Shown here piece after piece: positions 1 through 9,709 of a stretch of DNA of 9,709 nt. Location of the stretch: the IMG/VR virus record IMGVR_UViG_2529292908_000016; one strand, 5' to 3'. The notes under the pieces are model-generated. The model saw only the letters and a list, made by a program, of their open reading frames with translations. It had not been told where the DNA came from and searched no databases. The position numbers and the translations under genes were made by a program. The DNA comes from a virus (lineage: Duplodnaviria > Heunggongvirae > Uroviricota > Caudoviricetes). Each line of letters starts with the position of its first letter. Positions within the stretch are counted from its first letter, which is position 1.

Positions 1-315
1 CTCCATCTGGTTAAAGGCGTTGATGTATGCCTCTTTGAACTGGGCAGCACGTTTACCAGTGAAGCCCATGGCAAGAAACGCAAAACCGTCGCGGGTGATT
101 TGGTAACAAGGGAGTTTGCGGCCTGATGCGTCGGTGTATTCACTTAACACAAAATTGTGTTCAGTAAATTCAGCGGAACATTCGAGGTTTCTAATTCTAT
201 CTAAAACCCGCTCATGCCGTTTAGTAAAGTAATTAGCTACTGCAAGAGATGTGGTGACAACGCGACCATTGATAATCGTGATTTCAGGGCGAGATTGGGT
301 TGGGAGAGTAGTCAT
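1..315 (-). CDS. Rha-family phage regulatory (antirepressor-like) protein, N-terminal part; CDS continues beyond the left window edge
   Basis: Manual reverse-complement translation gives MTTLPTQSRPEITIINGRVVTTSLAVANYFTKRHERVLDRIRNLECSAEFTEHNFVLSEYTDASGRKLPCYQITRDGFAFLAMGFTGKRAAQFKEAYINAFNQME with no stop down to position 1. This matches the conserved layout of the phage Rha domain (RH..VL..I..L, ITRDGF, MGFTGK..FK.AYI.AF). Start ATG at 315..313 has a weak GGGG Shine-Dalgarno about 11 nt upstream. The frame stays open upstream to an ATG at 618, so the true start is uncertain. Not in the ORF track because it has no in-window stop. Confidence 0.8.
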   Translation of the reverse strand, partial: MTTLPTQSRPEITIINGRVVTTSLAVANYFTKRHERVLDRIRNLECSAEFTEHNFVLSEYTDASGRKLPCYQITRDGFAFLAMGFTGKRAAQFKEAYINAFNQME

Positions 316-701
316 GGTGACAGCCCCTATGTTGAATTCAATGAACTCACCACCAAGGCTTTCCACGACCATATAGGTGGTGAGACGTACAGGGGTGGAA
401 ATACCGGTCAACATAGAACCCGGCCCAACCGAAGTTGGCCCTGCACGCCCCACCATAATTTGGGCGTAACGATGCTCATGACACGAAAAAACCGCATGAG
501 CGCGGTTGTGCTCTATATTGAATTTCGGGTTTCCACGCCCGGCACCCGCTTTATAAGGTGCAGAGACAGTGTAACGTCCCGAAATTGCAGAATCAATATT
601 TGGTCTTGAAATGATCATATAGCTGCTGATATCTTTAGAACTGTTCTTGGATGTTTCAGAGCCGTTTTATGCGAAACAGCTCCCCGTTATTGATGTTGAG
701 T

Positions 702-727
702 GAGCCGGGTTACTCCCGGCTTTTTTT
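702..727 (+). terminator. Rho-independent terminator, plus-strand orientation (GCCGGG-ttact-CCCGGC stem-loop followed by T7)
   Basis: Perfect 6-bp GC-rich stem at 704..709 and 715..720, 5-nt loop, then seven T at 721..727. On the minus strand the same hairpin is preceded by A-run and not followed by U-run, so it is a canonical terminator only for plus-strand transcripts. Confidence 0.6.
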
Positions 728-1434
728 CACCGCTGCCAACCAATAACCTGAAATAACCCCATTTTCGGGTGATACCAGCGAGTCCCTCGCGGTTCTGCTT
801 CCTCCATAACCCGATAAAAAGCAGCCATAAACGGTTCCACAGCAACAATTGCGCGACGTGACAACAATCCGTCCGGCGTCATGAACTCATGGGTGTCTGT
901 AGGAATCTGATAGGCGTTCACCAGATTGCGGCATTTATCATCTGACAAACCGGTTTTTGCTTTCAGTTGGCGATATCCGGCATAGCCCTCACGAATAGTG
1001 CCCTTTTTAATTTGCTCGACTGTTTCAGCAACGTGGCTGACTTTTTCTTCCACCTGAGTGATCCGTTTCTGTTGGCGAACGGCTTCAAGAGCCATCGCGG
1101 CAACCATTTCGATTTCGCTCATTGGCTTACGGATCTGTTCTTCCAGTTCGCGCCAGCGATCTACCAGGCGAGCTGTGAATTCAGGACAGAGCTGTGCGAC
1201 GACAATGATGCTGTCGCGCTTACCTCGTTCACCTTCGAATACATACGCGCTAGAAAATCGGCGAGGCCCAAGTGATTGTTTATTCTCAATTTCCACAGTC
1301 TGTGGAAATTGGATGATTCCCTTTTTAGCCAGTGTTTCAATAGTTCTCTTAACACTATCTGGTCGGCTTCCCACCAGCTCTGCGATCTCAACGCTGGTCA
1401 TGGATGCTTTGCCGTTAAAAATTGCGGTGTTCAT
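727..1434 (-). CDS. Phage regulatory protein with N-terminal winged-helix DNA-binding domain (Rha/ORF6N/antirepressor-like)
   Basis: 235-aa ORF; AGGAGA Shine-Dalgarno 6 nt upstream of ATG at 1434..1432. N-terminal segment SVEIAELVGSRPDSVKRTIETLAKKG resembles the helix-turn-wing pattern of Rha/antirepressor N-domains; the C-terminal half is unrecognised. Stop TGA at 729..727. Confidence 0.65.
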   Translation of the reverse strand: MNTAIFNGKASMTSVEIAELVGSRPDSVKRTIETLAKKGIIQFPQTVEIENKQSLGPRRFSSAYVFEGERGKRDSIIVVAQLCPEFTARLVDRWRELEEQIRKPMSEIEMVAAMALEAVRQQKRITQVEEKVSHVAETVEQIKKGTIREGYAGYRQLKAKTGLSDDKCRNLVNAYQIPTDTHEFMTPDGLLSRRAIVAVEPFMAAFYRVMEEAEPRGTRWYHPKMGLFQVIGWQR

Positions 1435-1658
1435 TGTTGGTCTCCTGTGGGCTTGTCATCTTCTGTATTCGCTAGACTTGGGTGTGTATATGGAATGCTC
1501 GGATCCAGATGACAAAGAATGGCAACATCCTCCGGAACACCTCGCGTTTTCCACTTTCCAACACCTTGACTGCCACGAGGCCTTCCTTTCTTTGGGAACC
1601 TGCGACCAATAGCGGCATTGGTTTTAAATTGAATTTTTAATATTTCATAAAGGGTCAT
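1431..1658 (-). CDS. Hypothetical small basic protein (75 aa) in the cro-like position; ATGA-coupled to the downstream gene
   Basis: Its stop TGA (1433..1431) overlaps the ATG (1434..1432) of the 727..1434 gene, a typical translational-coupling arrangement. Sequence is Gly/Pro/Arg/Lys-rich with no recognisable HTH and the Shine-Dalgarno is weak (GAGA), so coding status is uncertain. Confidence 0.3.
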   Translation of the reverse strand: MTLYEILKIQFKTNAAIGRRFPKKGRPRGSQGVGKWKTRGVPEDVAILCHLDPSIPYTHPSLANTEDDKPTGDQQ

Positions 1659-1769
1659 TCTTTAGTCTCACACCAGATACTTTGTTATCCAACGATGTTA
1701 ACCACAGGAACCCAAAGTATCAAGAAATTCTGTTACTTTAGTATCAACAGCCATGAGAGGAGAAGAAAA
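1659..1769. promoter_or_regulatory. Divergent control region between the leftward operon and the CI-like repressor gene, with repeated operator-like motifs
   Basis: Motif CAAAGTATC at 1713..1721 (plus), its reverse complement GATACTTTG at 1676..1684, and a degenerate copy TTTAGTATCAA at 1737..1747. Candidate leftward promoter read on the minus strand: TTGATA, 17-bp spacer, TAACAT, overlapping the motifs. Confidence 0.5.
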
Positions 1770-2426
1770 ATGAAGTCTTTAGGTGAACGTCTCATCAACG
1801 CACGGCAAAAAGCTGGGTTAACACAAGATGCGTTGGCTAAAAAAGCTGGGGTCACCAGAGTTGCAATCAGTAAAGCCGAGCAAGGCCTTACAAAAAGTTT
1901 CAACGGTGACACCCTTTTTAAAGTTGCAGCTGCACTGCGGTGTTCACCGCAGTGGCTTCAGAACGGAGATGAAAAAGATAAGCATTGGGAAAATAATGTT
2001 AAGAGCTGCCCACAGAGAGACACAGCACACTCTTACCCTGTAATTAACTGGGTTCAGGCAGGATTATTCGCAACTTCTGGTGATGACTACAACATGTATG
2101 ATCAGGATAATTGGAGGCATTCTGTAAAATACGCTGGTGAGAGGGGGTTCTGGCTGGAAGTGCACGGAGACTCAATGACTTCGCCCGTAGGAATAACATT
2201 TCCTGAAGGAATGTCGATCCTTGTCAACCCAGATAAAGAAGTTTTTTCAGGGTGTTACGTCATCGCCAGAAAAAAATCTACCAATGAAGCAACATTCAAA
2301 AAATATATTTCTGACATGGGAAAGGCGTTTCTAAAGCCCCTTAATCCACAATATCCAATCATAGAAATGGACAATGATTGCGAAATAGTAGGTGTTGTGG
2401 TTGATGCCAGGTGGGATATTTTCTGA
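1770..2426 (+). CDS. CI/LexA-like phage repressor: N-terminal XRE-type HTH plus C-terminal S24 peptidase (autocleavage) domain
   Basis: Strong Shine-Dalgarno GAGAGGAGA 6 nt before ATG at 1770 (the track ORF begins further upstream at 1695 on a weaker start). N-terminus MKSLGERLINARQKAGLTQDALAKKAGVTRVAISKAEQG is a classic HTH. C-terminus has the S24 hallmarks: an Ala-Gly linker (VQAGLF), GDSM serine motif and a downstream Lys (ARKK). Confidence 0.85.
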   Translation: MKSLGERLINARQKAGLTQDALAKKAGVTRVAISKAEQGLTKSFNGDTLFKVAAALRCSPQWLQNGDEKDKHWENNVKSCPQRDTAHSYPVINWVQAGLFATSGDDYNMYDQDNWRHSVKYAGERGFWLEVHGDSMTSPVGITFPEGMSILVNPDKEVFSGCYVIARKKSTNEATFKKYISDMGKAFLKPLNPQYPIIEMDNDCEIVGVVVDARWDIF

Positions 2427-2529
2427 CCAGACACAAAACACAAAAAGAAACCAAAGTATCAAAAATCACTTGCCACGCCTTGATACCTTAGTTACCATAA
2501 AACAAAGTTCGTAACTGAGGTATCATCTC
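2427..2529 (+). promoter_or_regulatory. Intergenic regulatory region with operator-like motif and candidate sigma70 promoter for the downstream HTH gene
   Basis: CCAAAGTATCAA at 2451..2463 is a near-identical copy of the site at 1712..1723. Inverted half-sites GTATCAA (2457..2463) and TTGATAC (2480..2486). Candidate promoter TTGCCA (2470..2475), 17-bp spacer, TACCAT (2493..2498). GAGG Shine-Dalgarno at 2517..2520. Confidence 0.35.
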
Positions 2530-3033
2530 ATGATCAATAAAGCTACAACTCTTGACTGTCTCGAAGAACTGAAAAACCTCGGCAGCCTCATTACACTAAT
2601 AGCAAAAGCAACACCTGATGCTACGCTCTCTAGCGATATAGAGTCATGCGCAGGACTGGCATGGGATATGACAAATAGCATATCCAGAAAGCTATCGTCA
2701 GCAATGCTTTTACAGAACAAAAATTCTGCAATCAACAACCGTCTTCGCACCCAACGCGAAGCCTGCGGCTTAACAACCGCCGAACTCGCCAGGCTGCTCG
2801 ATCTCGATGAAGAAATTATCATCCAGTGGGAGAGCGGAGAGTATGAACCAACTATCAGTATGCTTATCCCACTGGCAAATATTCTTGGCTGCGATCCGAT
2901 GTGGCTGTTAACTGGTGAGGTTACTCCTCCGGAGCAACCAAAAAGTGAGGAGCAGCAACACCATGACGCATCTCAACAAGTTTGCCCCTTATCTCGCGAA
3001 GCTCTTCTGCGGAAGAACCAATACCAATGGTGA
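2530..3033 (+). CDS. XRE-family helix-turn-helix DNA-binding protein (167 aa) with an unrecognised N-terminal region of about 65 aa
   Basis: HTH_XRE signature in the C-terminal half: INNRLRTQREACGLTTAELARLLDLDEEIIIQWESGEYEPTISMLIPLANILGCDPMWLLTGE. Same strand and immediately downstream of the CI-like repressor. Confidence 0.7.
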   Translation: MINKATTLDCLEELKNLGSLITLIAKATPDATLSSDIESCAGLAWDMTNSISRKLSSAMLLQNKNSAINNRLRTQREACGLTTAELARLLDLDEEIIIQWESGEYEPTISMLIPLANILGCDPMWLLTGEVTPPEQPKSEEQQHHDASQQVCPLSREALLRKNQYQW

Positions 3034-3161
3034 CATAATCGCCGCTTCGCCCCTCAAGGTACATGCGAACATTTTTATCAATCATTGCGGAAACAGTCTC
3101 AATATGAAAACACTTCTGAGACTCGCTATATAGCAGAACATATAAGTCAGCTGAGGAAGCC

Positions 3162-3527
3162 ATGAAAAAGTTCGAAAACATAACTGTTCTCCATGTTGAT
3201 GACTTTGATTATACAAACCCGGAACTTCTCCCGGAGGTTGTAAAGGCAATAGATGTTGCCGATATAGTGATTAGAGAAAAGAGAATTGTCAAAAACAGGC
3301 TCGCATGCACTTCAGGAGCAATGACAGAAACAACCTCACAGCAAGATAATTACGAAGGCATTTGTCTGGAGCCTGATTCATTTGCGGTAAATGTTTATCA
3401 TTTATTGCATGCAACACAGGTATTACATATGTCCAGTAATCACGAAACGAAAACACTCGGCAGCGAAATTCTGAGTTTTGCATGTGAGTATACAAAAGCT
3501 GCTGCCGAAAAAGAATTAGCGCAATAA
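3162..3527 (+). CDS. Hypothetical protein (121 aa)
   Basis: ORF with GAGGAAG Shine-Dalgarno just upstream of ATG at 3162; no recognisable motif. Followed by an inverted repeat CGCAATAA...TTATTGCG and a T-rich tract. Confidence 0.55.
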   Translation: MKKFENITVLHVDDFDYTNPELLPEVVKAIDVADIVIREKRIVKNRLACTSGAMTETTSQQDNYEGICLEPDSFAVNVYHLLHATQVLHMSSNHETKTLGSEILSFACEYTKAAAEKELAQ

Positions 3528-3565
3528 CAACAAATATGCCCTGAACGTTTATTGCGGTTTTATCG
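3520..3565 (+). terminator. Possible weak terminator or attenuator: 8-bp inverted repeat CGCAATAA/TTATTGCG with a large loop, followed by GTTTTAT
   Basis: Stem arms at 3520..3527 and 3549..3556; the 21-nt loop is long and the U-tract is interrupted, so termination efficiency is doubtful. Confidence 0.2.
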
Positions 3566-3605
3566 CCGGGGATTGTTACAACCTTAATCCACAGGAGGCT
3601 TTATT

Positions 3606-3719
3606 GTGACTTTTATAAAGAATATGGCATCACACAAGACCGCCTGCCTTATTGCACAATACGGTGAAAATCACATGCATATTGCCTGCTTATTTCTGCG
3701 TAAAGCATACGGGAGATAA
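3606..3719 (+). CDS. Hypothetical small protein (37 aa, GTG start)
   Basis: Canonical AGGAGG (3593..3598) 7 nt upstream of GTG at 3606; stop TAA at 3717..3719 lies 2 nt before the next gene's ATG. Below the ORF-track size cutoff. Peptide: MTFIKNMASHKTACLIAQYGENHMHIACLFLRKAYGR. Confidence 0.25.
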   Translation: MTFIKNMASHKTACLIAQYGENHMHIACLFLRKAYGR

Positions 3720-3721
3720 TA

Positions 3722-3922
3722 ATGCATCAGAAAACAGCAGAACACGAACAAACCAGAGTATTGCTGACCATCAAAAACGGGAAAGTAATATTCATTCGCC
3801 ATGTTCATGACGATGAACTTGTAGGAACTCTTTCAACATTCCTGTTTATTGCAGAAAAGGCAGGATATGACGTTATTGCACCAGCAGATGAAGATGAAGA
3901 TGAAGATGAAGATGAGGAATAA
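3722..3922 (+). CDS. Hypothetical small protein (66 aa) with a poly-acidic C-terminal tail (DEDEDEDEDEE)
   Basis: GGGAGA Shine-Dalgarno 5 nt before ATG at 3722. The C-terminal tail is encoded by a (GATGAA)4-GATGAG tandem repeat. The next gene starts 5 nt after the stop. Confidence 0.6.
   Translation: MHQKTAEHEQTRVLLTIKNGKVIFIRHVHDDELVGTLSTFLFIAEKAGYDVIAPADEDEDEDEDEE
3887..3916 (+). repeat. Tandem hexanucleotide repeat (GATGAA)4 plus GATGAG inside a CDS
   Basis: Read directly at 3887..3916; in frame, encoding alternating Asp-Glu. It also supplies the GAGGAA Shine-Dalgarno for the downstream gene. Confidence 0.9.
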
Positions 3923-3927
3923 ATATC

Positions 3928-4509
3928 ATGCAATACGATGAATTCCAGGCTGAAGCAACAGCCAATGGTATACGAACTGGCAGTATGACGATTGATTATC
4001 ACGACGCCATACGTCGTCTGGATGCCGGAGAATTCGATACTCCTAATGTGCGAGGTTTACGTATCCTTCAGTGTCTGGCGCAAGCCGACGAAGCAGGATT
4101 ACTGGGTAAACTTCCGGTTGAGATGAAGGTTGCTCAGTGGCGATGGTTGTATGTGACGACATTCATCAACGAAGAAGAAGACAAGAACGGCACAATTGAT
4201 ATCCTGAATGAACACGGAACAACTGAACACGCCGTGGTATATAACGGGATGTATGGGTTTATGACGATATATCCCGGCCCCATTCGATTTGCCTTACAAC
4301 AGTATATTGAATGGAATTTAATTCAAAAATACGGCGAAGCTGAAGGAATGGGAAGAGCGCTGTTTCTTTATCAGAAAATGCTCACTACTTCCCCTGATAA
4401 AGGTTTCATTCTTTCAGATATGGGGCGAGAAGGGCTTGAAATCCTTCTGGATGAAATTATTAACGAAATGAATACTCATGGCATGCAATCCGAAACAGAT
4501 ATTAAGTAA
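3928..4509 (+). CDS. Hypothetical protein (193 aa), function unknown
   Basis: GAGGAA Shine-Dalgarno 8 nt upstream of ATG at 3928; tightly spaced after the acidic-tail gene; no motif I can recognise. Confidence 0.7.
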   Translation: MQYDEFQAEATANGIRTGSMTIDYHDAIRRLDAGEFDTPNVRGLRILQCLAQADEAGLLGKLPVEMKVAQWRWLYVTTFINEEEDKNGTIDILNEHGTTEHAVVYNGMYGFMTIYPGPIRFALQQYIEWNLIQKYGEAEGMGRALFLYQKMLTTSPDKGFILSDMGREGLEILLDEIINEMNTHGMQSETDIK

Positions 4510-4519
4510 AAGGGACCAC

Positions 4520-4768
4520 ATGACCGTTATCGAGTATATCCAGGAAAATCCAGATTGCAGTAGAGAAGATATATCCCTCGCACTTGGAAGAAGCGCAACT
4601 TCTATCAGTAATGAATTATCACGGTTATTGTGGAATGGGTTAATAGTACGAACTGGAGAAAAAAACAAAACGATTCTGTACTGCGTAAACAATCTGCCGT
4701 TTGGATACAGCAATCCCCTAAGTGTTATGTTCAACCAGTTACTTAAACAGGTAAGAAATGGCAACTGA
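4520..4768 (+). CDS. Small putative winged-helix DNA-binding protein (82 aa)
   Basis: AAGGGA 5 nt upstream of ATG at 4520. Segment REDISLALGRSATSISNELSRLLWNGLIVRTGEKNKTILY is compatible with helix-turn-helix plus a beta-hairpin wing. The 3' end overlaps the next gene start by 11 nt. Confidence 0.55.
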   Translation: MTVIEYIQENPDCSREDISLALGRSATSISNELSRLLWNGLIVRTGEKNKTILYCVNNLPFGYSNPLSVMFNQLLKQVRNGN

Positions 4769-5075
4769 CTCACAACTAACCATAGAAACGGCCCTGAATG
4801 TCGGCCTGGCGCTCCTTGGTTATTTTTACATCGTGTTCTGCAGCGGACGGTGGCTGTCGCTGTTGTTCCTGAAAAAATGGAATAAACGCCGTAAGCAGGA
4901 TGAACGCCAGAAGGCAATGAATGCGTTTTCCGAAGCCTTCGGAATTGACGGCATGGAACCAGGGGATCCAGCTCGCGCAATCAGCAGAGGGGGTGTAGTA
5001 ATCCTTGTATATCGGAGTGAAGAGAAAAATGACGATCACAAAACAACGAGTAGAAAAAATCATATATCGCCATGA
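4758..5075 (+). CDS. Small membrane protein (105 aa) with one predicted transmembrane helix followed by a basic stretch
   Basis: AGGT Shine-Dalgarno before ATG at 4758. Hydrophobic segment ALNVGLALLGYFYIVFCSGRWLSLLFL followed by KKWNKRRKQDERQK. Overlaps the next predicted gene by 47 nt. Confidence 0.5.
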   Translation: MATDSQLTIETALNVGLALLGYFYIVFCSGRWLSLLFLKKWNKRRKQDERQKAMNAFSEAFGIDGMEPGDPARAISRGGVVILVYRSEEKNDDHKTTSRKNHISP

Positions 5076-5343
5076 AATGGGACTGAACAGCGATGTCACT
5101 GCCGAAGAGGTTTATGACCTGGCTGTACTGGCGCTGAATTTATCAAATATCGCAAACCTGAAGCGATACGAGCTTGATATGGATGGTTGCGACTCGTGCG
5201 GTCAGGATTGTGGCGCAGATATGACTGAAGATCCTGATGGTGATTATGTCCTGTTTGATGACGTGGTTAAGTTGTTTGAATTTGATACAACCACTCAAAA
5301 GTTAGAAATCCCGGCAAAGGAGGCTGCCAGTGAGCAAGATTGA
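5029..5343 (+). CDS. Hypothetical acidic protein (104 aa)
   Basis: First ATG of the track ORF 5005..5343, with GGAG/AAGAGA upstream. Cys-rich acidic patch DMDGCDSCGQDCGADMTEDPDGDY. The 3' end overlaps the next gene start by 14 nt. Confidence 0.55.
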   Translation: MTITKQRVEKIIYRHEMGLNSDVTAEEVYDLAVLALNLSNIANLKRYELDMDGCDSCGQDCGADMTEDPDGDYVLFDDVVKLFEFDTTTQKLEIPAKEAASEQD

Positions 5344-5515
5344 CTATCAGGCACTGCGCGAGGCGGCGGAACAGGCAACGCAAGATGAATGGGTAGCATA
5401 TATTTTGCCGGGTCATAACGGCATTTATCCTGCGCGCACGTCTGAGGGTAGGCATTGTGCGGATACTTTATTGACTGGCCTGGCGTCTGTCAGGGGCGGG
5501 AGAGCATCAACATGA
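5330..5515 (+). CDS. Short ORF (61 aa) carrying an Ead/Ea22-like N-terminal module; possibly a gene fragment
   Basis: AAGGAGG plus GTG start; the first ~17 codons (MSKIDYQALREAAEQA) are paralogous to the start of the 6015..6692 gene. Stop overlaps the next ATG (ATGA). Confidence 0.4.
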   Translation: MSKIDYQALREAAEQATQDEWVAYILPGHNGIYPARTSEGRHCADTLLTGLASVRGGRAST

Positions 5516-6018
5516 GCATCAGAACCTACGCAGTGAATTGCAATGACGCATGGCTAAACACCGAAGGTGATGACATCTCCGGCTCATACGTTAAGTACAA
5601 AGACCATCAGGAAGTGGTTGCCGCTCTTGAGGCCAAGTGCGCGGCGCTGGCAGCGGAGAATGCGGGAATAAAGTCTGCAATTCCAGAATCACGGGATATT
5701 GAAGATGACAATGACAATATGGATGACGTATCTCTCGCGGAAGACTTCGGGTTCAATCATGCAATAGAACGGATGAGGAGACAGATACCTGAAACGCCAA
5801 CCACTGATGCTTTCCTGGCTGAAGTCCGGGCGCAGGGGGTGGATGCTGCTATAGAAGCTGCAAAAAATCTGGTGGCCCAAGAATATGAGTATAAGGATTT
5901 CAAAGCGGCGCAGAGTGATTGCTGTATGTACCCTGGTTCAGACCTGGTAGGGAAGGTTGAAATGACTGAGTGGTTAGTTGACTTTGCTGCCCAGCTTCGC
6001 AAAGGAGGCAACCAGTGA
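5512..6018 (+). CDS. Hypothetical protein (168 aa) with an Ala-rich predicted coiled-coil segment
   Basis: GGGAGAG Shine-Dalgarno 7 nt before the first ATG (5512) of track ORF 5455..6018. Segment HQEVVAALEAKCAALAAENAGIKSAIPE. Stop TGA overlaps the GTG start of the next gene (GTGA). Confidence 0.6.
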   Translation: MSIRTYAVNCNDAWLNTEGDDISGSYVKYKDHQEVVAALEAKCAALAAENAGIKSAIPESRDIEDDNDNMDDVSLAEDFGFNHAIERMRRQIPETPTTDAFLAEVRAQGVDAAIEAAKNLVAQEYEYKDFKAAQSDCCMYPGSDLVGKVEMTEWLVDFAAQLRKGGNQ

Positions 6019-6692
6019 GCGAAATTAATTACCAGGCACTGCGTGAGGTGGTGGAACGTGCAATTCCAGCAATGGAACGCCTGTTAATGTTGCCAGTTGA
6101 TGATGATTTGTTAAGTGAACAGGAACTTAAAGATTACGGTGTGGATATTGATGCGCTCAACGCCTTCAAATTTCTGACCGGACCAGAAACCGTGCTGGCA
6201 CTGCTGGATGAGATCAACGCATTAGAGGAAACGCGTATCAACGATGTTTGCCGTATTGCGGAACTAACAAAACAACTGGAGTTGGCAAAATCAAAACTCA
6301 ACGAGCAGCGTGAGTATTACGAAGGTGTTATCTCGGATGGAAGTAAGCGTATTGCTGAACTGGAGAAAAGCGAAGAGCAACTCATTAACGAGCGTGACCA
6401 TGCTGAGTCTGCTTTAGCTGATATGTATTTTGCAGCAACCGGGGATAGGCCTGAGTGGAGTAACTGGTTCGGTTTTTCAGATGCAGTAGATGCCGTAGTT
6501 GACAGAATTGCTGATTTAGAAGCTAAACAGCCATCGCCAGTAGTACCTGAAGGACTGATTAAAGCGGTGCGTTTTTATGAGCAGGTAAAACGTGAGAACC
6601 CGCCAGTCGAAACCGGAGCATGGAAAGACGCTGTTGACTGGGTGCTCAAAGAGGCTTGCCAGGCTGTAAACATTGGCATCAAAGGAGAGTGA
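6015..6692 (+). CDS. Ead/Ea22-like family prophage protein (225 aa), coiled-coil rich
   Basis: AAGGAGG 7 nt before GTG at 6015. N-terminus MSEINYQALREVVERA and the coiled-coil middle (LTKQLELAKSKLNEQREYYEG...ELEKSEEQLINER) match my recollection of the Ea22-like family. This is a recalled family assignment, not a search result. Confidence 0.65.
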   Translation: MSEINYQALREVVERAIPAMERLLMLPVDDDLLSEQELKDYGVDIDALNAFKFLTGPETVLALLDEINALEETRINDVCRIAELTKQLELAKSKLNEQREYYEGVISDGSKRIAELEKSEEQLINERDHAESALADMYFAATGDRPEWSNWFGFSDAVDAVVDRIADLEAKQPSPVVPEGLIKAVRFYEQVKRENPPVETGAWKDAVDWVLKEACQAVNIGIKGE

Positions 6693-6694
6693 GG

Positions 6695-6808
6695 ATGTTC
6701 AATAATTTGCCTGGTACTGGTTTTTCGTTGTTTTCGGTGTCATTTGCGCCGTTATTGGTTGGGCAGTTATTGAGTCCATTCTTTGGCTGCTTTCTTTCAT
6801 TCACATAA
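6695..6808 (+). CDS. Small hydrophobic peptide ORF (37 aa): MFNNLPGTGFSLFSVSFAPLLVGQLLSPFFGCFLSFT
   Basis: ATG 2 nt after the stop of the 6015..6692 gene, with AGGAGA at 6683..6688. Composition is strongly hydrophobic, consistent with a single membrane-spanning peptide. Below the track size cutoff. Confidence 0.3.
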   Translation: MFNNLPGTGFSLFSVSFAPLLVGQLLSPFFGCFLSFT

Positions 6809-6829
6809 CTATTGGTTGAGAACTGACCC

Positions 6830-7621
6830 ATGACCACTTTAACCGACAAAGAACTGATTAAAGAAATCAAAGAGCGTATAGGCAGCCTGGACATCCGAGA
6901 CAATATTGAGCGTCGGGCTTATGAAATTGCTCTGGCATCGCTGGAAGCAGAGGCAGTTATGTTCTGTATATCAGGACAAAATGTAGATTCAGAAGAACAT
7001 GTATCAACCAGCAAAGCGGTTGTTGATGCCTGGGTTGAAGAATGGAATCAGGTTGACAGAAGTCCTGGCGAACCACTGTACAAAACTATGCCACTCTACT
7101 ATCACGCTGCCTTGCCAGCGCCGGTAGTGCCGGAAGAAGCAACTCCGGAAAACGTAGAAATGCTCTCTGGCTATGTTTCCACGTACAAATTAACCGATAG
7201 CGAGCGCGATATTGCTGCCGAAATATGGAACGCCTGCCGCACCGCCATGCTTCAGTCCGGAAACTTTCGGGAAAGCAAGAATTCGTCAACCAATAATTTT
7301 CGGGAAATCCCGGAAGCGTCAACCAGCTCTCCGGTAACTCCGGCTCTTCTGCCTGGTGGTTTCACCATTGAGGAGGCGAAGGAATTACATGAAGACCTGG
7401 TACGCAGCCACATAAGCAAGGCCTTAAGTGGCGAAAAGATGAAAAAGAAAGATCGCGATGCTGATTTGCGCTGGATTCATGGCGTTATAGTTCAGGCAGC
7501 GTGGTTTGTAAAAGCATCACTGGAGCAGAATGCACTATCGGGCAACTCTCCGGTAACTCCGGATGGTTGGATAAGCTGTAGTGAGCGAATGCCGGACGAC
7601 AGGCAGGAGGTGAATCAATGA
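6830..7621 (+). CDS. Hypothetical prophage protein (263 aa) with internal repeats; C-terminus resembles the start of a DUF551-type domain
   Basis: Long ORF in the operon. Contains two exact 17-bp direct repeats encoding SPVTP and a duplicated NFRE motif. Ends with GWISCSERMPDDRQEVNQ, which resembles the W-[IV]-S-x-x-[DE]-R-[LM]-P opening of DUF551 as I recall it, cut short by the stop. Confidence 0.7.
   Translation: MTTLTDKELIKEIKERIGSLDIRDNIERRAYEIALASLEAEAVMFCISGQNVDSEEHVSTSKAVVDAWVEEWNQVDRSPGEPLYKTMPLYYHAALPAPVVPEEATPENVEMLSGYVSTYKLTDSERDIAAEIWNACRTAMLQSGNFRESKNSSTNNFREIPEASTSSPVTPALLPGGFTIEEAKELHEDLVRSHISKALSGEKMKKKDRDADLRWIHGVIVQAAWFVKASLEQNALSGNSPVTPDGWISCSERMPDDRQEVNQ
7327..7343 (+). 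repeat. 17-bp exact direct repeat CTCTCCGGTAACTCCGG, copy 1 (inside CDS)
   Basis: Identical 17-mer found again at 7546..7562; the 219-bp offset keeps both copies in the same reading frame (SPVTP). Confidence 0.9.
7546..7562 (+). repeat. 17-bp exact direct repeat CTCTCCGGTAACTCCGG, copy 2 (inside CDS)
   Basis: See copy 1 at 7327..7343. Confidence 0.9.
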
Positions 7622-7701
7622 GCTGGCCTGATGCAATCGTAACTCTGGGGGTGGTATTCGCAGCAGCGTTTGTTGTGTTCTCGATTTGTCGATGGGGATA
7701 A
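7618..7701 (+). CDS. Small hydrophobic peptide ORF (27 aa): MSWPDAIVTLGVVFAAAFVVFSICRWG
   Basis: Canonical GGAGG (7606..7610) 7 nt before ATG at 7618. The ATG overlaps the upstream gene's stop (ATGA) and its own stop is 4 nt before the next ATG. One predicted transmembrane span. Below the track size cutoff. Confidence 0.4.
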   Translation: MSWPDAIVTLGVVFAAAFVVFSICRWG

Positions 7702-7705
7702 CCAC

Positions 7706-7948
7706 ATGTTCGCTTTGATTCAACGCGGTCAGATATACACGGACAGAGCCGGATACCCCGTGGTGATTACTCGCATCACTGAGCACTCAGTGTTCTTTCG
7801 ACGGATGGACGGACGATCCGGGCGGGTACGCATTGGTGAGTTAAACTGCCTGTTCGAACATATTGACCACCAGGAGTACCGCAAAATTCTCGCGGACACT
7901 GAGCAGGAAAAGCACCTGAAAAAATTACGAGCCATAAAAAGGAAGTAA
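7706..7948 (+). CDS. Small prophage protein (80 aa), possibly DUF4222-like
   Basis: First ATG of track ORF 7670..7948, with GGGGA 7 nt upstream. MFALIQRGQIYTDRAGYPVVITRITEHSVFFRRMDGRSGRVRIGELNCLFEHID resembles small beta-rich prophage proteins found next to xis/int. The family name is from memory and unverified. Confidence 0.55.
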   Translation: MFALIQRGQIYTDRAGYPVVITRITEHSVFFRRMDGRSGRVRIGELNCLFEHIDHQEYRKILADTEQEKHLKKLRAIKRK

Positions 7949-7951
7949 AGA

Positions 7952-8098
7952 ATGAATAAAGCATTTGAACGATGGGTCCACCAGCGTTACGGCAATCGCT
8001 ATGACCTGACGCGAGATGTTGACGGCTTCTACTGTCGTGAAGTTGTGAAGCGAATGTTTGAAGTGTGTTGCCACTGCCGTGGGCTGAGTGTTGTGTGA
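7952..8098 (+). CDS. Small Cys-rich protein (48 aa): MNKAFERWVHQRYGNRYDLTRDVDGFYCREVVKRMFEVCCHCRGLSVV
   Basis: AAGGAAG Shine-Dalgarno before ATG at 7952, which lies 3 nt after the upstream stop. Contains C-x9-C-C-x-C, a possible metal-binding cluster. Ends 8 nt before the excisionase-like gene. Below the track size cutoff. Confidence 0.4.
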   Translation: MNKAFERWVHQRYGNRYDLTRDVDGFYCREVVKRMFEVCCHCRGLSVV

Positions 8099-8106
8099 GG
8101 TAATAC

Positions 8107-8343
8107 ATGGGCAATGTGATTCAACTGGCTCCCAATGAATGGGTTTGTGAAAGCGTTCTTATCGCAATTACCGGGCTCAAACCAGGCACAATTCTTCGGG
8201 CCCGGAAAGAATGCTGGATGGTTGGAAGAGAGTATATTCACGTATCACCAGACGGTAATCCAAAGCCTTCCAGTGAATGTATGTATAACAGAAAAGCAAT
8301 AGATGCCTGGGTCGCCTCAATGAAAAACAAACAACCCAGGTGA
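8107..8343 (+). CDS. xis: Excisionase-like small DNA-binding protein (78 aa)
   Basis: GAGGT Shine-Dalgarno 5 nt before ATG at 8107. Lies immediately upstream of the integrase on the same strand, with size and basic/aromatic composition typical of winged-helix excisionases. The call rests on position and composition, not a verified domain hit. Confidence 0.65.
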   Translation: MGNVIQLAPNEWVCESVLIAITGLKPGTILRARKECWMVGREYIHVSPDGNPKPSSECMYNRKAIDAWVASMKNKQPR

Positions 8344-8398
8344 TTTAATATCATGAAATATGTAAGCTCGTATCGCTCTTGGGCGTCTGGAGGTATCG

Positions 8399-9709
8399 AT
8401 GGATAAAGTCAAATATCCAACAGGCGTCGAAAACCACGGCGGCACATTACGCATCTGGTTTAATTTTAAAGGTAAACGTGTCAGGGAAAATCTTGGTGTC
8501 CCTGACACTGCCAAGAACAGGAAGATCGCCGGGGAACTGCGGACATCAGTATGTTTTGCCATCCGCACAGGAAGCTTTGATTATGCTGCACAGTTCCCTG
8601 ACTCCCCCAACCTTCAGGCTTTTGGGGTAAGTAAAAAAGAAATTACGGTGAAGGAACTTGAAGAAAAGTGGCTGGATCTGAAACGAATGGAAATCTCTGC
8701 AAATGCATTCAATCGCTATGAATCCGTTGCAAGAACGATGGTTCCGAAAATTGGAGGCAGTAGACTGGTGTCATCGGTAACCAAAGAGGAATTGCTGTAT
8801 ATCAGGAAAGATTTGCTGACCGGGTATCAGAATTCAATGAAAAACAAAGCAGCAAAAGGACGGAGCGTTGTTACTGTAAATTATTACATGACGACAATCG
8901 CTGGAATGTTTCAGTTTGCTGCAGATCACGGTTACTTAGAAGCAAATCCCTTCCAGGGAATTAAGCCTCTTAAAAGAGCCAGGGCAGAGCCAGATCCGCT
9001 AACTCGTGACGAATTTATTCGCCTGATAGATGCTTGCCGACATCAGCAGACGAAAAACCTGTGGTCATTGGCTGTGTACACAGGAATGCGTCACGGTGAA
9101 CTGGTCTCCCTGGCCTGGGAAGATATCGATCTGAAGGCAGGAACAATTACCATCAGGCGCAATTATACGAAACTTGGTGAGTTCACTCTACCGAAAACTG
9201 AAGCAAGCACAAACAGGGTTGTGCACCTTATCCAGCCCGCTATCAGTGTCCTGAAAAATCAGGCTGAAATGACAAGACTGGGTAAGCAGTACAACATCAA
9301 GGTGCAACTACGTGAATATGGACGTTCAGTGAACCATGAATGTACTTTCGTGTTTAACCCTCAAGTGGTTAGAAAAAGCGAACAGGTAGGTTTTGTCTAC
9401 AAAGTCGATTCTGTAGGTGACTCATGGGAAACAGCCATTAAGCGTGCAGGGATCAGGCATCGAAAGGCATACCAGTCACGACACACTTATGCGTGCTGGT
9501 CATTATCTGCCGGAGCAAACCCAAGCTTCATTGCCAGCCAGATGGGCCATGCAAGTGCCCAGATGGTATTCAATGTATACGGAGCATGGATGACTGACAG
9601 CAATGCAGAACAGATCGCAATGCTGAATCAGAAGCTGACAGATTATGTCCCAATGATGCCCCATAGTCACCAAAGTGACACCAGAGGCTTATTAAAATCA
9701 GTAAGTTAA
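8399..9709 (+). CDS. int: Tyrosine-type site-specific integrase (436 aa)
   Basis: GGAGG Shine-Dalgarno 5 nt before ATG at 8399. Catalytic-domain hallmarks are present: TGMRHGEL (box I Arg), SRHTYACW (H-x-x-R region) and MGHASAQMVFNVYGAW (catalytic Tyr). The N-terminus YPTGVENHGGTLRIWFNFKGKRVREN looks like an arm-type DNA-binding domain. Stop TAA is the last codon of the window. Confidence 0.9.
   Translation: MDKVKYPTGVENHGGTLRIWFNFKGKRVRENLGVPDTAKNRKIAGELRTSVCFAIRTGSFDYAAQFPDSPNLQAFGVSKKEITVKELEEKWLDLKRMEISANAFNRYESVARTMVPKIGGSRLVSSVTKEELLYIRKDLLTGYQNSMKNKAAKGRSVVTVNYYMTTIAGMFQFAADHGYLEANPFQGIKPLKRARAEPDPLTRDEFIRLIDACRHQQTKNLWSLAVYTGMRHGELVSLAWEDIDLKAGTITIRRNYTKLGEFTLPKTEASTNRVVHLIQPAISVLKNQAEMTRLGKQYNIKVQLREYGRSVNHECTFVFNPQVVRKSEQVGFVYKVDSVGDSWETAIKRAGIRHRKAYQSRHTYACWSLSAGANPSFIASQMGHASAQMVFNVYGAWMTDSNAEQIAMLNQKLTDYVPMMPHSHQSDTRGLLKSVS

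Follow-up and report, generated by a model that had tools for sequence, protein, structure and literature searches.

We propose that positions 600-727 of the window, by which we mean the whole 9,709-nt stretch of viral DNA analysed, form a self-contained, accessory small-RNA gene of the 'moron' type, lying within the early-right operon of a lambdoid prophage of E. coli and encoding a plus-strand RNA of about 85 nt. Judged from sequence, we regard this as probable, though far from certain. The cassette behaves like a moron in that it has its own candidate promoter and its own terminator, runs in reverse orientation to its surroundings and is only optionally present. A sequence-only reading of the same DNA had suggested a plus-strand RNA of about 80 nt at this site, and a promoter-to-terminator unit of about 85 nt, with elements kept in three alleles, appears to be the best reading still.

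The cassette sits in a recognisable immunity region (Table 1). Integrase and excisionase genes at 8107-9709 are followed by the early-left genes and then by a LexA-type repressor gene (1770-2426, plus strand). On the minus strand, divergent from the repressor, lie in order a 75-aa gene in the cro position, a 235-aa gene, the cassette and an isrK-C4-Rha module, beyond which fuller homologous loci carry small genes and replication genes. This gene order marks the minus strand as the early-right operon, so that the candidate RNA runs against the operon. The 235-aa product matches PHROG phrog_63, 'anti-repressor Ant' (3e-46), and is referred to as Ant-like below. Its gene also contains a perfect 12-nt inverted repeat (CAATTTCCACAG / CTGTGGAAATTG, 1 nt apart, 1287-1311), a candidate that may bind a protein. 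In the intergenic region between the repressor and cro-like genes (1659-1769) we observed three copies of the half-site GATACT(T/A)(T/A)(G/A), which are probable operators; nothing similar was seen in the cassette.

Table 1 Coordinates of the features discussed, numbered along the plus strand of the window.
Feature	Position	Strand	Details and basis
Candidate -35 hexamer, TTGAAA	606-611	+	Promoter-like site scan
Candidate extended -10, TG(A)TATCTT	627-635 (hexamer 630-635)	+	18-bp spacer from the -35
Predicted small RNA, ~85 nt	642-727	+	Deduced from promoter/terminator geometry
Conserved core GTTCTTGGAT, candidate seed	643-652	+	Invariant in the three-allele alignment, at the predicted RNA 5' end
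Middle hairpin SL1, GAGC-C-GUUUU [AUGC] GAAAC-A-GCUC	659-682	+	Predicted fold, allele A
Intrinsic terminator	703-727	+	7-bp stem (6 G-C), loop TTACT, T7
Ant/Rha-like winged-helix gene, 235 aa	727-1434	-	Weak Pfam Phage_pRha and HTH matches
isrK promoter	561-596	-	-35 TTGATT (591-596), 17-bp spacer, -10 TACACT (568-573), start G561; read from sequence
IsrK sRNA	485-561 (terminator 486-507)	-	Rfam RF01394, 61.6 bits, gathering score 50
c4-a1b1, weak match	522-574	-	Rfam
C4 antisense RNA	373-460	-	Rfam RF01695, 82.4 bits, gathering score 45
a sites, GUGGAAA	530-536 (in IsrK), 360-366	-	Read from sequence
a' site, UUUCCAC	395-401 (in C4)	-	Read from sequence
b sites, UUCAAUAUAG and UUCAACAUAG	513-522 and 327-336	-	The second touches the Rha Shine-Dalgarno
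b' loop, GUUCUAUGUUGA	408-419	-	Read from sequence
Rha antirepressor gene	ATG at 315	-	Rha-domain protein
GATACT half-sites	1676-1681; 1716-1721 and 1740-1745	+; complement	Read from sequence

The plus-strand terminator already noted in the sequence-only reading, with its stem, 5-nt loop and T7, was recovered and proved unique in the window. Its stem is formed by AGCCGGG (703-709) and CCCGGCT (715-721), and the T-run (721-727) ends on T727, with which the stop codon (727-729) of the minus-strand 235-aa gene begins. A consensus scan for terminator-like sites ranked this hairpin first (8 pairs including G-U, 6 G-C). When both strands of the window were scanned more strictly (a minimum of 7 Watson-Crick pairs and 5 G-C pairs, with 6 or more T in 7), it was the only site on either strand, and the same scan returned 0 sites in 100 dinucleotide-preserving shuffles of the window. 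On the minus strand A7 precedes the hairpin and CACTCAAC follows it; since no T-run comes after the hairpin there, the terminator is one-way and serves the plus strand. Across copies the stem is near-constant, one variant keeping the pair as a plus-strand U-G wobble, whereas several loop sequences occur (among others TTACT, TCACTA, TCACAC and TGACTA) and the run holds 6-8 T.

The promoter-like elements claimed previously, TTGAAA and TATCTT with an 18-bp spacer, are present as described, and the -10 hexamer is in addition preceded by the TG of an extended -10. A promoter-like site scan of the window found 17 sites against 15.3 expected by chance, and the 606-635 site, with a hexamer match of 9/12, is not significant alone. 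It is the only one of the 17 with a TG before the -10, and the scan found no other plus-strand promoter-like site in 1-605. Support for the candidate promoter comes from conservation across alleles (A, B and C, described below), not from the site score. TTGAAA is kept in all three, one TTGGAA variant having been seen, and alleles B and C carry TG(G)TATTTT at the same 18-bp distance from the -35; the spacers of A and B are identical at 10 of 18 positions. The minus-strand ORF that overlaps the -35 differs between A and B in 4 of its first 6 codons after the ATG (MIISRPN vs MNVSSLN), and because all of these changes alter the amino acid, coding constraint does not explain the conservation of the -35. 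The candidate promoter stands back-to-back with the isrK promoter, whose start falls on position 1 of the isrK model in Rfam. Only 9 bp separate the two -35 hexamers, which places the candidate -35 45-50 bp upstream of the isrK start, and an upstream element of the isrK promoter may account for some of its conservation. A LexA box, as found at lambda pO, was sought in 541-779 with a best match of 11/20, and no cI-operator-like repeats were seen in the cassette, a repeat search giving only short, low-significance matches.

To survey variation, we searched E. coli genomes, phage records, IMG/VR and metagenomes, including gut metagenomes, for the stretch from the isrK promoter flank to the stop codon; the 14- and 16-base patterns used were too unspecific against IMG/VR, and matches were filtered afterwards. 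The cassette measures 128 bases in the window and 122-134 bp across homologous prophages, and only three alleles, plus point variants, were found. Allele A is that of the window and most copies, B occurs for example at locus L004 and in E. coli SE11, and C is represented by L193, L241 and L366. All three keep both hexamers with their 18-bp spacing, the motif TGnTAT(C/T)TT, the core, a middle hairpin and the terminator, as well as GTTGAG(T/C)G followed by a GCCGGG/CCCGGC stem with varying loops and 6-8 T. The promoter spacer, the SL1 sequence, the linker and the terminator loop differ, and about half of the interior bases have changed. A small transcription unit would be expected to show this pattern, which supports an RNA gene more than any other observation here. 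The sequence-only reading had proposed looking for a preserved promoter-to-terminator arrangement in homologous prophages, and the hexamer spacing, core and terminator are indeed retained while the interiors diverge. In the MAFFT alignment the three SL1 versions fall out of register, and with n=3 alleles the covariation statistics are weak.

The candidate sigma-70 extended -10 promoter (606-635) would start the RNA at about 642, the start being placed 7-8 nt after the -10 and the end in the T-run. The core begins 7 nt after the -10 in alleles A and C, at the predicted start. Alleles A and B have the 14-mer TGTTCTTGGATGTT at 642-655 in common, allele C carries TTCTTGGA-TTCTTGG in tandem at the core, and one C-to-G variant of the 10-nt core was found among metagenome contigs. 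The core is largely unpaired in the predicted fold of allele A and partly paired in those of B and C. In the same place as SL1, allele B is predicted to form GGC-UU-ACUUC[UUUUGU]GAAGU-U-GCC and allele C GGC-CUGC[UUUAU]GCAG-UU-GCC; folding of SL1 is modest relative to shuffles (z -0.3 to -2.5, 5' part). The U-rich linker GUUAUUGAUGUUGAGU precedes the G+C-rich terminator hairpin, and the tail has U7-8, which is the 3' layout of Hfq-type sRNAs. From 5' to 3', the RNA would comprise a possibly single-stranded core (GUUCUUGGAU), the middle hairpin, the U-rich linker, the terminator hairpin and a U7 tail. This is the layout of an enterobacterial base-pairing sRNA and would fit a chaperone-dependent, trans-acting sRNA.

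The covariance-model search proposed with the sequence-only reading assigned the cassette to no family: Rfam 15 models run on alleles A, B and C at gathering and permissive thresholds gave as best match sroD, which scored 24.5 bits (gathering score 50) and was driven by the terminator, and alleles B and C likewise gave only weak, terminator-driven matches. The Rfam models for AgvB, AsxR, Esr41, STnc100 and DicF did not match the cassette, nor did RF01695, RF01394 and RF03163 match 600-727 in any of the three alleles. In a full-text search, the RNA and DNA strings of the cassette occurred in 0 papers.

The plus strand upstream had been described as full of stop codons, which is inaccurate: a 131-codon ORF at 214-609 lies there, antisense to Rha, C4 and IsrK, and ends at the candidate -35 hexamer. 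We rejected this ORF as a real gene and regard it as spurious, given its absence from other carriers of the same cassette and its antisense position to IsrK, C4 and Rha. A short frame opening with an ATG inside the predicted RNA reaches the terminator without a stop codon, and allele C has lost this ATG. With the one frame not conserved and the other lacking a stop, no plus-strand protein gene could use the terminator.

We considered whether the terminator might act solely as an insulator that stops stray plus-strand transcription from entering the Ant-like, cro-like and cI genes, next to a weak or incidental promoter and a functionless RNA. Such a role would suit a strong, unidirectional terminator that points towards cI from the edge of the immunity region, and a promoter match that by itself is at chance frequency. 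We nevertheless think it unlikely, since without another plus-strand promoter-like site upstream there is little to insulate against save the adjacent promoter, a bare terminator does not explain the conserved hexamers, TG and spacing or the core at the predicted start, and prophages with a DUF4222 gene in the slot do without such a terminator.

The hairpins could alternatively belong to minus-strand RNA, as a stabiliser, processing site or protein-binding site in the Ant-like read-through or 3'-untranslated RNA, in which case the T-run would be merely an A-run upstream of the hairpin. Both SL1 and the terminator hairpin fold equally well in minus-strand RNA, the hairpin begins directly after the stop codon, and two SL1 point variants (window A658 and a GGAAC variant) pair only on the minus strand. 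Set against these, three other wobble-type substitutions keep pairing only on the plus strand, a split of 3 to 2 between the strands, the hairpin is not a terminator on the minus strand as no U-tract follows it, and both the plus-strand T7-8 run of all alleles and the plus-strand promoter elements would be left unexplained. A minus-strand element is, in our view, quite improbable.

The distribution of the cassette was assessed among 5426 complete E. coli genomes with a query consisting of the two cassette flanks only. Both flanks were found 110-121 nt apart in 263 genomes, while about 1340 contain the isrK promoter flank, upstream of which there is mostly a DUF4222 gene. The cassette is also present in 9 phage records, Stx2-converting phages among them, and carriers include E. 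coli SE11 at 2159282-2159547 of NC_011415, O157:H7 F6294, ST131 MB1159 and lysogens of Stx2_EH2201-type phages. Its context is always the same, from the isrK promoter flank to the Ant-like stop codon, and its mosaic junctions are sharp, one at ~599/600 and the other at the stop of the 235-aa gene. At four loci (L008, L009, L131 and L133) the same Ant-like gene and isrK-C4-antirepressor module enclose a DUF4222 gene and no hairpin. Absence of the hairpin from prophages that keep both flanking genes had been named in the sequence-only reading as evidence against its proposal, and it is what these four loci present; it characterises the cassette as accessory rather than as a core regulator. As many relatives have DUF4222 instead, the cassette is predicted to be dispensable for control of the flanking genes. 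In other genera, among them Yersinia, Providencia, Proteus and Atlantibacter, distant homologues of the 235-aa gene overlap with the gene downstream, and an intergenic hairpin is missing. In L008, a prophage gene of the ProQ/FinO family (RNA chaperone domain) was observed at 846-1238, between DUF4222 and the Rha gene.

A further arrangement is seen in L006 and phiP27, where the slot holds a Bro-N gene and another plus-strand hairpin abuts the stop codon. Here a plus-strand promoter-like site, TTGATT-18-(TGA)TATTGT, falls in the first Bro-N codons (L006 1430-1527; phiP27, L130, 2330-2426), and a GGCCGG/CCGGCC hairpin with a T-rich run lies at the stop codon of the Ant-like gene. The predicted RNA of about 55-60 nt would cover the Bro-N Shine-Dalgarno and start codon, a sar-like layout; a single sequence version of this arrangement was seen. 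The cassette has no significant similarity to the DUF4222 slot sequence, and only its hairpin resembles that of the Bro-N arrangement.

The constant context of the cassette, the frequent exchange of modules in the slot (DUF4222, Bro-N or nothing) and the similar hairpin at the same stop codon in the Bro-N arrangement would also be expected of a recombination-junction remnant, that is, a non-functional leftover with an old terminator at a mosaic module boundary, carried along by its flanks. We judge this improbable as well, given that three diverged alleles keep exactly the features of a transcription unit although so much of the interior differs, and that no homology to the alternative slot occupants was detected.

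On its other side the cassette adjoins a control module that the sequence-only reading had missed. By its sequence elements, the minus strand at 327-574 is a complete antirepressor control module of the P1 immI and Gifsy-1 IsrK kind; such control of an antirepressor by c4/IsrK is already known (PMC4825925; review PMC12197685). The a/a' and b/b' elements differ between loci yet change together (leaders of L001, L004, L052 and L193). In L004, for example, the b sites read GCAUACGG and the C4 loop CCGUAUGC, and in L052 the b2 site reads GCUCAAGG and the loop CCUUGAGC, with the b1 copy GCUCGAGG. These sequences suggest several C4 immunity specificities among E. coli prophages.

The long ORF from the ATG at 618, which both the sequence-only reading and RefSeq took as the start of Rha, is a translation across IsrK and C4. 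Annotations as 'ash family protein' and 5' extensions of the Rha ORF (316-618 minus in the window; L001 3612-4274; L004 857-1522) run through the two RNA genes, and the Pfam Phage_ASH match covers exactly the IsrK/C4 stretch. In 6/6 diverged leaders compared, the spanning frame nevertheless stays open and shares its phase with the Rha-like ATG downstream, reflecting either a mis-annotation spread by the protein family model or an unexplained constraint. Most close relatives were observed to carry two tandem units, each an isrK-C4 leader with a Rha-like gene (window ~315-560 vs L001 2764-4274). The window and L002 have a single isrK-C4-Rha unit and are 656 bp shorter, a form that looks like the product of recombination between the conserved 5' parts of two IsrK copies.

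The earlier suggestion that the RNA represses translation of the Rha antirepressor in the manner of P22 sar, to which the antirepressor genes on both sides of the cassette and the bracketing of the Bro-N ribosome-binding site by a plus-strand promoter-like site and hairpin in L006/phiP27 lend some appeal, is highly implausible, as it is contradicted by the coordinates (the RNA at 642-727 is upstream of the isrK start and some 330 nt away from that of Rha, and so is not complementary to the isrK-C4-Rha transcripts), by pairing with IsrK or the leader no better than that of shuffled sequences, and by the C4 b' loop/b2 pairing that already covers the Rha Shine-Dalgarno.

Returning to the accessory small-RNA gene, we searched for targets of the predicted RNA. 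Pairing with IsrK, C4 and the Rha leader was no better than with shuffles for alleles A and B and marginal for C. SL1 had seemed to match the first IsrK loop, and the linker the b sites; both matches were dropped because such pairing was no better than that of shuffles. Sites complementary to the 14-mer numbered 3 in the window, including the self-match, against 1.4 expected, which is chance level, and no recurrent site complementary to the 10-mer core was found in 34 carrier loci. The candidate promoter diverges from the isrK promoter, and the RNA is consequently antisense only to read-through from the upstream operon; the earlier description of it as antisense to the region between the two genes therefore holds for that read-through and fails for the isrK-C4-Rha transcripts.

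In cis, the terminator would halt RNA synthesis before it could enter the Ant-like and cro-like genes in antisense towards cI. Over 642-727, the RNA would be fully complementary to a read-through transcript of the cro-like/Ant-like operon, and because of this geometry an oop-like effect can be envisaged, in which duplex formation, RNase III cleavage and interference by convergent transcription act on the read-through. The outcome would be lower stability of the Ant-like mRNA and less read-through into isrK-C4-Rha and the replication genes. The conserved 5' core suggests that there may be additional targets in trans.

A more far-reaching proposal, which we put forward tentatively and consider rather doubtful, is that the cassette represents a family of trans-acting prophage sRNAs not described before, whose three alleles share the 5' seed GUUCUUGG(AU). 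A single divergent promoter region of ~50 bp would then drive the new RNA, IsrK and, by read-through, C4, setting antirepressor expression and reaching mRNAs of the host or of co-resident prophages. The family would be present in ~5% of complete E. coli genomes, with ST131 and Stx2-converting phages among the carriers.

Lambda oop, a 77-nt RNA made from promoter pO and antisense to the 3' end of cII, comes closest among known systems in strand, size and approximate map position. Both have a promoter-to-terminator layout, which for the candidate is read from sequence features, opposite to PR and between a post-cro gene and the replication genes, and in both the terminator prevents, or would prevent, run-on towards cro and cI and the RNA is complementary to early-right RNA. 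The analogy drawn in the sequence-only reading thus stands for strand and rough map position, and it does not extend to homology or to overlap with the upstream coding sequence. Local alignment to oop scores 16 vs 13.5 +/- 2.2 for shuffles, 18% of which score at least as high, and whereas oop overlaps 52 nt of the cII coding sequence (computed geometry), the candidate RNA ends at the stop codon. Moreover, the upstream gene is Ant/Rha-like instead of CII, isrK-C4-Rha precedes the replication genes, and the cassette is optional among close relatives. An ncRNA in the oop position, OOP-BTP1, has been seen by RNA-seq in the Salmonella prophage BTP1 (PMC7067206).

P22 sar (68-69 nt) is likewise a small opposite-strand RNA of an antirepressor region with an intrinsic terminator between two genes. 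However, sar covers the ant ribosome-binding site, whereas the candidate covers none in the window, and the slot variant of L006/phiP27 is closer to sar than the window is. With regard to P1/P7 c4 and Gifsy-1 IsrK, the candidate is an immediate neighbour that would share a divergent promoter region, all being small RNAs of antirepressor loci. Unlike C4, IsrK and c4-a1b1, it lies on the other strand, matches no model and has no significant complementarity to IsrK or the leader.

Lambdoid prophages of EHEC carry convergent sRNA genes at moron sites, namely AgvB, AsxR and other EcOnc RNAs (PMC4104026), and the Pas sRNAs are also prophage sRNAs (bioRxiv 10.64898/2026.05.13.724894). The candidate resembles the EcOnc and Pas sRNAs in its short length, its terminator hairpin followed by poly-U, its allelic variants and a 5' part that varies or may bear a seed, and in being accessory, patchy among E. 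coli and oriented against the surrounding operon. However, the EcOnc, Pas and AgvB sRNAs, published from prophages of EHEC and EPEC, belong to the late or structural region (downstream of PR', near Q, lysis and structural genes), whereas the candidate lies in the early-right/immunity region. Opposite-strand small RNAs of lambdoid prophages are well known, and the cassette is a plausible new prophage sRNA gene rather than a new principle.

The analysis corrects the local annotation, in that both the 'ash family protein' and the extended form of the Rha ORF are translations that cross two RNA genes of Rfam. If transcribed, the cassette would add an unannotated small RNA to the immunity/antirepressor region of a type of prophage that occurs in 263 of 5426 complete E. 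coli genomes and among Stx2-converting phages. The candidate RNA adjoins the IsrK/C4 switch that controls the antirepressor and hence prophage induction, and, once made, it could modulate early-right read-through or act on host genes like other prophage sRNAs.

Follow-up and report, generated by a model that had tools for sequence, protein, structure and literature searches.

Two immunity RNA genes lie within a conserved open frame upstream of a prophage Rha gene, a likely counterpart of the P4 eta control region

The 101 codons that lie open in front of a phage Rha gene likely form a dual-use control region of the kind known from eta of phage P4. The region occupies positions 618..316 on the minus strand of the window, by which we mean the whole stretch of DNA that was analyzed (9,709 nucleotides of IMG/VR virus record IMGVR_UViG_2529292908_000016, Caudoviricetes). 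Judging from its sequence, it belongs to a P1-immI/P4-type module in a lambdoid Escherichia coli prophage, and transcripts from the PR promoter would be translated through it. By computation, we identified RNA genes, complementarities that covary, a masked Shine-Dalgarno (SD) sequence, conservation of the frame and of its starts, and homology to P4 eta. Passage of ribosomes is probably the reason why the frame is kept open. This translation-bypass step is much less firm than the identity of the RNA elements. IsrK, C4, Phage_ASH, and the P4 eta type of arrangement were already known; here, the nested gene is Rha and the setting is a lambdoid prophage.

The Rha gene, the open frame in front of it, and the operon to which they belong comprise the following features.

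316..618, minus strand: putative eta-like, or "Ash," part of the long open reading frame (ORF), 101 codons (translation, PF10554, RefSeq start, homologues)
1..315, minus strand: Rha-domain coding part, the nested gene, which continues beyond the left edge of the window
1434..727, minus strand: Roi-like/weak-Rha helix-turn-helix (HTH) gene in the same operon (ORF, Pfam and PHROG matches)
1658..1431, minus strand: gene in the cro position, upstream in the same operon (ORF)
1723..1695, minus strand: PR-like promoter (promoter-like site)
1695..2426, plus strand: divergent CI-like HTH/S24 repressor (Pfam and PHROG matches)

The Rha ATG (315..313) and an in-frame ATG (618..616) are exactly 101 codons apart on the minus strand, and the first in-frame stop 5' of ATG618 is the TAA at 669..667, as the first-pass annotation of this DNA had claimed. 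That annotation also correctly placed the Rha domain, since the Pfam pRha match begins about 20 residues past the Met at 315, and it correctly noted a Cys/His cluster in the translated extension (...FSCHEHRYAQ...) and the lack of an evident SD for ATG618; the preceding 20 nt (ctaaagatatcagcagctatATG) indeed contain none. Its description of the extension as Gly/Pro/Arg-rich was partly borne out: these residues are enriched, but only moderately, making up 25% of the 101 residues together. Contrary to what had been stated, the DNA is not GC-rich: its GC content is 49.8% over 316..618 and 0.46 to 0.51 in the surrounding part of the window. When the mononucleotides of 316..666 were shuffled, the 117-codon openness persisted in only 0.23% of cases, and the other two sense frames of that segment contain 4 and 7 stops. 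The openness of the Rha frame over 316..666 thus exceeds chance, and composition is no trivial explanation for it. We rejected GC-richness as the cause of the absent stops on the grounds of the GC value and of the normal stop density in the other two frames. We likewise rejected a gene on the opposite strand (a 131-aa ORF at 214..609, plus strand) because each antisense frame accumulates 17 to 21 stop columns in homologues.

The nested gene belongs to the Rha family (PF09669 Phage_pRha, 108 bits versus a threshold of 29.9; TIGR02681, 101.7 versus 45.95). The full protein has 284 aa, as seen in a nearly identical locus of E. coli (99.9%). The RefSeq protein of that length (WP_000587267.1) begins at the equivalent of ATG618, so that the extension is its N-terminal part. 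The gene order is that of a lambdoid early region: CI-like repressor, PR-like promoter, cro-position gene, Roi-like gene, and Ash-Rha. Past the window, homologous loci continue with two small ORFs, an O-like initiator, a helicase loader, and a DnaB-like helicase.

Other features of this neighborhood were recorded in passing. The Roi-like gene (727..1434, minus strand) shares the reading frame of the Ash-Rha ORF, with two stops between them, and in locus L166 a frameshift near the 3' end of Roi makes a single frame of Roi and the Ash ORF, with 334 open codons upstream. On the plus strand, a promoter-like sequence (TTGAAA-18-TATCTT with TG) lies at 606..635, and a strong intrinsic terminator (stem 702..722, then T7) lies directly after the Roi-like stop. 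Together (606..729), the two could produce an oop-like antisense RNA, about 85 nt long, from the interval that separates the Roi-like gene from the start of Ash-Rha. A weak, sub-threshold match to sroD (24.5 bits) falls at 667..727. Farther away, a 66-aa ORF at 3722..3922 (plus strand) has an acidic end (DEDEDEDEDEE).

The open frame passes over two RNA genes of known families, together with sites that are complementary to one of them.

568..596, minus strand: putative internal promoter, an inferred PisrK and analogue of P4 PLE (read from the sequence)
485..561, minus strand: IsrK/seqA-like sRNA (Rfam RF01394, 61.6 bits versus a gathering threshold of 50)
536..530, minus strand: site a1, GUGGAAA, within IsrK, complementary to C4 a'
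521..510, minus strand: site b1, UCAAUAUAGAGC, within IsrK, complementary to C4 b'
507..490, minus strand: stem of the intrinsic terminator of IsrK, followed by a U-run (terminator scan)
373..460, minus strand: C4/P4-CI-type antisense RNA (Rfam RF01695, 82.4 bits versus a gathering threshold of 45)
456..454, minus strand: AUG equivalent to that of orf45, inside the C4 5' stem
419..408, minus strand: C4 loop b', GUUCUAUGUUGA, an exposed sequence
401..395, minus strand: C4 site a', UUUCCAC, an exposed sequence
360..366, minus strand: target site a2, GUGGAAA, 7 bp with a'
335..325, minus strand: target site b2, UCAACAUAGGG, 11 bp with b', overlapping the Rha SD
328..324, minus strand: Rha SD, AGGGG, under b2

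The C4 match (460..373) covers model RF01695, a member of clan CL00128 (P1 C4/P4 CI type), in full (positions 1-87 of 87). In P1 and P4, the mature C4/CI RNA is cut from the leader transcript by RNase P. A sub-threshold match to c4-a1b1 (RF03163) at 522..574 overlaps IsrK. The 262-nt RNA running from 561 to 300 has a predicted folding energy of -107.7 kcal/mol (z = -4.95), and its minimum free energy structure shows the C4 fold. Rfam isrK and C4 matches were also found in four annotated phages and in P4, and a single long ORF through both RNAs is annotated in ST64B (Sb41), cdtI (orf44), Stx1_14040 (Ant), and PhiR49_2.

To compare homologous leaders, we fetched 80 IMG/VR loci using the Rha domain alone as the query. 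The 73 usable loci plus the window gave 38 distinct upstream sequences. The 27 C4 base pairs were kept in 36 to 38 of the 38 sequences, 10 of them with double-sided (compensatory) changes. In the window, a' can form 7 bp with a1 and 7 bp with a2, and b' can form 12 bp with b1 and 11 bp with b2. These three-way sets (a1/a'/a2 and b1/b'/b2) covary, with 16 distinct combinations among the 38 leaders. For the a-sites there are four variants, and a2 changes together with a' and a1. The b':b2 duplex averages 11.1 bp for cognate pairs versus 5.3 bp when the partners are not cognate. The b2 site extends, in most types, into the GAGG or GGGG found about 8 nt 5' of the ATG. Because b2 covers the Rha SD in the window, pairing with C4 would mask the Rha start at 315.

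A candidate promoter for the RNA genes lies inside the long ORF. It has a -35 TTGATT (596..591), a 17-nt spacer, and a -10 TACACT (573..568), and the 5' end of isrK (561) falls 6 nt past the -10. The -10 hexamer is invariant over the 38 leaders, and the -35 is nearly so (TTGATA in 2 of 38). Our promoter scan did not call this site because, with 8 of 12 consensus matches, it scores below the scan threshold; activity of the homologous isrK promoter has been demonstrated in Gifsy-1 (PMC4825925). ATG618 sits 5' of the -35, and no stop interrupts the frame from there to 315 or past it.

This frame is maintained among homologues. Each of the 38 distinct leaders has 103 or more open codons in the Rha frame, while the other frames contain 2 to 9 stops each. 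In the 38-leader alignment, no column with a stop trinucleotide occurs in the Rha frame, the two remaining sense frames have 20 and 18 distinct ones, and no antisense frame is open. If columns are taken as independent, the probability of zero stops in the Rha frame is (2/3)^38 = 2e-7, a value to be read with the caution that the sequences are related and recombining. The test was significant for either half of the segment alone. Spacing points the same way. The distance from the ATG618 column to the Rha ATG is 303, 300, or 297 nt and nothing else. From the -35 to the C4 AUG, 67 of 68 distinct modules measure 141 or 138 nt, and from the C4 AUG to the gene ATG the distance is likewise 141 or 138 nt; the independent indel events behind these multiples of three are few, about three or four. 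The single module at 140 nt (L032), in which the frame is lost, may be a frameshifted or decaying copy or may reflect a sequencing error.

These observations bear on what had been proposed for the extension at the outset. One suggestion, a decaying upstream gene, is contradicted by conservation of the structure in many prophages: the layout is preserved in hundreds of E. coli genomes and in P4. Another, a leader that lacks stops by chance, was half right, as the region is indeed a regulatory leader, but the absence of stops is conserved rather than accidental. Whether the extension is under constraint received a split answer, since homologues keep the frame but substitutions lack codon periodicity. 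The annotation had also held that homologues starting at the equivalent of 315, or an absence of codon periodicity, would count against a coding extension. The substitutions indeed show no periodicity, but the homologues keep the extension in frame. From the sequence comparisons, the frame stays open and startable while the peptide is unconserved. Selection probably acts on the openness of the frame, with the extension peptide itself lacking function.

In-frame starts are conserved across unrelated surroundings. Of the 34 upstream contexts, 33 have such a start just 5' of the -35. Several contexts have a strong SD before it (e.g., GGGAGGTGCACCTATG, AAGGAGGTTCGCCTATG, and GGAGGGATGCGGCGTG), and some relatives have stop-start junctions such as TAAATG. 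In ST64B and cdtI, the long ORF starts by an ATGA overlap with the upstream gene. The context of the window, which is common to 31 loci, shows no such coupling: ATG618 lacks an SD and follows the Roi-like stop after a gap of 108 nt, so initiation there is possibly weak. In the commonest context (L003, approximately 1177..1500, cdtI orf44; L002, ST64B Sb41), the long ORF extends about 100 codons farther upstream (MNSLTANNRLSQQ...), and it is this lengthened ORF that begins with the overlap on the previous gene. Locus L023 lacks exactly 291 nt of this upstream extension, an in-frame indel. The 291-nt insert of the ST64B/cdtI-type loci had no Rfam match, and its translation is not protein-like.

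Despite the conserved frame, the leader could be purely untranslated: isrK and C4 would then be its sole function, and descent together with constraints on the RNAs would account for the absence of stops. We consider this unlikely. Rfam matches and covariation do account for the conservation of nucleotides, and variability is flat over codon positions in the extension (0.54/0.58/0.55) versus the third-position-biased coding signature of the Rha domain (0.25/0.17/0.71). An untranslated leader would also fit the missing SD at ATG618 in the window, as well as the observation that the Gifsy-1 region is conserved in nucleotides and not in amino acids (PMC4825925). However, the frame is defined only by translation, and yet, over 10 or more divergent specificity types, stop columns number 0 in this frame versus 38 in the other two. 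Between IsrK and C4, the spacer varies greatly and differs in length by a 3-nt indel, but it too stays open. Moreover, the in-frame starts, often with a strong SD, lie just 5' of the promoter in many unrelated contexts, and the homologous eta of P4 is translated and required, according to the literature (PMC10111431).

A narrower version of translation is that only the uORF from AUG 456 is used, as in orf45 of Gifsy-1, which would give Rha plus 47 residues and leave 618..457 never translated. This AUG is conserved (IMVGRAG motif) and sits at the position of the first AUG of Gifsy-1 orf45 (transcript nt 107), from which translation and coupling have been demonstrated by experiment (PMC4825925). 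The 54 codons 5' of 456 are nevertheless equally free of stops, with all 18 stop columns of that part falling in the other frames ([2/3]^18 = 7e-4). These upstream codons are preceded by conserved in-frame starts, and Gifsy-1-type loci have stops right before the AUG, unlike the subfamily of the window. We regard exclusive use of AUG 456 as improbable.

Slightly less probable still is a genuine "Ash domain," a peptide with its own biochemical function as the N terminus of Rha: inclusion in PF10554, phrog_821, and phrog_995, a conserved frame with start codons, and the listing of Rha/Ash domain proteins beside cI in Stx phages (PMC8951638) speak for it, but third-position bias is absent, amino acids are replaced wholesale along with the RNA specificity loops, conservation tracks RNA stems and target sites, and the downstream fusion partner varies among unrelated genes (those for Rha, a small Rha-like protein, a small protein outside the Rha family, and an Icd-like Kil).

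The extension matches Pfam PF10554 (Phage_ASH) at 35.4 bits (cutoff of 26; residues 16-111 from ATG618), or at 34.7 bits when the full 284-aa protein is used. Since it matches a known family and is annotated in RefSeq, the extension is not novel; the early suggestion of a novel N-terminal domain is right insofar as RefSeq treats it as the N terminus of Rha, but the family is known and no constraint was seen at the amino acid level. PF10554 also matches the P4 eta ORF, which runs across the isrK/seqA and C4/CI matches of P4, over the full model (82 bits). Some papers equate Ash with P4 epsilon, the helper derepression protein, and a survey of P4 satellites took PF10554 as a marker for epsilon (PMC8628076). 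In our P4 locus, epsilon (L205, 1389..1676, minus strand) corresponds to PF25738 and is unmatched by PF10554, while the ORF of the eta/cI region lies at 1669..2313 (minus strand). A 137-aa "cI gene product, transcriptional repressor" is still drawn over the P4 CI RNA in RefSeq. What the Ash family represents appears to be the seqA-CI-seqC RNA region in translated form. This may resolve an annotation puzzle, in that the "Ash domain" beside cI in Stx phages, whose function has been called unknown (PMC8951638), would be the translated image of IsrK/seqA and C4/CI RNAs.

A pattern scan for the C4 core separated two architectures. In the through-ORF class, to which the window belongs, the Ash part is fused to Rha, to a 119-aa Rha-like protein, to a small non-Rha protein, or to other genes. 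In the Gifsy-1-like class, stops fall just 5' of the AUG and uORFs span 8 to 45 codons. Four loci (L094, L135, L179, and L181) have a C4-AUG frame that stays open for about 130 more, non-protein-like codons and continues into an integrase-like protein, with a through-ORF of 416 codons downstream in all. Some loci carry tandem Ash modules, of which the first gene is labeled "ash family protein" in RefSeq (L104; L105; L121, with three copies; L163 and L180, with copies about 656 nt apart; L187, with copies about 870 nt apart; and L207, 1613..3123). Each tandem copy has its own SD-ATG, isrK, and C4, followed by a 119-aa Rha-like or full Rha gene, and the copies that we compared (e.g., those of L121 and L163) differ in their a/b specificity sequences.

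We propose that the eta-like region operates in two modes. In the lysogen, by homology with known systems, the internal promoter (596..568) would start a transcript at approximately 561. This position is downstream of ATG618, so the internal transcript cannot express the long ORF. Most transcripts would end at the intrinsic terminator and yield an IsrK/seqA-like RNA of about 77 nt. Those that read through would give rise to the C4/CI-like RNA (460..373), whose a' and b' would pair with a2 and b2 and block the Rha ribosome-binding site (RBS), possibly with polarity. The decoy sites a1 and b1 in IsrK would modulate this block.

Upon derepression or infection, transcripts from the CI-controlled upstream promoter would include ATG618, a mode suggested by the comparative evidence and the P4 precedent. 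Ribosomes would then move in frame over both RNAs, the IsrK terminator, and the target sites into Rha and produce the 284-aa Ash-Rha protein. Their transit would prevent the RNA folds, the antisense block, and polarity, and Rha and the downstream replication genes could thereby be expressed despite RNA immunity. Two considerations weigh on this part of the proposal. First, read-through translation is not universal in the C4 family, since in Gifsy-1-type relatives a stop precedes the C4 AUG and the uORF is no more than a short one. Second, antitermination of the N type could remove the need for a ribosome-mediated bypass of the terminator.

For lambdoid E. coli prophages, we judge it an even call that the Ash part of Ash-Rha is a lane for ribosome transit over two immunity RNA genes, without a function for the peptide. 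If true, PR transcripts would override both the terminator and the C4 block, while transcripts from the internal promoter would stay noncoding and provide a second, RNA-based layer of immunity. Ten or more exchangeable specificities would be available to this layer, in some cases through modules stacked in tandem, and the eta mechanism of P4 would generalize to a class of Stx and lambdoid phages that is widespread. Our analysis indicates that many E. coli prophages carry an RNA immunity switch in the style of P1 and P4 within the early operon that continues into the replication genes, with a bearing on prophage induction, Stx phages included. It also calls for caution, because extensions like this one can be misread from sequence alone as protein domains or as plain untranslated regions.

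The module resembles several known systems. In the immI region of P1 and P7, a C4-family RNA is processed from the very transcript that it controls. Its loops a' and b' pair both with a1/b1, which lie upstream, and with a2/b2, which cover the RBS of the following gene, and specificity types vary from phage to phage. Homology of the elements in the window is backed by the RF01695 and RF03163 matches. The regulated gene differs, however, being Rha directly in the window and icd, followed by ant, in P1/P7.

The isrK-orf45-anrP region of Gifsy-1 shares with the window an IsrK sRNA with its own promoter (inferred in the window), a downstream C4-like region (STnc1160 in Gifsy-1) with an AUG in the same position, and an antirepressor-type gene downstream. 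The Gifsy-1 terminator is leaky, as that of the window is proposed to be. Experiments in that phage established that translation from the AUG equivalent to 456 is coupled to the downstream antirepressor and that IsrK in trans activates downstream translation (PMC4825925). The same authors noted that the nucleotide sequence, and not the amino acid sequence, is conserved (PMC4825925). Gifsy-1 has a separate 45-codon uORF with a stop overlapping the anrP start (AUGA). The window has no such uORF: AUG 456 shares the frame of the Rha ATG, which follows 47 codons later with no stop in between. Likewise, Gifsy-1-type loci have a stop 1 to 7 codons before the C4 AUG, whereas the frame in the window is unbroken from 618 into Rha. 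As for the Phage_ASH family, the extension exceeds its gathering threshold but here lacks constraint at the amino acid level.

The closest parallel is with satellite P4, whose nested-gene eta/kil immunity system was published by Forti et al. in 1999 (J Bacteriol 181:5225, as summarized in PMC10111431). In both P4 and the window, the elements come in the order of ORF start, internal constitutive promoter (putative in the window), seqA/isrK, CI/C4, and target sites, and the target sites cover the RBS of a shorter, nested gene that shares the reading frame. Both are matched by the same Rfam (C4 and isrK) and Pfam (Phage_ASH) families. Furthermore, the P4 ORF contains EAAIMATTLTPSHPE (EAAIMATT), the in-frame start of the 65-aa kil, and this motif resembles the EAAIMATIPTLTQPE (EAAIMATIPT) Rha starts among relatives of the window. 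P4 Kil (eta ORF residues 161-208) matches NCBIfam NF033153, "host cell division inhibitor Icd-like," which ties kil to P1 icd in the same position downstream of c4. The two systems differ in the nested gene (a 183-aa Rha-family regulator in the window versus the 65-aa Icd-like Kil in P4), in the host element (a lambdoid prophage with a cro-roi-...-replication operon versus a satellite), and in the isrK-C4 spacer (24 versus about 107 nt). In addition, IsrK has a clear intrinsic terminator in the window, unlike in P4, and the P4 ORF start overlaps the upstream alpA-like ORF88, whereas the ORF start in the window is uncoupled. In the published summary, Kil is a truncated Eta produced on read-through, full-length Eta comes solely from the upstream regulated promoter and is coupled to the alpA homologue, and translation of eta, which is functionally required, stops termination (PMC10111431). 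The same paper counts Phage_ASH among the domains of a "Bro-network" and reports that Rfam C4 and isrK find relatives of CI and seqA inside genes of this network (PMC10111431).

Follow-up and report, generated by a model that had tools for sequence, protein, structure and literature searches.

The words repeated on both sides of the cI gene in this stretch of DNA are very probably the operators with which a phiP27-like prophage controls a lambda-type lysis/lysogeny switch. The predicted operator is a 14-bp pseudo-palindrome, GATAC-N4-GTATC, and it occurs six times, with three sites between the cro-like gene and cI and three just downstream of cI. Together with three predicted promoters, the operator and its six positions give a testable map of the switch. 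A full-text literature search did not find the operator sequence of the phiP27-type switch, and a prior description is not fully excluded.

The immunity module and its occurrence

The window, by which we mean the whole stretch of 9709 nt that was analysed, is assigned by sequence comparison to a phiP27-like prophage of E. coli and is 95.8% identical to phage phiP27. Its gene order runs from a cro-like gene on the minus strand through cI on the plus strand to an early operon that reaches xis and int. The cro-like gene (1431..1658, minus strand, 75 aa) is the first of a leftward PR-type operon and is followed there by a Rha/Ant-like gene (727-1434, minus strand). The cI gene (1770..2426, plus strand) encodes a repressor of 218 aa with an HTH_3 N-terminal domain and an S24 autopeptidase C-terminal domain. 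The pL-type operon begins with a gene for a 167-aa helix-turn-helix (HTH) protein (2530..3033, plus strand), contains xis (8107-8343, plus strand) and ends with int (8399-9709, plus strand). This immunity module was found in 197 of 5426 complete E. coli genomes (~3.6%), and it is also present in Stx2e (phiP27), Stx1a and Stx2a converting phages. In the Stx-carrying relatives the switch would gate prophage induction and thereby toxin expression.

The two domains of CI are well supported in Pfam (HTH_3, 1.6e-14; Peptidase_S24, 3.2e-22). The protein matches lambda CI (3bdn) over its full length (E 9e-34), and its VQAG, GDSM and TFKK motifs align with the cleavage site of the lambda protein and with its catalytic motifs. 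For the N-terminal domain, 434 Cro and P22 c2 are matches at ~1e-8, 434 Cro being the best among solved structures (E 7e-9), and VTRVAISKAEQ is presumed to be the recognition helix. RefSeq labels the gene 'LexA family protein'. The divergent 75-aa protein has no match in Pfam, NCBIfam or PDB sequence searches and is identified by fold comparison only, which gives it a Cro fold and so places a small Cro-type gene divergent from cI. The locus thus appears to have the make-up of a lambdoid switch, with an HTH repressor of the LexA-like, S24 self-cleaving type, operators that overlap divergent promoters and a second operator set at OL/pL.

The repeated word and the proposed 14-bp operator

A sequence-only reading of this DNA had described a 9-mer, CAAAGTATC, as an operator-like motif repeated in both control regions of the immunity module. 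Exact copies are present at 1676-1684 (minus strand) and 1713-1721 (plus strand), as it had stated, and at 2452-2460 (plus strand), one base from the 2453-2461 that it gave; GTATCAA, placed by it at 2457-2463, is likewise present one base away at 2456-2462. Its extended flanking match is a 12-mer, CCAAAGTATCAA, common to 1712 and 2451, and both the degenerate copy at 1737-1747 (TTTAGTATCAA) and TTGATAC at 2480-2486 are where it had put them. The idea that the motif marks operators of the CI-like repressor in both control regions is supported, with a different unit: a 14-bp pseudo-palindrome with 5-4-5 layout in place of the 9-mer. The 9-mer is itself not an operator and is read here as the consensus half-site plus the centre of GATAC-N4-GTATC. 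We infer an ideal operator of the form GATAC-TTAA/TTTA-GTATC, of which each site would have one near-consensus and one degenerate half. The near-consensus half is GATACYT, and its reverse complement falls within CAAAGTATC. The form of the half-site, the stoichiometry of one dimer per site and the gloss given to the distal sites derive from the site alignment together with lambda and 434.

The exact 9-mer occurs three times against ~0.07 expected, always within the 214 bp of intergenic DNA. With one mismatch allowed it occurs five times in the whole window against 2.3 expected, a figure that is weak alone, as at least five copies arose in 18/200 shuffles. The pattern GATACNNNNGTATC, allowing at most two mismatches, has 10 matches in the window against 2.63 expected (1/200 shuffles); six of the ten lie in the two control regions (214 bp) and the other four represent the background level. 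The copy with one mismatch at 5462-5470, which the sequence-only reading had suspected of being due to chance, lies in coding sequence, has three mismatches as a 14-mer and falls within this background count. The complete 42.6-kb phiP27 genome has only two exact copies of the 9-mer, both in the two control regions. The 14-mer pattern has 25 matches there where 18.7 are expected, a surplus of six that the control-region sites account for exactly. The half-site GATACYT is found five times in the control regions and three times elsewhere. In a blind palindrome scan of the two control regions, covering 1024 five-base arms and 11 spacer lengths, GATAC-N4-GTATC was the single best pattern with six matches, the runner-up having four. 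Some palindromic pattern with six matches arose in 3/300 shuffled control regions (~1%); the control regions are AT-rich, and the within-window statistics alone are only moderate.

Predicted operators and promoters between the cro-like gene and cI

The three sites that had been proposed upstream of the repressor are recovered as three 14-mers, at 1676-1689, 1708-1721 and 1732-1745, with centre-to-centre spacings of 32 and 24 bp. They can be compared with two relatives, L106, whose CI is 86% identical, and a Serratia prophage (L005), whose CI is 51% identical and whose OR spacing is also 32/24. OR-a (1676..1689, GATACTTTGTTATC) has one mismatch to GATAC-N4-GTATC and covers about +1 to +13 of the predicted PR. 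It is a perfect palindrome, GATACTTAAGTATC, in Stx2_12E129, and its position is kept in L106 and Serratia. PR itself was predicted by promoter scan at 1695..1723 on the minus strand, with a -35 hexamer TTGATA (1723-1718), a 17-bp spacer and a -10 hexamer TAACAT (1700-1695). Both hexamers lie within blocks that are invariant or nearly invariant across 23 haplotypes, and sequence reading gives equivalents in L106 (TTGATA-18-TACATT) and Serratia (TTGCCA-17-TACCTT). OR-b (1708..1721, GAACCCAAAGTATC, two mismatches) overlaps the PR -35 and spacer and holds the 9-mer at 1713-1721; the block CCAAAGTATCAAG at 1712-1724 is invariant in the 23 haplotypes, and the site is kept in L106 as GAATCTAAAGTATC.

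The promoter for cI, PRM, is predicted from sequence reading at 1731..1739 on the plus strand as an extended -10 element, TGtTACTTT, without a good -35. The phages phiP27 and Stx and the relative L106 all retain the TG-N-TACTTT motif, as does the Serratia locus at 51% identity. TAGTAT (1739-1744) was considered as an alternative -10 and rejected, its key second base taking all four bases among haplotypes. OR-c (1732..1745, GTTACTTTAGTATC, one mismatch) overlaps the PRM -10; its TACTTT and GTATCA are invariant in the 23 haplotypes, and counterparts stand at the same spacing in L106 (GCTACTTTAGTATC) and Serratia (GATACTTTAGTTTA). OR-b has its centre only ~32 bp ahead of the predicted PRM start, which leaves too little room for activation by a lambda-like class II contact; CI may therefore not activate its own promoter, or PRM may have been wrongly assigned.

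Two other readings of this region were discarded. A 26-bp inverted repeat, AAAGTAtC...GtTACTTT (1714-1739), pairs at 8/13 positions as a single site and spans two independently conserved 14-mers. For a LexA/SOS box (CTGT-N8-ACAG), the arms of the sole CTGT...ACAG pair, at 1730-1750, stand 13 bp apart, and the box was rejected because of this spacing and of a right arm that varies among haplotypes.

Predicted operators and promoter downstream of cI

A single site had been proposed downstream of the repressor, lying there 'rather than at a separate pL'. Three sites are present, of which 2511-2524 had been missed and 2482-2495 half seen, and the region is itself best regarded as OL/pL. A pL-type promoter was predicted by promoter scan at 2470..2498 on the plus strand, with TTGCCA (2470-2475), 17 bp and TACCAT (2493-2498). 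It is conserved in phiP27 and the Stx phages, and sequence reading finds counterparts in L106 (TTGCCC-17-TACCAT) and Serratia (TTGAAC-17-TACAGT). Because this conserved sigma-70 promoter heads the plus-strand operon that runs from 2530 to xis and int, the region downstream of cI is taken as the OL/pL equivalent. No terminator-like site was found between cI and 2530.

The OL sites lie at about -51, -16 and +12 relative to the pL start. OL-1 (2447..2460, GAAACCAAAGTATC, one mismatch), which holds the 9-mer at 2452-2460, has its centre ~51 bp upstream of the predicted start; its AGTATC is invariant in 25 haplotypes, and in L106 the site is a perfect GATACTTTAGTATC. OL-2 (2482..2495, GATACCTTAGTTAC, two mismatches) lies in the pL spacer and -10, its off-consensus arm GTTAC overlapping the -10 hexamer TACCAT. 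The block TTGATACCTTAGTTACCAT of this site is nearly invariant among haplotypes, and counterparts lie in the promoter spacer of L106 and Serratia. OL-3 (2511..2524, GTAACTGAGGTATC, two mismatches) extends over ~+6 to +20 of pL and covers the Shine-Dalgarno sequence GAGG (2517-2520) that serves the following gene. The site repeats OL-2 almost exactly in inverted orientation; its TCGTAACTGAGGTATCA does not vary among 25 haplotypes, and L106 has the same sequence. The spacing from OL-2 to OL-3 is 29 bp here and 26 bp in L106, unlike the prediction of strict pairwise cooperativity. The pairing of GTATCAA with TTGATAC as one inverted pair, a 30-bp site at 2456-2486, was rejected because relatives carry perfect 14-bp palindromes at each end separately; the pair joins arms of two different operators.

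It may be that the sites fall into two sub-classes, a CCAAAGTATC type (OR-a, OR-b, OL-1) and a GTWACTnRGGTATC type (OR-c, OL-2, OL-3). A more speculative suggestion is that CI, Cro and the third HTH protein would discriminate between the two types.

Conservation and co-variation with the repressor

The arms of the sites are conserved while the DNA around them diverges. Among the 23 OR and 25 OL haplotypes, 9/60 arm columns are variable compared with 67/130 other intergenic columns (p = 1.2e-6), and between the window and L106 identity is 54/60 in the arms and 64/130 at other positions (p = 2e-8). In these comparisons OR-b and OL-2 overlap promoter hexamers, a confounding source of conservation, and the conservation of OL-3 could stem from a ribosome-binding site or RNA hairpin instead of repressor binding. 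All six sites are kept in L106, one of them perfect, and all six matches to the pattern in its 5.6 kb fall at homologous positions. The overlap of promoters by sites is itself conserved in the phiP27, Stx phage, L106 and Serratia lineages.

More distant relatives keep the layout and change the word. The Serratia relative, with the helix VSRMAISKIEM, has TAAAC-N4-GTTTA sites with perfect copies on both sides of cI, and in a CUS-3/HK629-like group (CI ~46% identical, helix VSNAAISQWER) the pattern that flanks cI on either side is TTAAG-N4-CTTAA. From these alignments, GATAC, TAAAC and TTAAG, with the 5-4-5 design kept and the half-site changed, appear as a small natural example of repressor-operator co-evolution. 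The earlier suggestion of an OR/OL-like operator set thus gains support from conservation, from co-variation with the repressor and from promoter overlap.

A model of the switch and its alternatives

In the lambda-style switch that we favour, a CI dimer with a 434/P22-like HTH domain and a lambda-like C-terminal domain would bind each 14-bp site. OR-a would cover the PR start, OR-b the PR -35 and OR-c the extended -10 of PRM, and from this placement CI would turn off the cro/Rha/replication operon and, when abundant, PRM as well, making OR-c the autorepression site of cI. The three OL sites bracket the pL-type promoter and would keep the operon that reaches xis and int silent. These six sites are presumably also used, in the opposite sense, by the Cro-fold 75-aa protein, and induction of the prophage would follow when RecA stimulates CI to cleave itself at Ala97-Gly98 (Ser135, Lys177). 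CI binding, the order of occupancy, cooperativity, any OR-OL looping across the ~770 bp between the two sets and any activation of PRM by CI are all inferred.

The repeated words might instead be chance repeats in AT-rich intergenic DNA, or mere promoter hexamers, and not repressor-binding sites at all. The lack of significant enrichment of the one-mismatch 9-mer (5 against 2.3 expected, 18/200 shuffles) and the 1% of shuffled control regions that yield some six-match palindromic pattern would fit such an origin, as would the facts that the strong arm of OR-b coincides with the PR -35, that the weak arm of OL-2 does so with the pL -10 and that TTGATA is the reverse complement of TATCAA. We nevertheless consider it very improbable, as OR-a, OR-c, OL-1 and OL-3 lie away from -35 hexamers, the arms are kept while the flanks diverge, relatives have perfect 14-bp palindromes at the same positions, and the half-site shifts with the recognition helix in two distant lineages in which 5-4-5 is kept. 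Only a little less improbable is that the operators are read mainly by the 167-aa HTH protein (2530-3033) or the Rha-like protein (727-1434), with CI acting elsewhere. The 167-aa protein (PHROG 4739) does have a C-terminal HTH_3 domain (Pfam 3.8e-11), a match to the CII-like PHROG 4836 and a DicA-like profile match; its N-terminal domain travels with immunity type, it co-occurs with this CI in every relative having GATAC sites, and the position of OL-3 on its ribosome-binding site would suit autoregulation. Against this, the OR/OL design, with its matching sites flanking cI, is retained in the Serratia relative, where the downstream gene encodes an unrelated 70-aa protein that lacks this HTH. 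PhiR49_2 and ASU11, heteroimmune phages that differ in cI, cro and intergenic sequence, have in common with the 167-aa protein only its HTH half; the DNA specificity of the protein would therefore not be immunity-specific, and the half-site tracks the CI recognition helix.

A further possibility, compatible with the lambda-style switch, is that OL-2 and OL-3 act mainly as RNA, or have a dual use as DNA operators flanking the pL start and as an RNA hairpin hiding the ribosome-binding site of the first early-left gene; we regard both forms as possible, if unlikely. In read-through RNA from PRM and cI, the inverted 15-mers would pair with each other and so occlude the Shine-Dalgarno sequence of the gene at 2530-3033, and pL transcripts, starting between OL-2 and OL-3, would leave it free. 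The predicted stem is 15 bp (-20 kcal/mol, z -4.3) and 0/200 shuffles fold as well, a result to be set against the fact that two copies of a palindromic operator will always be complementary to each other. The off-consensus arm GTAAC of OL-3 is the exact complement of the promoter-constrained arm GTTAC of OL-2, and L106 keeps the stem, a C-to-U change still pairing while the loop differs in sequence and length; however, no two-sided compensatory change was seen among the haplotypes and relatives compared, and haplotype L055 (GACAC) breaks one pair with no compensation. In ASU11 a comparable pair of inverted operators surrounds the pL -10 and extends over the Shine-Dalgarno sequence, but the Serratia relative is without such a pair. 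The lack of a terminator-like site between cI and 2530 would also suit a hairpin, PhiR49_2 having a terminator after cI instead. If the hairpin were real, it could shield the early operon of a lysogen from maintenance transcription, with no terminator needed behind cI.

Comparison with known switches

The map of the lambda-style switch makes no conceptual addition to the lambda paradigm, and it defines an immunity group distinct from lambda, 434, P22 and 933W. Lambda has the same order of cro, divergent promoters, cI and a leftward early operon ending in xis and int, and likewise has three operators at OR and three at OL that overlap promoters. The C-terminal domain of its CI is clearly homologous, with the Ala-Gly cleavage site and the Ser/Lys motifs aligned, whereas the N-terminal domain here is of the 434/P22 HTH_3 type. 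The operators are 14 bp here and 17 bp in lambda, and OR spacing is 32/24 bp here and roughly 24/23 bp in lambda. The PRM of the window resembles an extended -10 promoter, unlike that of lambda; OL/pL follows cI directly, without rexAB and without a detectable terminator; of the OL sites, one is placed downstream of the pL start and covers the ribosome-binding site of the gene that follows; and the first pL gene encodes an HTH protein, not N. In 434 and P22 OL/pL also stands directly after the repressor gene, lambda differing only by rexAB in between.

Phage 434 is closer in its operators, which are 14-bp pseudo-palindromes (ACAA-N6-TTGT) read by an HTH_3 domain, and the sites here appear to share both their length and their two-fold symmetry. 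The half-site is nonetheless ACAA in 434 and GATAC here, the layout 4-6-4 as opposed to 5-4-5 and the recognition-helix residues QQS as opposed to TRV, with low full-length identity. With a half-site GATAC(Y)T, whose specificity is unlike ACAA...TTGT, the element falls outside the 434 immunity group. HK022, considered as the nearest characterised relative, was dropped when tblastn of CI against the HK022 immunity region gave nothing significant. The nearest relatives of CI outside the phiP27 group, at 45-51% identity, are those of CUS-3, HK629, mEp235, Salmonella As1-type phages and the Serratia prophage; we found no experimental operator data for any of these sets. All carry 14-bp sites of the same 5-4-5 design on either side of cI, and since their TTAAG or TAAAC half-sites match different recognition helices, they should form immunity groups separate from the GATAC group.

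The immunity region and its genes

The window, 9.7 kb long, is one arm of a prophage. Its positions 1400-3200 match phiP27, a Stx2e phage, at 95.8% identity and several Stx1a and Stx2a converting phages at 85-86%, and of 5426 complete E. coli genomes 197 carry the cro-like/cI segment (1431-2529). The minus strand carries a Rha/Ant-like gene (727-1434) and a 75-aa ORF with a Cro fold (1431-1658), which we refer to as cro-like; the plus strand carries a CI-type repressor with HTH_3 and Peptidase_S24 domains (1770-2426), a 167-aa HTH_3 protein (2530-3033), a series of ORFs from 3162, an excisionase-like ORF (8107-8343) and the integrase (8399-9709). The repressor is matched along its full length by lambda CI (3bdn, E 9e-34), in an alignment that takes in VQAG, the cleavage site, and the two catalytic motifs, GDSM and TFKK. 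The closest matches of its N-terminal domain are 434 Cro and P22 c2, and its presumed recognition helix is VTRVAISKAEQ.

The 75-aa protein belongs to a family spread over the Enterobacterales, with members in Klebsiella, Yersinia, Citrobacter, Photorhabdus, Providencia, Salmonella and Xenorhabdus, which is named "hypothetical" in every source and has neither a Pfam nor an NCBIfam model. Its invariant VGKW..GVP..VAILCH motif is preceded by an unusual basic loop, P-(K/R)-(K/R)-G-x-x-R. The pL-type operon opens with the gene for the 167-aa protein, a mosaic with a junction near 2743. From about this point its C-terminal HTH half is 91-99.8% identical in the heteroimmune PhiR49_2 and ASU11; the N-terminal ~70 aa change together with cI and cro, and the N-terminal domain therefore seems to be part of the immunity-specific module.

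A 14-bp site in both control regions

A 9-mer, CAAAGTATC, had been picked out by the sequence-only reading as a repeated operator-like unit. The copies are real, with exact matches at 1676-1684 (minus strand), 1713-1721 and 2452-2460 (both plus strand), and all three fall within the intergenic DNA on either side of cI, 214 bp in total. The coordinates given for the third copy and for GTATCAA were one base too far to the right; the remaining details were correct. The whole 42.6-kb phiP27 genome holds only two exact copies, one per control region. With one mismatch allowed the word is unimpressive alone (five matches in the window against 2.3 expected), and it is not the whole unit, comprising a consensus half plus two centre bases. 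The unit itself is revealed by alignment of both control regions with relatives: at the position of the inverted 9-mer copy, Stx2_12E129 has a perfect 14-bp palindrome, GATACTTAAGTATC.

Scanned as GATAC-N4-GTATC with up to two mismatches, the window has 10 matches against 2.63 expected, a number reached by one of 200 shuffles. Six of these lie in the control regions and the other four equal the background expectation. Between the cro-like gene and cI are the predicted operators OR-a (1676-1689, GATACTTTGTTATC), OR-b (1708-1721, GAACCCAAAGTATC) and OR-c (1732-1745, GTTACTTTAGTATC); some 770 bp away, downstream of cI, are OL-1 (2447-2460, GAAACCAAAGTATC), OL-2 (2482-2495, GATACCTTAGTTAC) and OL-3 (2511-2524, GTAACTGAGGTATC). 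The complete phiP27 genome has 25 matches against 18.7 expected, the six extra being the control-region sites. As a guard against circularity, all 1024 five-base arms were enumerated with spacers of 0-10 in the control regions, where GATAC-N4-GTATC was the unique best pattern (six matches) and the runner-up, with four, was a variant of it; only 3 of 300 shuffled control regions reached six matches for any pattern. In each site one half is close to consensus (GATACYT) and the other is degenerate, and GATACYT occurs five times in the control regions against three in the other 9.5 kb. The previously proposed GTATCAA...TTGATAC inverted pair dissolves on this map, as it joins arms of the separate sites OL-1 and OL-2.

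Conservation and co-variation of the sites

Comparative data are the strongest line of evidence for the predicted operators. Among 70 close relatives, which gave 23 distinct OR and 25 distinct OL haplotypes, 9 of 60 columns vary in the arms as against 67 of 130 in the other intergenic DNA (Fisher p = 1.2e-6, OR and OL haplotypes). In L106, a less close relative whose CI is 86% identical to that of the window with an unchanged recognition helix, 54 of 60 arm positions are identical against 49% outside the sites (p = 2e-8); all six pattern matches in its 5.6-kb locus are at homologous positions, the OR spacing of 32/24 bp is that of the window, and OL-1 is a perfect GATACTTTAGTATC. In more distant CI relatives the design of the predicted site is retained and the half-site word is altered. 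In a Serratia prophage, with a CI of 51% identity and the helix VSRMAISKIEM, the sites read TAAAC-N4-GTTTA, with perfect copies on either side of cI and 32/24 bp spacing, and in the CUS-3/HK629-like group (CI ~46% identical, helix VSNAAISQWER) TTAAG-N4-CTTAA flanks cI on both sides.

Directly after the cI stop (2431-2445), an ACACAAA(A) repeat is present in one to three units among otherwise near-identical prophages, a change in copy number that probably reflects slippage in an unconstrained spacer.

Promoters and the predicted switch

Consensus scanning predicts a leftward promoter for the cro-like operon, PR (minus strand; TTGATA 1723-1718, 17 bp, TAACAT 1700-1695), and a rightward pL-type promoter (plus strand; TTGCCA 2470-2475, 17 bp, TACCAT 2493-2498). 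Both are kept in close relatives, and equivalents can be read in the L106 and Serratia sequences. The best candidate for the cI promoter, PRM, is an extended -10, TG-N-TACTTT (1731-1739), which is invariant across all haplotypes and also found in L106 and Serratia; TAGTAT was rejected as an alternative -10, its second base varying freely among haplotypes. Given these assignments, OR-a lies over the PR start, OR-b over the PR -35 and spacer, and OR-c over the PRM -10; relative to the pL-type promoter, OL-1, OL-2 and OL-3 are centred near -51, -16 and +12. OL-2 has an off-consensus arm, GTTAC, because this arm overlaps the -10 TACCAT. A lone operator after cI in place of pL had been proposed, but the region has three sites around a conserved promoter heading the int-proximal operon, and is therefore read as OL/pL. 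In 434 and P22, OL/pL lies immediately after the repressor gene.

The arrangement suggests a lambda-type switch, in which CI dimers would repress the cro/Rha/replication operon from OR-a and OR-b and the operon running to xis and int from the OL sites, with OR-c serving autoregulation of cI. Cro would act on these sites too, to opposite effect, and the prophage would be induced through RecA-stimulated cleavage of CI at Ala97-Gly98. Only ~32 bp separate the centre of OR-b from the predicted PRM start downstream of it, so that a lambda-like activating contact is doubtful, or PRM is misassigned.

Alternative explanations

Chance repeats, or sequences conserved only as promoter elements, would not be expected to co-vary with the recognition helix or to occur on both sides of cI, whereas both properties, the latter in every lineage, are expected of repressor operators; this reading is contradicted by the co-variation, the conservation footprint and the perfect palindromes in relatives. 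It is also unlikely that the sites are read by the 167-aa HTH protein instead of CI, given that the Serratia relative retains the OL design though its downstream gene encodes an unrelated 70-aa protein, and that the HTH half is common to PhiR49_2 and ASU11, two phages with a different cI, cro and intergenic DNA.

As RNA, OL-2 and OL-3, which are 15-mers in inverted orientation with nearly the same sequence, would fold into a 15-bp stem (-20 kcal/mol, z -4.3) hiding the Shine-Dalgarno GAGG (2517-2520) of the gene at 2530-3033. Both arms would occur together only on cI read-through transcripts, the predicted pL start lying between them, and no terminator-like site was found between cI and the OL/pL region; ASU11 has an analogous inverted pair, and in PhiR49_2 cI is followed by a terminator in place of such a pair. 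An RNA-level role for the two sites, compatible with their being CI operators, nevertheless seems improbable to us, as complementarity is built into palindromic operators and no two-sided compensatory change was found.

RNA features at the left end

Two Rfam matches above gathering score, a C4 antisense RNA (373-460, minus strand, 82.4 bits) and the Hfq-binding RNA isrK (485-561, minus strand, 61.6 bits), occupy the gap between the Rha-like gene (727-1434) and a Rha/Ant-domain ORF whose start is near 313 and which continues past the left window end. The pair looks like the RNA control of an antirepressor of the P1 immI or Gifsy-1 IsrK type, and if so would add another layer of immunity; the mechanical ORFs that cover 214-615 are probably non-protein-coding. 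At ~700-727 on the plus strand, GCCGGG-TTACT-CCCGGC followed by a T run, read from the sequence, looks like an intrinsic terminator. This candidate is flanked on both sides by minus-strand genes or RNA genes, and may end an antisense or small plus-strand transcript or work bidirectionally.

Relation to known systems

Literature searches by motif string and keyword, with a scope outside the original phiP27 paper, found no published description of phiP27-type operators. The practical value of the present work is a predicted map of operators and promoters for an immunity type frequent in E. coli and borne by Stx1a, Stx2a and Stx2e phages, and the half-site series across lineages offers a tidy natural example of repressor-operator co-evolution. 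The half-site differs from that of 434, which places the module outside the 434 immunity group; it has every feature of the lambda/434/P22 class of switches that can be tested in sequence.

Follow-up and report, generated by a model that had tools for sequence, protein, structure and literature searches.

In phage lambda, the rexAB genes lie between cI and OL/PL and are expressed in the lysogen. They adjoin the repressor gene and share its strand and its transcript, as does stk of phage 933W, which is located in the same interval. A tRM terminator stands before nutL and N in Phi24B. The lambda PL accessory stretch (cIII, kil, orf60a/orf63/orf61/orf73/ea22), in contrast, is made up of small early genes placed between the immunity region and ea22-xis-int and transcribed from a repressor-controlled leftward promoter. 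One study reports that these genes shift the balance between lysis and lysogeny (PMC8614690). Among the closest described relatives of the locus presented here is phiP27 (NC_003356), whose genes L06-L08 and L10 are homologues of genes in our sequence. These homologues, as well as those in the Stx phages, are annotated merely as hypothetical, and literature searches with DUF4752, PF accessions, phiP27 locus tags, RefSeq protein accessions and PhiR49 returned no relevant paper.

The stretch of DNA analysed in this work (the window; 9,709 nucleotides, IMG/VR record IMGVR_UViG_2529292908_000016) is, judging from sequence comparison, a phiP27-like lambdoid prophage of E. coli integrated at yecE. 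Sequenced E. coli chromosomes match the window at 99.8% identity, with int adjoining yecE; phage PhiR49_2 matches it at 99.2%, and the Stx1/Stx2 phages present at yecE are related to it. No recognisable N, Red or Gam was identified in the window. The initial annotation described positions 3162-5075 (hereafter, the block) as an accessory, uncharacterised stretch between the regulators and the Ea22-like genes, which is correct, and also as candidate defence or anti-defence cargo, which is not supported by our data. On balance, and with modest confidence, we favour the idea that this phiP27-like prophage has an early-left (PL-type) operon repressed by cI and that the block forms its promoter-proximal part, with a role in tuning lysis-lysogeny and the host.

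The region behind the repressor gene is central to this proposal. cI ends at 2426, the first gene downstream starts at 2530 and the block begins 630 nt beyond. Between cI and that first gene there is a putative OL/PL (2450-2500, plus strand), which contains the operator-like 12-nt word CCAAAGTATCAA at 2451-2462, the inverted heptamers GTATCAA (2456) and TTGATAC (2480), and a promoter-like TTGCCA-17-TACCAT at 2470-2498. The cro-cI intergenic region (1712) carries the same 12-nt word, a length reached in only 4 of 2000 shuffles, and the heptamer, which occurs seven times in the window, has four of its copies in the two intergenic regions flanking cI. This suggests that 2450-2500 functions as an operator and promoter behind cI. 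Since the block is located downstream of this site, we infer that it belongs to a PL-type operon and not to the rexAB slot: unlike rexAB and stk, which precede OL/PL, the block would be preceded by it, and would hold the position that N-cIII-kil-gam and exo-xis have in lambda. The previous proposal that the block occupies an exclusion and host-takeover position beside the repressor is therefore only half right. Being next to the repressor is no evidence of defence cargo unless the gene is on the repressor side of OL/PL. No terminator-like site was found between cI and the block, so the block could be expressed in lysogens via read-through from the maintenance promoter.

As in the early-left operon of phiP27, an S24 cI and a DicA-like HTH gene are followed by homologues of L08, L07 and L06, in that order. 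Their amino acid identities to the phiP27 proteins are 95.9% (L08), about 50% (L07) and 65% (L06), and both the gene order and the cI type are the same; however, neither the winged-helix (wHTH) nor the DUF4752 gene is present in phiP27, whose antisense gene (L09) is also a different one. The yecE-integrated Stx1a/Stx2a phages (LC5678xx series) show another combination: the Stx1 phages match 3342-5032 at 88% nucleotide identity, including the wHTH and DUF4752 genes, but the antisense gene and the N-terminal half of the 121-aa ORF are missing from the Stx phages. The resemblance to the lambda PL accessory stretch lies in the small genes between immunity region and ea22-xis-int and, if the putative promoter is real, in the same transcriptional logic. 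In contrast, the block proteins are unrelated to N, cIII, Kil, Gam, Bet, Exo, Orf60a/61/63/73 and Ea8.5 in Pfam and PHROG comparisons, and no Pfam or PHROG family of the lambda exo-xis proteins (Orf60a, Orf63, Orf61, Orf73, Ea22, Ea8.5) is matched by a block product. Ea22-like genes are only present to the right of the block.

The tight string of plus-strand genes at 3162-5075 was borne out, with six genes at correct coordinates and coding-type substitution patterns. As a coding test, we calculated pN/pS per frame against diverged relatives, and for all listed genes the lowest ratio was in the called frame. The block comprises the 121-aa ORF (phiP27 L08; 3162-3527; 0.39 for its 68-aa core), a basic 37-aa micro-protein (3606-3719, with a GTG start and an AGGAGG SD; 0.21-0.32), a 66-aa protein of the L07 family (3722-3922, phrog_340; 0.45-0.48), an acidic 193-aa protein of the L06 family (3928-4509, phrog_1515; 0.27-0.30), an 82-aa winged-helix (MarR-like) DNA-binding protein (4520-4768, phrog_1687; 0.27, resting on 14 differences only) and a 105-aa single-pass membrane protein (4758-5075, Pfam DUF4752, phrog_667; 0.16). 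A longer, 96-aa version of the wHTH ORF starting at 4478 found no support, with a ratio of 2.9 across the extension. Each start is preceded by an SD, and the spacing between the six genes is, in order, 78, 2, 5, 10 and -11 nt, so that after the 78-nt gap all genes are 2-10 nt apart or overlap. The next gene of the putative operon (5029-5343, plus strand, 104 aa, phrog_3126 at E 4e-64) overlaps the DUF4752 gene, and it is followed in the annotation by the Ea22-like genes. The AT-richness initially noticed by eye is confirmed but modest, with a GC content of 42.0% in the block versus 45.8% and 47.4% in the left and right flanks; GC3 is 0.27-0.42 in five of the six genes and 0.49 in the DUF4752 gene. 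No Rfam RNA family was detected within the block. The block is mosaic, as other cassettes fill this slot in relatives, among them an SPFH gene and a gene for a ParE-like toxin.

The gene that would open the operon encodes a DicA/CII-like HTH regulator of 167 aa (2530-3033, plus strand; Pfam HTH_3 at E 4e-11, phrog_4739, phrog_4836). Its homology to phiP27 L10 ends at 2916, and the tail (2917-3030) has a pN/pS of 1.57 in its own frame, a pattern indicating that over its last ~39 codons the frame merely happens to stay open into a cassette that was swapped in. A gene on the minus strand (2921-3181) overlaps this tail and the opening codons of the 121-aa ORF. It matches phrog_6104 at E 1.4e-49, starts at either ATG 3181 (86 aa, with a GGAG-N7 SD) or ATG 3163 (80 aa), and has a pN/pS of 0.27 with 32 synonymous changes relative to its homologue in genome L010; by these coding signatures, it is a real gene. 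In phiP27, L09 is in its place, and it is absent from STEC309. Although it abuts the block, it had been missed in the initial annotation.

The 121-aa ORF itself appears to have two parts. Only the C-terminal 68 aa (3321-3527), a core with its own AGGAG SD, are widely conserved, while relatives carrying the N-terminal 53 codons are 98% identical there. Stx and Salmonella phages have only the short form with its own SD (61-68 aa; 66 aa in Stx phages and 61-67 aa in Salmonella prophages). RefSeq annotates the 68-aa form, and the 121-aa form is called by PGAP in cases of ATGA coupling to the HTH gene. The ORF matches phrog_5451 and phrog_4587, and also phrog_4836, 'CII-like regulator'. In addition, the core is 35% identical (E 1e-8) to residues 15-60 of a 142-aa, phi467-type HTH regulator from another genome (L019), while no direct similarity was found between the 121-aa ORF and the window's own HTH regulator. 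At the sequence level, the core thus resembles the N-terminal domain of DicA-like regulators, present here as a protein by itself. Because of this match and that to phrog_4836, it is tempting to give it a regulatory role, most likely as a modulator of the DicA/CII-like HTH regulator acting through protein-protein contact.

The 37-, 66- and 193-aa genes form a triad. The 37-aa micro-protein (pI 9.6) matches no PHROG or Pfam family; it ends in LRKAYGR, and its homologues of 31-37 aa in E. coli, Salmonella, Klebsiella and Aeromonas phage loci all share the ending L(R/K)KAYG(R/K)-TAA. In P0172, it is joined in frame to the 66-aa homologue. This conservation indicates a real micro-protein that most annotations miss. 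The 66-aa protein is modelled with a core of a beta-hairpin plus a helix, followed by a disordered DE tail. The acidic tail, pointed out previously, is present, but it is not a family feature: it is encoded by (AGATGA)x5 (3886-3915), a lineage-specific hexanucleotide repeat, and DNA mimicry as a property of the family was rejected on this basis. The 66-aa protein is unrelated to the SPFH, Rha, ORF6N and 140-aa proteins encoded next to 193-aa homologues and to the window's Rha-like protein; it has weak PHROG matches to antirepressor C-termini (E 6e-6 and 5e-4). The 193-aa family, confined to phage and prophage contexts, has a confidently predicted fold, and the model matches none of the solved or viral structures, making this family a candidate for structural or interaction work. 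None of the six longer or atypical family matches checked for domain fusions was informative; a 973-aa match is an Ig/tail-type repeat protein and probably spurious.

The order 37, 66, 193 aa is kept in E. coli and Klebsiella prophages, which is evidence of linkage and not of function. The linkage is also incomplete in places: Salmonella loci have the 37- and 66-aa genes without the 193-aa gene, ZH063 has the 66-aa gene without the 193-aa gene, Aeromonas phage AsXd-1 has the 37- and 193-aa genes and no detectable 66-aa homologue, and in Klebsiella loci the 66- and 193-aa genes can be up to about 1.6 kb and several genes apart. The triad also occurs in Stx-converting phages. We could speculate that it serves an early phage function hitherto unrecognised, such as a complex for host takeover or counter-defence whose target is conserved among enterobacteria, but we rate this as rather improbable. 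A link to toxins or membrane proteases is hinted at by the SPFH (HflK/C-like) and ParE-like genes that recur nearby in relatives.

The last two genes of the block had been described as a winged-helix protein and a single-pass membrane protein, and both calls are supported. The 82-aa protein matches phrog_1687 over its full length (E 1.5e-24) as well as Pfam HTH_24, but scores below the Pfam thresholds for MarR_2 (23.0 bits, cut-off 27) and MarR (14.3, cut-off 24.6); it is a short wHTH protein lacking the MarR dimerisation helices and is not assigned to the MarR family. PGAP leaves its gene unannotated in RefSeq genomes (e.g. L001), and in a Stx1 phage it is labelled MarR. With this gene and the 37-aa micro-protein, both omitted by PGAP, together with the antisense gene and the spurious C-terminal extension of the HTH regulator, the gene map of the region is now fixed. 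The 105-aa protein belongs to DUF4752 (PF15944; 125.8 bits versus a cut-off of 27, E 7e-37, model positions 2-84 of 84) and has a single hydrophobic segment, which spans residues 12-30 (Kyte-Doolittle hydropathy of 1.67 in a 19-residue window) and precedes KKWNKRRK. Phage records with DUF4752 number 103, and D6, Stx phages and P22-like phages are among them. In a 933W-type phage it is located between a TraR-like gene and ea22; a further study gives Orf73 as the lambda counterpart of the TraR-like gene (PMC9239242). There, and in the nin region of BTP1, DUF4752 lacks the wHTH gene, and Salmonella prophages have the wHTH gene without DUF4752. The suggestion that the two constitute a DNA-binding and membrane-protein pair is therefore not borne out.

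No block protein matches a known defence system, and the specific arguments offered for defence or anti-defence cargo fall away. PADLOC-DB v2.0.0 (2023) contains no family matching the 121-, 37-, 66- and 193-aa or DUF4752 proteins at E<=1, and for the wHTH protein it gave only generic matches to the wHTH part of CARF/CasR/Csa3 models, at E 1e-5 or weaker. Similarly, no match indicating defence or anti-defence was found in Pfam, NCBIfam or PDB, and a PDB search with the 193-, 66-, 105-, 121-, 86- and 82-aa products and family profiles gave nothing below E 0.06. Conflict-type cargo is taken up by the locus, since ParE-like toxin and SPFH genes sit in the same slot of relatives. In addition, anti-defence genes are just as typically found in early operons, with lambda Gam and Ral as established examples. 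Host immunity might be inhibited upon infection, in a Gam- or Ral-like manner, by at least one of the small acidic proteins of the block (68/121, 66 and 193 aa, all with pI 4.4-5.0). We regard this as improbable: the putative operon position, the size and acidity of the products, the mosaic exchange of adjacent cassettes and the orphan fold of the phage-restricted 193-aa family are all consistent with it, but known anti-defence proteins and folds show no similarity to block products, the DE tail, which had brought DNA mimicry to mind, is a repeat specific to one lineage, and a triad order kept across genera is more in line with early housekeeping than with a counter-defence gene that is swapped rapidly.

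Superinfection exclusion or abortive infection expressed in the lysogen, for example with the wHTH protein as regulator and DUF4752 as effector, seems quite unlikely to us. SieB- and Imm-type exclusion proteins are small membrane proteins, as is DUF4752, which also moves in a moron-like fashion between early-left and nin regions; the possible read-through from cI and the AT-richness of the block point in the same direction. Against this, the putative OL/PL is upstream of the block and not beyond it, PADLOC gave no hit, the two genes are not conserved as a pair, and no moron-type promoter-terminator pair of their own was found around 4520-5075. Very unlikely, in our view, is a toxin-antitoxin-like pair in which the 66-aa protein, as the small labile upstream partner, would neutralise a 193-aa effector. 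Only 5 nt separate the two genes, and a ParE_like toxin gene (PF24732, E 1.6e-17) in ZH063 and Klebsiella prophages has its start overlapped by the 66-aa homologue, which is the antitoxin position. However, most 66-aa loci have no ParE-like gene, no toxin family or fold is matched by the 193-aa protein, which is acidic, and the 66-aa model shows no recognisable DNA-binding antitoxin fold. Moreover, the Klebsiella spacing, AsXd-1, ZH063 and the Salmonella loci indicate that adjacency is not obligate, contrary to what one would expect of a type II pair.

In the early-left operon that we favour, small genes would follow one another with coupled translation, and rightward transcription would start at the promoter-operator just behind cI and run through the Ea22-like genes to xis and int. 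In this scenario, one would expect the block to be expressed within the first minutes after infection or induction, and not as an immunity island of the lysogen. Its genes would represent independently exchangeable modules, with the triad as a backbone feature of the phage supergroup and the genes for the wHTH protein and for the DUF4752 inner-membrane protein as mosaic accessory genes common to Stx and P22-like phages. By analogy with lambda cIII-kil-exo-xis, the early proteins might tune the lysis-lysogeny decision and host physiology; this label is used by analogy only, as no functional homologue exists for four of the six. If early-left genes do tune induction or lysogeny, this would have a bearing on Shiga-toxin release, because the block genes are present in clinically relevant Stx1/Stx2 phages as well as in about 5-6% of complete E. 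coli genomes. The backbone module was found in 277-340 of 5426 such genomes, at identities of 69-99%.

The block at 3162-5075 (+), which encodes proteins of 121, 37, 66, 193, 82 (winged helix, wHTH) and 105 aa (DUF4752), appears from its sequence and setting to be an ordinary feature, namely the promoter-proximal mosaic part of a phiP27-like early-left operon, made of uncharacterised genes. The 9.7-kb window comes from a lambdoid prophage and represents its immunity and early-left arm. Positions 3000-5200 are 99.8% identical to E. coli chromosomes that have int directly beside yecE, Escherichia phage PhiR49_2 is 99.2% identical to the window, and both the Stx2e phage phiP27 and the yecE-integrated Stx1a/Stx2a phages are homologous to it with mosaic breaks. 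The minus strand carries a Rha/Roi-like gene (727-1434) and a cro-like gene (1431-1658). On the plus strand follow an S24-type cI (1770-2426), a DicA/CII-like HTH gene (2530-3033), the block, a 104-aa gene (phrog_3126) and then Ea22-like genes (5029-6692), a 263-aa ORF (6830-7621) where relatives have DUF551 genes or fragments, an ORF at the position of the relatives' DUF4222 gene (7670-7948), xis (8107-8343) and int (8399-9709). Downstream of the Rha/Roi-like gene are a C4 antisense RNA (RF01695; 373-460, -; 82 bits, E 2e-15) and an isrK Hfq-binding RNA (RF01394; 485-561, -; 62 bits), a pair that constitutes a P1 immI/Gifsy isrK-type RNA control module for an antirepressor of the rightward operon.

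All the ORFs named in the initial annotation are found in the window, and they behave as genes. For each of the three frames we compared the numbers of synonymous and non-synonymous changes between the window and its diverged relatives phiP27 (L004), L010 and L011 (both E. coli) and L003 (Stx1 phage), and the called frame gave the lowest pN/pS in every case: 0.39 for a 68-aa core of the 121-aa ORF, 0.21-0.24 for the 37-aa ORF (0.32 with L003; L004, L010 and L011 each differ by 17-18 synonymous changes), 0.45-0.48 for the 66-aa gene, 0.27-0.30 for the 193-aa gene, 0.27, from few differences, for the wHTH gene and 0.16 for DUF4752. The test supported the 82-aa version of the wHTH ORF and gave no support to a 96-aa version. 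An SD-like sequence precedes each start, and the genes overlap or are spaced by 2-10 nt, with a single 78-nt gap as the exception. The AT-richness noted by eye is borne out, modestly, with a GC content of 0.420 in the block, 0.458 in the left flank and 0.474 in the right flank.

The position of the block had been likened to that of rexAB, a comparison that does not hold. A 12-nt word, CCAAAGTATCAA, is common to the region behind cI (2427-2529) and the cro-cI intergenic region, and a shared word of this length arises in just 4 of 2000 shuffles. Of the seven copies of the heptamer GTATCAA/TTGATAC in the window, four fall inside the two short intergenic regions on either side of cI, and a promoter-like TTGCCA-17-TACCAT (2470-2498) is flanked by two inverted heptamers. 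We infer that the region behind cI is a putative OL/PL; on this reading, a repressor-controlled early-left operon would comprise the block and the HTH gene before it, in the place of the lambda N-cIII-kil-gam and exo-xis genes. Lambda rexAB, in contrast, is found between cI and PL. In Phi24B the genes on the cI side are cut off from nutL and N by a tRM terminator; no terminator-like site was found after cI in the window, so read-through in lysogens may reach the block.

Comparison of relatives points to a mosaic. A recurring order is seen in E. coli and Klebsiella: 37 aa, [119 aa], 66-aa family, [ParE_like and about 146 aa], 193-aa family, Rha/ORF6N, and further on int, where brackets mark optional genes; the loci of E. 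coli and Salmonella have xis before int. Salmonella prophages keep this order but have no 193-aa gene, and in Aeromonas phage AsXd-1 the 37-aa gene is found together with the 193-aa one. Among 5426 complete E. coli genomes, 277-340 carry the 37-66-193 module, with 69-99% identity. These three genes behave as the backbone of a phage supergroup, with cassettes gained or lost between them. SPFH/Band-7, DUF5406 and ParE_like genes are alternative cargo at the block's place in relatives. The SPFH/Band-7 (HflK/C-like) genes, of which the window has none, appear repeatedly in Klebsiella and E. coli relatives, in the same early-left operon and adjacent or close to the 193-aa homologue (L005 3129-3956; L010 4472-5299; L011 4192-5019; L013 5023-5850).

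The 121-aa ORF corresponds to phiP27 gene L08, and wide conservation is confined to its last 68 aa. In Stx phages this core is matched by a 66-aa gene with its own SD, and in Salmonella prophages by one of 61-67 aa directly after the HTH gene. RefSeq calls the 68-aa form here, and AGGAG precedes ATG 3321; the full form is called in L011, with ATGA coupling to the HTH gene. The core matches residues 15-60 of a 142-aa DicA-like regulator of phi467-type prophages (35% identity, E 1e-8) as well as phrog_4836 ('CII-like regulator'), which makes it a stand-alone counterpart of a regulator's non-DNA-binding domain; most economically, it would be a modulator of a regulator of this kind. Against L004, L010 and L011, the 121-aa ORF region is about 98% identical in its N-terminal 159 nt and 93-97% in the remainder, far above its flanking genes (about 77-79%). 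Either this is a mosaic segment that spread recently or it is under added constraint, for example from an antisense-gene promoter inside it.

Two further arguments for a defence role were the acidic tail of the 66-aa protein and the pairing of a DNA-binder with a membrane protein. The 66-aa protein belongs to the phiP27 L07 family (phrog_340), and its AF2 model, a beta-hairpin and one helix (pLDDT 82), has no structural neighbour that we could find. Its DE tail is encoded by a perfect in-frame (AGATGA)x5 (3886-3915). Other strains and PhiR49_2 have products of 60, 62, 64, 66 and 68 aa, so the repeat is a copy-number-variable coding microsatellite; since the tail varies in length among strains and is missing from other members, it is not a family feature. 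Nor do the wHTH and DUF4752 genes form a conserved pair. The wHTH protein matches phrog_1687 (E 1.5e-24), with Pfam MarR_2 scoring under the cut-off, and its gene occurs without DUF4752 in Salmonella prophages. The gene of the DUF4752 protein (125.8 bits; one hydrophobic segment, then a basic cluster) is flanked by a TraR-like gene and ea22 in a 933W-type phage, and BTP1 carries it in the nin region. The two are separate modules. PGAP gives the wHTH gene (4520-4768) no annotation in the near-identical RefSeq genome L001; the gene is absent from every examined RefSeq feature list of matching E. coli genomes and is called MarR-family in the Stx1 phage record.

PADLOC gave no match for five of the six block products and generic wHTH similarity only for the sixth, and no paper in the collection searched mentions DUF4752 or any of the protein, locus-tag and Pfam accessions looked for. 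The genes of the initial proposal are real and AT-richer, and the specific arguments given for exclusion, defence or anti-defence cargo, namely the rexAB-like place, the acidic tail and the pairing, do not stand up. The main rival to the early-operon reading, a counter-defence role, is compatible with the inferred early expression, the small acidic products and the mosaic neighbourhood, and we consider it unlikely. A 66/193 toxin-antitoxin pair is suggested by some loci at which a ParE_like gene comes after the 66-aa homologue; however, the adjacency is not obligate and no toxin signature was found, which makes this very improbable.

Within the ordinary operon segment that we favour, the conserved 37-aa micro-protein, the orphan-fold 193-aa family and an antisense gene at the left border are worth keeping. 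The 37-aa ORF (3606-3719, +; basic, pI 9.6, AGGAGG SD) is a genuine micro-protein, with mostly unannotated homologues of 31-37 aa in phage loci of four genera, E. coli, Salmonella, Klebsiella and Aeromonas (for example L014 3319-3465, L017 3336-3449, L019 3537-3635, L006 2571-2744 and L005 1556-1711). It matches no Pfam or PHROG family, and every homologue ends in the invariant C-terminal L(R/K)KAYG(R/K)-TAA. In one database protein, P0172, it is fused in frame with a 66-aa homologue.

The 193-aa protein (phiP27 L06 family, phrog_1515) has a confident predicted structure (pLDDT 86, pTM 0.83). When 1.8 billion representatives were searched exhaustively with a profile, just 101 clusters were found, nearly all of them fragments or else stand-alone proteins about 190-230 aa long; six longer or atypical matches scanned had no informative fused domain, and a profile from 46 diverse members matched nothing in Pfam or PDB. 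A mosaic junction lies at about 4486-4509, inside the 3' end of the gene, where the wHTH/DUF4752 module joins, and the C-terminus here is GMQSETDIK in place of the family-typical GMPEAPVTH-type ending (P..P..H).

The antisense gene (2921-3181, -; phrog_6104) is genuine, is placed after the HTH gene and before the block, and encodes 86 aa from ATG 3181 (GGAG-N7) or 80 aa from ATG 3163; the cassette is different in phiP27 (L09) and missing from STEC309. Its pN/pS is 0.27, and that of the overlapping last ~39 HTH codons (2917-3033) is 1.57 in their own frame, which marks the HTH gene tail as accidental read-through. Because it is the sole opposite-strand gene in the operon, the antisense gene is a better candidate than the block for a moron or for expression in the lysogen.

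Follow-up and report, generated by a model that had tools for sequence, protein, structure and literature searches.

The closest described relatives of the gene studied here are small prophage-encoded antirepressors. GftA, GfoA and GfhA are LexA-controlled proteins that bind the non-cleavable Gifsy repressors, probably as an A2B2 complex, upon which the repressor leaves the DNA, the antirepressor itself binding none (Lemire et al. 2011, PMC3121763). Between competition for DNA binding and a change in the conformation of the repressor, the authors of that work prefer the latter. They also report that the antirepressors aggregate once purified, and that a C-terminal 3xFLAG tag, itself acidic, leaves GftA and FsoA unimpaired (PMC3121763). 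The gene of this last protein, fsoA, was mapped to the left operon of the prophage Fels-1, between STM0896 and STM0897, under the control of the cleavable CI-like repressor FsoR. FsoA inactivates the Gifsy-2 repressor; for the induction of Fels-1, its own phage, it is dispensable, and no role in that process was detected (PMC3121763). Repressors of the DicA/GtgR/GfoR type have been reported in most E. coli genomes (Lemire et al., PMC3121763).

A further example is Rem, encoded in the cryptic prophage Qin and originally found through its similarity to GfoA and FsoA, which is an antirepressor of DicA and derepresses the DicA-controlled promoter dicBp 165-fold (Ragunathan et al. 2023, PMC10448788). 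Three other proteins that came out of similar searches, YpjJ, YeeT and YkfH, did not derepress dicBp (PMC10448788). Because of these three failures, remote homologues have to be regarded as unreliable predictors of the target.

Acidic C-terminal tails are a known feature of proteins such as SSB and T7 gp2.5, and Ocr and ArdA are examples of DNA-mimic proteins. In-frame variable-number tandem repeats (VNTRs) of 6 bp within coding sequences are also familiar, among them those employed in the MLVA typing of E. coli. Here we describe a prophage gene for a 66-aa protein that resembles the small antirepressors and ends in a poly-acidic tail of variable length. It lies in a 9,709-nt stretch of phage DNA (IMG/VR record IMGVR_UViG_2529292908_000016), which we call the window. 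An original prediction, made from the sequence of the window, had seen in this protein a possible DNA mimic or a protein with a variable-length interaction tail, forming a pair with the product of the next gene.

Genomic context of the 66-aa gene

The segment 3500..4600 of the window shares 99.8% identity with an E. coli chromosome, in which the prophage integrase adjoins yecE. The window spans the arm of a phiP27-like or lambdoid prophage that runs from the immunity region to the integrase (Table 1). On the + strand, the genes for a CI-like repressor and a 167-aa HTH protein are followed by an L08-like ORF, the 66-aa gene and a 193-aa gene, and then by a winged-helix ORF, DUF4752 and Ea22-like genes, an excisionase and an integrase. 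Cro-like and Rha genes are divergent and lie on the - strand.

Table 1. Features of the window discussed in the text (positions are those of the whole stretch)
Feature	Position	Strand	Basis and remarks
CI-like repressor gene, HTH_3 + Peptidase_S24, self-cleaving type	1770..2426	+	Pfam; RefSeq 'LexA family protein'; upstream of the 66-aa gene, in the same orientation
Probable early-left promoter/operator	2440..2528	+	Read from the sequence only
167-aa HTH_3 protein, first left-operon gene	2530..3033	+	HTH 37% identical to the DicA HTH; candidate antirepressor target (speculative)
Upstream 121-aa ORF, phrog_5451, equivalent of phiP27 L08	3162..3527	+	RefSeq calls the last 207 nt only
Gene for the 66-aa protein	3722..3922, stop codon included	+	ATG start; Rem/GftA/FsoA homologue; phrog_340 (ORF list, PHROG, BLASTP, hhalign)
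Conserved core, residues 12-54: beta-hairpin, helix, then AGYxVIxP motif	3755..3883	+	AlphaFold2 and alignment of 55 homologues
(AGATGA)x5 perfect hexamer array, polymorphic VNTR	3886..3915	.	Tandem Repeats Finder; in frame GAT GAA = (Asp-Glu)n tail
Shine-Dalgarno-like GAGGA for the 193-aa gene	3914..3918	+	9 nt before ATG 3928, in terminal GATGAG-GAA
193-aa gene, phrog_1515, phiP27 L06 homologue	3928..4509	+	ATG 3928, 5 nt past the stop of the 66-aa gene

A promoter-like element, TTGCCA-17-TACCAT (2470..2498), is bracketed by A(A/G)GTATCA half-sites (2451..2528), which recur in the divergent cro/cI intergenic region (1677..1748). Since these half-sites are shared with the cro/cI region and bracket this promoter-like element, we read the segment as a probable early-left promoter/operator, which would place the 66-aa gene in a repressor-controlled early-left operon. 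No LexA box was found upstream of the gene (five one-mismatch matches occur elsewhere in the window, with 3.4 expected by chance), so that its control would be of the fsoA type. At the sequence level, then, the gene appears to sit in a DNA-damage-switched unit outside the immunity region, as a member of the antirepressor family should.

Relatives of the gene in Klebsiella, Salmonella, phi467 and Fels-1 occupy the same left-operon position. All of them are preceded by a gene of 115-119 aa, which in Fels-1 is a 119-aa partner that is missing in the window. The 121-aa ORF upstream of our gene was considered as a conserved partner of the same kind and rejected, being unrelated to the 115-119-aa neighbours in phi467, Klebsiella and Fels-1.

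A conserved core with a lineage-specific acidic tail

The 66-aa protein (MHQKTAEHEQTRVLLTIKNGKVIFIRHVHDDELVGTLSTFLFIAEKAGYDVIAPADEDEDEDEDEE) is a 'hypothetical protein' in RefSeq (WP_000553975.1). Its C-terminal end is ADEDEDEDEDEE, the last 11 residues being DEDEDEDEDEE, and both the translation of the ORF and Tandem Repeats Finder bear out the original prediction that this poly-acidic tail is encoded by a hexamer repeat. The program reports an AGATGA array of period 6, with 5.0 copies, 100% matches and a score of 60. The predicted perfect repeat at 3887..3916 does correspond to a perfect 30-nt array, but the span needs a correction of one position (3886..3915), as the codon register starting at 3887 reads GATGAA four times and then GATGAG, with one mismatch in the fifth unit. 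A GAA codon (3917-3919) and the stop TAA (3920-3922) follow. The remaining arrays that the program lists in the window have only two copies, with scores of 30-33, and a perfect hexamer array of 30 nt, far beyond chance expectation in 9.7 kb, cannot arise by chance. A reverse-strand poly-Ser ORF (3805..4002) is a by-product of this repeat, and so is its out-of-frame MKMK reading, which occurs only in frameshifted database entries.

An AlphaFold2 model built with 55 sequences predicts two strands (residues 13-18 and 21-27) and a helix (37-46), a block with pLDDT values of 88-94, followed by an acidic tail of low pLDDT that is predicted to be disordered. Eight columns are invariant across the 55 homologues (N19, G20, V22, E32, F40, G48, Y49 and P54), and the core of about 45 aa follows in the relatives the pattern hLTIENGxVh...E.h.s.DTFhWhAxxAGYxVIxP. 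As counted from the sequence, the net charge is about -1 for the core and about -12 for the whole protein.

A profile search recovered 133 relatives, which come from E. coli, Klebsiella, Salmonella and Raoultella. When the core was used in an exhaustive HMMER scan of 1.84 billion representative sequences, just 21 were found, almost all of them of 53-81 aa and none with the core fused to a larger annotated domain. The exceptions in size are a tandem duplicate of 120 aa and a protein of 1950 aa, the latter rejected as a family member because it is a repeat-protein artefact. No Pfam domain was detected in either the 66-aa or the 193-aa protein, and 55 family members gave nothing above noise in the same search. 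A PADLOC scan for defence systems found nothing, the comparison of the 66-aa protein with models of known folds and of defence and anti-defence proteins returned no match, and a sequence search against solved structures yielded only chance matches to ribosomal protein L4 (E about 0.09).

The C-terminal ends of the homologues are very different from one another. The tail is AKEQTL in phiP27 L07 and ASU11 gp52, DLEEIGDINSNTNS in phi467, NTEKQ or HQEEISGTNSNTHS in Klebsiella and IRFEEISNVG in Fels-1. An acidic end is restricted to the E. coli sublineage with ...APADEDEE and is absent from the more distant homologues. The acidic tail is therefore not part of the conserved machinery of the family, and is best described as a lineage-specific appendage, predicted to be disordered.

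Relationship to the small antirepressors

Among the PHROG families, the 66-aa protein matches phrog_340 (E 1.9e-23), which has no assigned function, and more weakly the C-terminal parts of two families annotated as 'anti-repressor', phrog_4792 and phrog_2379. In a phage protein collection, the tandem-duplicated homologue (P0192, 120 aa) led to the Rem protein of Rac-SA53 and to a left-operon ORF of Fels-1, STM0898.2n. The family HMM scores 51.5 bits against STM0898.2n, 34 bits against Rac-SA53 Rem, about 10 bits against K-12 Rem and about 8 bits against Gifsy-2 STM1020.1n, which occupies the position of GftA between dinI and irsA. With BLASTP, the 66-aa protein and STM0898.2n are 49% identical over 37 aa (E 1e-9). 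Alignment of profiles with hhalign gives a probability of 96.7% (E 3.8e-10) between the family and a set composed of K-12 Rem, Rac-SA53 Rem and GftA, which rises to 98.5% (E 3e-15) when STM0898.2n is added to this set. The similarity to the proven members GftA and K-12 Rem is thus weak when each is taken singly, and becomes convincing only at the profile level or through the Fels-1 protein.

This Fels-1 protein is very probably FsoA, because STM0898.2n is the sole ORF in or around the mapped STM0896-STM0897 interval that resembles GftA. The gene of the window matches fsoA in sequence, size and genomic position: both encode a small single-domain protein, in an early-left operon, several small ORFs downstream of a cleavable CI-like repressor. 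With one core of about 45 aa plus a tail, the 66 aa of our protein fall within the range of the known members (about 58-83 aa), and its homology to Rem, GftA, GfoA, GfhA and FsoA supports its inclusion in this family. On the other side, STM0898.2n is longer at its N-terminus, lacks the acidic repeat tail and is followed by a different gene.

The relationship to the remaining systems is looser. The Rem proteins of Qin and Rac-SA53 have the core motif hENGxhh ... hxxFhxxxxxxGa in common with the 66-aa protein, but they lack the acidic tail, their genes lie in the nin/Q region beside hok and irsA and not in the left operon, and K-12 Rem carries an insertion of about 25 aa. GftA, GfoA and GfhA are likewise small proteins, which inactivate short non-cleavable repressors, and the alignment of their core with ours is weak but correctly placed; they differ in their LexA-box control, in their location between dinI and irsA and in a pairwise similarity that is marginal (8 bits). 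At the near end of the family, phiP27 L07 and ASU11 gp52 (phrog_340) are 48-52% identical to the 66-aa protein and occupy the orthologous position, with the L06 homologue of the 193-aa gene coming next, although no repeat is present in their tails. The placement of the 66-aa protein, phrog_340 and phiP27 L07 in the Rem/GftA/FsoA family, based on homology, appears to be new. The original prediction had named a clear and unrelated homologue of known function as evidence that would speak against it, and Rem, GftA and FsoA largely answer this description.

An in-frame VNTR in E. coli prophages

A query of 271 nt around the gene was compared with 5426 complete E. coli genomes, of which 203 gave matches, 124 at full length. 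Two repeat copies (target of 253 nt) were present in about 65 genomes and three copies (259 nt) in about 38, while four (265 nt) were seen in 3 genomes, five (271 nt) in 12, six (277 nt) in 4, and seven (283 nt) and nine (295 nt) in one genome each. The other 79 matching genomes diverge 3' of the repeat; the single one that was read has two copies, and the protein clusters that correspond to these genomes are all of 60 aa.

The arrays were read directly in 15 loci (L001-L003, L012-L020 and L022-L024), which carry 2, 3, 4, 5, 6, 7 or 9 copies and encode proteins of 60-74 aa, and all the length differences between the alleles are of whole AGATGA units. The nine-copy allele, from strain FDAARGOS_1283, encodes a 74-aa protein with a run of 19 acidic residues. 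Exact sequences were also counted in a collection of 15 billion proteins, where the 60-aa and 62-aa forms each occur on at least 1000 contigs, the 64-aa form on 265 and the 66-aa form on 688, together with one 68-aa and one 72-aa form, both with point-mutated repeats. In-frame slippage had been predicted to change the length of the tail, and a comparison of copy number among homologous prophages had been proposed as a check. Both the change of length and the lack of an invariant copy number are now documented, with 2-9 copies in complete genomes and with 4, 5 and 6 copies on identical flanks.

These identical flanks belong to three loci with six (L013), four (L014) and five copies (L023), which show 0 differences in the ~1.6 kb around the array (760 nt on its left side, 850 nt on its right), and the 5-copy and 6-copy alleles are each present on different haplotypes too. 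The combination of identical flanks around 4, 5 and 6 copies with alleles spread across haplotypes indicates that slippage is both recent and recurrent, and it outpaces point substitution in the 1.6 kb of flank. Related isolates, such as those of the RIVM series, p11A/p11B and ST131, have the same allele, and the copy number behaves as in an ordinary microsatellite and not as in rapid phase variation. Of what is expected from a contingency locus, polymorphism among close relatives is present (2-9 copies), but copy number does not switch the gene on and off, as the 6-nt unit preserves the frame, and all alleles have the same downstream Shine-Dalgarno sequence at the same spacing. The two-copy allele is the commonest one, and no other form occurs in the more divergent sublineages of E. 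coli.

The repeat can be classed as an ordinary VNTR, in frame within a coding sequence, and most likely the changes in tail length reflect ordinary replication slippage, not DNA mimicry. The locus resembles the VNTRs of the MLVA type in having a perfect hexamer array that varies by slippage among near-identical strains and keeps the frame, but differs from them in that the array is short, with two copies in most strains. A literature search for this locus as a described MLVA or typing locus, or for the RefSeq protein accessions, found nothing.

The downstream 193-aa gene

The 193-aa gene is probably translationally coupled to the 66-aa gene. According to the original prediction, the repeat would also form the ribosome-binding site of this next gene, which is correct for the invariant last unit, with which the site overlaps, but not for the perfectly repeated part. 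The 3' suffix of the repeat (GGAATAAATATCATG) is identical in all the alleles read (2-9 copies), and because the ribosome-binding site lies in this invariant edge, neither the Shine-Dalgarno sequence nor its spacing is affected by copy number.

The functional pair that had been proposed finds partial backing in the conserved adjacency of both genes, which are kept together, with the 5-nt gap or an overlap, in phiP27, ASU11 and close E. coli prophages. Between phiP27/ASU11 and the window prophage, the small proteins are about 50% identical and the large ones about 65%, and the cassette of both genes occurs with no fewer than three or four different immunity regions in front of it. However, in phi467, Fels-1, Klebsiella and Salmonella the homologues are followed by other genes, and the 193-aa gene is missing beside them. 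The 193-aa protein has a confident predicted model (pTM 0.81), for which no relative of known fold was found. IrsA, whose gene follows gftA and rem, was considered as its homologue and rejected (hhalign probability 2.9%). The reading of the 66-aa protein as an antirepressor does not account for the way its gene has stayed next to the 193-aa gene in one sublineage.

Proposed mechanism and alternative explanations

On balance, we lean towards the view that the 66-aa protein acts in trans as an antirepressor of the FsoA type, and that its tail is disordered and drifts in length in a nearly neutral way. The repeat, its polymorphism, the homology and, as read from the sequence, the place in the operon are what the analysis shows; antirepressor activity, target, dimerisation and near-neutral tail length are inferred. 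[quoted passage not shown] DNA damage (SOS) would cause the self-cleavage of this repressor, the left operon would be transcribed and the small protein would be made. Probably as a dimer, it would bind a short non-cleavable HTH repressor and free it from its operator. The likely target would be a repressor of the DicA/GtgR/GfoR type in a co-resident prophage or, more speculatively, the phage's own 167-aa HTH protein, and the outcome would be the coupled induction of several prophages. The tandem-duplicated P0192 would fit a dimeric working unit, which it supports indirectly.

The (Asp-Glu)n tail would have grown by replication slippage from an ancestral GATGAAGATGAG (tail DEDEE), and would now drift between 2 and 9 units. 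Such drift may be tolerated because the 6-nt unit never breaks the frame, the downstream Shine-Dalgarno sequence is left untouched and the C-terminus of the family tolerates acidic extensions. The harmless 3xFLAG tag and the aggregation of the purified antirepressors suggest that a disordered acidic extension is tolerated and may even help solubility. Near-neutrality of the tail length is most likely, in our opinion, though it is an assumption, and for a protein whose task is to take repressors off the DNA, an acidic tail could make a difference.

A role of the acidic residues as a DNA mimic, in an anti-restriction or anti-defence factor, or as an SSB-like interaction tail, was the original suggestion. 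A net charge of about -12, 11 consecutive acidic residues at the C-terminus and the location of the gene in an early operon, where phages keep their host-takeover genes, are what can be said for it, and strongly acidic sequence is indeed common to this protein and to SSB, T7 gp2.5, Ocr and ArdA. Nevertheless, the acidity resides in the low-pLDDT tail attached to a near-neutral core, the distant homologues do without this tail and no defence, anti-defence or fold model was matched. The protein ends in Glu-Glu with no hydrophobic tip, its beta-hairpin and helix do not make an OB fold, and a structured acidic surface or family-wide acidity are lacking as well, all of which makes this suggestion highly unlikely. 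A different proposal would keep antirepression and turn the tail into a tuning device, which covers the DNA-binding surface of the repressor or improves solubility, slippage then providing heritable variants of potency or specificity, on which the repressors of co-resident prophages would exert selection. It would agree with copy numbers that change faster than point substitutions (the 4-, 5- and 6-copy alleles with 0 differences per 1.6 kb), with expanded alleles being common (688 contigs for the 66-aa form) and with the nature of a family that targets DNA-binding repressors and aggregates when purified, so that an acidic tail could plausibly help. We consider it unlikely all the same, as the two-copy allele dominates and is the only one in the more divergent sublineages, the remaining family lacks an acidic tail, GftA does its work without DNA binding, its authors favouring a conformational change in the repressor (PMC3121763), and the observed pattern, with alleles stable within clones, is the one that mutation alone predicts for a 6-nt repeat. 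Rather improbable, too, is that the poly-Asp/Glu tail constitutes a heritable rheostat, where length sets the strength of the antirepressor or which co-resident prophage repressors are affected. If this were true, slippage would quickly retune the cross-induction of neighbours, and we would be looking at a contingency locus, length-variable and not on/off, in phage-phage crosstalk.

The repeat could also act on translation, either because an acidic run destabilises the ribosome or because the purine-rich repeat sets the ratio of 66-aa to 193-aa protein through coupling. In E. coli, runs of Asp/Glu are able to stop elongation prematurely (bioRxiv 10.1101/2021.02.02.429294), 5 nt separate the stop codon from the next ATG, and the end of the repeat contains the Shine-Dalgarno sequence. 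However, destabilisation is counteracted once the exit tunnel holds about 30 or more residues, and the run considered here comes after 55, for which reason ribosome destabilisation was judged unlikely; as the Shine-Dalgarno sequence and its spacing are also identical in all alleles, we see very little chance for a role at this level. Finally, the 66-aa and 193-aa proteins might form a two-gene module, for example an inhibitor and an effector, with no part in antirepression, in which case the homology would reflect a shared binding fold only. An adjacency conserved from phiP27/ASU11 to this prophage, in a cassette that moves behind different immunity regions, would be in line with such a module, but in phi467, Fels-1, Klebsiella and Salmonella the small gene occurs in the absence of the 193-aa gene, paired with an upstream gene of 115-119 aa, and Rem and GftA are located elsewhere, beside irsA, whose product shows no homology to the 193-aa protein. 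This module is, in our estimation, a poor candidate.

Implications

If the tail is neutral, as we think most likely, its variation amounts to an ordinary coding microsatellite. The locus could be of use as a small marker for typing this group of prophages, and it offers a natural allele series, in which proteins identical in the rest of their sequence carry tails of 5 to 19 acidic residues, as a probe of the effect of the tail on potency or solubility. The lack of a detectable role of FsoA in the induction of its own phage leaves the biological role of the 66-aa protein uncertain even if its antirepressor activity is true. With the reading as an antirepressor, a widespread 'hypothetical' family, phrog_340 (phiP27 L07), would gain a testable function, antirepression of the FsoA/Rem type. 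Members of this family are found in prophages of E. coli, Klebsiella and Salmonella, Stx-converting ones among them, and since trans-acting antirepressors can couple the induction of different prophages, such a function would bear on the release of Shiga-toxin phages in polylysogens.

Immunity region and neighbouring control elements

The half-site A(A/G)GTATCA occurs in six copies, in both orientations, within two clusters, the first of which occupies the cro/cI divergent region, while the second lies directly 3′ of the repressor gene and surrounds a promoter-like element. Judged from their sequence, the two clusters probably serve as right and left operators.

Predicted small RNAs also lie in the rightward operon, 3′ of the Rha-family gene, where two Rfam families were matched at gathering score. 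In the matching genome, the complete E. coli chromosome closest to the window around the 66-aa gene, two “ash family” genes and a further Rha gene are the next genes after these matches. Taken together, the RNA matches and these neighbours suggest that the same prophage carries a second antirepressor control module, similar to the immI of P1.

Coordinates of the features described (window positions unless a locus is named)
Feature	Position	Strand	Remarks
C4 antisense RNA (RF01695)	373..460	-	82 bits
isrK Hfq-binding RNA (RF01394)	485..561	-	62 bits
First half-site cluster	1677..1748
Second half-site cluster	2451..2528
Promoter-like TTGCCA-17-TACCAT	2470..2498		flanked by half-sites
L08-like ORF (phrog_5451)	3162..3527		121 aa, length equal to phiP27 L08
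Ead/Ea22-like genes	5512..6692		two, side by side
K-12 rem	L028 3652..3903		83 aa
Rac-SA53 rem	L025 4001..4177		58 aa

Divergent members of the antirepressor family

Comparison of the two Rem proteins revealed that the K-12 version differs by an insertion of ~25 aa, which parts the hairpin of the common core from its helix. This accounts for the only weak link of K-12 Rem to the other family members in searches with single sequences. A different architecture is shown by P0192, a 120-aa protein of the representative library, in which the antirepressor-like core is found in a natural tandem duplication (domains of 37 and 30 bits), consistent with single-domain relatives acting as dimers.

A mobile cassette in a mosaic context

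The RefSeq annotation of the L08-like ORF covers only its final 207 nt (68 aa), so that the start of this ORF is uncertain; between its end and the 66-aa gene, 194 nt (3528..3721) are non-coding. Downstream, the Ead/Ea22-like copies are truncated or frameshifted in many related prophages, so that this stretch, flanked by the early genes on one side and xis/int on the other, is variable and decaying. In strain O111:H21 15A, with seven copies of the AGATGA repeat, an IS903B transposase insertion is found immediately 3′ of the 193-aa gene (locus L003, 3608..4576).

When four other prophage loci (L012, L017, L021 and L024) were compared with window 1695..3033, the L08-like gene, the small protein and the 193-aa gene formed an almost constant cassette behind differing immunity regions, which encode a LexA-family S24 repressor, an XRE-family repressor, Cro/CI plus HTH, or other HTH proteins. 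The three-gene cassette behaves as a mosaic module, moving from one prophage to another.

Follow-up and report, generated by a model that had tools for sequence, protein, structure and literature searches.

A repeated gene-start junction and a frameshifted Ea22-like gene upstream of xis and int in a lambdoid prophage

The whole stretch of DNA analysed here, 9,709 nucleotides from a virus of the Caudoviricetes (IMG/VR record IMGVR_UViG_2529292908_000016) and referred to below as the window, carries three consecutive ORFs of the Ead/Ea22 family. Downstream of these on the same strand lie an excisionase-like ORF (8107-8343) and then a tyrosine integrase (8399-9709). A locus from E. coli O111:H2 strain 12A (L001) is identical to the window over 5300-6030 and 99.7% identical over 5030-6211, and there PGAP annotates xisR and int, with the integrase adjoining mlrA. 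The Ea22-like ORFs lie ahead of xis and int in the early-left region of a lambdoid prophage, one of the kind that integrates at mlrA. Members of the Ea22 family take the same position upstream of xis and int in the exo-xis region of lambda, though lambda has a single ea22 gene whereas the window has two tandem paralogues. No recombinase gene was found among the ORFs of the window, either in the ORF list or by Pfam scan.

All three ORFs score above the gathering cut-off of 27 bits for the Pfam family Ead_Ea22 (PF13935, InterPro IPR025153). The first, of 61 aa, matches profile positions 1-45 with 54 bits, the second (5512-6018) matches positions 48-138 with 43.3 bits, and the third, gene B (6015-6692), covers the whole profile, positions 1-139, with 79.6 bits. 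The first two ORFs are adjacent and match successive parts of a single domain model, which indicates one broken gene, here called gene A. The genes and the lesion are as follows.

5029-5343, plus strand: upstream hypothetical gene, annotated by PGAP as 104 aa in identical DNA (WP_001300189.1)
5330-6018, plus strand: full extent of Ea22-like gene A, 689 nt in the window and split by a frameshift; 687 nt (228 aa) in intact relatives
5330-5515, plus strand: 61-aa ORF with a GTG start, made up of 42 native gene A codons, then 19 out-of-frame codons and TGA
5456-5459, plus strand: TGTG, in which the 2 bp TG are duplicated in tandem, putting gene A out of frame; a single TG in intact relatives
5512-6018, plus strand: 168-aa ORF, the rest of gene A, with profile positions 48-138 and the C-terminal part (WP_000027851.1)
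6015-6692, plus strand: Ea22-like gene B, 225 aa, GTG start

When the window is aligned with intact relatives (GCATTGTGCGG in the window, GCATTGCGG in the relatives), the sole relevant difference is the change of TG to TGTG. Removal of one TG in silico gives a 228-aa protein identical to WP_033877702.1, the protein of locus L003, and relatives at 99.3-99.7% identity carry one 687-nt gene. On these alignments the 61-aa ORF, which PGAP names as an ead/Ea22-like family protein (WP_001300192.1), is the front piece of a 228-aa Ea22-like gene cut by the TG duplication and not as a conserved short gene. The duplication at 5456-5459 throws gene A out of frame after codon 42 and translation then stops at the TGA at 5513-5515, so that the remaining 168 codons form the next ORF and the 61-aa ORF is very probably a mutational by-product. 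The two pieces overlap in the ATGA at 5512-5515, where the ATG of the 168-aa ORF, the start used by PGAP, lies on the TGA of the 61-aa ORF, and the sequence GGGAGAG is found ahead of this ATG at 5498-5504. The split gene A has presumably lost or changed its function. The original prediction had suggested that the 61-aa ORF may be a decapitated paralogue or a deliberately short product; it is instead the head of a longer gene, the rest of which follows it directly.

A repeat search of the window returned a single, ungapped direct repeat of 65 nt, in which 5314-5378 matches 5999-6063 at 82% identity (53 of the 65 bases by count). When the whole window was shuffled 20 times by codon blocks, the number of matches on the best ungapped diagonal of 65 nt was 35-39, which rules out chance as the source of the similarity, a possibility that had been left standing when the repeat was first described. 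Calling the two copies nearly identical over about 50 bp overstated the case, but the repeat itself is real. Its edges are sharp, with identity at background just outside it (1-3 of 15 bases immediately before 5310, 1 of 15 at 5385). The Shine-Dalgarno sequence AAGGAGG, which lies about one base from where it had been placed, occurs at 5317-5323 in copy 1 and at 6002-6008 in copy 2, and the 16 bases ahead of each GTG start agree at 14 positions (5314-5329 against 5999-6014). Beyond the GTG, 8 of the 10 codons that specify the same amino acid in both copies are also the same codon. As had been noted, copy 1 heads the 61-aa ORF and copy 2 heads the 225-aa ORF. Both ORFs start with GTG. The repeat is the translation start (AAGGAGG and GTG) together with the N-terminal helix motif MS-I-YQALRE, about 16 codons, of two tandem Ead/Ea22-like genes. 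We refer to the two copies as junctions 1 and 2, and list them here with two further conserved segments of gene B.

5314-5329, plus strand: junction 1, upstream part, GCAAAGGAGGCTGCCA, with AAGGAGG at 5317-5323
5330-5378, plus strand: junction 1, coding part, the GTG start and the codons for MSKIDYQALREAAEQA, the Ead/Ea22 N-terminal motif
5999-6014, plus strand: junction 2, upstream part, GCAAAGGAGGCAACCA, with the Shine-Dalgarno sequence at 6002-6008; it also codes the C-terminus of gene A, RKGGNQ and stop
6015-6063, plus strand: junction 2, coding part, the GTG start and MSEINYQALREVVERA
6194-6211, plus strand: internal joint of gene B, coding LALLDE; the O55/O111-type head ends at 6211 and the ExPEC XM-type body starts at 6194
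6671-6692, plus strand: junction 3, the last 22 nt of gene B (..IKGE and stop), conserved among B alleles that otherwise differ

Each junction also carries the end of the gene before it. At junction 2 the stop of gene A overlaps the start of gene B in a GTGA, and at junction 1 the upstream ORF passes the GTGA in another frame and stops 10 nt further on. The last codons of this upstream gene (5029-5343) thus cross junction 1 in a frame that differs from the one used at junction 2, and since the upstream genes read the 16-nt segment in different frames, its 14/16 identity does not stem from homology of their proteins. RNA folds of the junctions and of the ORF overlap had z-scores of +0.9 to +1.5 against shuffles, with no structure beyond chance. 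A promoter and terminator scan of 4900-6950 gave sites no more numerous than in shuffles, and Rfam and tRNA scans gave no match within the feature.

Pairwise BLAST between the window and other loci places the edges of homology at the junctions. In L007, L010, L011, L012 and L013, which have five different upstream genes, homology to the window begins at 5314-5318. It ends, depending on the locus, at 5665, 5680, 5836, 5865, 6051 or 6211, and after variable middles it resumes at 5984-5993, which leaves junction 2 (5984-6063) as an island with variable sequence on either side. The breakpoints expected at the boundary of the gene-start module are therefore present. The segment GCAAAGGAGGCAACCAGTGAGC recurs ahead of Ea22-like genes behind a DUF2737 gene, a methyltransferase and other upstream genes, and it also provides the last codons (RKGGNQ and stop) of the gene upstream. 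More than half of a spread sample from the 704 E. coli records that match 5330-5530 align only to the first 35-55 nt of the gene. The junction is thus a short sequence with unrelated flanks in different phages and with homology edges at its borders, as is found at the mosaic joints of lambdoid phages.

The TG duplication provides a marker within the head segment that follows junction 1. It occurs behind the 104-aa hypothetical gene in the mlrA prophage, behind a methyltransferase and behind a DUF2737 gene; plasmids of about 91-108 kb carry it downstream of a hypothetical gene of 645 nt, and there gene A has an alternative ATG start. Records of P1 in the phage collection match this gene of the plasmids. 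Across these contexts the tail ORF is 507, 444 or 414 nt long. A rare duplication in at least four flanking contexts indicates that the head segment has passed from one phage background to another, and from it we infer recombination within the junction island.

Gene B shows a joint of its own. Over the first 65 codons, as far as 6211, it matches L001 and L007, while the remainder, from 6194 onwards, matches strain ExPEC XM at 99.2%. The gene in ExPEC XM has the same 32-nt start followed by a different N-terminal domain, and its upstream gene is unrelated. As far as the alignments go, gene B is a recombinant of a head and a body, and taken together these comparisons support modular shuffling of Ea22-like genes.

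It would seem that the junction of about 65 nt stays similar because it serves translation initiation coupled to the upstream gene and because it also codes the N-terminal element common to all Ea22 proteins. This similarity would offer recombinases of phage or host a short island of homology for crossing over, one of several that also include the LALLDE hinge (6194-6211) and the ..IKGE end of gene B (6671-6692), and crossovers at the islands would reassort the front, middle and end parts of the genes between prophages and P1-like plasmids. We regard this account as a whole, in which the junction is kept for the translation start, upstream coupling and the N-terminal helix and is for that reason a crossover island, and in which the 61-aa ORF is a frameshift remnant, as very probable. 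The use of the junction as a recombination substrate is its more indirect part, and we infer it in the knowledge that functional conservation alone would also put alignment breakpoints at the edges of the junction. In the same way, of the recombination between gene-start modules that the original prediction proposed, the conserved module and the mosaic breakpoints at its edges are borne out by the alignments, while crossing over inside the module is what the marker suggests.

The reading closest to ours is that the similarity of the junctions reflects shared function and the common descent of two old paralogues and that the junction plays no part in recombination. The ea22 gene of lambda has the coding motif behind a different Shine-Dalgarno region, the Pfam profile begins at the N-terminal motif of the junction, and the junction RNA is less structured than shuffles, as would be expected of an accessible start site; all of these fit a purely functional origin. 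The identity of synonymous codons between genes A and B and the match of the upstream bases across different reading frames go beyond what it would lead one to expect, however, as do the occurrence of the junction downstream of five or more unrelated genes, where homology sets in within a 5-nt span, and the movement of the TG marker between contexts. We consider this explanation rather unlikely, although it keeps some weight.

An exchange role for the junction agrees with what has been described for phage recombination. Rad52-like phage recombinases act on short, diverged homologies, exchanges of intragenic pieces of about 100 bp are frequent, and relaxed homologous recombination by these enzymes is the mechanism proposed for mosaic joints (PMC3945230). 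The junctions resemble the 'HR traces' of lambdoid phages (Martinsohn et al. 2008, De Paepe et al. 2014) in being short stretches of conserved sequence, some at the borders of genes and some within them, that recur in many phage backgrounds and have unrelated or strongly diverged DNA on their flanks. They differ in that the junction here is under direct functional constraint, so that its conservation does not prove its use in crossovers.

The frequency of the split form was assessed among complete E. coli genomes. A megablast search with 5300-6030 gave 52 records covering at least 80% of the query. Many of these matches are 2 nt shorter than the window and carry one 687-nt gene annotated by PGAP as 'ead/Ea22-like family protein', and matches that are 1, 3 or 4 nt shorter are flagged by PGAP as 'frameshifted'. 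For the best 40 full-length matches the lengths imply 26 intact genes (226-228 aa), 7 with TGTG and 7 with a deletion of a T. With an 81-nt probe centred on the TGTG, 228 E. coli records were matched, of which at least 34 (about 15%) carry TGTG, 33 of them identical and one with an extra SNP; the other matches listed are 2 nt shorter. The records inspected beyond the TGTG carriers have an unbroken gene or different frameshifts, and most have one continuous gene of 226-228 aa. The length of 61 aa and its stop are thus absent from most homologues, and the idea that the ORF might be conserved at that length does not hold; in most homologues the same sequence lies within a longer gene, the frameshifted alleles being the exception. 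When the 61-aa ORF served as query in a protein homologue search, the yield was 34 proteins of just 33-106 aa, and the 228-aa relatives, which have 42 residues identical to those of the ORF, were all missing. This search seems biased towards proteins of similar length and is unusable as a length distribution.

Three independent lesions are present among the complete genomes, namely the TG duplication, the loss of one T from TTTT (L005, L006 and L014) and the loss of one G from GGG (L013), and all three lead into the same frame and to the same TGA. Further frameshift alleles were found among the database proteins that the search with the 61-aa ORF brought up. In the six TGTG loci that were examined the downstream ORF is open in every case, and the gene in L004 has a further indel.

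These observations might be taken to mean that the split is functional, with a head peptide of 60 or 61 aa and a headless protein of 168 aa forming a selected pair coupled through the ATGA at 5512-5515. The frequency of TGTG in several prophage types and P1-like plasmids, the arrival of at least three independent indels in one frame with a TGA overlapping an in-frame ATG after GGGAGAG, the open downstream ORFs and the annotation of both pieces as proteins by PGAP would all be in keeping with this. However, every -1 or +2 indel in this stretch leads into that frame by necessity, and selection is not required to explain the convergence. Early stops in the third frame would leave its products unannotated, which biases the sample. 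The copies are 99-100% identical, leaving no time for secondary decay to show. The ATGAGC that holds the internal start is deleted in the intact relatives L007 and L012, so that Met61 is not a conserved start, and in lambda the C-terminal domain of Ea22 alone lacks the phenotype (PMC10834534). A selected pair is therefore improbable in our judgement, and we hold just as doubtful the wider proposal that the Ea22-like head is a recurrent target of frameshifts which turn one pro-lysogenic protein into two translationally coupled products, and that the split form is maintained and spread by recombination among prophages and P1-like phage-plasmids because it alters the lysis-lysogeny balance or host fitness.

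Restoration of the full-length protein by programmed -1/+2 ribosomal frameshifting or by transcriptional slippage is most improbable. The two ORFs do overlap and jointly cover the whole Pfam domain, but 5456-5515 contains no X XXY YYZ slippery heptamer in the frame of the first ORF and no homopolymer of sufficient length for slippage, the fold of 5470-5540 is no more stable than shuffles (z = +0.9), the extra TG is simply absent in intact relatives and other alleles have their indels at other positions. That the TGTG, and hence the 61-aa ORF, is a sequencing or assembly error is scarcely credible, for although other indel alleles here lie in short homopolymers (TTTT, GGG), which are common error sites, TGTG is not a homopolymer and recurs identically in 33 records whose projects, hosts and replicon types are unrelated, and in one more with a single SNP.

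A phase-variable contingency locus was also considered and rejected, the indel sites being a change of TG from one copy to two, of T4 to T3 and of G3 to G2. Tracts this short fall below the slippage rates typical of contingency loci.

The 61-aa ORF is thus most simply read as the remnant of a frameshifted gene, and in this gene A resembles other prophage pseudogenes, its close relatives being labelled 'ead/Ea22-like family protein, frameshifted' by PGAP. The TGTG allele differs in that each of its pieces has sufficient length and likeness to the family for PGAP to name two proteins, WP_001300192.1 and WP_000027851.1, and the lesion is hidden as a result.

Comparison with lambda supports the family assignment and shows where the window departs from it. 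The ea22 gene of lambda also has a GTG start (GTG-AGC-GAA-ATT-AAC..) and the N-terminal motif MSEINSQALREAAEQA, and 15 of 21 residues are identical between the gene A sequence MSKIDYQALREAAEQA and lambda Ea22. Gene B has 44% identity to lambda Ea22 over residues 1-120, both have AKSKLNEQREYYEGVISDGSKRIA and the ..IKGE end, and gene B appears similar in sequence to the coiled-coil segment of lambda Ea22. Gene A differs from lambda Ea22 by an extra N-terminal segment after the helix and by the frameshift. The Shine-Dalgarno part of the junction is unlike that of lambda, so the upstream 16 nt are not universal. Sequence searches against solved structures with the reconstructed gene A protein and with gene B gave no significant match (best E-values 0.3-0.9), and the C-terminal parts of A and B have no match to the solved C-terminal domain of lambda Ea22, which the structures searched should include.

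Ea22 has been described as a mosaic of a common amino-terminal segment and coiled coil with unrelated C-terminal domains (PMC10834534), a pattern that fits the genes of the window, and as pro-lysogenic despite its sequence diversity (PMC7093339). The central coiled coil, tetramer formation and the pro-lysogenic effect are known for the Ea22 proteins of lambda and Stx phages (PMC7093339, PMC10834534). Mosaicism of Ea22 with a common N-terminus is thus already published, and the feature is ordinary phage gene mosaicism together with a common frameshift allele.

Its importance beyond annotation is small: WP_001300192.1 (61 aa) and its 168-aa neighbour are the halves of a frameshifted Ea22-like gene. 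The locus nevertheless gives a clean example of how short gene-start junctions and internal hinges mark the mosaic joints of Ea22 in E. coli prophages and P1-like plasmids, and the TG duplication is a handy natural marker for tracing the exchange of a head segment of about 200 bp between phage backgrounds.

The exact allele of the Ea22-like gene B (window 5990-6720) was absent from the 5,426 complete E. coli RefSeq genomes, among which the top full-length match to this interval had 92.8% identity. In these same genomes the head of the gene (the portion ending at 6211) and its body (from 6194) were each found at ~99% identity, though apart from one another. The window probably stems from a source outside this genome set, although its segment 5300-6030, which covers the split Ea22-like gene A, has 100% identity with both O55:H7 RM12579 and O111:H2 12A.

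In the intact relatives of gene A at the E. coli loci L007 and L012, aligned with window 5499-5517, 6 or 12 nucleotides are deleted in frame, and the internal ATGAGC (Met61) is lost with them. This stretch appears to tolerate indels.

Two further reading frames follow gene B:

6696-6808, (+), small ORF directly 3' of gene B
6830-7621, (+), 263-aa ORF with a partial DUF551 profile match

In most relatives the counterpart CDS of the small ORF is labelled 'hypothetical protein, frameshifted' by PGAP, while at two loci, L008 and L011, small ORFs at a similar position are unbroken and 189 nt long. The small ORF may be a second decayed gene of the Ea22-like block. The DUF551 domain of the longer ORF appears truncated, with only profile positions 1-16 of 68 matched, at the extreme C-terminus. 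Its annotation in relatives is 'phage protein' where the CDS has 759 nt and 'DUF551 domain-containing protein' where it has 792 nt; the ExPEC XM version, also under the DUF551 name, has 888 nt.

Elsewhere in the window, an acidic tail, DEDEDEDEDEE, forms the C-terminus of a short ORF and is encoded by a repeat run:

3722-3922, (+), 66-aa ORF
3877-3920, (+), GAAGAT/GATGAA repeat run

Two Rfam matches lie on the minus strand, with a Rha-family gene upstream of both:

373-460, (-), C4 antisense RNA (RF01695, 82 bits)
485-561, (-), isrK (RF01394, 62 bits)
727-1434, (-), Rha-family gene

A second Rha-family CDS, annotated by PGAP on identical DNA, would start near 630 (-) and span both RNAs. Together, C4, isrK and the Rha-family gene have the appearance of an antirepressor control module of the P1/P7 immI type, carried here by a lambdoid prophage.

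Follow-up and report, generated by a model that had tools for sequence, protein, structure and literature searches.

A widespread 41-codon phage gene family and a very probably frameshifted copy between an Ea22-like gene and a 263-codon gene of a prophage

AcrZ, MgrB, KdpF and MgtS are examples of small single-pass membrane proteins. Bacterial and phage proteins of this kind that act by binding larger membrane proteins have been reviewed (PMC12648545). The releasin of phage Mu, gp25 (DUF2730), is larger; it has 99 amino acids, with an N-terminal transmembrane domain and a 73-aa cytoplasmic domain that carries its function (PMC9239132). The lambda exo-xis region contains the genes ea8.5, orf60a, orf61, orf63 and ea22 (PMC3824215, PMC7093339).

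The locus examined here is part of a 9,709-nucleotide stretch of DNA (the window) from an IMG/VR virus record. Judged by its gene order, the window is an early accessory stretch of a prophage, in which regulatory genes (Rha- and LexA-family) are followed by a DUF4752 gene, two Ead/Ea22-like genes, the small gene of interest, a DUF551-related gene, a DUF4222 gene, an excisionase gene and an integrase gene. The assignments to the Rha and LexA families rest on near-identity to annotated strain 700462. A first-pass annotation of the window had noted a 37-codon open reading frame (ORF) for a hydrophobic peptide next to the Ea22-like gene, and had suggested a membrane toxin, a Kil-type protein or a holin modulator. 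The features that bear on this ORF are given in Table 1.

Table 1. Coordinates of the small gene, its neighbors and related loci
Feature	Position	Strand	Remarks
Ead/Ea22-like gene	6015..6692 (ATG 6072 or GTG 6015)	+	Pfam PF13935 (Ead_Ea22), E 4.4e-22; phrog_250
Shine-Dalgarno sequence AAGGAG	6682..6687	+	7 nt 5' of the ATG, within the last codons of the Ea22-like gene
37-codon ORF	6695..6808	+	Codons 1-10, authentic N-terminus; codons 11-37, +1 frame of the ancestral gene
Very probable remnant of a conserved 41-codon gene for a predicted small membrane protein	6695..6819	+	125 nt here, 126 nt when intact; from alignment and family searches
T5 homopolymer, site of the one-base deletion	6721..6725	+	T6 in all relatives of the clade
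263-aa gene, N-terminus MTTLTDKELIKEIKERIGSLD	6830..7621	+	Same N-terminus downstream of the small gene in all E. coli-clade copies
Spanin-adjacent family members	Gene at ~3001, 4001 or 2276		Loci L015-L020, L027, L031-L038, L051

Several observations concern the surroundings of the small gene. Rfam searches over the window gave only two matches, both at gathering level and within 373-561, namely a C4 antisense RNA at 373-460 on the minus strand (82 bits) and an isrK Hfq-binding RNA at 485-561 on the minus strand (62 bits); there was no match over the small gene. The two RNAs lie side by side in a region annotated as Rha-family regulator genes in strain 700462, and from these matches the pair resembles a module for antirepressor control in the prophage, of the P1/P7 immI type or the Gifsy IsrK type. 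Strain 700462 (L005) is the closest complete-genome relative of the whole window. Compared to this strain, the window has 12 extra bases of a GATGAA repeat at 3886-3897, in frame, at the junction of the ORFs at 3722-3922 and 3928-4509, indicative of a length-variable acidic repeat. Strain 700462 itself has a frameshifted Ea22-like gene and a frameshifted hypothetical gene (5618-6305 and 6789-6967), and decay of accessory genes in resident prophages seems to be common. On the other side of the small gene, the extreme C-terminus of the 263-aa gene product (residues 246-261) matches only the first 16 positions of DUF551. Related loci have a 284-aa product (L008) or other variants that share the N-terminus MTT(L/F)T(D/V)KELIKEIKERIGSLD. 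The 263-aa gene is highly mosaic, and its shared N-terminus may act as a recombination linker.

The open reading frame at 6695 and its T run

The ORF was confirmed from the sequence, with ATG at 6695-6697, TAA at 6806-6808 and the product MFNNLPGTGFSLFSVSFAPLLVGQLLSPFFGCFLSFT. Its ribosome-binding site and its position 2 nt after the upstream stop, TGA at 6690-6692, were present as first described. The AAGGAG was unchanged in all E. coli-clade copies examined, and copies of the type found in phage Av-05 had AAGGGG or AAAGGG when the upstream 25-30 nt were compared. The small gene is tightly packed in operons, starting 2 nt past the upstream stop or overlapping it, which is compatible with co-translation.

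Neither the size of the ORF nor the character of its product identifies a gene. A length of 37 codons is unremarkable, as 110 ORFs in the window reach 30 aa. The peptide is hydrophobic (GRAVY 1.12), but the stretch has a T content of 45% and the +1 frame of the intact gene described below is hydrophobic too, so hydrophobicity is not evidence for the gene. More generally, a T-rich membrane-protein gene keeps its "hydrophobic" character out of frame, and hydrophobicity alone therefore cannot validate a small ORF.

Window positions 6678-6822 (145 nt) were used as a nucleotide query against complete E. coli genomes. Matches were found in 34 genomes, 29 of them chromosomal and 5 on plasmids. Each of the 34 had one extra base compared to the window (146 vs 145 nt, or 142 vs 141 nt in the single partial match), and for 28 this one-base gap was the sole difference from the query. 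When the window was aligned with four relatives, the difference was found to be a run of five T in the window vs six in the relatives. Likewise, a census of the fetched loci of the clade found T6 in 21 of 21, with T5 in the window alone. The IMG/VR contig UViG_2606217106_000018 (L007, 3887 bp) was compared to window positions 5824-9709 and had 0 mismatches and 1 gap, the gap being that T. The 28 gap-only genomes and the 3.9 kb shared with L007 thus connect the window copy to intact family members at the nucleotide level.

Restoring the missing T results in a 41-aa protein, MFNNLPGTGFFVVFGVICAVIGWAVIESILWLLSFIHITIG, with its stop codon TGA at 6817-6819 in window coordinates. This exact protein was found on 198 public contigs, and the exact 37-aa peptide on none. 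Frame 1 of the intact gene reads ...SLFSVSFAPLLVGQLLSPFFGCFLSFT*, which is the same frame as that of the window peptide beyond codon 10; because one T is missing at 6721-6725, the 37-aa sequence after codon 10 is unlike the frame of any relative. Conservation across homologous prophages had been proposed as a check on the ORF. The 37-aa frame was kept in no close homologue, whereas the 41-aa frame was kept, and the window copy was the disrupted one. Two minus-strand ORFs also lie over the site (6699-6800 and 6679-6903); the conservation signal is in the plus-strand frame, and a difference of T6 to T5 would shift the minus-strand frames as well. Taken together, these data indicate that window positions 6695-6819 are very probably a copy of a conserved 41-codon phage gene that was broken by a T6-to-T5 deletion. 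Such a deletion would exchange residues 11-41 for 27 unrelated residues, with loss of the conserved core. With the core lost, the window copy would be inactive, or active only through traces made by -1 slippage, unless the missing T is a sequencing error.

A sequencing or assembly error in the homopolymer is the main alternative, and we consider it somewhat short of an even chance. In that case the 41-codon gene would be intact and functional, with T6 in the real genome. Only one base differs, it lies in a homopolymer, L007 has no other difference over the flanking 3.9 kb, and the T5 allele was present in no other public sequence. However, five or six T make a short run for a systematic homopolymer error, and it is common for accessory prophage genes to have been inactivated very recently. 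One further single-base indel separates the window from strain 700462 in their aligned stretches, at 5850. This indel belongs to strain 700462, since L007 agrees with the window there, and it argues neither way on whether the missing T is biological. The gene copy in the window is probably dead or mis-sequenced.

The 37-aa peptide could instead be a functional hydrophobic effector in its own right, whether a membrane toxin, a Kil-type protein or a holin modulator. The ORF is open, its ribosome-binding site is good and its product is hydrophobic. However, residues 11-37 come from reading a conserved gene in its +1 frame, and no relative encodes the peptide. The exact peptide and its 50-aa, TTG-started extension were both absent from approximately 15 billion public proteins, and scans of the peptide against Pfam, PHROG, NCBIfam and PADLOC gave no match. 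The peptide does not have the G-W-x-x-I-E and W core of the intact protein, which is out of frame, or any other conserved residue of the family. Two prolines are located inside its hydrophobic stretch, and its best 19-residue hydropathy was 1.63 compared to 2.43 for the intact protein. We consider a functional 37-aa peptide very unlikely. The initial description was accurate as to hydrophobicity but not as to the product, which is a frameshift read-out.

A programmed switch at the T run, by phase variation or by ribosomal or transcriptional slippage, would give both the 41-aa and the 37-aa products. The intact allele has GG-U UUU UUC in the 0-frame, formally a slippery heptamer. By the same reasoning, the exact wild-type 41-aa protein would be recreated from the T5 allele if ribosomes slipped by -1 on GGU UUU UCG or if RNA polymerase added an extra U, although only trace amounts would be expected. 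Against a switch, the run is limited to the E. coli and Av-05 clades, Providencia-type copies have no run at that place, and its length varied in only 1 of 22 loci. A consensus scan gave a single weak hairpin (6735-6751), and sites were no more numerous than in shuffled sequence. Because the T run is not conserved outside the clade, a programmed switch is highly improbable. The hairpin at 6735-6751 was also considered as a terminator and rejected, being weak and no more than the shuffled control gives.

The 41-codon family and its genomic settings

The family to which the intact gene belongs is unnamed and is defined here, as the MFNNLPG / G-W-x-V-I-E family, by a length of 36-57 aa and a core of G-W-(G/A)-V-I-E with a W four residues on. 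By length and core together, the T-restored DNA of the window fully belongs to the family, and the 37-aa product, which has the first 10 residues only, does not. A profile search of 1.84 billion representatives found 46 clusters at E <=0.001. A search with a wider profile in a database of 5.8 billion found 203 clusters, all of 36-57 aa and all named "hypothetical protein." Conservation was determined from 147 distinct sequences chosen for the motif G-W-x-x-[IVL]-[EDQ] (147 of 150), so that G and W are invariant by construction. In this motif-selected set, position +4 was I in 147 of 147, the next residue was E in 145, and a W was found nine residues after the G in 138. The consensus core was C-A-V-x-G-W-(G/A)-V-I-E-x-(I/L)-(L/I)-W-L-F-S-(F/H)-(V/I)-H-I-(S/T)-(F/W)-G. 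The family has few K and R residues, and its N-terminal tail is uncharged or acidic.

Distant copies, from Providencia sp. Me31A, from proteins named Providencia by NCBI and from unassigned viral contigs, keep the ATG, Shine-Dalgarno sequence, length and motif at 50-56% protein identity and 36-37 aa (for example, MFNNLPGSGTFLFLGFVCAVLGWGVIEGLIYLCKWIF). The ratio dN/dS was approximately 0.1-0.4 in nearly all pairs with estimable dS, and there was a clear excess of third-position changes. Although dS was saturated in most comparisons between the two clades, the start, length and motif were retained. These codon comparisons show that the 41-codon gene is under purifying selection. That the stretch is instead non-coding, a recombination linker or RNA element between mosaic ea-region genes with an incidental ORF, fits the sharp mosaic module boundaries (~6680-6820) between genes with shared recombinogenic ends. 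We consider this very unlikely given the codon-position bias, dN/dS below 1 and the lack of an Rfam match at the stretch, and because hundreds of clusters retain the start codon, the length and the motif at identities as low as 40-55%.

The intact and Providencia-type peptides were scanned against Pfam, PHROGs, NCBIfam and PADLOC, and no family entry was found. These scans, those of the frameshifted peptide, and Pfam and PHROGs scans of 43 further members together gave scattered chance-level matches only (Voltage_CLC, DUF1328, phrog_16366), and 0 of 46 family sequences scanned reached the Pfam threshold for any family. The family profile had no match in a PDB sequence search. A full-text literature search for the strings MFNNLPG, GWGVIEG, GWAVIES and GWAVIEG found no paper in the library covered, and literature on DUF551, Ea22 and small membrane proteins yielded nothing about the 41-codon gene. 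On this sequence evidence, the family behind the window copy is genuine, widespread and uncharacterised, and is absent from Pfam, PHROG, NCBIfam and PADLOC. An overlooked gene for a small hydrophobic protein between the Ea22-like and 263-aa genes, as first suspected, is therefore real, in the form of the 41-codon gene.

Annotation of the gene is uneven. RefSeq (PGAP) omits the intact gene in all three E. coli records inspected (L001 1556-1681, L002 1518-1643 and L053 2518-2643), and some GenBank phage records annotate it, such as that of Av-05 (AII27668.1). The 39-aa "members" of the cluster of the 41-aa protein (P0152 and others) were discarded; they derive from an unrelated ORF in an overlapping frame and were joined to the cluster only via a 72-aa fusion, P0002. 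P0007, a 44-aa Providencia protein, apparently combines the first ~28 residues of the small protein with the C-terminus (…IAYSGSE.H.VLQLE) of a downstream 60-aa ORF, as found within the 2196-2716 stretch of L019, and would be a second, independent disruption of the small gene.

The family, of at least 203 clusters, extends over temperate, virulent and jumbo phages that infect Gammaproteobacteria, with hosts in the genera Escherichia, Klebsiella, Providencia, Serratia, Edwardsiella, Erwinia, Vibrio, Shewanella and Pseudomonas. Most members, including that of the window, are among early accessory genes and not in lysis cassettes. Members are carried by E. coli prophages and by an 88-kb E. coli plasmid with Ea22-like and DUF551 genes; E. 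coli R6 and ETEC4090 are examples of strains with the intact allele. They are also carried by Klebsiella prophages, between the replication and nin genes, by Klebsiella phages of approximately 46-50 kb and by jumbo phages of approximately 250-280 kb; other members are in arrays of tiny genes. Neighboring genes for DUF4752, Ea22 and DUF551 or a dATP/dGTP pyrophosphohydrolase, as in the window, recur around the members in the E. coli and Klebsiella prophages, the plasmid, the Klebsiella phages of approximately 46-50 kb and the Vequintavirinae described next.

Two virulent, rV5-like Vequintavirinae, Av-05 (L003, KM190144.1 75382-75507) and 18-1-2 (L004), have a copy of the small gene whose nucleotide sequence is 87-89% identical to that of the prophage. 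In both, the copy belongs to a block of lambdoid style, together with eae, EaA and Ea22-like genes. This block is a sign that temperate and virulent phages have exchanged accessory genes.

In Providencia-type and Pseudomonas phages, the small gene is directly 3' of Rz/Rz1-type spanin genes, at the end of holin-endolysin-Rz/Rz1 cassettes. The gap between the last spanin gene and the small gene was 9-14 nt, or approximately 200 nt in one Pseudomonas phage. The adjoining spanins belong to at least three PHROG families (13, 214/456 and 89), the holins of these cassettes differ (Phage_holin_3_1, 3_3 and 8), and the endolysins and downstream genes vary. On visual inspection, the endolysin N-terminus in L015 and L016 resembled a putative signal-anchor-release sequence. 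This position hints at a lysis-linked role, and the small gene may be an unrecognised fifth gene of the lysis cassette. However, unrelated accessory genes commonly land at the site after the lysis cassette in lambdoid genomes, and because of this, and because most members are elsewhere, spanin adjacency is weak evidence of a role in lysis. The gene recurs both in early accessory arrays and at lysis-cassette ends, and these settings point to no single role. Placement after unrelated spanin genes nevertheless provides a testable lead to a further component of lysis or envelope control by phages of Gram-negative bacteria. For the window itself the consequence is small; the flagged peptide is a frameshift product, and the family behind it is the useful by-product.

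Predicted structure and possible roles of the intact protein

The intact product, of approximately 40 residues, is predicted to form a single hydrophobic helix, and an acidic residue is part of the conserved core. The GRAVY of the product is 1.65. The AlphaFold2 model of the 41-aa protein is a single helix over residues 8-40 with a mean pLDDT of 87; for a helix of only 41 residues, a model by itself carries little weight. The helix would insert into the inner membrane, with a putative N-out topology favored by the acidic N-tail and the scarcity of K and R. With its membrane-buried Glu and two Trp, it could pack on itself or on a partner membrane protein of phage or host. Conservation runs along a contiguous stretch and is not confined to one helical face, so this packing model is not specifically supported; the periodicity signal was modest, with a peak near 90 degrees.

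The small protein may be a dispensable accessory factor that moves horizontally between phages as a small cassette. Its target may be a holin or spanin of the lysis machinery, or else a protein of the host envelope, as in superinfection exclusion or host takeover. A modulator of the host envelope or of exclusion type is possible but less likely than not, an accessory of lysis timing or of the spanin or holin is slightly less likely still, a membrane toxin is unlikely, and the remaining probability falls to something else. A more specific proposal, which we put forward as speculative, is that the intact protein is the founding member of an undescribed and widespread family of phage intramembrane effectors, in which the invariant Trp and the near-invariant buried Glu would dock into an inner-membrane complex of host or phage and thereby control envelope integrity, lysis timing or superinfection. 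The docking target could be, for example, a proton-conducting, stator-like complex of the TolQR or ExbBD kind, a holin or a spanin. The T5 allele of the window would then be a natural variant with loss of function or low expression.

Comparison with known systems

The surroundings of the small gene resemble the lambda exo-xis region, with small early accessory genes that lie beside Ea22-like genes and separate the recombination or regulatory genes from xis-int, and with the same operon logic. No homology of the small gene to the lambda exo-xis genes was detected. To our knowledge, the products of those genes are soluble and none is a membrane peptide.

Hok/Gef type I toxins are likewise prophage-borne and hydrophobic, with approximately 40-50 aa and one transmembrane helix, and hokD is 1.3 kb downstream of the small gene in locus L001. 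Hok-type genes, however, stand alone and have a folded mRNA and an antisense RNA, whereas the small gene is packed in an operon 2 nt after the upstream stop and has no Pfam or NCBIfam similarity to them. A consensus scan of 6300-7100 found no antisense promoter-like site over the small gene; the only minus-strand site was at 7007-6980, outside the ORF. The antisense RNA and independent transcription unit typical of type I toxin-antitoxin systems (Hok, Ldr, Ibs, TisB) were thus not found, and these results speak against the membrane toxin of Hok type that had been suggested. A Kil-type function was not supported either, as none of the 46 family sequences reached the Pfam threshold for lambda Kil or KilR-type proteins. 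Kil-type proteins are soluble, in contrast to the single hydrophobic helix predicted for the 41-aa protein. No match to the anti-phage defence models of PADLOC was found for the intact, Providencia-type or frameshifted sequences.

The family also differs from holins. It has no holin match in Pfam or PHROG, its C-terminus is hydrophobic and nearly uncharged with no charged tail, and a separate recognised holin is present wherever a member sits in a lysis cassette. A role as holin modulator, also proposed initially, is a weak possibility, several clades having the gene directly after spanin genes. Mu gp25 is similar in position only, just 3' of spanin genes, where the 41-aa family is found in Providencia-type and Pseudomonas phages. 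Unlike gp25, the family is of 36-57 aa, has no soluble domain and is mostly outside lysis cassettes, and no family sequence scanned reached the Pfam threshold for DUF2730.

The small single-pass modulators come closer. The 41-aa protein shares with them a length of approximately 40 aa, one predicted hydrophobic helix, the lack of a soluble domain and a tendency to be missed by routine annotation, and the conserved intramembrane residues of the family suggest helix-helix recognition of the same sort. In contrast to those proteins, to which it has no sequence relationship, the family is phage-borne and mobile as a cassette and has a near-invariant buried Glu. By analogy, the nearest functional counterparts of the family would be the small single-pass membrane proteins that modulate larger membrane complexes.

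Follow-up and report, generated by a model that had tools for sequence, protein, structure and literature searches.

Comparative data indicate that the 27-codon open reading frame (ORF) ending in TAA at positions 7618..7701 (plus strand) of the window, the whole 9,709-nt stretch of phage DNA analysed here, is a real protein-coding gene under purifying selection at the amino-acid level. Its predicted product, MSWPDAIVTLGVVFAAAFVVFSICRWG, is most likely a 27-residue single-pass inner-membrane protein with a Trp at both membrane interfaces. As judged from sequence comparison, this microgene is real, widespread and unannotated; it is not a new principle but a concrete missing prophage gene. We consider it probable that it is a genuine microgene of Escherichia/Shigella lambdoid prophages (including Stx prophages) and P1-like phage-plasmids, and that it encodes a coupled, early, single-pass membrane peptide that modulates a membrane protein.

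Anatomy of the microgene and its operon

Direct reading of the window places the ATG start of the microgene at 7618-7620 and its TAA stop at 7699-7701 (84 nt). The Shine-Dalgarno (SD) motif GGAGG (7606..7610, plus strand) lies inside the final codons (Q-E-V-N-Q) of the upstream gene, and a 7-nt spacer (tgaatca) separates it from the ATG. The TGA of the upstream 263-aa gene (7619-7621) overlaps the start codon as ATGA (7618..7621, plus strand), a predicted termination-reinitiation coupling junction, and four nt (ccac) lie between the microgene stop and the ATG of a DUF4222 gene at 7706. The motif with its spacer, the ATGA overlap and the 4-nt gap had all been listed in the original prediction, made by a reader of the letters alone, and are borne out. 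The same prediction had called this ribosome-binding site the best in the region, and this was nearly right: among the 15 plus-strand starts tested, the anti-SD duplex energy at 7618 (-11.6 kcal/mol) tied with that of the Ea22-like gene at 6015 and beat the other 13, with no start being stronger. The window's ORF list has 48 entries of 20 aa or more that overlap the 6000-8600 segment, so a 27-codon ORF by itself is not beyond chance, and its significance rests on the comparative data, not on ORF length.

The upstream partner (6830..7621, plus strand; 263 aa) is a mosaic exo-xis-type gene with matches to Pfam DUF551 (24.2 bits, residues 246-261) and PHROG 5117/60. Its C-terminus comprises the first 16 of the 68 DUF551 profile positions and a DUF551 tail (...RQEVNQ*), and relatives of ~300 aa carry the full domain. 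A long upstream ORF (median 168 codons) ends in the microgene's ATGA in 123 of 125 loci. Counted as distinct proteins these partners number 72, and their C-termini comprise at least four unrelated modules: the complete DUF551 domain, which ends ...HWMPLPEPPQEVNQ, the truncated form present in this window, a tail ending ...KLPDKAMDYLERNGLISVEDILR and a coiled coil ending ...NDLKNIEQEVNR. A GGAGG-type motif 7-10 nt before the ATG is kept in both upstream context classes. Co-variation of the peptide with its upstream partner was looked for and none was found, since an identical peptide occurs behind both of the unrelated main tail classes. The upstream ATGA junction is a conserved property of the microgene.

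The peptide itself is neither a part nor a homologue of DUF551 (PF04448): it has no Pfam match, it also adjoins non-DUF551 genes, and the DUF551 genes of Phi24B and K-12 stand without it. A 90% sequence cluster joins the peptide to 121-aa DUF551 proteins that do not contain the peptide sequence; the grouping is an artefact of clustering, to which partial entries at contig ends (such as GGESM..., P0012) may have led.

The window represents the early-left arm of a lambdoid prophage, and all listed genes lie on the plus strand. A cI-like HTH/S24 repressor (1695-2426), an HTH protein (2530-3033), a DUF4752 gene (4758-5075) and two Ead/Ea22-like genes (about 5512-6018 and 6015-6692) precede the 263-aa gene. 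The microgene is followed by the RefSeq-annotated DUF4222 gene (7706..7948; Pfam DUF4222, 8.2e-14), a 48-aa PHROG-3871 gene (7952-8098), a DUF1233 excisionase (8107-8343) and an integrase (8399 to the window end), so that the genes from the cI-like repressor through xis-int are co-oriented with the microgene. Neither a promoter nor a terminator was predicted on the plus strand in 6500-8400.

DUF4222 follows at +4 nt in 31 of the 125 loci (a share between about a quarter and a third), and each of the 58 copies of the abundant D5-type variants has it in this place. In loci of the 933W type, roughly a third, a gap of ~154 nt leads to mok/hok/sok, and various other genes follow in the rest. DUF4222 is a context-specific, not a constant, downstream neighbour. 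Coupling on both sides, as originally proposed, is present in this window but is conserved at the upstream ATGA only.

The original prediction had also paired the microgene with a 37-aa peptide (6695..6808), the two short membrane peptides flanking the 263-aa gene. The idea of two micro-ORFs survives, but the 37-aa sequence does not. Relatives (L139, L140 and L005) encode a 41-aa ORF with a single transmembrane (TM) segment, MFNNLPGTGFFVVFGVICAVIGWAVIESILWLLSFIHITIG, whose TH18 version ends ...ITIY, and they carry a run of six T where the window has five (6721-6725). Because the T5 run shifts the frame of the 41-aa ORF, residues 11-37 of the 37-aa peptide are out of frame; residues 1-10 only are shared, and the true C-terminal part lies in another frame of the window, ending at the TGA at 6817-6819. 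The 37-aa peptide is ruled out as a genuine product and is a frameshifted allele of the 41-aa ORF. This ORF resembles the microgene in being single-TM and unannotated (also in RefSeq), in belonging to the same operon, in standing directly after an Ea22-like gene (tail '...IKGE*') and in having a strong SD within the last codons of the preceding gene. In contrast, its sequence is unrelated, it is frameshifted in the window, and it is much rarer than the microgene (34 of 5426 genomes at a coverage of at least 80%). The arrangement of an Ea22-like gene with a TM micro-ORF occurs twice in the operon, with unrelated peptides.

Conservation, distribution and annotation

Full-length matches to the peptide, with 52-100% identity, were obtained by tblastn in 70 phage records. 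In 933W, ArgO145, TH18 and PhiR49_2 the match begins at an ATGA with the upstream stop and spans exactly 27 residues in each. IMG/VR was then queried with a codon-degenerate pattern that forced six residues and left the central 17 codons and the stop unconstrained. At least 127 matches were retrieved, and among the matches listed 125 of the 127 loci have an intact 27-codon ORF. Because this pattern forced six residues, the second retrieval used the upstream 18-mer alone as the query, with the peptide residues unconstrained. An intact 27-codon family member was present in 125 of 126 complete loci. W3, P4, A6, C24 and W26 were retained in 119 of the 125 context-retrieved loci, and all previously forced residues are present in these 119. 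The ~250 loci have no indels and almost no stops at peptide identities of 52-100%, but as they are phylogenetically related and derive from few lineages, they amount to fewer independent observations than the counts suggest. Homologous loci encode 40 distinct peptides.

Mean pairwise identity was 0.74-0.95 inside the ORF, fell to 0.39 in the first 12 nt past the stop, and decayed upstream of position -24. The limits of this island coincide with the SD and the stop codon, and the conserved unit is therefore the SD plus the ORF. The pN/pS ratio was 0.33 for the whole ORF and 0.43 for the unconstrained codons 7-23, when compared with 0.85-1.8 in the other forward frames. Codon-position entropy followed the order 3 > 1 > 2, and the mean BLOSUM62 score of the substitutions was +0.52 in the sense frame vs. 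-0.67 in the antisense frame. An antisense ORF of 30 aa (7615-7707) has an equally low pN/pS (0.30), but it was ruled out as the coding frame: it is the wobble-sharing mirror frame with the negative BLOSUM62 score, its start lies in the non-conserved flank outside the island, and it opposes the orientation of the operon.

These data show that the length, start, stop, SD and ATGA junction of the 84-nt ORF are fixed amid freely exchanging flanks. The original prediction was to be given up if homologues did not conserve the reading frame; the conservation analysis proposed with it was run, and frame, length, start, stop and SD are all conserved.

The microgene is present in at least 1008 of 5426 complete E. 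coli genomes (~19%), with up to four copies per genome and roughly 1300 copies altogether. About 150 copies reside on plasmids of 80-96 kb, and the one inspected was P1-like. Carriers include phages 933W and VT2-Sakai and P1-like phage-plasmids, and loci occur in more than 120 viral contigs, the intact ones always having 27 codons. Over positions 7114-8400 the window matches a prophage next to yecN/cmoA in E. coli 2015C-3121 with 100% identity and the O104:H4 outbreak strains with 99.8%. When one genome per species was scanned, the range was Escherichia/Shigella only. Matches in Xanthomonas pisi and Acinetobacter idrijaensis lie on contigs of 431 and 369 bp, respectively, encode the same peptides as E. 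coli phage variants and appear to be contaminants; those in Planctomyces and Xanthobacter are chance matches with early stops. The microgene is absent from lambda, Phi24B and CPS-53 (YfdS), the K-12 prophage that was scanned. Because these elements lack it, the microgene is dispensable, and the lambda and K-12 Ribo-seq literature and the Phi24B deletion studies are uninformative about it.

No annotation covers the microgene at the identical RefSeq locus (L001), in phages PhiR5_1, 933W, ArgO145, TH18 and PhiR49_2, or in 30 of 30 sampled RefSeq matches, where a gap of 83 nt is left blank. The original description of the ORF as unannotated holds for RefSeq and the phage records, but a few GenBank genomes include a sister variant as an entry of 27 aa named 'hypothetical/bacteriophage protein' (e.g., AOM45384.1). 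The annotation of Stx2 II lists all ORFs, and the second 'hypothetical protein' at the match there corresponds to an antisense ORF of 250 aa and not to the peptide.

Searches of Pfam, PHROG, NCBIfam, PADLOC and Rfam with the peptide yielded zero significant families. The sole profile signal was KdpF (TIGR02115), which scored 14.7 bits against a cut-off of 26.85 with one variant only. Among 1.84 billion representative proteins a scan picked out eight sequences, every one a member of the microgene's family, the longer ones being N-terminal extensions or stop-loss read-throughs. The literature searched contained no match to the peptide sequence, and the accessible portions of the supplements to the Sakai RIBOseq study (Hücker 2017; PMC5597208) and the Enterobacteriaceae smORF survey (Fesenko 2024; PMC11188072) did not list it. 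The exo-xis papers searched mention neither the peptide nor a TM ORF in the exo-xis region, and the phage small-protein review contains no analogue of it. Since there is neither a family match nor a paper that describes it, the peptide is best read, from its predicted sequence, as an undescribed family of phage-encoded small membrane protein, a kind that is already known. If the microgene is translated, a gene of ~19% of complete E. coli genomes is missing from the RefSeq annotation and from every family database searched. Overlapping microgenes are systematically missed by gene callers with a ~30-codon limit and by smORF screens restricted to 'strictly intergenic' sequences.

Membrane character and alternative explanations

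The family consensus is M-(S/T)-W-P-(D/E)-A-x4-G-x3-A-x-A-(L/F)-x2-(Y/F)-S-I-C-R-W-(G/R). It consists of an acidic N-terminal cap, M-(S/T)-W-P-(D/E)-A, a run of ~18 hydrophobic residues and the C-terminal motif (Y/F)-S-I-C-R-W-(G/R). W3 and W26 are near-invariant, and D/E5 and R25 flank the hydrophobic stretch. In 35 of 35 variants residues 6-24 are hydrophobic (mean Kyte-Doolittle 1.38-2.76), and every variant has a hydrophobic stretch of at least 18 residues with interfacial or charged flanks; the core is more variable in its N-terminal half. This pattern supports the predicted single TM helix. The core of the original prediction, a real, unannotated single-TM gene coupled to its upstream neighbour, is supported by the comparative data, although downstream coupling is not general and the 37-aa companion had been misread.

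The charge distribution alone suggests an N-out/C-in orientation. The charge bias that sets the topology is weak, with one acidic and one basic residue. A conserved helical face (GxxxA-type interface) was not detected, the helical conservation moment being not significant (P=0.60), and no interface can therefore be named. A lipoprotein of the Rz1/Cor type was rejected: the peptide has no N-terminal lipobox ([LVI][ASTVI][GAS]C), and its sole Cys (residue 24) is preceded by F-S-I, which puts Ile at -1, and cleavage there would leave three residues.

Small hydrophobic inner-membrane peptides are also produced by type I toxin-antitoxin systems (Hok/Gef, TisB, DinQ (27 aa), ShoB and Ibs). Translation of these toxins is tightly repressed, with an antisense RNA, encoded in cis under a promoter of its own, as the antitoxin and a structured, silent toxin mRNA. 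The peptide could accordingly be a membrane-damaging toxin, either type I-like (Hok, TisB, DinQ, ShoB) or a holin-like depolariser, that arrests or kills the host or acts as an abortive or addiction factor. Its 27-aa size and hydrophobicity fit this explanation, and a mok/hok/sok cassette is a frequent downstream neighbour (~154 nt away in roughly a third of loci, e.g., 933W), but most loci have the peptide without hok. In contrast to tightly repressed toxins, the microgene has a strong SD and is coupled to an early gene. No minus-strand (antisense) promoter was predicted over the ORF, no Rfam family was found at or near it, and the RNA fold signal was not significant (z=+0.59). The peptide is also non-amphipathic and nearly uncharged, and with its single Arg it lacks the kind of C-terminus, amphipathic or cationic, that TisB, DinQ and Hok typically have. 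A toxin is quite unlikely, and membership of a hok/sok-like type I toxin-antitoxin system was rejected on the absence of a minus-strand promoter, Rfam match and RNA structure and on the strong SD.

It is highly improbable that the ORF merely hands ribosomes from the upstream to the downstream gene and that its peptide is functionless. Such a relay would suit the layout of the window, which is coupled on both sides and has a weak SD (-5.5 kcal/mol) at the DUF4222 start, and it would suit the D5-type copies, all of which have DUF4222 at +4 nt. However, in most loci no gene starts at the microgene stop (a ~154-nt gap or unrelated genes follow), and ribosome hand-over does not need a fixed 27-codon hydrophobic sequence. 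The purifying selection on amino acids, with conservative substitutions and an invariant length and end motifs, also argues against a functionless peptide.

A short conserved island amid highly mosaic flanks is what a recombination linker would look like, and the ORF might be incidental to a non-coding mosaic boundary or another DNA or RNA element. This explanation is scarcely credible: the island is delimited by the SD and the stop codon, third codon positions hold most of its variation, a pN/pS below 1 is confined to this frame and the wobble-sharing mirror frame, indels are absent and stops almost so in ~250 loci, and neither an Rfam match nor RNA structure was found. A C-terminal membrane anchor joined to the upstream Ea22-like/DUF551 protein by programmed -1 frameshifting can likewise be practically dismissed, for although the microgene is in frame -1 with respect to the upstream gene and has the SD-like GGAGG just upstream, and in-frame N-terminal extensions exist in the database (P0017, P0018, P0021, P0023 and 'GGESM...' P0012), the final 12 codons of the upstream gene contain no slippery X XXY YYZ heptamer, the -1 frame is already closed 11 codons upstream by an in-frame TGA (7582-7584), homologues keep the ATG start, the upstream tails are mutually unrelated so that there is no common shift site, and open upstream frames at contig ends, or choices of the gene caller, account for the extended entries. 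Even when pooled, the four explanations are doubtful, though not negligible.

Proposed role and comparison with known systems

In the preferred reading, a coupled early membrane peptide that modulates a membrane protein, operon anatomy suggests that the microgene, having no promoter of its own, would ride the early-left (pL-type) transcript together with the preceding Ea22-like/DUF551 gene, and that it would be translated by termination-reinitiation at the ATGA from that gene. With a shared transcript and reinitiation, synthesis of the peptide would take place early after infection or induction, and its level would follow that of the preceding gene. In Stx phages, ea22 is reported to have the strongest transcription of the exo-xis genes (PMC10834534). 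The acidic N-cap and the C-terminal Arg would favour N-out/C-in insertion, as for YidC substrates of the Pf3-coat type. Once in the cytoplasmic membrane, the peptide may act as a small accessory modulator by binding a membrane protein of the host or the phage; this step is the weakest and is drawn by analogy. By analogy also, its role would be a dispensable host manipulation of the exo-xis type, and not that of a lytic toxin or a structural protein.

The microgene might further found an undescribed class of early phage membrane microproteins directed against a specific host inner-membrane machine, the Ea22-like gene with its coupled TM micro-ORF being a functional two-gene design and not a coincidence, but this extension is rather unlikely. 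[quoted passage not shown]

Medically relevant carriers of the microgene include the O104:H4 outbreak lineage and two Stx phages, 933W and VT2-Sakai. Deletions in exo-xis alter lysogenisation and Stx-prophage induction, and the microgene sits in this region, so that 933W-type phenotypes credited to annotated neighbours may partly be those of the microgene. It provides a testable phage microprotein whose expression is predicted to be tied, by the ATGA, to whichever mosaic Ea22-like gene precedes it.

The described exo-xis proteins of lambda and Stx phages (Orf60a, Orf61, Orf63, Ea8.5 and Ea22) are early, pL-driven, dispensable and mosaic (PMC10834534; PMC10789677). The microgene occupies the same position, between the recombination/immunity genes and xis-int, and adjoins Ea22-like genes. 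In contrast, the described accessory proteins are soluble and none is a TM peptide, and lambda and Phi24B, the phages of the exo-xis studies, are without the microgene.

At the level of the predicted protein, the layout is that of the Pf3 coat protein: both have a short acidic N-tail, one hydrophobic helix and a basic residue on the C-side, and neither has a signal peptide. The shared layout would therefore imply the same topology and insertion route for the peptide. The two have no sequence similarity, and the Pf3 coat, a 44-aa N-out/C-in YidC substrate, is a virion structural protein of a filamentous phage, whereas the topology of the peptide is predicted from its sequence.

Among bacterial small proteins, KdpF, AcrZ, MgtS, MgrB and CydX are 27-50 aa long, have one TM helix, bind a larger membrane protein and have often been missed by annotation. 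The peptide is not a KdpF: the TIGR02115 score of one variant is below the cut-off, which does not amount to real homology, and the context is a prophage early operon, not kdpFABC. More generally, the microgene lies in a phage early operon and not beside the gene of a cognate host transporter or sensor, as KdpF-type regulators do. In size, in the single TM helix and in having been missed by annotation the peptide is nonetheless like these proteins, and by analogy with KdpF, AcrZ, MgtS and MgrB its mode of action may be that of a membrane-protein modulator.

The upstream DUF551 remnant as a source of the ribosome-binding site

The 263-aa protein (window 6830-7621, plus strand), encoded directly upstream of the 27-codon microgene (window 7618-7701), has an N-terminus homologous to K-12 YfdT. 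At its C-terminus (residues 246-263) DUF551 is reduced to profile positions 1-16 of 68, and the start of the domain (GWISCSERMPDD) is joined directly to its tail (RQEVNQ*). Relatives of ∼300 aa have a complete DUF551 domain, and thus the DUF551 core is internally deleted in the 263-aa protein.

The (PP)QEVN codons of the DUF551 tail encode GGAGG, which is the Shine-Dalgarno (SD) sequence of whichever gene comes next. In the window (7600-7621) the next gene is the 27-aa ORF, and in phage Phi24B (locus L202, near 2830) it is a DUF1382 gene with a GTG start. A similar arrangement (GGAG...TAATG) was found at the K-12 yfdS-yfdT junction (L203, 11860-11880). From these sequences, the 3′-end of the DUF551 domain looks like a general coupling adaptor.

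Distribution and annotation of the microgene

The microgene was also found on P1-like phage-plasmids (with phd/doc, pdcA and a Pol III theta homologue), as in E. coli C51 plasmid pC5104 (L137, 4016-4099). The plasmid copy sits within an Ea22/DUF551 accessory cluster, and plasmid-borne copies make up ∼150 of the ∼1350 E. coli copies. The number of copies in a single E. coli genome reached four. Two copies lie ∼2.5 kb apart on the minus strand of L174 (1930 and 4412), and further pairs within one prophage or genome were observed (L127/L132 and L128/L130). A mok/hok/sok type I toxin cassette is located 153-157 nt downstream of the microgene, at nearly fixed spacing, in about one third of the loci; this arrangement is present in 933W (L003, 1501-1950) and in ∼40 IMG/VR loci.

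Copies of the E. coli Stx-phage type were detected in tiny contigs from non-enterobacterial assemblies, namely Xanthomonas pisi DSM 18956 (L129, 431 bp, peptide identical to that of 933W) and Acinetobacter idrijaensis MII (L133, 369 bp). Both are most likely assembly contamination.

In Stx2 converting phage II (L138) a 250-aa 'ORF C38' is annotated antisense to the Ea22-like gene and the microgene (701-1450, minus strand), and the conserved 27-codon gene itself is without annotation. 'ORF C38' appears to be an all-ORF over-annotation.

The 41-aa ORF behind the Ea22-like gene

The original prediction paired the microgene with a 37-aa membrane peptide. In window 6695-6819, that peptide proved to be a 1-nt-deletion allele of a conserved 41-aa single-TM ORF (product MFNNLPGTGFFVVFGVICAVIGWAVIESILWLLSFIHITIG), with T5 in place of T6 at 6721-6725. 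The missing T could mean that the ORF is a pseudogene here, or it could be an error in sequencing the homopolymer. The 41-aa ORF, which lacks RefSeq annotation, starts 2 nt past the stop codon of the Ea22-like gene and has the SD AAAGGAGAG. In contrast, no 41-aa ORF follows ea22 in lambda, although the ea22 tail there is the same '...IKGE*' as that of the Ea22-like gene in the window.
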